The notes below the pieces were generated by a model. The model made no database searches, was not told the origin of the DNA, and saw only the letters and a program-made list of their open reading frames with translations. A DNA stretch of 64,000 nucleotides, from positions 258,560 to 322,559 of the forward strand of contig JALMLS010000017.1 in NCBI GenBank assembly GCA_038496445.1, in the 5' to 3' direction. The stretch is from Trichosphaerium sp. ATCC 40318. Its lineage: Eukaryota; Protista; Tubulinea. Shown here in pieces: positions 1 to 64,000 of this stretch. A program made the position numbers and the translations under genes. Numbering within the stretch: position 1 is the stretch's first letter; each line of letters begins with the position of its first letter.

Positions 1-2216
1 TTTGGTTTTTTTTTCAAAGTAAGTTCACATGTTTTGTGCGCAGTGGCTTCGATATGGACATAAATTTGCGGAACGTTGTGGTCATTCAATAGACAAGACT
101 ACATCTACTTCTGAGAGGTCACCTATTTTTGTTCAGTTCTTGGATTGCGTCAGTCAGTTGTTGCATCAGTTTCCGTGCTCTTTTGAGTTTAACAACGATT
201 ACCTCGTATTCATTGCAGAGTACGACTTTTGTCTATTTCTCCCCTGTTCCTACTTAGTTTCGTTTTAGGCATCTTTACAGTTGTAGATTCGGTACCTTTC
301 TATATGATGCGCACAAAGAACGTATGGATAATGGTGTGATGCAACATACGGTAAGAGAATATAGTTATAGATACCAGTTAAACTTATTTTCCAAAAAAAA
401 AGGTGTCAATATGGTCTTTCTTGAACATGAACAAGAAGCACTACTTGAATTCTTTCTATGTAAAAAACAAAAGCGTTCTATGGCCTAGCCATGCAGAAAA
501 AGACTTACGATTCTGGGATGAGTACTGTATGAGGTCAGTAGTCGCCTACAAAAAGGTTGTTAAATTCGACTGTTTAACATTTGTTCAGGTGGTGTTCTGT
601 TCAAGAAGAACATGAAGATCCGTTGGTTTCTTTGTCAATGAAGTTACACAAACTCGAAAAGAAAAGTACGCGCATTCATTCCTATCTTTTAGCCTTACAC
701 TCTTTTTCATCAAGTGCGTTCATTAAAAAGTAATGTGGCAAGTGTAAGAAAAGAAAAGGGATCAAGTCCAAAAATAGATGCGTACGGTTTGTAGATTTAC
801 TGTAGATTGTGAATCTAAAAGTGCTTTTAGGATTGAGAAGACTATTGAAGATATTTTTAGCGATATATCTCGCTTCCACTGCAAGAAACAGCATCAGACA
901 GCAACACCGGATATGCTTAGTACGTTCGACGATGAACTATGTAGTAACAGCTTGGTTAGATACGGGTGCACGCCTTACAAAAGTTGGTACATCAAAGTCA
1001 CCAGTTATTGTCAGAGCAACTCTTGGTTCACCGAATTGGGTACCTGATGGCTGGGTTAAGAGTTGTCACAGTTGCAAGAAGCAATTTTCTCGAGTTAAAA
1101 GAAAAGCACGTGATTTTTGGTAGTTAATAGTTTGAAAGAAAAAAGTGAAAGACTAACATTGTTGGTCTTTTTTTTTAGCATCATTGTAGACACTGTGGTA
1201 TGGTATTTTGTGATAGTTGTACATCAAAGAGATTCCCAATCGAAAAGTTCAAAATATCTAAACCAGCACGTGTTTGTGATAATTGTGCTCTTGGATTACT
1301 CCACGAACAATCTAAAAAGATGTTGGACGTATGTTTCTTCTTTTGTTGTTTTTTTTTTCATCAGCTAATATTGTTTATTATCTCACGTATTCTTGCACAA
1401 TAGGAGATTGTAACGAAATACCCAAAGGTCAACAAGCATAATTGTCTTAAAAGTGTATTTAGTTTTGTTTTAGTTAAAGTACTGGGTCGCTGGAAAATCG
1501 AAAGCAAATCCAATACAATCTACAAAACAAGCTAGGACTCCGAACTCGTCTAGGGTAGCCAGAAAGACTATTGTTAGGCCACGCCCACCAAGAAGACTAG
1601 CACCTTCAAGTGGACCACCAAAACTAACTAAAAGAAGGAGTCAAACTAGCTTAGATACTGGTAACGCACGAACAAGCTCAAACACATTACATAGGTAAAC
1701 AGCAATATTTTTTATCACGTGATAAATTGATATCTAAAAATACACCTACAGGTCAGACTTGAAGAACCTCAGAGAGAAGATGGCATCTGATAAAGAAATG
1801 CGCTCTTTGTTACGCTGTAGATCGACATCCAATACAAGAGAACTTTACAGTACGACAGACATAATGAACGCTTCTTTTGTATTCTAGTTAGAGTGCTAAC
1901 ACTTCAGCAGAAGAGGAAGAGTTTGGCCCTAACACAAGAAGGCTTGGTACCACCAAACTAGCTTTTTCAAGTCCTCCTCAATAGGATTAGCGCACTCTTC
2001 AAAATCAAACTCATCCTACATGTCTGGCGTCGTGCCTGTACGCAACTCTGTTGATGGAGAAGCCGTCAAAAAGTTGAAGCGTACGTTTGGATTGGTTTGA
2101 AGTAAAAACCGTTTTATGCTTATTATGGTGTCCTGTTTTTAGGTGAGGCGCGTGAATATGATGCAGAAGTACTTCAGGAAGTGTTTGATGATGCCGTGGA
2201 CGAAAAATGGTTGTGA
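1..2216 (+). CDS. Myotubularin-related phosphoinositide phosphatase with C-terminal FYVE finger (5' part outside window; spliced)
   Basis: WLRYGHKFAERCGH...ERSPIFVQFLDCVSQLLHQFPCSFEFN and FGTFL match the myotubularin C-terminal phosphatase region. Spliced WVPD...CHSCKKQF...RK/HHCRHCGMVFCDSC...RVCDNC is a FYVE finger (MTMR3/4-like layout). Stop TGA at about 2214-2216. Confidence 0.88.
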
Positions 2217-2392
2217 GGTTGTTTAACGCATAAATTAACGTTTTTTAGCAGAGTACAACGGTAGTGGTAGTAAATTATTGTGTTATATTAGACTGTTTGT
2301 GTATTGAAGGGTTGTGACATAAACATTTTTTGATTGGCTTACGTTTGACTTTTTTTTTTTTTTTTTTCACAACCAATTTTTTACCCAACAAC

Positions 2393-5300
2393 ATGGCGCA
2401 GGCCAGCTACAGTGCCGCGTTGGCGGCGTATAAAGGTGGAAGCTACTCTGACGCAATAACGATTCTTGATGAATTGCTTGAAGAGCATCAAGACACTCCA
2501 ATTTGTGCTATACTTCACTGGTACGTAGATTTATAGCGGTAGCGTTAACGTCGTTGTAGTAATCGAGCGCTATGCTACTTTAAGCTTGAGTTCTTTAGGA
2601 AAAGCATAAAAGCTTGTGATTGCGCAATAAAGGTTGATAGTAACTGTTTAGAGGCATATTTGCGACGAGGTAAACGGTTCCATGCACCTTTCTTTAATGT
2701 CACTTATCCGTACAGGTTTCGCTCTGAATAGCATGGGAAAGCGAAAGTTAGCCATCAAAACATTAAATGCTGGCTTATTATGCGTCGGTACGTTAAATCA
2801 ACTCCAACGTGCTCTAACAACAGCGCAGGTAGTTTCGAGCAACACGTGGAACTATCCCGATGCATTAAAGGTACACAATCCTCTTAGTTATTCTTTATCG
2901 TTTATAACGCCACGCAAGCGCTTCAAAATGACGAACCTATCCCTCAACGAGGTATTGAAGCACCTGCCTCTTCATCTATCCCCGAACCGTTCGCTATCGT
3001 TGCTGATGATATGACGCCTTCATACCCTGTGCGTACAGGAACATGCCCCTCAATGGCTTTGTGTGGTATTTTTATTTACAAAAAGATCTAGGATGGAGAA
3101 GAAGTTATCAAGTTCCAAAAGCCAGTGACAAACATCGATTTGAGCAGTCAGGCCTCTAGTGTTGATGCGCTAGCGGCCTCCAAGCAGGTAACTATGCGAC
3201 TGTCTATGTGTTAACTTGGTTATTGTTTTCAAGTATTTTAGATATCCATTTCTTTGATGTTGAACCTTTTTCTTTTGTTTTTGGCTTACTTTGGGTAGGT
3301 TGCTCAACGTCGAATGGTGCAACATGGTGTAGGTACCGTTGCTATTGACGAAAAGATAGGTACAGACGTTTACAAGTACATCAGTACAAGCTAAAACGTA
3401 TTAGCAATGGGGTACCTTCAAGTCAACACCGGTAACTATCAAAACGGCATAAAACTCTTCAATGAACTTCTTGCTGTAAATCCACGCGTTGTGGCTGCCT
3501 ATCTTGGAAGAGGAACAGCTTACGCTCTCTCTGGAGCGTTAGATCACGTGCGCAACCAAGAATGAACACAGTAGCATGTAATTCTTATAGCTTAATTTCT
3601 AGGCGATTCAAGACTTCTCCTTGGCTATTGGCATAGATAAGAAGTGTGTAGATGCTTACAAGAGACGAGGACAGGTTCGTGTTGAAGGAAAATCAGCTAA
3701 GCATCCCTTCACTTGCTTATTGGTTTACTGTTAGGCGAGAGCTGCTCGTGGTTTAACAAATGAAGCTTTGCAAGATTTGACAGAAGCTGCAAAGTATTCA
3801 CGTGATCATGAAGTACTACAACAACGTGGTCTTATTTACTATAGACTCGTACGTGTCCAGAGACTTCTTTTTGGGTATTTGAGGCCCTTACACTTTCTAT
3901 CTTATAGAAGAACTTCAGACGTGCTATATCTGATTTCGAGGAAGCAACAAAGCTAGACCACTCAAATAAAATGACATGGAACCATCTTGGTCTTTGCTAT
4001 AATGCTGTAGGACAACCAAAGAAGGTGCTCTCTTCCTTAACTTAATATAATTAAGTCTTATACTCTGAAGGCTACTGAGGCTCATCTGAAGGCTATAAGT
4101 CTTGATAGAACATTCAAAGAGGCTTGGACTAATCTTGGACAAGCGTACAAAGATTGGGGTGTTTATAAAAAAGCTTCAGAGAATTTTACAAAAGCAATCG
4201 GTTTGGACCCAGCTTATGCGCATGCATATCACTTGCGTGCACTTGCACGTTTTGGTGTAGGCGATCACTACGGTGCTTTATCTGATTTCAACGCAGCCGC
4301 AAAGATAGATCCTACTCATACCGATTCATTGCACATGCGTGCTGTAATAAAACACGGGCTGGTAGGTTTATTTCAACAAGCCAAAACAGCTTGCTCTGAC
4401 ACGTGGTTTCTAGGGTATGTTCAAGTCAGCACTTGTTGATTATAATGCAGTTGTAACTGCTAAACCTGAGCACTTCGCTTGGTATCAGAGGGAATGTTTA
4501 TTGTTTTGGCATCATAACGCTGATACGCCTATCCGTACTTATAATATGGATCGTAAGTTAAGTCCACCTTTCAAAGAAAATTGGTGTAAGAGAACGCACC
4601 CAAAAGTAATCAGTACGTTGTGACTTTCCGACATTTTATCTTTACTCTACTCTACTAATACGTTGTTACTTTTACAGGTCATACATACACACCTCAGAAG
4701 CCATTTAATAACGGTGTACCTGATATTGTATATAGCAAAAAGGCGAATGATAAGGCTACATTGTTGATAGATTACACAAGGAATATTGGACATAAACTAC
4801 ACTTGAACTGTCCTGGTTACTTATCTAATAAAAGACAACAACGTATGGCTGGACTAGCAGCTATTGAAATAGCGCAAACACTACGACATGTTTGGGGTAC
4901 GCTGCCTCTTTTTTGGCTTCTTTTTTTTTCTGCTTCTTTCAAAGTGTGTTTATTTCCTCTAAAGGTAAAGGTAAGTATAAGAAACAAGCACCGTTTAAAG
5001 TGCCTGCTGGATCTTCAAGTCATAATGCAAGTGAACATGATTTCGAATGGCGTGATCTTTATGATATTTGTGTGAAATGGAGACAGTGTTCAGAGGTAAG
5101 CTTAAAAAAAACCAAACTTATTTTATGCTTGTTTATTGTTGTGCCAATATCTTTTTTTAGCCAAATGATCCTGTGTGGTGGGTTGATTTACTAACAAAAG
5201 AGCAATTCGCGGAAGGATTTGGATCACATACTCCACTAGTTACATGTACGATGACAAGAAAGCTTTTGATATTTGTTGAAATGACCTCTTCTTTTAGCTC

Positions 5301-6302
5301 AATGTGAGGTTGTTAGATACTACCCAGAATTCCAAAGAGCTTTTGGTATCATGAAAAAATTAGTACCAGAGCAATGCACAATATCATCATCAATGTCAAA
5401 AGCAGTTGAAGGTATTTAATGGATAATCTCCTAAAAGTCTTTATCCACTAAAAAGTTGAGTTGTTTCTAATCAATACGTGTTTAGGAGCAAAGACATACA
5501 AAGAGCTTTATAATATTATGAAGCGAGATTTTTGGGTTGTAACACCATGTCATAGTACTGCAACTCCAGGGAAGATAATGGAGGGAACAAGGCTTACCTT
5601 ACAGGTATACAGTCAACATAGCATTTCTATGTTTGTTTTTCTTATTTTTTTCTGCAGTATGTACATCCTGAAGGATACGAATATAGCATAAGAACACCTG
5701 GAACACCACCTAGATGGGTTGATTATGATATCGAGCTTCAGTACTACTGGAAGTTACTATGTGCTGAAGCTATGAAGGAAACTTTGGATCTTGACAAGTG
5801 CGGCCTTTTTAGTGCTTCTTTTTTTTTTTTTGTGAGTTGCGGCTGATGTTTTGGTTTATTGTAGGGTTTCTAATTTAATCTTGTCTATCAACTTCTATTG
5901 GTATAATTTTATGCCTTTGTCACGTGGTACTGCTGCATGTGGTTATATTGCTATTCTTGGTATGTTCTTAGCATTTGGTATTGAGATAACTGGACGTGTA
6001 CCAAAGAATATGATGGTAGATTGGGAGGTATGCTTTAACAACTGATTTTTTCTGAAAATGAAGACAAATACTGTTCTCTTCTTCTCCCTTTTCCTCTTCT
6101 GCTTCTTTTCTGGTTTACTTATTTCGTTTCTTTCGTATAGGGTATTTTGAGACCCACTCCTGAGTCGTTTATTTCTGCTTTATCACCATGGATGTACCCA
6201 AGCAGGACGAAAATTGATGAAACAAAACTGGATTCTCTTCCAAATTGTCGCGAAACTTTTGCTACTATTCGTGCTACAATTGCAGGTTTAAACGCTGCGT
6301 AA
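2393..6302 (+). CDS. TTC13: TPR-repeat protein, TTC13/SRFR1-like (spliced)
   Basis: Many TPR helices (AYLGRGTAYAL, AWTNLGQAYKD, AYHLRALARFG) followed by C-terminal motifs WVDLL..EQFAEGFGSHTP, EGTRLTL, YSIRTPGTPPRW and YNFMPLSRGTAACG typical of TTC13/SRFR1. Confidence 0.82.
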
Positions 6303-6531
6303 TAAAATAAAGGCGTTATCAGTGCACTGTGCAAAACTAATTAACCAATTGTAAGGTGTCGAAACACAACTTCTTTAAAAGACTCTTTTATTTCACATTC
6401 TTATTTTATTCTTGTGTGGTGTAACAAAGAGTTGGTTTTTTTAGGGTTGAGTTATTAGTAATGATGTAGGATTGATACATAATGTTCTTTGTAAAATAAT
6501 AAGGAGAAGAATACTGTTTTGTGTTTAGGCG

Positions 6532-9500
6532 TTAAAAGTCCAAACCATCAGCAATGCCAGCAAGCATATCTTCCATTTCAGCAAACTCATCAGTTGCAAA
6601 AATATCTTGGGTAGGATCACGTGCGTTTCCACTTTCTCCCCATGTTAAATCTACAGTATGTGTGGTGTCGCCTGGGTCATCATAGTCATATTCCATGCCC
6701 GAAGCATCAACAACTTGATCATAATCGAGAGAATCCGAATCATCTACAAAAATAGAATAAATGATCCATTTTTTTAAAACAAGACTCGTACACTCTCCGG
6801 CGTCTTTATTGTTCGAAATAGCGTTCATTTCCGCAGTGAAAGCTGCTAGTGGATCTAAAATAATGATATTAGTACACTAAGAATAAAACCACAAAGCCAC
6901 AACATCACCAAACTGCATTGTTGTACAAACAATTGGCTTTTTCAACTCATCACAAAAAATGATTGAAACTTCAATTGTCTTTTGTTTTGTACGTACCATC
7001 TTCCGTGAAAGCATTAAAATTATAATCATAAACAGAAGACCTCTTCAACTCTTCTGCAATAGCTTTTTCATCTTTAACTTCTTCTTCTTGATAAGCTTCC
7101 TCACCACCATACTCTTCTTGATACTCTTCTCCATAATCATAATCATATCCTGTATCTTCCTCTTGGTACTCTTGTCCATACGCTGGTGACTCAGGTACAC
7201 CATTAAATGCATCAGGTGTCGTATCAGGTACAGGATCTACATCAGTACCGAAATCATCAATAGAAAAGTCAACATCGAGGTTATCAAATTCAGCCAAGAA
7301 TGTATCTTCCTCTTTTGGAGGTGGTTTTGGTAACTCATTTCTAGGCGGTTGTGCGCTTGGTGTTTCTTCACCAAAGTCTTGTGGAGTCCAATCATCCATT
7401 GAAGATCCAGTAGTCTCATCTGCTTCGAGACCCTCATCAGCTAGGAAGTCATCCATCATGTTCAAGACATCTTGCCCAGGCTAAAAAAAATCAACAAAAA
7501 GAAGATAAAGGTCCAGACGTACATCGTTTGTTGGTGGCGGTGAACGCTTTGGTGGATGCCTTGCTACCGGAGGAGGTGGTCCTCTTGTTGGAGCCTTTGG
7601 AGGATGTGATGGATGGTATGAAGGCACCGCTCTTTTTGGTGGCATAGGAAACTAATTGAATGGTAAGCCTAAAAAAGACGCAGTTGGAAAAAAAACTGCT
7701 AGTTTTTACCTTTTTGGGTGTGAAAGGCTTCATCATGTTCTTTTTCCTTCCAGGAGAAGGCCAACCTTTCTTAACTGACCTAGATTTCTTTGGAGATGGT
7801 GACCATCCTTGGTTTGGTAATGGCCATTTCTTCTTTCCAACAATTGGTCTTTTTTTTCGACCAGGTGACGGAAACCCTTGTTTTGCTTTCCTTTGTGGCG
7901 GAGGTGGTCCTTTTCTACTAACCTTAGGTGGTCCGAAACTCTTCTTAAAACCACCAGGTAGAGTGAATGTCTTTTTAGGAGAATGTCTAAGTCCTTTAGG
8001 TGAAGGTATTGTCTTTTTAAGTGGATTTTGTAAAAATCTTCCTGATTTTTTGTTTGCTGATATCTTTCCGTTAAACCTTCCTGATTTCTTGTTTGCAGAT
8101 ACCTTTCCATTAAATCTACCTGACTTTTTATTTGCACTAAACCTTCCTGACTTCTTATTCGCAGGTATCTTCCCATTAAATCTTCCCGACTTCTTGTTAG
8201 GTGTAAATCTTCCTGATTTTTTATTTCCAGATATCTTTGGAAGAGCTCTATCATCTGCCGCAGGAGGTAAAGGAGGTAACCCATTTGCTCTTTTAGCAAA
8301 TCCAAATTTCTTTGGAGCTCGCGGTAAAGGAAATTTTGGACCTTTAGGTCCTTTTGGCATACGTTTACCGAAGCCTTTCTTGGCGCCCTGTACGTGAAAA
8401 TTATTTTACTGAAATTGCAAAAAAAAAAATTAATGAAAGGACGCACACGAACTGGAGGCCTAGGTACGCCACCACACTTACCCTATGTATCATCTTTTAA
8501 TATTGTTTTCATTCTTATTTAATACGTACTTTACCAGACGCAGGTGCTTTACCATTCTTTCCTGGGTTAGCAGTTAATCGCCGAGCACGCATTTCAGCAC
8601 CTATCCAAAAAAAACTAAGAATAAAAGAAGACAAAAAAACAGTCCAAGTTTTACGCACGTGACCGAGGTACAACGTCCTTATACTTATCCATAATAGATA
8701 AAAGAATAGGGAAAAGTATTCTATAATGTCCATCATATATATCCTCAGGAGAACACCCCTTTATATTAATACCTTTAAACTTTAAAAATTTTAACCAACT
8801 CTCCAAGTTTCCTAATTTATCCTCAATGGAATAAGGTTCTCTCTTATAATTCTGTAGTTTTGTCCCTGTAAGACACTCTGATAATTTAATCAGACTAACA
8901 CCATCTTGGAGATCTCCTTCGAGATTAGTTACAGTTATTTGTCTACAAGCTAAGTGCTTATTAAGCCAAGACAATATAACCTTTGTTGTTGATTGTGTGT
9001 TGCGGAACTGCTTGTTTGGGCCACCAAAAGCCTACGCATGCATCAAAAACTAGTACGGACATACGTTGATTCATTCGTACACGTTTTTTTACAGGTGGTG
9101 GAGGCAGCTTCGGCATACCAAACTTCTTTGGCATGCCAAACTTCTTAGGTAGGAAACCAAATCCCATTTTACGCTTTGGTGCTGGAGGACCTTTTCGTAG
9201 GGGTGGACCTGGATGCCTCCCTGGTGGAGGAGGTCCAGGGGTACGAGGTGGAGGCGATATTGCATAAGAAGGTGCGTGATTTCGTGGAGGTGGTATTATA
9301 CCAGGAGGCGCTGGTATACGTCCTGGAGGCCCTGGAACCCTGCCAGGAGGTGGAGGAGAAGGAGCACCAGCTTGATAAGAAAATTAGTCAATACATAACA
9401 CCGTCAACCTTCAAATAAAAAAAAACTTGTAATCTTTCTTTTGTCTCACCTGCACGTGGACCACCAACTTCGTTCTAACAAGCAACTTAGTACAAAAAAA

Positions 9501-10155
9501 CAACAAGAATAAGAGGATGTGGCGTACAAGAAGAAACTGGAAATCAGAATCTCCCAAAAGCTCTAAACCAGAGCTTGACAGTGGAGCACCACTACTTCTA
9601 GACTTTGATAATGTTTGTTGCTCACGTCTATATGTGAGTGTTGGTACTTGATATGCTGTTGCTGAACGTTCTCTCTTTGAACCGCTACTATCTGTGAAGT
9701 CTACAACAATATTCCCTAAGGAGACTATTTGCTCTTGTCTCTTTTTAAAGAGGAATTTGTAATTATCGCTTGAAGTAGCCCATTTTTGTAGTAGGTCATA
9801 CGGCTTTGCAGAGCTGTCGATTATATCAACTATTTAGTGTGTTAACAATACTTATAACACTATAGGCGTTATGAGTTGTCGTGTATACCTTTTTTATCGT
9901 TTTTAACCACATACAAGCCGTAAGTGTCAAATTCCGCTGTGACCAAGTTTAATCGCTTGCATATTTTGAATTTAAACGCGCTTGCTGTCATCCTTAGTAT
10001 GTTAGTGCGCGTTGTAAGCAAATAAAAATACCTTTCAGTGAGCAAGAAGCTTTTAAACGAGCCATCCAATAGAAATACCTTTACAACACCCTCAATGCGT
10101 AGTTAGTAACTATTACCCTGTTTTTATTACCACTCACTCTGTCTGAGCCGCTCAT
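6532..10155 (-). CDS. Cytoskeletal/signalling adaptor: RA-like domain, Pro-rich region, calponin-homology domain, basic repeats, acidic tail (spliced)
   Basis: N-terminal VVKVFLLDGSFKSFLL...YGLYVV...PYDLLQKW...YKFLFKKR resembles a Ras-association/FERM-F1 fold. WLNKHLACRQITVTNLEGDLQDGVSLIKLSECLTG...EDIYDG..ILFPILLSIMDKY is a filamin/parvin-type CH domain. Poly-Pro/Lys blocks and a D/E/Y-rich C-terminus follow. Confidence 0.7.
8035..8226 (-). repeat. Six coding tandem copies of NKKSGRF with 9-13 aa spacing
   Basis: Seen in ORF 7491..8360; at DNA level, repeats of (a)atcttcctgatttt-like units on the + strand. Confidence 0.9.
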
Positions 10156-10368
10156 TGTTTCAGGATTACTATTCACTCTACATTAACTGATTCTATACTG
10201 TATTTGCTCGACTTAGGAGATAATGTCTACAATTATAACATTGTTGACTAAAAAGCTTTTTCAGACAAACCAAAAAGGCGTGTGGTACAATATAACCATA
10301 ATAGAGTTTGTAACCAAAAGTAAAAATGGGTTTATTGAAGAAGTTGTTAATTACACCATAGAACTGCT

Positions 10369-11578
10369 CTAAACTTCTGTATAAGTTCCGCCCTCTAGTG
10401 TCACAGGTTAACAAAGTAAGTGTCATACATAGATATTAACGTACTGCCTCTGTTGACAATAAACATGACTCCATCTTTGATGAGACCAGGGAATCCAAGC
10501 CAAAAGTCCTAAACAAGCGTTAGAACACGGTATGGCGCCAGAAAAACCACTTCTTTGATGGATTGGGTTGGGAACATACAGTATTTGGGAAGATCTTGCC
10601 AGTCTTACGGACAACGTTGTATACGATACCGCCAACGATGTAAACAACGACACCAAGAAGAAGTAGAATACACAAGATTGTACCAACGCTAATTTTACCT
10701 CCGCCTCCTGAAGGACCCTTACCACCAGGGCAGGCATGAGCGGAATCAGCACTCATCGTGATATGATTAGTACCATCAGTATCTTGGATAACGAAATTGG
10801 ACCACTCTTAAAAATACGAGTAAGAATTTTCTTATTGGTTTGAAAAAACCACAAGTGATAGTCCATTTCATAGCGTACCGCCACTTCCACAATTTATAGT
10901 AACTAATTATCAAGTAAGAAGAGGGGTTGAGGGGGAAAGTTTTAAAAGAAATTATACTTACTCTCTGAAGACCTGTTTGGTTCATCACCGTCTTGATTAT
11001 GTATTAGAATGATGTATAAAGAGATATTACGTACTAGGGTAGCTAATATGAACTCCTTTACCACCAGCTAGCGCAGTAGCGCTCTGAGCAGAGAAAATTC
11101 CAACACAAGCCTACGAAAAATAAGAAAAAAAAAACTTGGTTCCCAAAAAATCACCGTACCATAGATGTTTGTGTACCGTAGTCATCCCAGGCCTGGCATG
11201 CACCAAATCCAGTCGCGCATTTGTTCTTTTAATGTACGTAAATATGTTTTACCTAAATTTCTTACTTACGGTACCACAAGGTGTGGTGGTTTCTTGACAT
11301 ATCGATACTCTGTATTGGTATTTACCAGACTATAAACTCAATTAGACCTCACGTGATAAAATAAAATAGGAAAAGACAAAAAAAAATTTTCTTCGTACTG
11401 TGCAGTGATCGCAAGCTAGTTGACCCAAACCAGTCTGTATTTTGCCTTCGAGGGAACCAAGGTTGTATTTAGTACCATCTGAAGCCTGTAGATCACTACA
11501 GGCAGCGGAAGAAACGTAACTAACGTTGACAATAACGATAGTGGCCACAATGAGTAGCAATAAAGATTGCCTTGACAT
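10369..11578 (-). CDS. Mannose-6-phosphate-receptor-homology (CD-MPR/ATG27-like) type I membrane protein (spliced)
   Basis: Signal peptide, DGTKYNLGSL, Y.YRVSICQ, ACQ, SAHACP, TM segment ISVGTILCILLLLGVVVYIVGGIVYN, then IFPN..FWLGFPGLIKDG and a terminal YTEV tyrosine sorting motif. Confidence 0.8.
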
Positions 11579-11764
11579 TTCGGAAAAGTTGTCTAGGTGG
11601 TTAGGATTTGGACTTAAAACAATGGATTAGTACACAACACAATGAAACAAAAACTTCTTAAGGCATGACACGTGAGATTTTGTTGTATTTCTTCAATCGC
11701 AGTTTACAGCTGTTTTCTTTGTACTATTTGTCTATTTTGCTTCACTATTTTTCAATTTAGGCTT

Positions 11765-14700
11765 CTAAACACGTGTCAGCATTTTATAAATGTTGTAGTG
11801 CGTCGAGGGTATCATCGTAGCGCGTGGAACATACTTTTCTCCATATAAATACAAAATGCGAAAACAGTTTCCATAAAGATGAGAAAACAATCCATTAATA
11901 AGTCGTACCTTGAATTCGTGTTCTTCGTCGCCACGTGGAATGTCTTCTGCCTTTCTTTTTCGATCTGAAGATGGTCCTCCTTCCTCTTGCGTATCTGTTG
12001 GTTCTACAGTCATGGAGCGAAGCCATCTCAATACGTTATTGTAATCTGGTAGCTTAGGCCAATTTGCCTCTTCACCATTTGGTGGAGGGTAAAAAGGTTG
12101 ATGGATTTTCGAAGCCATGTCAACAGGAAGCAATACCATTTTAACACTATCAAGCCAAAATCGGAAATAAGCATAACACGTCAATGGTTTATCACCAAAG
12201 AGACGTTTAACAGTATCTTGTTGACTAGGATTTTTCACAGCAAAGAAGCATACTCTGCTCACTTGCTTTTTATCCTCGTCCTTTATTTGAACATGTAAAA
12301 AGTGATTGGCTTGAGTTTGTTCCAGTTCAATCTTTTGTTTAAAGGAATTAACTTAGCATACAAGAGGCACGGTGTATAAAAAAAGAAAGAGCACAAAAAA
12401 TCTACGTACTTTTATACCATGACAATAGAGTGTGTTAGCATTGATATCAAGTAATGCTGGTATGTCGTTGATTATGTAGTAATTGCCAGCTAGAACGTAG
12501 TTCATTAAGTATTTATGTAACCTTAATTAAACTTGTATTGAAAAGATGTGCTACGCACGTCTGAGTATAAGTGGATTAGATCCAACTATTGGTTGTATAC
12601 GTCTACCAAAGTTTGAACAACAAACAACAAGAACTTGCTCTTTGGAAGATTTTTGTGAGTCTAAATGATAAGCCCTAAGCATCCTAGAAACATCTTTTCT
12701 GAATCGTATAGAGCTATCACCAACCTTTTTTTTTCACATAAATATTAAGAGAACAATGAGTTGGATGTAAGTTACCTTATGTGTAAAGAAGCCGTAGTTG
12801 ACCTTTTTTGTTTGCATATAAAACTCGCAACTACCTTATCCTTGTTAGATGTAATAGGTTGATTATATTACTTACTTGATCCATGTGCAGGTAATCCTAT
12901 TATCGTGTCCTTAGCATTAGCTCTTCCTATTTGTCCCCAAAGCCAGAAAAAGTCTTCAGGTGCTACTACTTCTAGAGTTTCGCGGACTTTGTGCAATTGA
13001 CTGGATTTAATAGCTCTTGTGATACCTACCATTTGCAAGGGATTTATCCTGTCTGCATCCGCATCTAAATAAAGGTAATGAAGGCTAGATAGCGTTTAGT
13101 GTACATAACATACCAACACGTGGTAAAAATACATATTTAGGTGATGCGATTGGCAAGTGCAAAGACTACACAAGGTGTCAGAATACCTGAAAATGGGATG
13201 TGATATTACTGTAACGTACTGCTTCTAGTTCATCTGTAAATAGCGTATTCCAATGACTTGGTTTACAAAGACGATGAATAGTGTGTACTACAAGAGTTTG
13301 TTACTATAACTATCACTTGCTAGCCTGAGAGCGTACGTCGATAGTCGATAAGCTTCATCATATTTTCTTGAATCCAGTCCATTACCAAAGCTGGTAAGCT
13401 AACACAATAATGGTCATCACCTTCTATGTGCATGTGCGTAAGAAAAGTTCATCAAAACCGGATATAACGTACGTTGTTGAGCTGTTGCAAGCATCGTATA
13501 AATGAATTCACATGGCTTTAAATCACCATCGATTGGTCTCAAGGTTAAACTTTTAAGCAACTGAGATGGTACTGGTACATCCGCAAGAGCAATTGTGATT
13601 AGCCGAGGGAGAGAATCGATAGTGTCTTTTAAAGGTTCACAATATTTATCCAATGACGTAAGCGAGAGAATGTCAAAAAACCTAAATGAACAAAATGTGA
13701 TTAGCAACTTTTTGTTTGTTTTTTTTTTTTCCATACTTTCTCATTTCTAGTTCTGTGGAGGTATCTTTAAGTACAGGCCTCAGTAAATTAATGACATCTC
13801 TGACAAGTATAGGATACCCTGCAGTCTTGATAAAGATATTATCAACGACAAAGTTAACTACTTTTTTTGGAATCTTAATATTTTCAAATGCACTCATCAG
13901 CATTGATTGACATGTTTCCTTTGGGAATGACTATTTGATAATGAGCTTCTGTACACTCTAAGTAAAAAACTTACGTCTATTTTAATCCAATCAAAGTGAG
14001 TTGCTTCAGCTGAGAACAAGCAAGAGCGAGCTGTAAATGACACTAAAAAAAGAGCAGGATGCAGTTTTTCCTCAGCTACTTATTAGACTTGATAGATGCT
14101 TCAGTTGAAATCAAGTACCAGTACTATTTGCGAGCCAAATGTCTTTAATAACTTCTGAAAGGGCACTGTGGTATTTGTTTTGAAAAGCCTACAAGCAATG
14201 TTCAGATAATTGCAACAAAAGATAAATCATCTCACTTCGTCCTTTTTGTGACATAGTGTATCTGCGTTTATCACGTGAACAAACAGAGCCCGACCATCAT
14301 TGTTTTTGTTGTAGTAATTCTTTAGTACATCAAAAACACTAACACATTGCTGTGGCACGTCTAACTACGTTAGTCATCAACCTGTAAGCATTTGAAGTAC
14401 CGATTTGGAGTTCTTTGGACAAAAGTGTGCACAGCACGTGCGTTAAATACTTTTTAATGTCTGCAACGCCATCACCCGGCGGAGATTCTGTTAGATCCAA
14501 CGTGACGTGCTTAGATGATTGAAGAAGTGTCATATCTGCCTTTTGTTCGTCCGTAAATGCAGCCGAAAACTTTGTCCATTGTTCTGTTTGAAAAAATAAC
14601 GTTTGAACTTGGTCTCCTTTATCACTCTCGCATAGAACAGAAGAAATAATGCTATTGAGTGCCTTTTTACCTTTGTAGAAGTCAGTTGGCGATAACGAAA

Positions 14701-14911
14701 AATACTCAAGTTTTCTAGCATTTGTACCTGATCCTGTTGGCTGTAAAAGTAACGGAATACGCACAAACGTAGCGTTTTTAGTCTTCCAACGCTGTATTAG
14801 CTTAAATTGCTTTTGAATTATATCCACTACACTAGAAGCACAATGTACAGCAGTGAGCGGTAATTCAACAACACCTTCAGACGTTTTGACATCTTGGGCA
14901 ACCAAACTCAT
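11765..14911 (-). CDS. Large hypothetical protein (spliced); possible degenerate P-loop/STAND-like region
   Basis: Chain of minus-strand exons with GT-AG introns. PTGSGT and TAGYPILV are only weakly reminiscent of Walker A and GxP motifs. 3' end approximate. Confidence 0.55.
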
Positions 14912-14982
14912 TGTATTGGACACACGCGTTGCGTTTACAATGACCCAGTACAAATAACAAAAAGCAGTTACAGTCAAACGTC

Positions 14983-16691
14983 TTATTCTTTCTTTTTACA
15001 TTTTTTAGAAGACTTAAGTACTAATGGCTTGGCTTCTCTGCCCATCATGTACATATAGTTTCCATGTTCTTTATACAGGCTATTAACACCTCCTTTCTTT
15101 ACAGCAAAGTCTGCAAAAATGTATCCAGTACAGAAAGCGTCGTAAGCAGCCGAATGAAGTACCTTCTCTGTGATTATATACAAGTCTTTACCATCTTTTG
15201 GTTTATCATCAGAGGAAGAATCCAATTCCATCAACTCGCCTTCTTCTGACGGTTCTGTTTTGCGCCTTTTAGCTTCTGGCTCTGTCTTATGTTCTAGATT
15301 TCGCTTCTTGGTTTCGCTCAATGATTGGTTATTATTCTTGCGAACCTTATCTTCGTGATCAAGGATTACATTAATATCATGAGAATCTAGAAAAGAAGTT
15401 AGAACAGTGACTTAAAAAAAACAGCAATAGATTTTACACGTACAAGGACAAGATTCTCCTTTCCTACAGTGACCTTTTTTCTAAGGGTAGTGAGTGTTTG
15501 ATGTAATGTGTAACACCCGTACAGCGTATGAGTTACAAATTCCTGATTTTTTCTCTACAATAGGCACAGAAGAAGGTTTAACTGAAAAGACAGGATTTGG
15601 CATAGGACAATCACAAGTTAAAAAATATGTGCCCTTTTTCTTCTTTCTAGCAGCGTTTTGACGCATTCTAATGATGGAATTAGACTCAATGGTTTATTTA
15701 GAATGTGGTACCGTTTATAAAATTGATATTCCAGAAAGTTGGCTTGCATTTTGTCTGATTTTTCAGCCATAAGTTTGGTGTCGTATATAACAGGAAAGAT
15801 TTGATGCAAGTCATGACAGAACTGTTCCAAGTTATCTGCTAGGCGCCCTTGCAACCTAAACAAGGTAATTAGCTGTACATTCACCCCTTTAAGTGTCAAT
15901 ACCCTGAGTACAAGAACATAACATCCAAAAGACCATTGTGAACTATTACTGGCTTTCTGGCTGCTTTCATTGCATCAAACATGTCATAGAGGACATTGAG
16001 GCACTTTGGTCGGCGTTCTGATCTATACTTTATACCAGTGGCAAACAACCTAGCAACATACTAAGAAACCTAACAAATCACAAATGACACTCACCTATTG
16101 AAGTCAAAACCTGTACCAGACTAAGATAAAAAAATAAGTGTCAGTTCAAAAGTTTCGATACGAACCAGGAATTCAAGCGATGATGATCCTAATATCATTA
16201 TTTGAGCTGAGGGACATAACGTCACACGTACCAACTGAGAATTCTTGCTTTTTGTAGCATATAACCGAGAAATTTGAGGCACTGTATGCTCGTTCGTATT
16301 TCTGGAAAAATGACATGAGCTACTTGACATGTACATAACAAACGCACAGATTTGGTGCTATCTGATGTAGGAACGAATAAAGATATTCCAATTTCAAGCA
16401 TAGTTCTCTTCTCGATAAATTTCTTTAAATTAACGTAGCGTACACCAACATCACTTCAATAGTTAGACTTTGAATGAATAAAGCACATACGGTGCCATTA
16501 ACCCATCATCACGAATAGTGTTTGAATCAATCCCGCTAAACTCGGTGTCTATGCTTATAAACTCTGTAGCGGACGTCAAAGTTGTAAATTCTGGCAAGAC
16601 ACGATCTGCATTGTTTCTATGACGTTACGTCAACGCTTGAGAGTCATATAACAATAACTAACCTATCAACAACGGTTGCGGTGTATTCCAT
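14983..16691 (-). CDS. TOE1: CAF1/DEDD-family deadenylase with CCCH zinc finger (TOE1-like; spliced)
   Basis: ISIDTEFSG, HNGLLD, YDTKLMAE, C-x8-C-x5-C-x3-H finger (CNSYA..GHCRKGESCP..H) and HSAAYDAFCTG. Confidence 0.82.
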
Positions 16692-16762
16692 GCTGCACTA
16701 CTTAAAAACGCCAAAATTAAACTGGTTAAGTACGTTCACAGGTAAAAAGACTGCGTAACATT

Positions 16763-18610
16763 ATGAAAGCAGCGTTCCTCTGTCTGTTGGTCGTGTGTAC
16801 AGCACTGGCCGTTCAGTTTGTAGACAAACCATCCCCTCCTCCACCTGGGTCGCCTACGGCACCCCACCACGAACCCGAAGCCGTACTGAATTGTACACGC
16901 GAGTACGTCACTTCAGGAATCAACAATTTTTAGCTTAGTGTCGTAAGGTCAAAAGACGCTGTTTTATGCGACGGAGAGAAGTTTGAGCGCCTCGAGATTG
17001 ACGAAGCTGGTATTGTTTTATTACATTGACTGTTTGCTCACCACGAGCAGGTAGCAAGTTGTTTTGGATTCATTTGTCCATGTCGCTATTTTGCGTATTG
17101 TTTGCTGGTTTAATGTCGGGATTAACAATGGGTTTAATGTCTCTAGACGTCATGCACCTGGAGATTCTACAGAAGGTACCAACGCCAAAAACCCCGATAA
17201 TATTCTGCCTAACAAATACTCAGTCGGGCTCGAAGACTGAGTCAGCGCGTGCTGGAAGAATCATACCTCTCGTAAAACGTCATCACTGGCTTTTAGTAAC
17301 ACTCCTATTGTGCAATGCAGCGGGTAAACTACAGACATTTGACACTTGATCCAGCTTGCGCCCAGCTTAACTTTTTTCCCCTATGTAGCTATGGAAGCGC
17401 TCCCAATCTTCTTAGAGCACCTCGTTAACCCTATCATCGCAATCGTAGTATCAGTCACAGCTGTACTATTTTTTGGAGAGTACGACTAGCCTTTTACTAA
17501 AATGATGTCTTTTTGCATACTTACGCTTGTAGAATTATTCCGCAAGCCATTTGTACCAGATACGGTTTGGCTATCGGCGCAAATTTATCTTGGTTTGTTT
17601 GGGGCCTCGTTGTTGTTACATCTCCACTATCTTTCCCCATCAGGTTCAACATCACTGACTTATAGTTTATTAACTGATGCTAGTTTATTGCTTGATTGTC
17701 TTCTTGGTAAAGATCATACAACGTTCTTTAGAAGAGCTGAACTGAAAGAACTCGTTGCCATACATGCATACGCACCTGATATGCAACCTCATAAACATGG
17801 AGAAGCAAGACATGGTGGACCTTTGTCCATTGACGAAGTCACGATTATTAAGGGCGCAATTGATATGAAGACTAAAACAGCTATTGACGTTATTACTAAC
17901 TTGGATGAAGTATACATGCTCCCAATAAGTGGTAAATTAGACAAACCAACAATGACAGAGGTAAGCTTGAATCAAACTTTATTTGTTAATCTATAACCAT
18001 GGATGTAGATACGCGAGAAGAACCACAGTAGGATTCCTATTTACAGATTCAGTTCTGATCATATTATCGGAATGATTCTAACAAAGACTCTTATACTAAT
18101 GGATCCTAATGACGAAACGCCATTAGACGATTTACCAATCCATCGTATGCCTACAGTAAATGAGAACACTCCACTGTACACTTTGCTCGATATCTTCCAG
18201 ACTGGGCGCAGTACGTGCTTTGTTAGTTAATTTTGTCTAATTGCTTCATAGGTCACATGGCTGTAGTCAATAAACCAGATAATATTACACCAATTGGTGT
18301 CGTTACTCTGGAAGACGTTATAGAAGAGCTTATTCAAGAGCCTATCGAAGATGAGGCGGATAACGCTAGAGGTAAACCTGTAGTTCTCACAACCAGTGGA
18401 ACAGGGATAGGTCATCGCCCTACCATTCCAAGTGCTATCGGATTGGCACGCTCTGCGTCATCCACAACTGCAGTCCGCCGCAAGACGCCACGTTCTGATA
18501 GTACCAGTAACGATAAAGACACCAATGATAGTTTGGAACCGCTCATTCGACTGGAATCCGACGTTGAACAAGGCCCAGGCAATGTAGATGACCGTCACTC
18601 CGTAAATTAA
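16763..18610 (+). CDS. CNNM/DUF21-CBS metal transporter (MAM3-like; spliced)
   Basis: Signal peptide, [52 protein letters not shown] and [20 protein letters not shown]. Confidence 0.92.
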
Positions 18611-18887
18611 CTTGTAGTGCGAATTAAAAAATAAAATCTCTGGCTGAGTTCCTCTTAACCAAGTGTGACACTTACATCCGCGTCGGATTACTTTTTCCTC
18701 ACTGTAAAGGCATTGTGAGGCTCTTGGTTATGATTTGTTGAATGACGTTTCACAAATCCTCATTGCTTTAGTCGGACGCTCCGAGCACTACTACAGAACC
18801 AAAGACAGTACAGTTTACTCAGTGCCACGCTTATTGGGCTACAATTAAGCAAGCGATTATTTCTTTAAGTTTCAGAGCTAAACGAGC

Positions 18888-21800
18888 ATGGCAGGTGGGC
18901 AGTTTGACTTTGAGGCTAAGTGGGTTGAGCTGCAGAAAGGCCTAGAGCTGATAGTAAATATCTGCTTCAATATTGATAAAGAGAGCAAGATCGACTTCAA
19001 GGAATGGCAGTTGCTTTACCAGTATCCTTACTACTTCATTTAAATACTCTAGCATCTATTACACTTAACTATAGAGCGTTGTGTATACCTGGTGCACCAG
19101 ACAAGAGGACGCAAAAAAGGATGAGCTGTATCAGAAAGTAGCTGATTTTTTCGTCGTTACTGTCGAGAAACAAGAAGAGGTAGTTATTTGTAATTTTATG
19201 CCGCGTTTTTAACGTAGTGTAACGTCTTTGTTGTAGATCTTGCGTGAAAAGACAGGTGTCGTACTTTTACGCAATTTCCTTAGTTTATTCAAGTATTACA
19301 CAACCGCCTCTAAGATGATCAAAAAAATTTTCCAATACATGGTACGTGCATTTACAATTTAGGTATTTAACGATAAAAAGCACCGTTATTGGATCCCAGC
19401 GCAACAGCAGGCGCAACAAGAAAAGAAAGTCAGAGATGTTGATGTGGTAAGTGAACTAATTACGTCTAAAATAGCCGTCATCCATAAACAACTTTAAAGC
19501 GCTTCACGACAGGCTATTTTATTCTTCGAATGGTCAAGTAACGTGTTAACATAATCTTTTTAAGCTCTCGCTCGTTAAATGGCGTACGCACTGCTATGAC
19601 AAACTCAAACCAAAAATATTGGCTGCTCTACTAGGTAACTAATACATACTTTAACGCAAATTTTGAAAAATTCAGTTTAAAAAAAAAGGCAAAAAAACTG
19701 ACCAACAAATGCTTTGCTTACACTGAATAGACCTTGCTGATCTCGACAGAAATGGTGAAACTGTAGATAAGAGTCTTTTTTCTAATATGGTCCAAGCCTA
19801 CAGTGCGTAGAGATGATAAGATTGGATGATAAAAGTCGATTAATTTTTTTTCTTTTTTATTTTAGTTCAACTTGGTGTAAATGAAGAACAACCTGTATTG
19901 TTTTATCAGACAGAATTTCAAGACCCTTTCATTGCTCGCACAGAAGCTTTTTATATTAAAGAATCTGATAATTACTTGCAAGAGAACAGCGTCTCACAGT
20001 ATATGCAAAAAGCTGAGGAGCGGTTGAAGCATGAAGAAGGCAATGCTCGTGGTTATTTACACCCTGAAACAGAACCAGTGGTGCGTTTGAGTTCTTTGTC
20101 AAGAAGAAAGCAGTATTATTTGTTTGGTTTTTTTTTTTCATTAGAAAAAGGAATTACTTGCGCTAGTTACCTTGCTGATACGTTTTTTAATTTAGTTGCA
20201 AGCAGCTTGTGAAAGTGTATTAATTGAACGACATAATGAAATCCTTCAAAATGAATTCCAAACTATGTTGCGAGACGAAAAGGAAGATGGTGCGGACTCA
20301 TTCTTTTTTGTTGTTGTGTTTGGTTTCTAAATATTTTTTTCTTGCTTAGATATGCAGCGCTTTTACTTTTTATTGTCACGTATCGATAGTGGTTTGAATG
20401 CTAGTTCTGCTACAATGAAAAATTTTCTAAAGGAAGTCGGAAACGGTGTCATTGTTGAACAATCAACTAAACTCGATACAAAAAAAGCGCTTAAAAATTC
20501 TGTACCTTTCATGCATGAGCTTCTTGCTGTACACAAAAAGTATGTTGGTATTATACGCAAGTGCTTTTCTGATCACAAGCTATTTATCCAAGCTATGGAC
20601 GAGGTACGTTATAATAGTTCTTATGGACGTCATAGTGGGCGGAAAAAAAAGTTTTTTTTTTGAATTTTTTTTTTCATTTCTAATACCTTGTGTTAAGGCA
20701 TTTACCTTCTTTGTCAATAAAGAAGTAGGCGTATTCTCTATGGCTGAACTTCTTAATTTCTTTGTTGATCATGTTCTCAAAGGAAATGAAAAATTGGCTG
20801 AAGATCAACTTGAAGAGACTCTTGAGGCTACTGTCCGCTTGTTTACTTATTTTGATGATAAGGATGTATTCTACATGTCCTTCAGACGATCATTGAGTAA
20901 GCGTCTACTATCCAGAAAAGTAAATGAAGATGCTGAGCGCAGTTTTATCGGAAAACTAAAGGTGAGTTGTTAAGGTTTTTTTTTGTTACTTTTGCTGTAT
21001 TGACATTTTTATAGATGAGTTGTGGTGATGCCTATACTAAGAAGTTGGAGGGTATGTTCAATGATATCAAGCTAGCAAGCGAAAAACAACAACACTTTAA
21101 AAACTGGATGGTCGAGAAAGGAAATACTCAAACTGTTGATCTATCGGTCATGGTAAGAACTCTTTATTGTTTTTTAAAGCTTATTAAGTCGTTTTAAGGT
21201 ACTCAACGACTTATACTGGCCGCTTAGTAAACAAACTGAGTTGCAACTTCCAACTGAACTCATTCAATGTGTTGGCTTTTTTGAAGAATACTATCACACG
21301 TACGATGTTCAATTCGCTTGGGGTACACTTATTTTTGCTTACTTATGTTGTAGAACAACAGAAAAGAGAAAGTTGAAGTGGATTTACAATCAAGGAACTA
21401 TATCTGTCTATAGAACATACAAGGATGCTAAAGGACGAGCAAGGAGGCTAGAATGTGTTGTTTCATGTATTCAAGCTTGTATTCTTAACCTTTTCAATGA
21501 TAATAATGAAATGACGTTTAAAGAAGCACAGAAACAACTCAACTTATCTCCAGACGTCCTAAAATTTTCCATACATCCATTGATATTCGCAAAGTCTAGA
21601 CTCTTGACACGAAAGAAGATTGAAGGAGCAAAACGTACGAGAATTGTTTCCTTTTTTTTTTTTCTCCGTGAAAGAAGGCTTGCGAGGTGTAAAGGAGGTG
21701 AATGTTTTGTTTTTCTGAGTGTTTCTTTAGCTGTTGGAAGGAAACCTATTGACGAAGAAGATATTTTTGTCCCATTCAACTTCCGTAAAGTACCAAAGAA

Positions 21801-22281
21801 CAGAATCCAGTATCCTCCTGGATCCACACGCTTGATTAAAAAGGAATCTAAGGAAGTCCAAGATAGAACTAAACATGAGGTATGTATTATCCACATGCAG
21901 ACTTTTTTAATTGAATGTCACAAGTGTCACGTGATAAATATTTTTGTGATGTTTTGTTTTATTTGTTTTTTTTATTTACCGTTTGTTTCTAGCGTATTAT
22001 AAAGATTGAACTTTCTCTTGTACGTGTGATGAAAGCACGTAACGTATTATCTGTAAATGAGCTTATCACTGAGGCTTCTAAACAATTACTAAAATTCTTC
22101 CGACCGGATCCTCGTTTGGTAAAGAAAAGAATTGAAACACTTATGGAACGCGGTTTTATGCGTCGAGGTACGTTCTCTGTTAACATGTCTTTAATTTTTT
22201 TTTGTTGCTGTTCGTTCTTCTGAACTAAGTGGTTTGTTTATAGATGATGCTGATCAAAAGGTTATCCATTACGTTGCTTAA
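18888..22281 (+). CDS. Cullin (CUL1-like scaffold; spliced)
   Basis: DKDVFYMSFRRSLSKRLL, YTKKLEGMFNDIKL, RKLKW, neddylation motif VRVMKAR, and winged-helix end VKKRIETLMERGFMRRD...YVA*. Confidence 0.95.
19022..19076 (+). other. Probable U12-type (minor spliceosome) intron in cullin
   Basis: Donor GTATCCTTA and branch-like CACTTAAC (19062-19069). The frame is kept only if the acceptor is the AG at 19075-19076. Confidence 0.65.
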
Positions 22282-22777
22282 GAGTGCTTGACTTTAGCGT
22301 GTAAAAAACGTCTTCACACAAAAAAAAAGCAAAGAAAAAAAATGAAATAAAAACGCCTAGCGAGACACTGTAATAAAATTTGCGCTTGTAAAGGAAGATT
22401 ACAGTTTTTTTCGAATTGTTTGTCTTTTCGTTAGGTTGACTTTGTTTGAACCTACATTCGCACATAACGTTACAAATAGCGACAAGAAATGGCTGTACAT
22501 GCTTGGTGTTTGTAGCGCTCCCTTTGTACTGCGATTGTGTCATGTAAATAGGTACCAACGCTACAGAACACTCCATTCGCTTTTATATTAGCGTAGCCCC
22601 TTATTGAGTAGCTTTAAATGTGTTCTCTAACGAACAGTACAGTAAAAAGGTACATAGTGTACCAGGCACCAAGCACGTAACGGGAAAAACTATTGGGGCA
22701 ATAAATACGGACTGTCCAAACAGTACAGCAAATTACACAAAGCCAAGACACTACAACATAACCTACAATCATAAGAG

Positions 22778-23497
22778 GTGAATTATAGACGTCTGCTGTT
22801 TACCAGTACTTACAACAAAGTTAGTAATCTTGTACAACCATTACCGAAGCGTAGACGCTTACCCCACAAGCACTGGACCGTGCACGAGAACATAGTACAC
22901 TTTGCTAGGTTTGTAAGTATACATCACTTTAGTTGGGCTTTATTTACCATTTTCAGGCAGAAGCTTCATTGAAAATTGTAAGTGTAACGGATTGGTTCAA
23001 CGTGGCGTATCGAGATCTTCTTTTAATAGATGGAGGTAGATCTGTTATGAATCACTTTGATTGTTCTACAAGACGCTTCTTAAAAAGCGTTTATCCTGAT
23101 GTAGATTGGCATCCTTGGAAATTCAGTACAACTATACCTTTCATGGGAAAAGTTTTTATTTACATGTTTTTCAGAAAATTTGGCACAACACGTGTGGACA
23201 AACAAAAATCACGTGGAAACTTTTTTGGATGGACTTGCATCTAGATTGAGAATAAAAATTGTAGAGGATCTTACTCGTGTGTCAATGGCACAACTTGATA
23301 ACAACGGCGGAAGGTGGGTCTTAAGTTTTTTTTTGCAAAGCTAATGAGATTAGAGGTTTACGTGAGTATTGGCCGGATGTTTTACCTCAAGTGTACCCAA
23401 ATATTGAATGGAGATTAGAAAGCGATTCTTCAAATGTTATAAGATACCAACAGGTTACGTTGGTGAACTGTACATCAGAGTTGTTAAGACGATAGTA
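22778..23497 (+). CDS. Small hypothetical protein with aromatic W..P/YP..W repeat units (spliced; boundaries approximate)
   Basis: LKIVSVTDWFNV...GGRSVM...LKSVYPDVDWHPWKF, then a second unit (FLDGLASRLRI...GG...LPQVYPNIEW). Confidence 0.5.
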
Positions 23498-23528
23498 AAA
23501 CGTATTAAATTACTAAACTTTATTCTAA

Positions 23529-26159
23529 TTAATTGGTTGTTGTGGTTCTAACTGATGTTGTTGACATTGAGCGTGTTATTCTTGTAGGCTTTCTTCGTAA
23601 TTCCCAAGGAACAAGAACACGTCTAATAGGTGGAACTGTGAATATAATACCTATAACGAGCGCTATAACGATCTAGTACAATAATTAACATCAAACTGTA
23701 AATCTTTGTCTTTTTTTTGACTTACAAGAACGCCCACACCAGCTGCAACAATACCAATGGGAAACTCTCTATCACACTCTTGTTTAATAGAAAACACGCC
23801 ATGTAGCCTATAAAAACAAACTCAGTAAAGTGCAACAAAGAAGCATAATTACGGAAAAGGAAAATAATGAGAATAGTTTTGTACCCAACACTTGATGTCT
23901 CTTGGTATACTTCGTAGCATTCTGGTTCTTCTTGTATTATAACTCTACTACCTACTACGCAGCTTGAAGATATTATCAAAATCTTACTTGTTTTGGCTGG
24001 ATCAATCTGTGATACGTTAATGTTCAACACTCCGCTATCTGAGTTAGTGAAACAGCCCGATATGACAAGTGGATTGTTTCCATTGTGGAGTAGCGTTACA
24101 GTTCCGTTGTTGATGAAATCTCCTGTTATTGTTATAGAATCGTTGACAATAATATCAATATTATTTAGGACATCTCCTGTAATTGTACACGAGCTCACAT
24201 TGGCACTACATTTTAAGCAAGCTTCTGATGAACATTCAGCTAAAAAAATATTCAGTCTTGATGGTTTATTAAAATGTAGTCTGTACTTGAGCTCTTGTTC
24301 ACTTTTGGTGATATAGTTGGAGTGTTTGCCCTCGATAAAAAATATGTAGGTGCTGTCGTTGATTGCGTGGGTTCCGGAGGTCGTGTAGGTTGTATTGTGG
24401 ATTGTATGGTTGGTGTGGCCGTTGGCACTTGAAACATTGAAGCACATGGCATGTATGTATTCAAAAGTGGGTCAGTGAAGTGCATATTTTCTATAAATAA
24501 TGTAAGCTGATAGGAAAGGAAATCACTCAATTGGTGAAAACAAGGGCAAAAAGAAAAAAGTAAGAAAAAGTAAGCTTACGTCCACAACATGAAGATAAAT
24601 TGCAAACATCGCAGGGAATGCTATTTCCTGTAATGGTAGAGCCACACGCACTTGTGGCACCACAAAATAAGACGCTATCAGCGAATGTAAGGTGTGTACT
24701 AATGCCACAACCAATGTCGGTTTCGATTGCTTCAAAAGGCTTAGATAAACGAAACAATAGTACAACTTACATGGATGGAATGCAGTGTATCTAGAGTAAA
24801 TATTAGTCACTACTATTATACTTTTGGCTCTCACCTTAAGTTTAAGTCCGCGTTTGCATATACAACCTGTCGATTCACATCTCTTTGTTGCTGATCAGTT
24901 TTTTTGATAAATGTATTGACTTACGCTAAGTGGCAGTTATCCGAGAAGTACGATGATTCTATTGTGAGTGCGCTTCCTGAATAAATGGCACATCCTAGAT
25001 ATAACTAAATATTAGTTGTATTGAGATGATAACGATACCTTGAACGCCTGTAATAGGAGAAAGACCAGATAGCGAATTATTTAAGAAAACTGAGTTTTTA
25101 ACTACAAGTATAGTGTTGCTCGAAAACACGGCGCCTCCACGTATCGATAAACCTTAGGTATCTCGTGTTAGTACGTCGCGTTAGAAATACAACTGAATAC
25201 CATGTGACTCCACAGAATTTCTATCGAACAAGCATCCGTCAATATCAGCCTTTTCAACGGATTAATTTACGAAACTACAGTGGTCGTACTTGTGATACAC
25301 TGTCAACGAACATAGCACCGCCTATTCAATGTTATTAACACCACTGCTGTGAAAGCAAAAAAAGGAGTTTCTAATGGCATACCTTCGGCTTCTACTAAGC
25401 TGACAACGCTATTTTCTATAAAATGACATTGACTCATGTCTAAGGATGAAGCAGCTGTTATAAACAATCCTGCGCCTTTTGAAGAAGCGTCACGTTTCAC
25501 CGTATTATTAATAAACTTAGTTCTTGTAATTTCGATTGCACTACCACCTCTTTAACAACCAATACGTGATAGGCTATAGTAATTACTACCTGGTAAATAT
25601 GGTCAAAGCACCTCCTATAGGGTTGTTTATAGCATTGAGGTCTCTGAAAATACAATCTCTGTAGACGATGTTAACACTCACGTTGAATCTTAAAACCAAA
25701 AAAAAATCACGTGCGTTACAGAAACAGTCCGAGCATGATTTATGATAACTTGACAACCAACAAAATCTATGTTCTCAAAAGTAACTCGTTTATCTTCTCC
25801 GTTAATGACAGAATATGAATCGCACGTGACTTCAACCCTTCCACCAACTAGTGTCGTTAACTTGAATAAAACACGGAATAATTTTATGGAATAACAACCG
25901 TACACGAGTTCACCACGACATCGCTTTGTATGCTCACATGGTTTGAAAGCGTATGAGCAAAGTTGCCAAGTGTAATTGACGACAAATTTTGGGATAAATA
26001 GCATGAAAGGTCATTAGCGCATGGCGAAGTCTGGGATGTCATTTCTTGAAAAAAAAATATGAGTTGGGCTAGTTTGGGCATATTTGTGACGTCACCTCCA
26101 ACACTTTTTCCCAAATAGAATGCTACTATTACAAAACATAATATACAGGGATAACTCAT
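23529..26159 (-). CDS. Secreted/type I membrane protein with pectin-lyase-like (GGA/FxxN, Pmp-like) repeats and a Thr/Pro stalk (spliced)
   Basis: Signal peptide MSYPCILCFVIVAFYLG, repeated GGA(L/I/V)...F.xN motifs, Cys-rich block, PTATPT stalk and C-terminal TM helix (IGIVAAGVGV...IALVIGIIF). Confidence 0.65.
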
Positions 26160-26286
26160 ATACTGCACGTGATGCATTTGTACACCCAAGATCCTCGCTG
26201 GTTTTGAGCCTAACTTAACATACACGTCAGGTAAACTAAACCGAAATACTTATTAACTTCACCTGCTTTCAGTGAATCTAGTGCAT

Positions 26287-27322
26287 TTATTTGTTTCTCG
26301 CTTTATAATCAATAATGATGGTACCATTACTTCGAGTGAACGGTAGCATATTGATTGTTGTTGGAATTAAGAGGTGTAATTGCAAAAGCAAAGCAAAGAT
26401 ACAGGTATCTTTTACAATTCTGCTTTTCTAGTATCGGGTTTGCTCTCTTGTTCTGGTATACTTTTTTCGTATATTGGTACGGTGTGAAGTAGTTCTAACA
26501 ATTCCTTCAAAGTTTTTGTTGTGTCTGCAATCTAATAGTAACAGTAAGAAATAGTTGTTTTCAAATGTTTGATGTTAAATCAATTTCTTTTCTGGTCACT
26601 TGTAATACCTCACTGTCAGCGTTGCACGTGTTGTAACCGTATGTATCAATACCTATGATACCCATGCATTTGTTGATCATACTTATTATACCATTGTACC
26701 ATTTATCACGAGTATCACAAAGGTAATTAAACTTCATTGCGCTCGTGACAGCAACAATTTTGGGTATTTCTTTTGATAACTTATCATAGGCTTTAACAGC
26801 ACTGTCTCTTGAGATCTGTACGCGTATTGCCTTTTCCTCGGAACTGCGGAGTAAGCTTTGGATCATTGCTCCGTTCATCGTGTCGATAATGTCTTCAACC
26901 TCAATCACAGTCCGTCTACTGAAACGAAGATAAACAAAAAATACCATACTTAATCCTCATTTCTTACTGTCGCTTGGCAGAACCAGCCAAGCGATAAATA
27001 GTCTCCCAGCTTTCTATAAGTTTATAGTGAACTATTGCCAGTGTGCAGTGATCCACCAACCAATGAGCAGCGTCGTGAAGCTCATCAATGTGTTTTTCTC
27101 TATCAGCCTCAGAAAACAATGTTTCTGTTGTATTTAGCCTTAATTATAGCGTAAATCATCGTCAAAACAAGCTTTCACGTTGTTTGTCACGTGCCTTTTA
27201 TTTGCATACGCTAGAATGACCTTACCATGCTTATATCGCTCTTTTATATCCATTAAGTGGTCTGGAGTGATAATAGCGTGTGCGCCAACTAGAATAAGCG
27301 CCATGACCACTATTACGTTCAT
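26287..27322 (-). CDS. Hypothetical secreted Cys-containing protein (spliced)
   Basis: Signal peptide MNVIVVMALILVGAHA; exons joined by GT-AG introns; 3' end approximate. Confidence 0.55.
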
Positions 27323-27501
27323 GATTGCCTTGTGACAGTATCAAACAAAAGCAAAGCGTTGTAGCCACAATGGGTAAAGAAAAAAGTCTCAGCCCGATCT
27401 TTGGTGCCTTGGTCAAGAAAGGTATTGTGCGTCTTTTCATGTTAGCCTGCTAAGTATACAATCGCGAGACTGTTCGGAAACACTAGTTTTAGATATTTTT
27501 G

Positions 27502-27569
27502 TTACATCCGGATGTAATAGTTTGTCCGGATAAACTAATTTGAGCGCAACCACAAAAAATATATCCGGA
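27502..27569. promoter_or_regulatory. Tandem TCCGGA-centred palindromes in a divergent promoter
   Basis: TTACATCCGGATGTAA (27502-27517, perfect), TAGTTTGTCCGGATAAACTA (27518-27537, one mismatch) and a third ATCCGGA at 27563-27569. Confidence 0.55.
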
Positions 27570-27609
27570 GGATTCTCCACTTCAAAAACAATAACACAAC
27601 GACCACGTC

Positions 27610-28475
27610 ATGTCTGCAACAACATCTAAACTACATACTGTATCATTCTGGGATAACCTGGCAAGCCAAAAGAAAGGCGGTGATAGCATCGGAATAAGTA
27701 TGATGAAACAACACATGCGACACGTTGTGGCTGCTATGCCAAAGCCAAAGAAAGGACAGGTTATTCTAGATATTGGCGTCGGTGGTGGCACGGGATTGAA
27801 AGTTCTTGAAGAAGCTTACGGTGAAACTGGTGCAACATTTCATGGCATTGACTTCTCTCCTAAGATGATAGCCGTTTGCAAGGATTTGAAACTTCCTCAC
27901 GTGACTAGATTAGAGGTAAGGCTTTTGTATACAGTAACGTCTCTATTAATACATACGTTAAGGTCCAAGATATGTGTAAAATGGACAAGCTTGCTGATGA
28001 AACCTACGACTTCGTTGTAAGCTCGTTTGCAATGGAGTTTGCGCCAAATCACGTCACGGCATTTACTGAACTCTGTCGAATCTTGAAAAAAGGATCATCA
28101 GCTTATATCCTAGGATGGACTGATCTGACTCCAATGTCTCCAATAGGTCGTATTAGAGCCAAACTGTCACCAGGAAATAAACCATATTTTGGACATTCAC
28201 CTACACTGAACGACAAAGCAGTGTTTGAAGAAATTACGAAAAAAGCAGGATTCTCAAGCTTTTCTTTTAACCATGTTGAAGGAACTTTTACTGGTACTGT
28301 TGGCGATTGGATTGGTAATATAAAAGCAGAGCGTAGTCTTGGGGCCATTGGATCTGATGTTTCTGAGAAGCAATTTGCAAGTGCTGCTGAAGAAGTCCTT
28401 AATGAAATGTTTGGTATTTCTGATGGTCGTTTCACTCAAGTAACAAGAGCTTGGTTACTTGTAGCCACTAAGTGA
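27610..28475 (+). CDS. Class I SAM-dependent methyltransferase (one intron at about 27916-27962)
   Basis: ILDIGVGGG (motif I), GIDFSPKMI, YDFVVSSF and ELCRILKKG. Confidence 0.88.
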
Positions 28476-39847: not shown

Positions 39848-41723
39848 CAGAAATTCTGTACAGCTACCTTTTTAGTTTTTTTTTTGAAATTGTTTTTGCA
39901 AGGCTACCTTATATTCTTTATTTGATTGGAAAGTACAGTTTGCTCTTCTTGAGATTCTACCAAGAGTTGTAATTGTATTTCTTGCTTTCGTGCATTGATA
40001 TTATGTAAACAAGAATTAAAAAATGATTCCAAAGCACCCAGTCTTGATAATAAGTACAGTTAGTTTTTTTGGTTTTTTTTTTTGTTTTTTTCAGAAAGTT
40101 GGACGTACTGTGCTAATGATAATGTGTCATATTTTAAACCTAGCAGATTTTCTACTTTAAGTTCTAATTCTGTACAAAGAGGCACTTGTTCTTTCATCAG
40201 TCTCTCATAGTCTACCTTTGAAGGAAAAAAAAAAGAAAGTGAGTATTTTGTGGCAAAGTTGTCGTCGAAGCTTACTGGTTCGTTGGATCCTGGAGGAATA
40301 GAAACAGGTGTAAAAGTGGCTGGAACTTTTGGCTTAGGAGCTTTTTGTATAGATACATTCATTTTGACTGGTGCATCGACCTTCTTCTTATTGCCAATAA
40401 TTTTTGCCTTAGCATCAACTTTCTTCGTATCTCCTACTGTTGTCCAACCAGAACTAGCACGTGTTTCCCTATGTGGCATTGAACTTGCTGTAGGTCGTGG
40501 CCTTGGTGAGTGTTGTTGAGTTTTTAAAGATTCTGTAAGTTTTGGTCTAACAAAACTTGCTGCCTTTGTTTCTTGTAGTTTTTTTGGAACAAATGGCTTC
40601 TTTGGTGCACCTTTCTTTACTGAACTAGCCTTAGGACCTCCTTTTTTCGGAACACCTTTCTTTGGTGCACTTTCCTTTGGTACACCTCCTTTCTTAGGGA
40701 CACTTTTCTTTGGTGCACTTTGTTTAGGTGAAGATTTACGCTGTTTTTTTTTCGTATTTCTTTTTTGTTTTGTACGTGGTTTTTTATCTTGGTTAAATGC
40801 ATCCATAGAATTCTTCAATGCGCGATCCTCAAGTTCTTTCCACTTTTTGTTTAAATATGATATTGTACGCTTATCTTTTGTTAGTTTTGCAGCGCGTATA
40901 GCATCTACATTTGTTTTATCTTTAAGCGTCAAATCAGCACCAGCCTCAATGAGTACTTTAACAATCTGCAAAGACGTCAACTTGTTACATTTAAATAACG
41001 GCTTCACGTACATCTACATTACCCATACCAGCTGCCAATATTAGTGCTGTTTTACCTCTCATATTTCTAGCGTTTACGAAGGTTTTAAACTCGCTTTTTG
41101 ATACTGGAATTACAAAAAATTACATCAAAGTGAAATGATAGTATTTTGGCGTACATTTAGTTCTTGCTTCATTAAGAAGCAGCGCCGCTACTTGAGCACT
41201 TGATACAGCGCAATGTAGAGCAGTCATTTTGCTTGATCGGTTCGCAGCAATTAAAGAAGCTCCACTTTTTACTAAAACTTCCACAGCTTCATATTTATTT
41301 GCCAAACACGCGAACATGAGTGCTATAGAACAATGTCAAGAAAAGTTGTACCAATACAGATAGTTTGGCTTACGAGTGTCTCCTGACGCGTTAGATTGAT
41401 TACAATCACCTTTTGGGTGCTGACAAAGCGTAGTTACGATTTCAGCATGTCCATGTTTGGATGCGAAATGTAGTGCTGTGTTACCCGTCTTAGGCGTAGT
41501 TATAGCTGGATCAGCCCCCTTTTCCAGCAACATGTAAACCTAATTTGGTCAAAGATTGATAGTGGGGCCAAGTTACCTTTACAAGATCTCCGATGGAAGA
41601 ATTCGTCATAAGAGGCGTAATTCCAGCCTTATCTGCGGTATTAACACCAATTCTGGGCGATTTTATTGAACCAGTGCCCTTGCGCCGTTTCGGGCTCTTA
41701 GGGCCTTTGGGGCTAATTGACAT
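39848..41723 (-). CDS. Ankyrin-repeat protein with Lys/Pro-rich low-complexity region (spliced; 3' end approximate)
   Basis: GITPLM, GNTALHFAS, MTALHCAV and GKTALILAA ankyrin motifs; PKK repeats. Confidence 0.85.
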
Positions 41724-41905
41724 GATAATTCGTATAAATGTACCAAAGTACTACACAGTTTTAAGCGCGTAAGCAAAATAAGAAGTAGAAAATTAAAAAA
41801 GGCTTAAGTCTGCCAAAGTCGGAATGCCAATACAAAATATGTTATTGACAAACAAGTGCAATAAAACACCAAATAAAACCAAACACAGTCTTTACAAATT
41901 CTATT

Positions 41906-44900
41906 CTAGATATATTTTCCTGCCCACGTGTTTTTTGAATAGTCTGAGCGTTTTGAAACATAAGATTCTAGTTCGTCCTTTGGCATACCCGCCAACTCGC
42001 TGAACTCGCTTATAACAACCGAAAGTTGCTCAGGGCTGACAGTGTGAAGTTTTCCGATTGCAACAAATATCTGTGCTTTGGTTGTCATCTCTTCAATGCC
42101 AAGCTTTGCAACAAGCTTTTCGTAATTCTTTAGATCCCTTTTTTCAGAAATATGTGAGTCGAGAGTGCTAACATAGGCAATACACGTACAGCATGAGCAC
42201 CATACCACCAAGTCCAAATGCAACGTTATATTTTTTAATATGCTTCAATATGGCCCTAGCAGTTATTTAAGTTTGAATAGAAATAAGTTCTAAATGAATA
42301 TTATGTTCGTACGTTATCAACCTATCACCAAGCTCCCTAAAGAATATATCCATATTTTTCCCGTCAAGAGAATCAATTACGATTAAGTATTGATCAGTGA
42401 TATATTCTACTACTTTAGTGCAAGCCTGGATATTGATGTTAAACGAGTACACATGTAAAACTATTTTTGTACACTTGTAGGAAACTCAGGATTGAAGTCT
42501 TCCATCTTTGGTTTAAAGTCATTCCATTTTTGCTCTTTACTCAACAATCGCTCAACCCATGCAATGATAGCTAGTTAAACATTAACAAATAAGTGCTCAC
42601 AGTTGTGTAGCTAATTGAGTACTCACCCGTGAGGCCCTTCACTAGCCCTATACTTATTTTTTCCTCAAGGTCAAATAACAATCTGTCTTTTTCTGAAATA
42701 CATACTTGCTCCTCTTCCACGAAATCGCTTAATCTATCCTGCTCCAAATGTGGCCGCTATGTGATATTTTTAAGTCATATTTACGTTTGTATTGAACGTA
42801 CAATGTTGGTAAAAAAGAGTTTTTGGAGGTTGATGATGTTCAAGTTGACAAGTTTGCTACACTCAAATAGCTCCTTTGTTGATACATACCGTCTACCTTC
42901 CGAGACGCGCTTTATGACACTAAATAAGTTAGACAATGATTCAAATGTTTCTTTTTTCATACCCAGTAAGAGCAACGACCATGTATTTATCACCAAATTC
43001 TAATATCAATGTTTGAAACAACTTACGCATATTTTGTGCTCTATCTTCAGGACAAGACAGCAAAGCACATCGCTTAAAACCTTCAAGTCCTCTTTCTATT
43101 GTGCGTCATTAATTGATCACTTCTAGACAACGTACGTATATAATCCAGTGACGTGTCGAGTGTCAGACGAGGACCAACATCAACTGCACCCTAACCCATT
43201 TTAACAGCGAACAAAACAACCTCATACCTGTGTTAATGTTTCAAAAAAGCTCGTGTTAGCAGCGTCACGCTCTTGTTCGAGTTTCATGCGTTGTTCACTT
43301 AGTTTTCCAGAATAGAATTCCTCCATTGAGGCAATCTCAAGGTCAATATACTCAGGGCTCTTTGTGTAGCGTGTGAACACGTGCTCAACCAATGGAGAAA
43401 GCTTTGTATATGGTACGAACTCCGTAAGCTTATTGATAAGATCCTATAAATTATGTGAGTGACGTGTTGTTTCCAAGAACGTACCCGGGTTTTTTTAAAT
43501 GCAACTTCGAGAACTTTGAGATAAACACCTTTGTTAGATTCAACACGATTAAGCATTATTTGCACAAGGCGCTGCACCTACAACCAAGGTGTTAACCAAC
43601 ATAAATTGTGAATGGCGCTACCTTTGTTGTAAATGTGACTTCTATAAGCTTCCACACCACATACTGTGGATCAGGAAAAACCTTTATAATAACACTTTCA
43701 TATTCTCTTTTTATACCCGTTTCTATTGTTGAATAAAACTGCTACTAGTTAATCATTACACAATTGACTATGCTCACCTCTTCAATACGTTCTGGTATGT
43801 CACCTGATCCTTCTACTACCACAGGTTCCTCTCCCTGCTGTTGAGCTGAGAGTACTACTGCTGCCGCAGTGATGAGCTCATTTAACCTATCAAGCAGATC
43901 CATCTGCGCACATTCATTAAACGATGCCACAAACTCTACGTACCATTCGTATGTACTCATTGAGACACTTTTCTCTACTCAATTCTGGTGCTTGAAACAA
44001 TGTCTTTGAACATGCTTTCATTTTCTTTATATTAACTTCCCTACAGCCCTATACACTCATAAATTTTATTGTTGCAAAACAAAACAAAAAAAGTTACCTT
44101 CATGAAGCGTTTGCGCAAGAGCTCCTCTAACTCTCTATATTTAGTATCTACATTGGCAATTGCTACTTTCATTCTCTCCCTTGTTTCTAAATTCTCAGCC
44201 CTACTGAGTTCCCGTGTAACAGCTTTTAGTTTCTGCAATATGAGCATGTTCTAAAAAATAAGTATTGGTCCTAACAGGGCGACTCGTACCTCGTGGAGCC
44301 TCGCTTGATCTGCAAATCTCTGAAAAAAAATATAAGCTCAAAATTCGTGCAAATCAACACACCTTTGGGAACTTGCGTTCTCGCTCATTGAACTCTAGAA
44401 TAAACCGAATAATATCTTGTGCATCTTTGGCTCTATTCCTTTGTTGATCTACGCCTTCAAGCGTGCCTACGATAAACAATGAGTATATACACAACCAGTA
44501 TTTACTTACCGCCAATCTTTACTGCTGTGGTTGATATTGTAGTTATTGTGTTATCCAATGCATCAAAGTTTCCAAAGACTGTTTCGAGTTGTTTATTTAA
44601 GAAAGATAGTTTTGTTCGATAATCAAACTCAGCTGTGCCACATTCTTTTGCAAATACGCCAATCTTACCTTCAATCTAAAAGCAATTTGTACGGACTCAA
44701 AGGAAATGAAATAATTACCCTACGTCTCAAAGCAGTCAACTCTTCCAATGTATCAGTGAATACAGTTTGAAAAGGTGTAGGATCGAATGGCTCTCCTTGA
44801 CTCTGTAATGAGTATGGTATTATATACTAGTTGCATACCTTCTATTTCTAGATTCTTGCGTCCAGACTCTTCTCGTGCCTCAACAACTATCTTGCGAGAG

Positions 44901-45009
44901 AGACTTTCTATAAAAGTTTGCGCGTTAAATTTCTCCTGCAAAAGGTGTAAATCACGTGTTTGCAAAAAACGTTCTGTAAGCTAGTACTTTAAAATTCTTG
45001 TCTCTCCAT
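41906..45009 (-). CDS. EXOC5: Exocyst subunit Sec10 (spliced; start uncertain)
   Basis: FNAQTFIESLS at the N-terminus, QK.NDFKP, ACTKVVEYI, LDGKNMDIFFRELG, GG..L..DLKNY and YVSKRSDY. Confidence 0.85.
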
Positions 45010-45099
45010 GTGCGTTTTAACTTGGTATGTGGCCTGTTTCCAGGCTTATTTTTTGGTATTTTGAGCGCCTTGACGAGGAGTGGTTTCGCTTTTAAGGCG

Positions 45100-45530
45100 T
45101 TATTTTGTGGCCTGTAATTCCCAATGTTGTACCTTTTATAAATACTCTACTTGATTTACTGAGCAATGGTACTTTGTCTGCATCACAATACGGGAAAAAC
45201 CAAACGTTTCTATGTTTGTTGAAGCCAAGTTTCGCTAGGTAGTTTCTAACGTCTATTTGTGTTATTTGACGCAACCACAAGGAAATTGAAGGTATTTCAA
45301 ATAAAATACAAGTAAAAAGAGTTAAACGACAACGCACCGTTTCCAACGTTTGGCTTTAGTGCTTCCTCTAGCTGTAAGAGGCCTTCAGCCGATATACGCC
45401 AGCTCCAATTTGTCTTCCAGCTGAAATTTTTGTTTTTGTCGTTCTGCAATCGCGTAAATATAGCGTGGCACGCTTGGTGTTGCTCATCGGTAACAGAGCT
45501 CTTCACCCAATCTACATCACCGAAAATCAT
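45100..45530 (-). CDS. Small hypothetical spliced ORF, or an N-terminal extension of Sec10
   Basis: MIFGDVDW...VGN/DVRNYLAKLGFNKHRNVWFFP joined by a GT-AG intron. Confidence 0.45.
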
Positions 45531-45628
45531 TGCTACAGCGTCAATTAACAGCCAGGAGTAAATTAACGACTTGACGGGTAAACTGTAAGTCAATTTACTA
45601 GATTTGACATTTGTAAAAATTCAAAAAA

Positions 45629-47732
45629 ATGCTACAAGGTGCATGAGCTCTCTTCTCACTTGACACTGACAAACTATCATAGCATTCAAAGCCAAAGCGC
45701 TATACCCGTACTATGCCGGTAAAAAAGCGGTTTACAACGCTGAGCGGACATTAGAAGTTGTTGAAAAGTCCACTAACGCACGATCAACGCTTCGATAATC
45801 TCCTAACCGGGTTTAGACAACTTTTACAAAAGTAAGTTGTGCCCCGCCACAAGAAGTTCAAAAACTAATGGCAAAAGCCGCCAGTAAGAGCAGCGAACTA
45901 TCAGTACGCAGCAAAGTTTTTCAACAATTGTTAACAATCAATCCTGCAAGAACTTTAAAAGCTATGAACGTAAGCAAGTTCTTCTACAAATAGCGGGAGA
46001 AATAGAGAACAGAAAACGCGAAATAGCGGAGGTTCTATCCATGGAAGTTGGCAAATCAATAACAGGTACACTAAAAGGGTAAGGTGTCAGAAAGAAATGA
46101 CAACTGTCGCAGACTCCATGGGAGAAGTAATGAGAGCCATAGAGACCTTTACAATCTCAGCAGAGGTACGTAACGATACTTTTTTATAGCATACATACTA
46201 AGCGTGCGAAGGAATCTGTCCGTCAGGTACATCTAACTTTTGGATTGCCTAATGCGTAATTATACACATATAGCAAGGCTCCGTTGATAAACTTGATATA
46301 TCTCAACGAAACTCTGGGTATTCATCTATTACCACGAAATTCCCAATTGGTCTTGTGTCTATGATTGTACCTTTTAACTTTCCGCTTAATTTGGCCGCGC
46401 ACAAGGTATAATCCGCATTGTTTTATGCCTAAAATAACGTTGAATAGGTTGGTCCTGCCATTGCGACAGGATGTCCCTTCGTTCTCAAACCCAGCGAAAG
46501 AACACCCCTTAGCGCGTCAATATTAGGCGAGATACTTGCTAAAACCAATCTTCCAGATGATAGGTAGGAGTTCCTACAATTTTATGTTGCTAATAAACGT
46601 TGTAGTTACGCCATTCTACCAACACTTGTAGATGACGCACCTCTTTTTTCCACTGATCCAAACATCAAAGTACGTCTGGTTTACAGTGCTATATATTTTT
46701 ACAATCACGTAGATGATTTCTTTTACTGGCTCTCCTAAAATTGGCTGGCTAATTAATGAAAAAGCAGGAAAAAAGAAAGTGGTAAGGATAAGACATCGTA
46801 TTCTACTCAATAATTTGAACAGGCTTTGGAACTTGGCGGTGACGCAGCATGCATCATCGATGCATCCGCTGATCTAGATAAAGCCGCAGCCAGAGTAACA
46901 TTTGGTGCATTTTATGGAGCAGGTAAAATTCCTGAAAGAATAAGAGTTGTATTTAAGATTAGCGTAGGCCAAAGTTGTATCTCTGTTCAACGTGTATACA
47001 TACATGAGTCTGTCTACGACGCATTTATGACTAAATTTGTCCAAGCCACAAAGGCGCTAAAAGGAGGCAATCTACTCGATGATAAAACGTTCATTGGACC
47101 TTGTATTGCACCAGAAGAAACTGACAGAGTAATGACTTGGGTAAAGGAGGCAATAGCTAAGGTAATGGGTAAGAAAGCTGTGACACGCTAAAACCTTCTT
47201 TAGGGGGCTTCTGTAGAGTCTGGTGCCACAAACCAAGGTAATGTCATGACACCAACTATCCTCAGTAATCTCCCAAGTACGTAACAAATATATATTGCCT
47301 CATGTAATGTTTGTCCAGGTGATTGCACTTTGGCCAAAAATGAGGCTTTTGGGTACACGTTGCACCAACCGTTGGTAACTTTTTTGTAACAATTTCGTAG
47401 GCCTGTCTGCAATGTTGAAAAATTCAGTGACCTATCCACTGTCATAGAAAAGATAAATACATCTGACTTTGGATTACAAGCTGGTATCTTCACAAGCAAT
47501 ATTCAACACGCCTTCCAAGCATACAAGCAACTAGAAGTGGTACGCAGCATACATACAGTAATAGCATTGATGTTTGTAGGGAGGACTCGTTGTGAATGAT
47601 GTGCCAAGTGCCAGAGTAGATTCAATGCCGTACGGTGGTATCAAAGACAGTGGTGTAGGCCGTGAAGGCGTTAAATTCGCCATGGATGATATGACAGAAC
47701 TAAAAGTAATGTTAATGAAAGATCTCTTGTAG
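45629..47732 (+). CDS. Aldehyde dehydrogenase (bacterial GAPN/lactaldehyde-DH-like type; spliced)
   Basis: PFNFPLNLAAHKVGPAIATG, KPSERTP, FTGS, LELGG, GQSCISVQR (catalytic Cys), EAFGP and MPYGGIKDSGVGREG. Confidence 0.93.
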
Positions 47733-47834
47733 ACAGAATGCCAATACTGAAGCCTTGTTGATTTTTCACAAAAATTCATTGTCTTTTCTTGTTTGGTCCT
47801 CGTATTCAGCAAAAGTATTAAACAAAACACAAAC

Positions 47835-50682
47835 ATGATGAAAGGCAGCGGGCCTAGCAAGGGCACATACATGGACATCTTCTGTGCCGCTAAAGAAGGG
47901 CTGTTAAAAGAAGTTTCATCAATGTTTGAAGCAGGTTACGCTATAAACTACTTATACGCACTCTGACGCATATTAGAACCTCGTCTAATTAAAACTCGTG
48001 ATAAATATGGCAACACACCACTGTACTACGCCTCCCTATGTGGTACGTGCTCTAGACATGATGTGCAGTTTAAAACGTAATTTATAGGTCACGAAGACGT
48101 TGTCACATTTCTTCTTGCCAACGGCGTCAAATATAACCCTGGAACGATTGACGGACAACGTGTTTACTTGTCCGCACTAAGTCTAAAAGTTCGCGAGATT
48201 CTGAAACAAGCATCTTCAGAACTCACTGGTGAAGGTAGGTTTTTCTTCAATACTCCATAAATAACACTCATAGAATCACGGGATTGGGCCAATCGCAAGG
48301 CGGATTTCAAAGTTAACCTGGACACTGACAGCCTCGTTTTGTACAACCTTTCAGCGAACGGGTACATAAATCCTTGTTTGAGTCTTCAGTATTGCTAAAC
48401 TACACTAGTACTGTGGAGACAATAGAAGGCGCGCTAGGGAAAAAGTCACAGCGTAGAGTACGCTACATGCTCAGCAATCCTAACAACAAGTAAGCATATC
48501 GTGCACTTAGTCAATTAAACTAAACAAAAAAAAAAAGAGGTTATCACATGCTTGATTATGCTGCAAGTAAATCAAATGTACCTGTAATGGATTTCTATCA
48601 CAGCCGCGGTGTAGATTTAACGATCTCTGCTCATCTTAAGATTTGTTATGACATGTGGTATGTGGAATCATTTCGTTATTGTTAATATACTCACTACAAC
48701 AGCAATGGTCCTTTACCAAAGTTTTCATCTCCAAACATCAGGCTTACAATTAAAGGTACCCCCAAGTAAATGATGTGTTGTGTTTATTAAATTGATTGTA
48801 GGGAAAGCTGCTTCGAAAGTATTCATGCTTCACAGCCTAATATTACGTTGTTTGGCTCCTGTCATCTCTCAAAGATTCAACTTAACTCTGTCAGAAGGAC
48901 AACGTATGTCTAGTATTTAAATACACTACAACTAACTCAATCAAAGAACACATCGTAAATGAAATTGCAGAAATTGAAGTTGATTTGAAACACTTCCTGC
49001 CACTTACAAGCTTCGACCAACTCGAAGCTCTCTTTAAGTATATTTACAGTGGCATTTCGCCTACGCACCCGGATATAAGAACTGCAATTAGCAAATTTTG
49101 CAGAGCCTACAACACGTCAATTTCATTAACCAAATCGTACGGTCTTGTACAACCATGTATTATTCCTAACTAAGGGCTTTTCATCATATAGAGCTACTCA
49201 CCATCAAAGCTTATTGAGTGCTATTAACAACCCTACTGGATCCGATATTGTTCTTCTTGTGGGGGTACTTTAAACCTTTTTTTTTGCACCTTTCCTTTGT
49301 TTACTAATTACGTTGTTAGAACAAACCAATTTTCTGCCACCGAATGCTCCTAAGCCGTGTGCCATTCTTTCGTGCATTATTTTTAGGACCTAATGCCACC
49401 CAACGATCAGTGTTACCAGGTAATGATTCTTTTAACCTGCTCCTGCTCAACGCCTTTAGTGAGTGGTGTTGACACTTATGCCTTTTTGCATCTACTTGAG
49501 TGGATTTACACTGGAAAAATGCAGCACTTGTCAAAGTGTTACTCTAAGTACCAAAGCTACAATCCAGAGGTATGAATTTCACTTTTACTACACTTGTCTA
49601 ATTCTTTTTGTACAGCCTAAATACCAATCATACAATTGGAATGTGCCATCCCTTAGAAAAATTACATTAACGTACATGGCCAGCAATGCTGATAAAATTA
49701 ATTGGACACCAGCATGCGAAGCAATGTTTATCACTGCGCTTACATCTCATAATACCAATTCCAATATGTTTGCTGATATGAACCCAAATCGTTATGCGGT
49801 TAGTCTTCCAGGCAAATTAACACGTGAATTACACTTACAATCTCACTGGAAATTAATCTCAAACTTGGCTCATCTAGCCTCGTTTTTTAGAATTAATGAT
49901 CTTCAAGGTATGTAAGATTGTATACTTTTTAATGCTAACAAATCCCCAGCCTTTATTCAGAATCAGTTGGGTGTCATTACTAAAGATTCTATGAATGAGA
50001 CAGAAATTTGTGGCTTGTTCCTTTGGGCAGAGGCAACTCAACTACTCGAATTTAGAGAACAATGCTTTGATTATATTGTTGATAATTATGGTACTTTTAT
50101 CACTTCTTATACGCTCTTCTCACTAGTGTATAGGCATGGTCCAACGTTTTGACAAACACTTCGATAGTATCCCAAATCACCACAAACACTCGTTGAAACT
50201 TAAAGCAGCAAACAGACCGGCTTGGATTATTGCAGAAGAACGACAGTACGAATCTACCTTACTATAGTTGCTAACGACAATATAGAGCTATTGAAGCTTT
50301 AGAAGCATCACAGATTGCTTCTAATCTAACCAATGCAAAAGCCATCATCGAAGCTGCTAAAATTACACAGGAGAAAGAAAGAAGTACGATATAAAATGAG
50401 TTTGTTGTAACACTAAAATTAACATACACTAGTTGCGTTCAAAATAAAATCTGAGGAGAAGAAAGCTGCCGAGGAAGTGGCATTGAAACAAAAGAAGAGT
50501 GCTGCCTATCAAGAAAACTTAGCTCTGAAGAAATACGAGCAACAAGAAAAAAGAAAGCTGATGGCTGAACAAAAAAGACACAAGAAAGGCATGCAGGAAG
50601 CTGATGGTACGCACACATGTAGTATTGTAATGAATCTAACAATCATTTTTTAGAAAATGGTGGGTTTGACGCCGGATTTTAG
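47835..50682 (+). CDS. Ankyrin-repeat and BTB/POZ domain protein (ABTB1-like; spliced)
   Basis: DKYGNTPLYYASLCGH ankyrin; BTB motifs SDIVLLV...FCHRMLLSRVPFFRALF...FLHLLEWIYTG; coiled-coil tail. Confidence 0.8.
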
Positions 50683-50776
50683 ATGTCTAGTTAGAATACA
50701 AGTGTAACTATGAAAATAAACTGGAAGTCTTGATAATATTGAAAATTACATTCATTTTGTTTGAGCAGCCAAAAAC

Positions 50777-51673
50777 TCAAATATTTACATCTGGCGTTGA
50801 CCTAAACATGTCGTAGATGACATTGCCCCAGGTGGCTGTTTGTTTTTTTAAGGATACCTACATGTGTTGTGAGTGGTAGATGGTAACGAGTATCTCTATT
50901 ACGTACGGTATAAGGGAATGGTGCAGAAATGTCACTTCGTGTCAGTGGTGGAATTTTACGTAGATTATTTGTGCTGTGATTTACGATTTCCATGACGAGA
51001 GAGCGTAAATCATTACCAAGAAGCTTCCGTCGCTCTTCTAAATGTTAGTGACAAGGTCAGGTAAATATTAGACGAACCTGCTTGTGCTGGCAGAGGTGTA
51101 TCGATGATGTTTAATACAATGATCCACTCTTCCCAAGGTACTTTTTCTTGCTACTGAAGAGTCAACTCTGCACGGACTGAAAGACTACGAACCTTAGGTC
51201 GGCTCAATAACCAGCTTTGAGATGTTTTGAAAGTATGAAATCTGATCATTATCTGTCGTAAAAATCAATTGACGCCACGCAATACTATGGTTCTCGCACC
51301 TCTACAGGCGATTTTACATTTTTTGCCTTGATTTCTGCTTCTATATTCGCTACAGAACTATCTATTCCCCTCACAATCTCTTCTTCATCAACACACGACT
51401 ATTACGCGATTACAATAGGACAAGGCACATAATGCGTACGTAACAAATGTCTAAGTCTTCTAAAACGACCTGAGCGGGCTGAATACTGCCCAAAGCACGC
51501 GTAAATATTATTGTACTTAGTATGCCTAAATTTAATTACAATAGATACGCTGTGACCTACATACAGCGTATTGAATCTCTAACGTAACGTAATTCGACGT
51601 TCTAGTAACAATTAGACAGGAATTCGAGAAAACAGCGTACAAGTTCCTTCAAGCGTATCATAAGGCCACTCAT
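50777..51673 (-). CDS. ATG101: Autophagy HORMA protein ATG101 (spliced)
   Basis: GILSTIIFTRALGSIQP, KVPWEEWIIVL and KIPPL...APFPY match ATG101 conserved blocks. ATG at 51673, TGA at 50777. Confidence 0.8.
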
Positions 51674-51721
51674 ACTCAGCTGGGTGATTAAAAAAGTATC
51701 TTGTGGTGTTTTGGTGCGTGG

Positions 51722-51737
51722 TTCGGTTTTAAATGTT
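51722..51737 (+). repeat. Target-site duplication, left copy
   Basis: TTCGGTTTTAAATGTT, identical to 60074-60089. Confidence 0.9.
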
Positions 51738-54700
51738 TGTTTGTTTGGTTTATTTGACTATGTTTTACTTTAGTCGAGCACATTTCGCGTTACATATATA
51801 GTACAACACAGGCCGCGGCCTGGGAAACGTCCTCTTTACTGTTTTGTTATGTGTATTCGTTGATCATATATTCCTCTCCGTTCCTCCTCGCTCGTTCTTT
51901 TACTCGTTTAAGTTTGATCGCATGATTTGCTTTCCTGTTGGTTATATATTTTTTGTATAATTCTATTTGGTGTATCATATGTGCCATCTCTTTTGCTTTT
52001 CTTCGGAGTAGCCTATTGGTGGATTTGTCTTTGTCCAGTTCTCTAACAAATTGTGTGGATAGGCCAAGAAATGTGTAGTTTGTGGCATAGCCAAAGCAAG
52101 AGTGTGTTAGTTGTTTGTTGTATTCTTCGTTGAGTATTGCCAGTGTGTTTTTGTTGTAGAAAGTTGGGTATTTCATTGAGTTATTACACATACTTTCTAC
52201 AATATCGAAGTGGTGTTTAGTGTACTCTCTTTTGTTGAATCCTAGTATGGCTAGTAACCATAATTCTGGTGATATTTTCCTGTTTGGGTTTCTGTATTTA
52301 ACAAATAAGTTGGTGTGATTAAAAATTCGGTCGTGTAATGGCGTATTGTCTTCATCTTGTTCTTTGGTTAGTGGAGTTAGCACACTTTTGAATCCGTTAC
52401 TTTCTAAGTGTCCAGTGATCGGGATTGCTTTCTCTACACCTTCTAAGATGCCTTTTGTGTTTATAAGGTGCTGTACTACTTGACCTATGACTTCACCCGT
52501 TGAGTAGTAAAACGTGTTTTCTGGGTCACAGTAGTTGAAATGCTTTACATCTTCTATTTCTTTCTCGTCATCCTCTTCTAAGTTACATAGTTCGCATTTG
52601 TCATCGTCGTACATTTCTGTCATGTACTTTTCTATGTAGTTGGATGGTGTTCCTATACCTGTAGCTATTCCGTTAAGTTTTTGGTTCAGGTTAAGATTAT
52701 TTGTTTTAAGACGGAAGATAAAGTCTTGTACTCTCCCATATTCAGCTTCATTCCTTTGGAATATTAAGTTAGATGTGTACATGTCTATACGTTCATATTT
52801 TGCTGGTCCTGTGGACTCCGTGATCCATCTTTTATCCCAAAATGTTTGATTTTCATTCTTGCGAACCTTTTGGTAGTTACCGTATGTAACCATACCATTC
52901 TTGCTGACTATAAATGTGTTATGTCCTTTACCTATCTTGTTAAACAGTGGAATGTCTTCCGAGTCTTCATCTCTACCGTGTTTTGCTAGGGAATCTGCAT
53001 TCTTATTACCTTTGACTAATGCTTTGACTACGTCCTCACCATATTTGTTTCTTAACTTGGTGAAGTGTTCTTTCTTGGTTTCGGTGATTGATATTGTTTC
53101 GAAATCATCTGTGTGTGCTGGTATCCACACTATTTTTACATTGACTAATTCCATTGCTTTGTGAATGCGATATAGTATTGCTTTGTAGGATAATTTTTTT
53201 CTGCCATGTACGCTGGTTTTTCTGTACTGTTTGATTAGGCTTTTTGCTCCTACACAATCTGTACCTAGTAAGGCTTTACATCCTCTAGGAATAGATTTGA
53301 GTGCAGTTTCTATAGCGTATAATTCTGCGAAGATAGGTGTAGTATCAAAAGGCACTACACCACTAATTTTATAGTTTTCACTTAGGAAGACTCCATATCC
53401 TGCTCGGCAATCTATTTCTGCATTGCTGTAACAGCTACCGTCCGTGGCTATAATAAGCCAGTTGTTGGTTTTTGTTATCTCATCCATTTGATCTGTAGTC
53501 CATCTGGTGAACTGTTGTGACCAATTGTTTCTCACGTTAGGAGTGTAGATGATGTTTCGTTCGTTGCAGCTATTTATGTCTGCCCACGTGTCTAAAAAGT
53601 TTTCATATATGTTGTATGAGCGGCTGCCACAACCAATAGGTGGTAAACAGCACTCACCAGGTTCTGAGACTACCTGTGAGTTGAATATTTGAGCATTGTT
53701 AAGCCTGTCCTTTTTGATTGTTACCATTAAGGAGTTGTTTTCATAATTTAGGACATCATAAAGTATTGTGTTGCCGTATCGTTCAAGTTGTAGATCCTTG
53801 ATGCATATTAGATTTTTAGCACCCACTTTGTATCCTCCGTATAGTCTGTGTGCTTTTTGCCCTTTAATTGATTTACATAACTTTCTAGTTAGTTTGAGTA
53901 TGTTTTTTTCCATCTCTGATACTCTATCACACGATATGGCAATAGAGGACATGGTGTATGCAGCTTTTGCTAGTACTAATTGATTTATAGCACGAATGGC
54001 TATACGTGTTGGAACTCTAAATTTTGAAACATTGTCTACCATTTTGTACATACTTGCTTCAAGTTTGTCGCAGTGTGTGCTCCAGTCTAGATTCATGTTG
54101 GTCCATATTCCAAGGTCTTTATAGTTGTCCTTGCTATCTATTTTCTTGACTGGTTTGTCTTTCCATATTAGGTCACCTTGATCTATTATTTGTACGTATT
54201 TATTATACGTGAATCCTGATTTGTTGGTGTTAATGTCTATGTTATAAAAGGTTGCAAATGTTTTGACTATATTGAATAGTGCGATCATGTTTGCTTTATT
54301 ATCAGAGCAGAGTTTGATATCATCAGCGTATGCAAGTACTTCAATGGTGTTGTCGCCAATGACATACCCTTTACCTGATCTTTGTAGTTCTTCTAATAGT
54401 GGGTTGATGAAGATAATAAAAAGGGTAGGGCTAAGGATGTCTCCTTGTTTGACCCCTCTATTAATTTCTATTTTGGTGGTTCCTATTGGTGTGATTATTT
54501 CGGCTGTTTGGCTATCGTATATATTGTCTATGAACGATATAAATTTAGGGTCGATGTTGTAATATTTAAGTGTGTTTAATACTGCCCATTTGTCTACACT
54601 ATCATACGCTTTCCTAAAGTCGATATATGTGACAAACAGTGGTCGGCAGTGTTCTAAGGCATTTTCAATTATGCCGTGATATATTTTGTGGTTCATGTGG

Positions 54701-57700
54701 CAGTTACGTGATTGAGTAAAGCCAAATTGTGCTTCGGATATGATGTTGCGGTTAGTAATGTCTTTTTGAAGTCTCCTGGTTAGGATGGTTGATAAGATTT
54801 TGTAACTGGTGTTGAGTAACGATATAGGACGGTAGTTACTCACATCACGTTTGTCTCCATTTTTGGGTAATAGAATGATATAGGCTTCTTTCCATGCTTG
54901 GGGTATCTGTTTATTTAATATGCAGAAGTTACACATATTGATGATTTCTGTACGTTGTGGTAGGTTTGCTGTGTCTGCTAGTCTTTTGTATATTTCAGGG
55001 CCTACACCTGATGGTCCAGGCGTTTTAAAGTTGTCCATATTTTTAAGAACTTTATCCAGTTCTTTATGTGTAATTGGTTCCATTATGTTAGCACCTTTGG
55101 TATATTTATTGGTTTTGAACGTGCTAGGTATAAGTTCCTTCTTGGATGGCGTAGCTGTGTATATTTTTGACCAGAACTCGCCTACTAGTTGTACCATTTT
55201 TACTTTGTCATATGTTATTACCTCATTGTCATCAATCACGTGTTTGATGCAGTCTGTGAAGTGGTATGTAGTTTCATTGATTTTACGTATTTGGTTGTAA
55301 AATCGTTTTAGGTAGACCCGTTCCAGCTCTAACATGTTAGTGAGCTGCTTGGCTCTAGTTTCGACATCCATGTCATTGTATATTTCTTTTTTCTTTTTAC
55401 CTAATAGGTTGATATAACGTTTGACTTCCCATTCAAGTTTGTCACGGTTGAAACCTTGGTTAACTCCATTATGAGGATTGTTATCTGTAAAGATACCTTT
55501 GAAGTTATTGGTTCTATTTTTGGTTATGTTGCTTGTGACTATAGCTTGTTCATTACATTCTGCATCAGGCACATTATCGTCTATTAACATTCCCTTTAGT
55601 ATTAATGCTGTTTGTTTACTTTTATTTATTTTCTTTATCTTATTAGAGTTCACGTATCTCCCTGCTCCTCTTTCATTTGGGTCTTTTGTAACATCAGTGA
55701 ATTTGGCTACATGATCAAATAGGAGTTTGGTATATTTTCTCCAGGCATAGTCAACGTTGAACCATTTGTTTCTGATCTCTCTAGGATCATCATATATCAT
55801 TGGTTCAGTTGTTTCTTCTACTTGTGGTAGTAGGTCCGTTACACTACCACGTTCGTATTTAAATGTATGTATACAGTCTGTACTTAGTTTCTCAATTTTA
55901 CATTCTTTTGTTTTAAGACGTTTAATGTAAGGGATTTTATTAGTCTTAACGGCATGCTCTTGTACTGACATGTTCGTTTTGACTATGATGGGTCTGTGGT
56001 CTGTATCAATATTATGTTTTGTTATAATCTCGCTTTCTGTTATCACGTTAGATAATTTAGAATTGCTAAGGCAATAATCTATCCGTGATTTAGCTTTGAA
56101 CGGTGAGTTCCAGTCTTCGCTTGGGCACCACGTATATATGGTTCCTTCATTTTGATTACACCATTCATCATTTAGGTTTAGTCTTTCCATGAAGTTGGTC
56201 ATTGTAGAAGTATTAGTTTTCGTATTATCAGATGTTCTATATTTGTCAATCTTTCTGTGTATCATATTGAAATCTCCGATGATACCAAGTTTGGTATTGC
56301 TTGTGATGTTACTGTTGTCTATGTGATTGGCTAAATTACTCATAAATGAACGTTGTTCTGCGTGTTTGTTGGGTCCGTAAACTCCAATTAGCACCATTTT
56401 AGGTTCGTCTGGAAATTCTATTACACATTTTATGGCTTGGTTTTGTACTTCCGTAATGGGGTTTGTAGTGACATATCTACTTATTTCTTTACGTATAAAT
56501 ACCCCAATTCCTCTTCTAGCATATATAGATTTATTGTTTAGTTGATTACAGCGTCTTATTGCTTCTTCTTCACTGACACTTAGGTTTTTCATTATTTCGT
56601 TCATTTTTCTTTTGTTTTTGAAGGCTATAAGTTCTTCATCTGAATATCCGTACAGGTACAGATCGTATTCTTTTATGTTTTTATTATAGATTTTCATGGT
56701 TGACTGTCTACTTTTTTCTCTTAGTCCAGTTTCGGTAATGAAGAGCAAGTGTGGTTTGTATTTGTTAAGGTATGATGATAAATTGTTTATCTTTTTTGTA
56801 ATGCTTTTTTGTATGTTCATAGCCCCAAACTTGAACGTTTTGTGATGTACATCTGTTTCGTTCTGTATATTGGTTGGATTTGTGTTAGTACCTCCTTTGA
56901 TCTTTCTTATCATTATAATAGGTAGCATATTATTATGTGCATAATTGTTGATCGACATTGTGTTGCTAATACGGATAGGTTTATTTAACATTCCACGAAA
57001 ATTAGTTTTTAAGAAGTAGTTATCGGTGTTGTACTGACATGCTTGTGATTGAATAAGCTTTGAGAGGGTTTTAGTGCTTTCTTTAGGATTACATTCCATT
57101 TTGAAAGGCATAACGCCATGACTTTTTATGGTTATTAGAATCGTTGTACACATTTTGTCATAAGGGAGATTTTCATTCCATATGATTGTGGCTTCTGATA
57201 TATAAATAAGGTCGACGATCTTGTTACACGTTTTATTGTAGTAGTATGATGTTACTATAGTAACTCCAATCATGAGTTCAAAGAAGTAAATTAGGTTATT
57301 GACGACAGGATTGGACAATTGTTTATTTGGGTCTATTAATAGTGCGGTATGTGGCGCTATGAACATAAGAAGCAAAGTTATCGTGTTTTGTTTAAAACTT
57401 AACCATTCCGTTTTATTGAACTTTCTTATCCGTCTGACGGTTTTACGTTTAAGTTTACGCTTTATGTGTTTAGGTACGTATATATATTTTGCTTTGTTAG
57501 CAGTTATGAGTATTAATAAGAGGACCCAATATGAGCTTACGCAAATTATTGCTCCATTGTTCCAAGTGAGGTTTAGTGCATACTCGCATGTATACTGGGG
57601 GTTTAGGAGGCGAAGGCGGTTTATTTGAGGGTATTTGGTTTGTGTCGCTAACATGGTTGCTAGAACCAGACACAACATTAGAAACTTGGTGTTAAGTAGA

Positions 57701-60073
57701 TTTGGGCGATTGTTTGTAATTTTACGTATTGTTAATGTAAAAAAGGAAAATTTATTTTTTATTAGGTTCATTACAGCATTTATTAGCAGAAAAGTTACTA
57801 CTACGCGTAGATTTATTTTGCTGGTTCGAAGTAGAAGCTTTCTTTCTCGTTTTCTCTCTGTCCATATATGAATTGGATTTTGTTTCGTTTGGTTCCGTGC
57901 ATCCTTAAAGCATCTTCTCTCGCTAAAGGGTGTGAGCTGTTGGTGTGTTGTTATTTGTGTACCGTCTGGAGTTTTGAAAACTGCGTATACGGCCACTACG
58001 TATTTCTGGGATTGGTTAATTACCGTATTTTTAGTGATACGTTCTACATTGCGTATTTTTAGTCGTTGAAGTGCTCTAGCAAACCTGCTGTTCATGGCAG
58101 TGACGAACATTGTAGAAAGTCCCTCTATTCGTAATGCCATTTTCTTGTTTAGCGTAACTGCGTATTCGCAGCTTTTGTTGTGGTTGTTGAGTGATATGGT
58201 TCCTTGGCTTTCTTTGAAGCGATTACCATTTGGAAACGTGAATTTAACGTTGATTCGTTGCCTGACATCTCTATACGCTGAGCTGTAGATAAGTTCAGAA
58301 AATCTTATTTTGTTTTCTTTTGTTAATTCTTCTACGAATTCGTTACGTTTTAGTGATAGTACCGGGTTGTTATCACATAGTTGAGGCGGTATATTGAATA
58401 CTGTGAGTTGGAATTTATCTTCGCTTAGTATGTCAATAATCATTGGATACGTTGGTGTTATTGTTTTTTCATTTGTGAATGCTCTACATATCATCCATGC
58501 GTCTTCAAGATAATCCGAACATGGAATGAGGTAGCCTTTATGATTGTTTGAGTATATGGCTTCTGCGAATCTGAATGGCAATTCATATTCTGATTCGCCC
58601 TTATTCGCTGTTGCTGTTTGTTCTGCTAGGCGTATTGTTGAGCTCTTATCTGTTTTTACGAATATATATTTTCCTATAGGACTCATAGCAACCTGCTTCG
58701 AGAATTCTTTGTATTTGGTTGGCAGTTTGGAACTTTCGTCATATTTGATGTCTTCGTCTTTGAAAAGGTCATCGAGAATGTAGTATCCGTCTTTGTTTTG
58801 TATTGTTTCCTTTACCACAGGTGCGCGTAAATACGCTGAGAAAGGATTTGTTGTTGGTATTGCCCAAGAATCCAGGCAAGAAATGACTAAACGATTTGCT
58901 AAACGTATACCTTCGTCGTCTAGGTCATGGAAGTGTTGAATTGCAAATTTCGCTTTGCCTATCATTTTTTGAACGTTGAATCGTTGTAGGAGAGCAAGTG
59001 TGGTTGCTTTCTTTTCGAGAAATTTGTAGTTGTCGTTTACTTCATCATCGTCATTTGTCGTTTTACGTTTATCCAGGAAGAACTCAATGAATTGTTGGGT
59101 TTCGATGTTCCATTGTTGTAAGTTGCGTTCGATTATGAAAATCCTCGGAACGTTTGTAAGTATCACATTTGTGTTTATGTATGGTGGTGGTTTGAGTACA
59201 CCAGGGTTAGGCGATATATTGGTACCCAATGTTATTCTAGCAAGTTCTTGAACATCTTTGTACACTTCTTTCGCTTCAGAGAGTGATAGCGCGTTGTAGT
59301 TTTGTAATACCATGGCGTCTTTTATGGATTTGTTAATTGTGTGTGTGAGTAGTCTGAGTGCTCTTATAATAAGCGTCACTGGCGCTATTTGTGAAGGAAA
59401 CTTGTTACGTAAGTAATCTTTTTCCGATTCTTGTATTTCTTCTTTCGTGAAAGAGTCAGTTATTCTGTTCATACTTATTGGCCAGAAGTCTTTTTTTGCT
59501 TTCTTTTGTTGTCGATCGTTATCTGGAGTTTCATCTGATTTTTTACGCTTGGTACCGTTCTTTGGCTTTGCTGGAGAGGGAGAAGGAGAAGAGGAAGGTA
59601 TTGGGGTGCCTGACATGTTTGGGTGTTTTATAAAAATGAAATAGGAGGACGTAATTCGAAGACGACATATTTTCGAATTTGGCGGTATTATTTTAAATAT
59701 ATGAGGAGTTTGTTTAAATACGTTGGCGTTGCAATTACCAACGATTAGTTTATTTAATTTGTGTTTAACCGACACGCGGTATTTGTTTGGGCGAAGTGAA
59801 CGTATGGTTGGTGTTGCAGCTCGTTCCTGCTGCGTATTTACATTTGTTTGTGCAACTGTTGTAACCGATATAGTTTTACTAAAACCACAATTATATCGGC
59901 TATTGTGGGTTGTAATGCCATAATTACCAATGGGAGATATTAATTTTCTTGATGGACGCTTTAATTCGCTTGGTGGTACACAGGCCAACCCGTATACCAA
60001 CCCCAAGCACACTATTAGGTGAATGATCCCGCAAGTATTAGAAGCTGTCACCATCGTAAAACATTTTTTCTCC
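51738..60073 (-). mobile_element. Intact non-LTR retrotransposon (APE-RT-RNase H; L1-like RT), about 8.3 kb
   Basis: Flanked by the 16-bp direct repeat TTCGGTTTTAAATGTT (51722-51737 and 60074-60089). Short (CAAA)n 3' tail. One uninterrupted intronless ORF. Confidence 0.93.
51847..60054 (-). CDS. Retrotransposon polyprotein: ORF1-like region, hydrophobic segments, ubiquitin-like domain (GG), APE endonuclease, reverse transcriptase, RNase H, CCHC finger
   Basis: APE: GAMNI, ITETG, VYGPN, IGDFN, RIDY, TDH. RT: KTPGPSG, YRPISLL, IDFRKAYDSV, GVKQGDILSP, YADD (54319-54330). RNase H: TDGS, AELYAI, TDC, WIPAH, GNKNADSLAK. C-terminal CELC...H...C. First in-frame ATG inside the element is 60054; an alternative is 59616. 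Confidence 0.92.
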   Translation of the reverse strand: MVTASNTCGIIHLIVCLGLVYGLACVPPSELKRPSRKLISPIGNYGITTHNSRYNCGFSKTISVTTVAQTNVNTQQERAATPTIRSLRPNKYRVSVKHKLNKLIVGNCNANVFKQTPHIFKIIPPNSKICRLRITSSYFIFIKHPNMSGTPIPSSSPSPSPAKPKNGTKRKKSDETPDNDRQQKKAKKDFWPISMNRITDSFTKEEIQESEKDYLRNKFPSQIAPVTLIIRALRLLTHTINKSIKDAMVLQNYNALSLSEAKEVYKDVQELARITLGTNISPNPGVLKPPPYINTNVILTNVPRIFIIERNLQQWNIETQQFIEFFLDKRKTTNDDDEVNDNYKFLEKKATTLALLQRFNVQKMIGKAKFAIQHFHDLDDEGIRLANRLVISCLDSWAIPTTNPFSAYLRAPVVKETIQNKDGYYILDDLFKDEDIKYDESSKLPTKYKEFSKQVAMSPIGKYIFVKTDKSSTIRLAEQTATANKGESEYELPFRFAEAIYSNNHKGYLIPCSDYLEDAWMICRAFTNEKTITPTYPMIIDILSEDKFQLTVFNIPPQLCDNNPVLSLKRNEFVEELTKENKIRFSELIYSSAYRDVRQRINVKFTFPNGNRFKESQGTISLNNHNKSCEYAVTLNKKMALRIEGLSTMFVTAMNSRFARALQRLKIRNVERITKNTVINQSQKYVVAVYAVFKTPDGTQITTHQQLTPFSERRCFKDARNQTKQNPIHIWTERKRERKLLLRTSKINLRVVVTFLLINAVMNLIKNKFSFFTLTIRKITNNRPNLLNTKFLMLCLVLATMLATQTKYPQINRLRLLNPQYTCEYALNLTWNNGAIICVSSYWVLLLILITANKAKYIYVPKHIKRKLKRKTVRRIRKFNKTEWLSFKQNTITLLLMFIAPHTALLIDPNKQLSNPVVNNLIYFFELMIGVTIVTSYYYNKTCNKIVDLIYISEATIIWNENLPYDKMCTTILITIKSHGVMPFKMECNPKESTKTLSKLIQSQACQYNTDNYFLKTNFRGMLNKPIRISNTMSINNYAHNNMLPIIMIRKIKGGTNTNPTNIQNETDVHHKTFKFGAMNIQKSITKKINNLSSYLNKYKPHLLFITETGLREKSRQSTMKIYNKNIKEYDLYLYGYSDEELIAFKNKRKMNEIMKNLSVSEEEAIRRCNQLNNKSIYARRGIGVFIRKEISRYVTTNPITEVQNQAIKCVIEFPDEPKMVLIGVYGPNKHAEQRSFMSNLANHIDNSNITSNTKLGIIGDFNMIHRKIDKYRTSDNTKTNTSTMTNFMERLNLNDEWCNQNEGTIYTWCPSEDWNSPFKAKSRIDYCLSNSKLSNVITESEIITKHNIDTDHRPIIVKTNMSVQEHAVKTNKIPYIKRLKTKECKIEKLSTDCIHTFKYERGSVTDLLPQVEETTEPMIYDDPREIRNKWFNVDYAWRKYTKLLFDHVAKFTDVTKDPNERGAGRYVNSNKIKKINKSKQTALILKGMLIDDNVPDAECNEQAIVTSNITKNRTNNFKGIFTDNNPHNGVNQGFNRDKLEWEVKRYINLLGKKKKEIYNDMDVETRAKQLTNMLELERVYLKRFYNQIRKINETTYHFTDCIKHVIDDNEVITYDKVKMVQLVGEFWSKIYTATPSKKELIPSTFKTNKYTKGANIMEPITHKELDKVLKNMDNFKTPGPSGVGPEIYKRLADTANLPQRTEIINMCNFCILNKQIPQAWKEAYIILLPKNGDKRDVSNYRPISLLNTSYKILSTILTRRLQKDITNRNIISEAQFGFTQSRNCHMNHKIYHGIIENALEHCRPLFVTYIDFRKAYDSVDKWAVLNTLKYYNIDPKFISFIDNIYDSQTAEIITPIGTTKIEINRGVKQGDILSPTLFIIFINPLLEELQRSGKGYVIGDNTIEVLAYADDIKLCSDNKANMIALFNIVKTFATFYNIDINTNKSGFTYNKYVQIIDQGDLIWKDKPVKKIDSKDNYKDLGIWTNMNLDWSTHCDKLEASMYKMVDNVSKFRVPTRIAIRAINQLVLAKAAYTMSSIAISCDRVSEMEKNILKLTRKLCKSIKGQKAHRLYGGYKVGAKNLICIKDLQLERYGNTILYDVLNYENNSLMVTIKKDRLNNAQIFNSQVVSEPGECCLPPIGCGSRSYNIYENFLDTWADINSCNERNIIYTPNVRNNWSQQFTRWTTDQMDEITKTNNWLIIATDGSCYSNAEIDCRAGYGVFLSENYKISGVVPFDTTPIFAELYAIETALKSIPRGCKALLGTDCVGAKSLIKQYRKTSVHGRKKLSYKAILYRIHKAMELVNVKIVWIPAHTDDFETISITETKKEHFTKLRNKYGEDVVKALVKGNKNADSLAKHGRDEDSEDIPLFNKIGKGHNTFIVSKNGMVTYGNYQKVRKNENQTFWDKRWITESTGPAKYERIDMYTSNLIFQRNEAEYGRVQDFIFRLKTNNLNLNQKLNGIATGIGTPSNYIEKYMTEMYDDDKCELCNLEEDDEKEIEDVKHFNYCDPENTFYYSTGEVIGQVVQHLINTKGILEGVEKAIPITGHLESNGFKSVLTPLTKEQDEDNTPLHDRIFNHTNLFVKYRNPNRKISPELWLLAILGFNKREYTKHHFDIVESMCNNSMKYPTFYNKNTLAILNEEYNKQLTHSCFGYATNYTFLGLSTQFVRELDKDKSTNRLLRRKAKEMAHMIHQIELYKKYITNRKANHAIKLKRVKERARRNGEEYMINEYT

Positions 60074-60089
60074 TTCGGTTTTAAATGTT
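60074..60089 (+). repeat. Target-site duplication, right copy
   Basis: TTCGGTTTTAAATGTT, identical to 51722-51737. Confidence 0.9.
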
Positions 60090-60149
60090 CAAATAATGGA
60101 AAGTCAAACCAGTTACATTTCTCCACAAAGTATCACCTAACAAATAACC

Positions 60150-61152
60150 ATGGCAATGTTAATGCGCTCTTCGCTTGCAAGAACTGCTCAGGCAACTAGC
60201 ACCAAAAAACGGTCATTCTGTACCTCAGCTCGCCCACAGGTACAACGAAAAGTTTTTTGATACAAATTAATGAGCATTTAGCAAGTAGCAACCCTCCCAG
60301 ACCTTCCTTACGACTACGGTGCACTAGAGCCAGTCGTTATTGGTGATATCATGGAACTACATCACAAGAAACACCACAACGCTTACGTACGGTTACAGTG
60401 TGTTTTATGATCGAACTAATTTCTCCAAGGTAACAAATTACAACGCCTCAATGGACCAGTTAGACTCAGCCAAGTCACAAGTTCGTTCTCTTACTAGTCT
60501 CATTAATACTAATAACTGCTAGGGTAAAATCGACAAAATGATTGCCCTTCAACCTGCTCTCAAATTTAACGGTATGGTTAATATATACTCAAACACACTC
60601 ATCCTCACTCAGGCGGTGGACACATTAACCACTCAATCTTCTGGACCAATCTCTGCCCTCCTAAAGATTTCGCCGTACGCATTCTTAATACCACTTCACG
60701 ACCTCACAATACGCATAGCCACCAAGTGACGCCATGATCAAGGAATTGGAAACGACATTTGGCACTTTCGATAACTTCAAGGCAACCATGTCAGCTAAAA
60801 CTGCCGCTGTACAAGGCTCTGGTGCGTATAATTTTCACGCGTTATAAACTAAAATATTAAAGGATGGGGTTGGTTGGGTTACGACAAAACAGCTAACAAG
60901 CTCGCCATTGCCACATGCGCTAACCAAGACCCACTTGAACCTACCACTGGCTTGGTTCCTTTGCTTGGTTTTGATGTTTGGGAGGTACAAAAAAAATTGT
61001 AACGGCTAATACCGTACAACCACTCACTAAATTTGTAGCACGCGTACTATTTGCAATACAAGAATGTAAGACCAGACTACGTAAAAGAGTTGTGGAAGAT
61101 TGTAAACTGGAAGAATGTTGAAGAGAGACTTCATAACGCTAGACAAAACTGA
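60150..61152 (+). CDS. SOD2: Mitochondrial Mn superoxide dismutase (spliced)
   Basis: Transit-peptide-like N-terminus, [45 protein letters not shown] and [13 protein letters not shown]. Confidence 0.95.
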
Positions 61153-61460
61153 ATGCCCGCTTTATACTAGTATTTGCAAGAGTGTACCTGACTCGGAACT
61201 ACGAGAAAATGACAAAGAGATATTTAGAGTTTACGTACAAGTTTGTAATACAACAGTTGCACGTCTTTTTTGCGAAATAAGAACGCACTAGCGACAGTTT
61301 CTATTTGTTTCTAAATACAGCGCTTATAGTAACTTGCAGCGACAAGTTGACTGCAGTATTTGTTACACCGCTAGCTTTGCATGTTTGCCTAACCAAAATT
61401 GGGCCAAATGAAATCTTTTCAAATTTCCTTCATTATAATCTTAATTCAAAAAGCAGAGCC

Positions 61461-64000
61461 ATGTCTGTCTCGCTTTCAAACTACGAAAAGTACTTGAAGT
61501 ACCGTAGGCCTACGGACTTCCAGTTCCAAAAGGACTACCAAAAAGTACGCGCTTTTCGCTTTCACTTCACGTCACTTTAAATCTCCAAGTTTGTTTGCGG
61601 CTACGACGATCCAAAGTCGCCATTTTTGTGATCTACAAACGATCTTTCGACAGTCCTTTTTTTCGTTCCGAACACTTGAAATAGGCATAAAACTACGATA
61701 TTACACTAGCGCAAACTGCCTACGCTAAATTTACAGTGCTTAATTCAAAAACTGCAGATCACCAAGTGATCATCCGAAAACGGCGTTTAACTAATCTTTC
61801 TTCCTAGTTCGTATGGGCGTTCATCAAACAAGATGTATACGAATTTGGTCAAGTCACATCAGAAGATGACAAGATGATGAAGGTTATTTTGAACAAAGAC
61901 GGAAAGGTACAATTTAGAGTGTTAGCGCCAACGTATTCACTGTTGTTTAGGAAAAGTCTTTTGCTAAGGAGAAGTGCTTTCGCATGAACCCTCCAAAGTT
62001 CGATGGTGTAGAGGATTGCTCTAACTTGCCTCAATTGCACGAGCCTGCTGTCCTATACAATATTAAGATCCGTTACGACACTGACATCTTCCACACATAC
62101 TCTGGTCTTTTCTTGGTCGTACTCAACCCGTACGTGGCTAGTTTACGAAATGAAGGCTGACAAGAATAGATATAAATGGATCCCTGTCTACACTGACCAC
62201 ATGATCGAACTATACATCGGTAAACGTCGTGACGAGATGGCACCTCACGTTTTCGCTATGGCTGATACAGCCTACCGTGCTATGTTGGAGCAACGCAAAA
62301 ATCAATCCATGCTTATTACGTACGTTTTTCGTTATTTTTTGTCACGCGATTGTTTATTCTGACTTGTGTTTAGTGGTGAGTCTGGTGCGGGTAAAACCGA
62401 AAACACAAAGAAGGTTATTCAATACCTCGCTCACATTGCTGGTCGCGGAGGTACCAAGGGTGAACTCGAGAGAAAACTCTTGCAAGCAAACCCTCTCCTT
62501 GAAGCCGTTGCCAACGCCAAGACAACGAAGAATAACAACTCTTCTCGTTTCGGTAAATTTATCAAGATTACATTCGATAAATCTGGATATATTTCTGGTG
62601 CTTCTATTGTTGTATACTTGCTCGAAAAGTCTCGTATCGTTCACCAAGGTAAAAACGAGCGTTGTTTCCACATCTTTTACCAGATGATGGCCGGTTTGTC
62701 CGCTGAAGACAAAGCCAAGTACCATCTTACCGTTCCTGATGACTACGGTTTCTTGAATCACTCTGGTTGCACTAGCGTGCGCTACATGGACGACAAGAAA
62801 GAGTTTGCTACCACTTTGGTACGTTTCTAAATTTTTGTTACCTCAATGCGTATGGAACTAACATTAACGCAGGAAGCTCTTGACACACTCAGATTTTCTG
62901 ACGATGAAAAAGCTATTATTTTCAAAGTCTGCGCTGCAATTTGCCATCTTGGTAATTTGAAGCTCAAACCAGAGTCTAAGAACAGTGATAACGCTGTTAT
63001 TGATAGTAAGGATGTAGTTGAAAAAACTGCAGAGCTTTTAGATCTCGATGTCGGTAAATTTGAACGTGGTCTCATCAACCCACGTATCAAGGTTGCTGGT
63101 GGCAGAGAAATGGTTGCCAAGCACTTAAACTGTGCTGACGGTTACTCTTCTCGTGACGCTCTCGTAAAAGCACTTTACGGCCGTATGTTCTTGTGGATTG
63201 TAGACAAAATTAATCAAACCCTTACCGTACGACCTTGTTTGTTCTAAAAAAAGACGCTAATTATCATTTAGGTTGAAGCCAACGATTTGTTCATTGGTAT
63301 TTTGGATATCGCCGGTTTCGAAATCTTCGAAGTAAACTCTTTCGAACAGTTGTGCATTAACTTCACAAATGAAAAACTCCAACAATTTTTCAACCACCAC
63401 ATGTTTACCCTCGAACAAGAGGAATACCAACGTGAGAAAATCCAATGGACATGGGTCAACTTCGGTATTGACTCTCAAGTATGTCCCTTTTTAGATTCGT
63501 TACCTTTCGAATTGCTAACTTTCCTTCTAGGCAACCATTGACTTGCTTGAAAAGAAACCTAACGGTATCTTCCCACTCTTGGATGAACAGTCTGTATTCC
63601 CTGCCGCTACTGACGCCACTTTCGTCGATAAGGTCGACAAAGCACACAAAGGTCGTCACCCAAAATACTACAAGAACGAGCTCGGAAAAAAGAACAACTT
63701 CTGTCTTCGTCACTACGCCGGTGAAGTCGAGTACGATACCGATAAGTGGTTAGAGAAAAACAGAGATCCACTCCAAACCGATTTGCAAGCAGCTATCATT
63801 GGCTCCAAATCCAGACTCATCAAGTACTTCTTCTCTGAGTTCGATTTGAACAAACCTGGTGGCAGCGCCGGTAAACAAAAGAAGGGTTCTCGCAGAGTAC
63901 GTACTTTTTAACCATTTTGTAGTTCAATGTCACTCACTGTTTGATAGGGAGCTAACTTCATTACTGTTGGTGGTGCTTACAAGGACCAACTCAACGACTT
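61461..64000 (+). CDS. Myosin II heavy chain (motor domain; runs off the window; spliced)
   Basis: N-terminal SH3-like region, [36 protein letters not shown] and [13 protein letters not shown]. Confidence 0.95.

Follow-up and report, generated by a model that had tools for sequence, protein, structure and literature searches.

A full-length LINE in the 64,000-nt stretch of Trichosphaerium sp. DNA analysed here (the window) encodes one polyprotein in which a predicted ubiquitin-like (Ubl) domain ending in Gly-Gly stands just ahead of the AP-endonuclease (APE). We propose that Ubl-GG is probably, though by no means certainly, a candidate cleavage signal for host deubiquitinases (DUBs) that would free the APE–reverse transcriptase (RT)–RNase H part of the protein. 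An interpretation of this kind had been put forward from the nucleotide sequence alone, and overall it is partly supported by our analysis.

The element lies on the minus strand, to which all coordinates below refer, and positions 51847..60126 of the window form an uninterrupted ORF of 2759 aa (residue n starts at 60126 − 3(n − 1)), most of which belongs to the LINE. It is a young insertion of the APE type, with ORF1- and ORF2-equivalents in one polyprotein. A 16-nt target-site duplication (TSD) bounds it, with the 5′ copy at 60074..60089 (AACATTTAAAACCGAA on the element sense strand) and the matching 3′ copy at 51722..51737. Between the two copies are a 5′ leader (59617..60073) that is in frame and open and contains an in-frame ATG (60054-60052), the polyprotein (51850..59616), which starts at aa 171, the main ATG inside the element, and continues in a single frame with no stop through its last sense codon, aa 2759, and a 3′ UTR (51738..51846) with a short (CAAA)n tail at its end. 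Pfam places the AP-endonuclease (Exo_endo_phos, PF03372) at aa 1110–1359 (56050..56799), the RT (RVT_1, PF00078) at aa 1757–1989 (54160..54858) and RNase H (PF00075) at aa 2224–2383 (52978..53457). The element thus has the features of an APE-type LINE: an AP-endonuclease followed by RT and RNase H in one ORF, a 16-bp TSD, a 3′ simple-repeat tail and no LTRs. Compared with canonical two-ORF APE LINEs with RNase H (I/Tad1-like, by architecture), the order APE–RT–RNase H, the C-terminal Cys/His motif, the TSD and the 3′ simple-repeat tail are alike, whereas here the ORFs are fused, no ORF1 domain is found, and a hydrophobic block and Ubl-GG precede the endonuclease. This fused architecture works in vivo: the copy in the window has a TSD and an intact ORF, and two copies elsewhere in the genome, C30 and C265, which are 100% identical to each other save for a 153-nt indel, both keep the ORF open.

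The 5′ leader is conserved with the C596 family at the nucleotide level (DNA alignment, with hairpin-like conserved blocks), and its identity is near uniform across codon positions (0.58/0.61/0.50). An Rfam search of the element 5′ end returned no match at E ≤ 1, and public reads yielded one matching run, covering a 155-nt piece of the leader only. The genome is intron-rich, 70 Mb in size and about 38% GC; a small-intron scan of the N-terminal half, limited to strong consensus sites, gave no candidate with GT[AG]HGT and a branch site.

Upstream of the Ubl segment, aa 171–995 matched nothing in Pfam, PDB sequences or the ESM atlas and contain no recognisable ORF1 domain (RRM, CCHC); the element being a single ORF, the separate ORF1 with RRM, CCHC or coiled-coil by which LINEs are also recognised is absent. 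Within this part, a conserved core of the ORF1-equivalent (aa 430–745, 57892..58839) is 40–51% identical between families, with codon position 3 conserved least, and had no match in Pfam, PDB sequences, the ESM atlas or a library of 1.84 billion proteins. It is followed by a hydrophobic block (aa 771–959, 57250..57816) with four TM-like segments (Kyte–Doolittle peaks at 771–789, 810–828, 858–876 and 941–959) and codon conservation of the coding type. The C153, C375 and C99 families have a comparable block, whereas C30 and C361 lack one.

The Ubl segment (aa 996–1079, 56890..57141) sits at the exact ORF1/ORF2 fusion junction, and the residues quoted for it in the original prediction, from ILITIKSHGV to MIRKIKGG, are present exactly at 57141..56890. 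Its tail K-I-K-G-G (aa 1075–1079, 56890..56904) is the equivalent of ubiquitin R72-L73-R74-G75-G76, and the proposed scissile bond follows G1079, between 56890 and 56889. A polar, weakly conserved linker (aa 1080–1096, 56839..56889) then begins TNTNPT, with Thr as the P1′ residue. Since the Pfam match to Exo_endo_phos begins at profile position 16, the endonuclease itself starts near aa 1097 (56838), 17 residues after the GG and close to the roughly 18 first estimated. Gly makes up 3.6% of the 2759 aa, and Gly-Gly occurs only twice, at 1078 and 2097.

The tail was expected to be conserved upstream of the endonuclease in related elements, and so it is. All six single-ORF LINE families that we read (6/6) carry [LI]-x-G-G(G) 5–20 aa upstream of the endonuclease; these are families of this genome that share ancestry, so the conservation counts are not independent, and the whole of the evidence on the module is drawn from paralogous families within a single genome. 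The tails read KIKGG in the window and KLRGG, KLVGG, RLRGG, KLKGG and PIIGG in the others, so that [RK]-[LI]-x-G-G is present in five of the six, and the Ubl segments ahead of them are just 21–34% identical to that of the window. In the other families the linker is likewise polar, varies in sequence and length (5–20 aa) and starts with Gly; P1′ is never Pro. Between-family identity of the Ubl segment is 0.51–0.61 at codon position 1, 0.55–0.61 at position 2 and 0.26–0.42 at position 3; conservation of the first two positions above the third indicates that the segment is coding and under purifying selection at the protein level, in this frame. A seventh Ubl-like match (C80:50304-50531, E 1.4e-8) stands outside the six-family counts. 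Judged by these comparisons, the pairing of Ubl and GG at the endonuclease border is more than chance.

At the level of sequence, the link to ubiquitin is weak. The ungapped 31-residue alignment on which the prediction was based is reproduced in full with host ubiquitin (identities I3, K6, E16, P19, I30 and Q31), and hhalign chose the same register unprompted. With the six-family profile, hhalign aligned the segment collinearly with host ubiquitin from K6 to G76, placing GG on GG (P 0.0095, probability 4%); the hhalign probabilities against host ubiquitin were only 2–4% throughout. Pfam gave no match at E ≤ 10 for the Ubl segments of the window and the five other families, a genome-wide scan with the PF00240 profile found 134 places without the Ubl segment among them, host ubiquitin gave no BLASTP alignment with the C99 segment, and a profile search of PDB sequences returned no match. 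We therefore call the domain ubiquitin-like, and not a member of the ubiquitin family, as there is no significant sequence-profile match to PF00240. The domain shares about 12–17% identity with ubiquitin and, in the Ile44 patch, does not conserve the residue corresponding to L8; it is therefore not certain that host DUBs would recognise it.

For aa 990–1080 a beta-grasp had been anticipated, and AlphaFold2 (AF2), run on the six-family alignment without ubiquitin, predicted one (pLDDT 70, pTM 0.54), with topology b-b-a-b-b-(3-10)-b and b1 at 996–1002, b2 at 1005–1012, a1 at 1018–1029, b3 at 1037–1041 and b5 at 1067–1074. One of the five models was good (pLDDT 70, then 56, 50, 49 and 45), and an earlier run, on a wider segment and an alignment of only three close sequences, reached pLDDT 46. 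A Foldseek search with the AF2 model returned 269 PDB matches at E ≤ 1e-3, headed by ubiquitin variants, ISG15 and Hub1 (prob 1.0, TM 0.64–0.80, depending on the target). In an exhaustive structure search of 48,161 chains, ubiquitin-superfold domains made up all of the top 50; ISG15, SUMO and ubiquitin were the best structural matches. VIA superposed model residues 1–90 on residues 76–157 of the ISG15 C-domain (Z 11.0, rmsd 1.9 Å, 79 residues), so that G1079 coincides with G157, the last Gly of the LRLRGG tail of ISG15. The di-glycine lies 3–4 residues past strand b5 in the model, with a ubiquitin-type L-x before it. In the ESM atlas, the nearest named neighbours of both the window and the C99 segments, which are 27% identical to each other, were PF00240/PF11976 clusters (0.91–0.92); the ORF1-like core of the same polyprotein gave no usable match. 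Together, these results suggest with moderate confidence that the Ubl segment adopts the ubiquitin superfold, and on the model the module is an old, highly diverged ubiquitin-fold domain with a tail like those of ubiquitin, NEDD8 and ISG15.

Could a beta-rich linker have been over-interpreted here, with the GG a product of chance or a hinge inherited from a common ancestor? Every sequence test against ubiquitin was non-significant, AF2 confidence was moderate on an alignment of six sequences, and the shared ancestry of the families keeps their counts from being independent. We nonetheless hold this to be improbable: AF2 with Foldseek and VIA, ESM applied to two very different members, and the collinear hhalign alignment agree on fold and register, the segment is under purifying selection, and GG is extremely rare elsewhere in these proteins.

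The same structural comparisons bear on whether a ubiquitin fold at this place needs to be cut at all. On structure alone, the modifiers have no advantage over integral, non-cleaved UBL, UBX and FERM-F1 domains (Z 9–10.5, within 1), and the Ubl segment might be an integral type-2 UBL, like those of Rad23, parkin or the USP DUSP-UBL, with GG(G) as a hinge in a polyprotein that is active uncut. It might then serve in docking or folding, for example through contact with the proteasome or p97, in solubility or in RNP assembly. The lack of PF00240 membership by sequence would suit such a domain, GGG is a frequent linker motif, and a single unprocessed ORF suffices in some LINE clades (PMC3894237). 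What makes this reading unlikely, although with an appreciable chance of being right, is that the whole [RK]-[LI]-x-G-G, and not the glycines alone, is kept across families that are 21–34% identical, that the tail lies at the structurally exact position of a modifier tail, and that the module sits right at the ORF1/ORF2 fusion and is missing in two-ORF relatives. Moreover, integral UBLs as a rule lack a C-terminal di-glycine.

The Ubl module tracks the fused-ORF arrangement. It is present in all six single-ORF families and in none of three two-ORF elements (0/3), namely the C440 family of this genome and the two nearest external relatives, both of which have the order ORF1–stop–ATG–ORF2. The original prediction had envisaged a single polyprotein in place of the usual two ORFs; the 2759-aa ORF agrees with it. 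Searches with APE–RT–RNase H retrieved 13 distant homologous proteins, in which the endonuclease was never preceded by a Ubl (0/13); the best two are the two-ORF elements. Outside this genome, a homologue search with aa 760–1100, an exhaustive HMMER search of 1.84 billion representatives with the N-terminal profile and two metagenome scans for relatives found none. One Rhizophagus clarus match (C30-family query, 25%) with 'INGG' before the endonuclease was rejected, as its upstream frame is closed and holds no Ubl.

Other means of separating the two parts of such a polyprotein are known from related elements. In single-ORF APE-type non-LTR retrotransposons such as L1Tc and Ingi, 2A peptides split the N-terminal part from APE–RT (PMC3894237, PMC3708506). 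The problem and the place are the same as here, the separation of the N-terminal part from APE–RT within one ORF; however, 2A is an 18–30-aa translational recoding signal ending in NPGP, whereas the LINE described here has a predicted folded domain, about 85 aa long, and a proposed post-translational cut by a protease. No 2A motif (D(V/I)ExNPGP upstream of the endonuclease, NPGP or a related form) was found in the six polyproteins. Ulp1-like proteases are carried by non-LTR elements of the NeSL/Utopia type, and OTU-like proteases also occur in Helentrons (PMC4640811, PMC6431247). Common to those elements and ours would be reliance on the ubiquitin-like protease system, presumably to process the polyprotein, but the NeSL/Utopia-type elements are RLE-type and carry the protease, whereas ours is APE-type and carries a substrate-like Ubl-GG with no recognisable protease.

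The precedent of NeSL/Utopia non-LTR retrotransposons with Ulp1-like proteases (PMC4640811) nevertheless raises the question of whether the cut after GG might be made by an unrecognised protease of the element itself, for instance a cryptic cysteine protease in the N-terminal protein, in parallel with viral papain-like LxGG cleavage and with the Ulp1-like and OTU-like proteases of non-LTR elements. About 575 N-terminal residues have no assigned fold and could harbour one, and PF02902 (Ulp1) and PF02338 (OTU) domains were present in RT proteins retrieved by our RT search. However, Pfam searches of the whole polyprotein and, at a threshold as loose as E ≤ 5, of four separate segments detected no protease domain; peptidase C48 and OTU domains likewise had no Pfam match in the whole protein or the four segments. 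C30 and C361 keep Ubl-GG, yet their segments just upstream are unlike that of the window (compared by eye, those segments only). Cleavage by such an enzyme thus seems to us distinctly improbable.

We favour cleavage by host enzymes. The host genome encodes ubiquitin and UCH-family hydrolases, which speaks to the presence of the enzymes only. In ubiquitin fusions, cellular DUBs cut after GG whatever residue comes next, except Pro. Like the linear fusions (polyubiquitin, UBA52/RPS27A and those of the ubiquitin-fusion technique), the polyprotein has in frame a predicted ubiquitin fold ending in [LI]-x-G-G before another protein, and its P1′ residue, Thr or Gly, is of a compatible class (not Pro). 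It differs from them in that the LINE domain is outside PF00240, lies inside the protein, behind about 825 residues, and belongs to a transposon, and in that its cleavage is putative. As we envisage it, host UCH- or USP-type DUBs would recognise the fold together with its LxGG tail and cleave on the C-terminal side of the second Gly, co-translationally or soon after, as with natural linear ubiquitin fusions. The freed APE–RT–RNase H would begin with a small residue, Thr in the window and Gly in the other families, and have a short flexible leader, and the N-terminal protein would retain the Ubl as its own C-terminus. A 1:1 polyprotein would imply an unusual ORF1p:ORF2p ratio, which counts against this scheme, as does the possibility that a Gly-rich interdomain hinge is kept for flexibility alone.

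A functional parallel comes from pestivirus polyproteins: ubiquitin inserted into them marks a processing site, and the cut is made by ubiquitin C-terminal hydrolases of the cell (PMC8310069). Cytopathogenic strains (BVDV Osloss, CP1 and CP Rit) resemble the LINE in having a ubiquitin moiety at a junction before a replication enzyme, there NS3. The pestivirus inserts are recent, nearly identical to host ubiquitin and found in sporadic recombinants, whereas the LINE module is ancient, much diverged and fixed in at least six families.

If host DUBs do cut there, the exposed GG might in turn be used by E1 and E2 enzymes for conjugation of the N-terminal protein to host or element proteins, with the Ubl acting as a modifier. 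All that would point this way is the ubiquitin-type tail and where it lies in the structure, and nothing in our data favours it; the domain is only 12–17% identical to ubiquitin, E1 enzymes are highly specific, and no modifier known to us is extended by roughly 800 residues at its N-terminus. We regard such conjugation as highly improbable. A broader scheme, in which the hydrophobic block would be a membrane tether, the DUB cut a regulated release of the polymerase and the N-terminal protein with its exposed tail a species conjugated to host or element proteins, strikes us as very doubtful; were it true, the transposon would encode a ubiquitin-like modifier with a large cargo.

How LINEs produce ORF2p is a long-standing question, and the known routes are unconventional reinitiation, stop–start overlap and 2A skipping. 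Our literature search found no report of Ubl-based release by host DUBs for LINE-class elements, and reviews describe APE-type LINE proteins as not proteolytically processed (PMC3894237). Should the candidate signal prove to be cut by host DUBs, it would represent another solution to the ORF2p problem, namely expression of a real polyprotein that depends on host deubiquitinases. The activity of the transposon would be tied to the host ubiquitin system, which suggests a new point of host control. The families would also provide a set of extremely diverged natural DUB substrates from which the minimal needs of DUB recognition may be learned, and a trick seen sporadically in pestiviruses would have been long fixed in a family of cellular parasites.

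The ubiquitin-like (Ubl) segment lies within an open frame of 2759 codons on the minus strand (window 51847–60126), in which Pfam recognized Exo_endo_phos (aa 1110–1359), RVT_1 (aa 1757–1989) and RNase_H (aa 2224–2383) domains, all on the minus strand; the first 1100 residues had no Pfam match. A 16-bp target-site duplication (AACATTTAAAACCGAA; 60074–60089 and 51722–51737) bounds the element on both sides, and its end is a short (CAAA)n tail. Together, these features identify a full-length, recently inserted AP-endonuclease (APE)-type LINE, whose main in-element ATG is codon 171 (59616–59614). The Ubl segment (aa 996–1079) corresponds exactly to 57141–56890, reads as originally quoted and ends in KIKGG, and an endonuclease follows soon after the Gly-Gly, the APE domain starting about 17 residues downstream.

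A protein-level search of the assembly for relatives of the whole N-terminal half yielded two other single-ORF families, C153 (identical to C596) and C375, both about 33% identical to the window element over aa 186–1110. Across the three families, identity in the Ubl segment was 0.51–0.61, 0.55–0.61 and 0.26–0.42 at codon positions 1, 2 and 3, respectively. Position 3 is thus the least identical, the mark of protein-level purifying selection in this frame; the ORF1-like core and a hydrophobic block displayed the same pattern. The three tails read KIKGG (window), KLRGGG and KLVGGG, and a well-conserved stretch, PIRIS...Y-A-x-N-N-x-L-x-I, lies just before them. Three more distant single-ORF families of the same genome, with about 30% identity in APE–RT, carried RLRGGG (C30, the same as C265), KLKGGGG (C361) and PIIGGG (C99), 5–13 residues before the endonuclease. 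Gly-Gly just upstream of APE, which the original prediction expected to be kept, was therefore present in 6/6 single-ORF families read. Aligned backward from Gly-Gly, the window's K-I-K-G-G stands opposite R-L-R-G-G of ubiquitin, and the others read KLRGG, KLVGG, RLRGG (C30, identical to ubiquitin), KLKGG and PIIGG. These proteins are Gly-poor: the window's 2759 residues contain two GG sites and the readable frame part of each other family two or three, one of which is the Ubl end in every family read. The residue after GG (P1′) was Thr or Gly and never Pro, and the linker that follows is short, polar and poorly conserved, properties that would be expected of an accessible scissile bond.

Sequence methods do not place the segment as ubiquitin-like. 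Pfam at E≤10 gave no match for the Ubl segment of any family, a whole-genome PF00240 scan did not pick it up, a Ubl profile matched no PDB sequence and BLASTP produced no alignment with host ubiquitin. When hhalign aligned the segment with the host's own ubiquitin, P was only 0.025 for three sequences and 0.0095 for six, although the six-sequence alignment ran collinearly between ubiquitin K6 and G76 and placed GG on GG. It was structure prediction that decided the matter. A first AF2 run on three sequences was poor (pLDDT 46), but a second, using the six-family alignment with tight boundaries and ubiquitin left out, gave a best model with pLDDT 70 and pTM 0.54 and the elements b1, b2, a1, b3, a short b4, a 3-10 turn and b5. 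Foldseek matched this model to 269 PDB entries at E≤1e-3; ubiquitin variants, ISG15 and Hub1 led the list, and NEDD8 and SUMO ranked lower. VIA superposed it on the ISG15 C-domain (Z 11.0, rmsd 1.9 Å, 79 residues), with model residues 1–90 on ISG15 76–157 and therefore G1079 on the terminal Gly of LRLRGG, and of 48,161 representative chains compared exhaustively with it, the top 50 were exclusively ubiquitin-superfold domains. Language-model features lent independent support: the window and C99 segments (27% identical) had PF00240/Rad60-SLD clusters as nearest named neighbours (0.91–0.92), whereas the window protein's ORF1-like core returned nothing usable. The predicted fold thus agrees with the beta-grasp proposed originally, an assignment we consider very probable, although only one of five AF2 models is confident and every homologue comes from one genome. 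That the segment is not a Ubl at all, as the sequence searches taken by themselves might suggest, is highly unlikely given the modelled fold and the language-model neighbours.

FERM-F1, UBX and integral UBL domains score level with ISG15 and SUMO, so structure alone cannot separate a modifier-like from an integral UBL; the discriminating feature is the tail. The tail of these families is of the ubiquitin/NEDD8/ISG15 type, not the SUMO type, and integral UBLs, to our knowledge, as a rule lack one. That the UBL is integral and stays uncut, with Gly residues forming a hinge before the endonuclease, would fit the structural scores equally well but is for this reason unlikely.

We propose that the polyprotein would be translated as a single chain and cut after G1079 by a host UCH- or USP-type deubiquitinase (DUB), freeing APE–RT–RNaseH and leaving the Ubl as the C-terminus of the N-terminal protein. 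Ubiquitin and UCH genes were both found in the host genome. Ubiquitin insertions in pestiviruses provide a precedent, as cellular ubiquitin C-terminal hydrolases cleave them and so free NS3 (PMC8310069). In a review of how non-LTR proteins are made, APE-type elements are described as leaving their two ORF products unprocessed (PMC3894237), and single-ORF clades are known to use 2A peptides (PMC3894237; PMC3708506), a motif absent from the polyproteins here. Cleavage by a cryptic element-encoded protease would be an alternative, but Pfam detected no protease domain anywhere in the polyprotein and we regard it as very improbable. The missing 2A motif and protease domain and the pestivirus precedent together favour Ubl–GG as a probable host-DUB cleavage signal; we infer cleavage, enzyme class and timing. 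Conjugation of the exposed GG, which would add to cleavage and not replace it, seems more improbable still. Ulp1-like proteases are known in NeSL/Utopia elements (PMC4640811), and our RT search of public proteins also picked up RT proteins bearing an Ulp1 or OTU domain; those carry the enzyme, whereas the LINE here carries a substrate-like Ubl–GG. Two RT proteins with Ulp1-like PF02902 (P0005 and P0007) have ubiquitin-tail-like motifs near their N-termini, …GRMRGG… and …PLVGGG…, upstream of zinc fingers and the protease, which could be cleavage sites for their own proteases. In full-text literature searches, no LINE polyprotein turned up for which a ubiquitin-like domain had been reported; the element class and the cellular principle of cleavage are each known, but their combination is therefore one not described before.

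The element's first ~330 nt (59745–60073, minus strand; L041 about 3200–3600) are about 65–70% identical to C596/C153 in nucleotides, much better conserved than the coding region, and contain paired hairpin-like blocks such as GCCGATA...TATATCGGTTA and CAGC...GCTG. In the window and C596/C153 families alike, the leader has no stop after an in-frame ATG (60054), and the predicted N-terminus would resemble a signal peptide. Codon-position identity is almost equal (0.58/0.61/0.50), which favours an RNA or DNA element over a protein; Rfam gave no match at this 5′ end. The sole public run with element sequence contained one 155-nt contig identical to window 59789–59943, within the conserved 5′ leader, and nothing else; it may derive from an abundant RNA that is small or structured, or reflect chance sampling. 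The ORF1-equivalent protein (aa 171–745; 57892–59616) is 40–51% conserved between families, with invariant Cys/His/Asp positions (for example, GYLIPC...DAWM and H...CEY), yet is an orphan, with no match in Pfam, PDB sequences, the ESM atlas or 1.84 billion representative proteins. Between its core and the Ubl, aa 771–959 (57250–57816) contain four TM-like hydrophobic segments under coding-type selection; such a putative multi-pass membrane segment is by itself unusual for a LINE protein. Comparable blocks occur in C153, C375 and C99, whereas C30 and C361 lack them; the block is thus optional, unlike Ubl–GG.

Finally, the window's own copy of the element is the only one at the DNA level in the assembly (70 Mb, 642 contigs), with its frame intact and target-site duplication present. 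The C30 and C265 copies (L042 versus L019/L043) are full-length and Ubl-bearing, with both frames open (2663 and 2612 aa), and are 100% identical over >5.7 kb except where the N-terminal protein has an indel of 153 nt (51 codons), indicating very recent activity or tandem-repeat polymorphism. Intact and near-identical copies show that the fused Ubl architecture is functional in vivo. A six-segment profile found nine places in the genome, each in a long LINE frame; one, on contig C80 (50304–50531, minus strand; E 1.4e-8), lies inside a 676-aa open frame and probably represents one more LINE lineage with a Ubl, the seventh. No search route found relatives carrying the module outside the source genome. 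In public protein data, the two closest relatives, on metagenome contigs (29% and 27% identity), have an ORF1–stop–ATG–ORF2 layout without a Ubl. In these (sample ERZ27269047), the ORF1 stop is directly followed by the ORF2 ATG (L055 3775–3780; L056 579–584), a stop–start arrangement typical of termination–reinitiation, unlike the fused frame here. The module is likewise absent from C440, the sole two-ORF family of the genome read. Thus, with 6/6 single-ORF families and 0/3 two-ORF elements carrying it among those read, the Ubl module goes with the fused-ORF arrangement.
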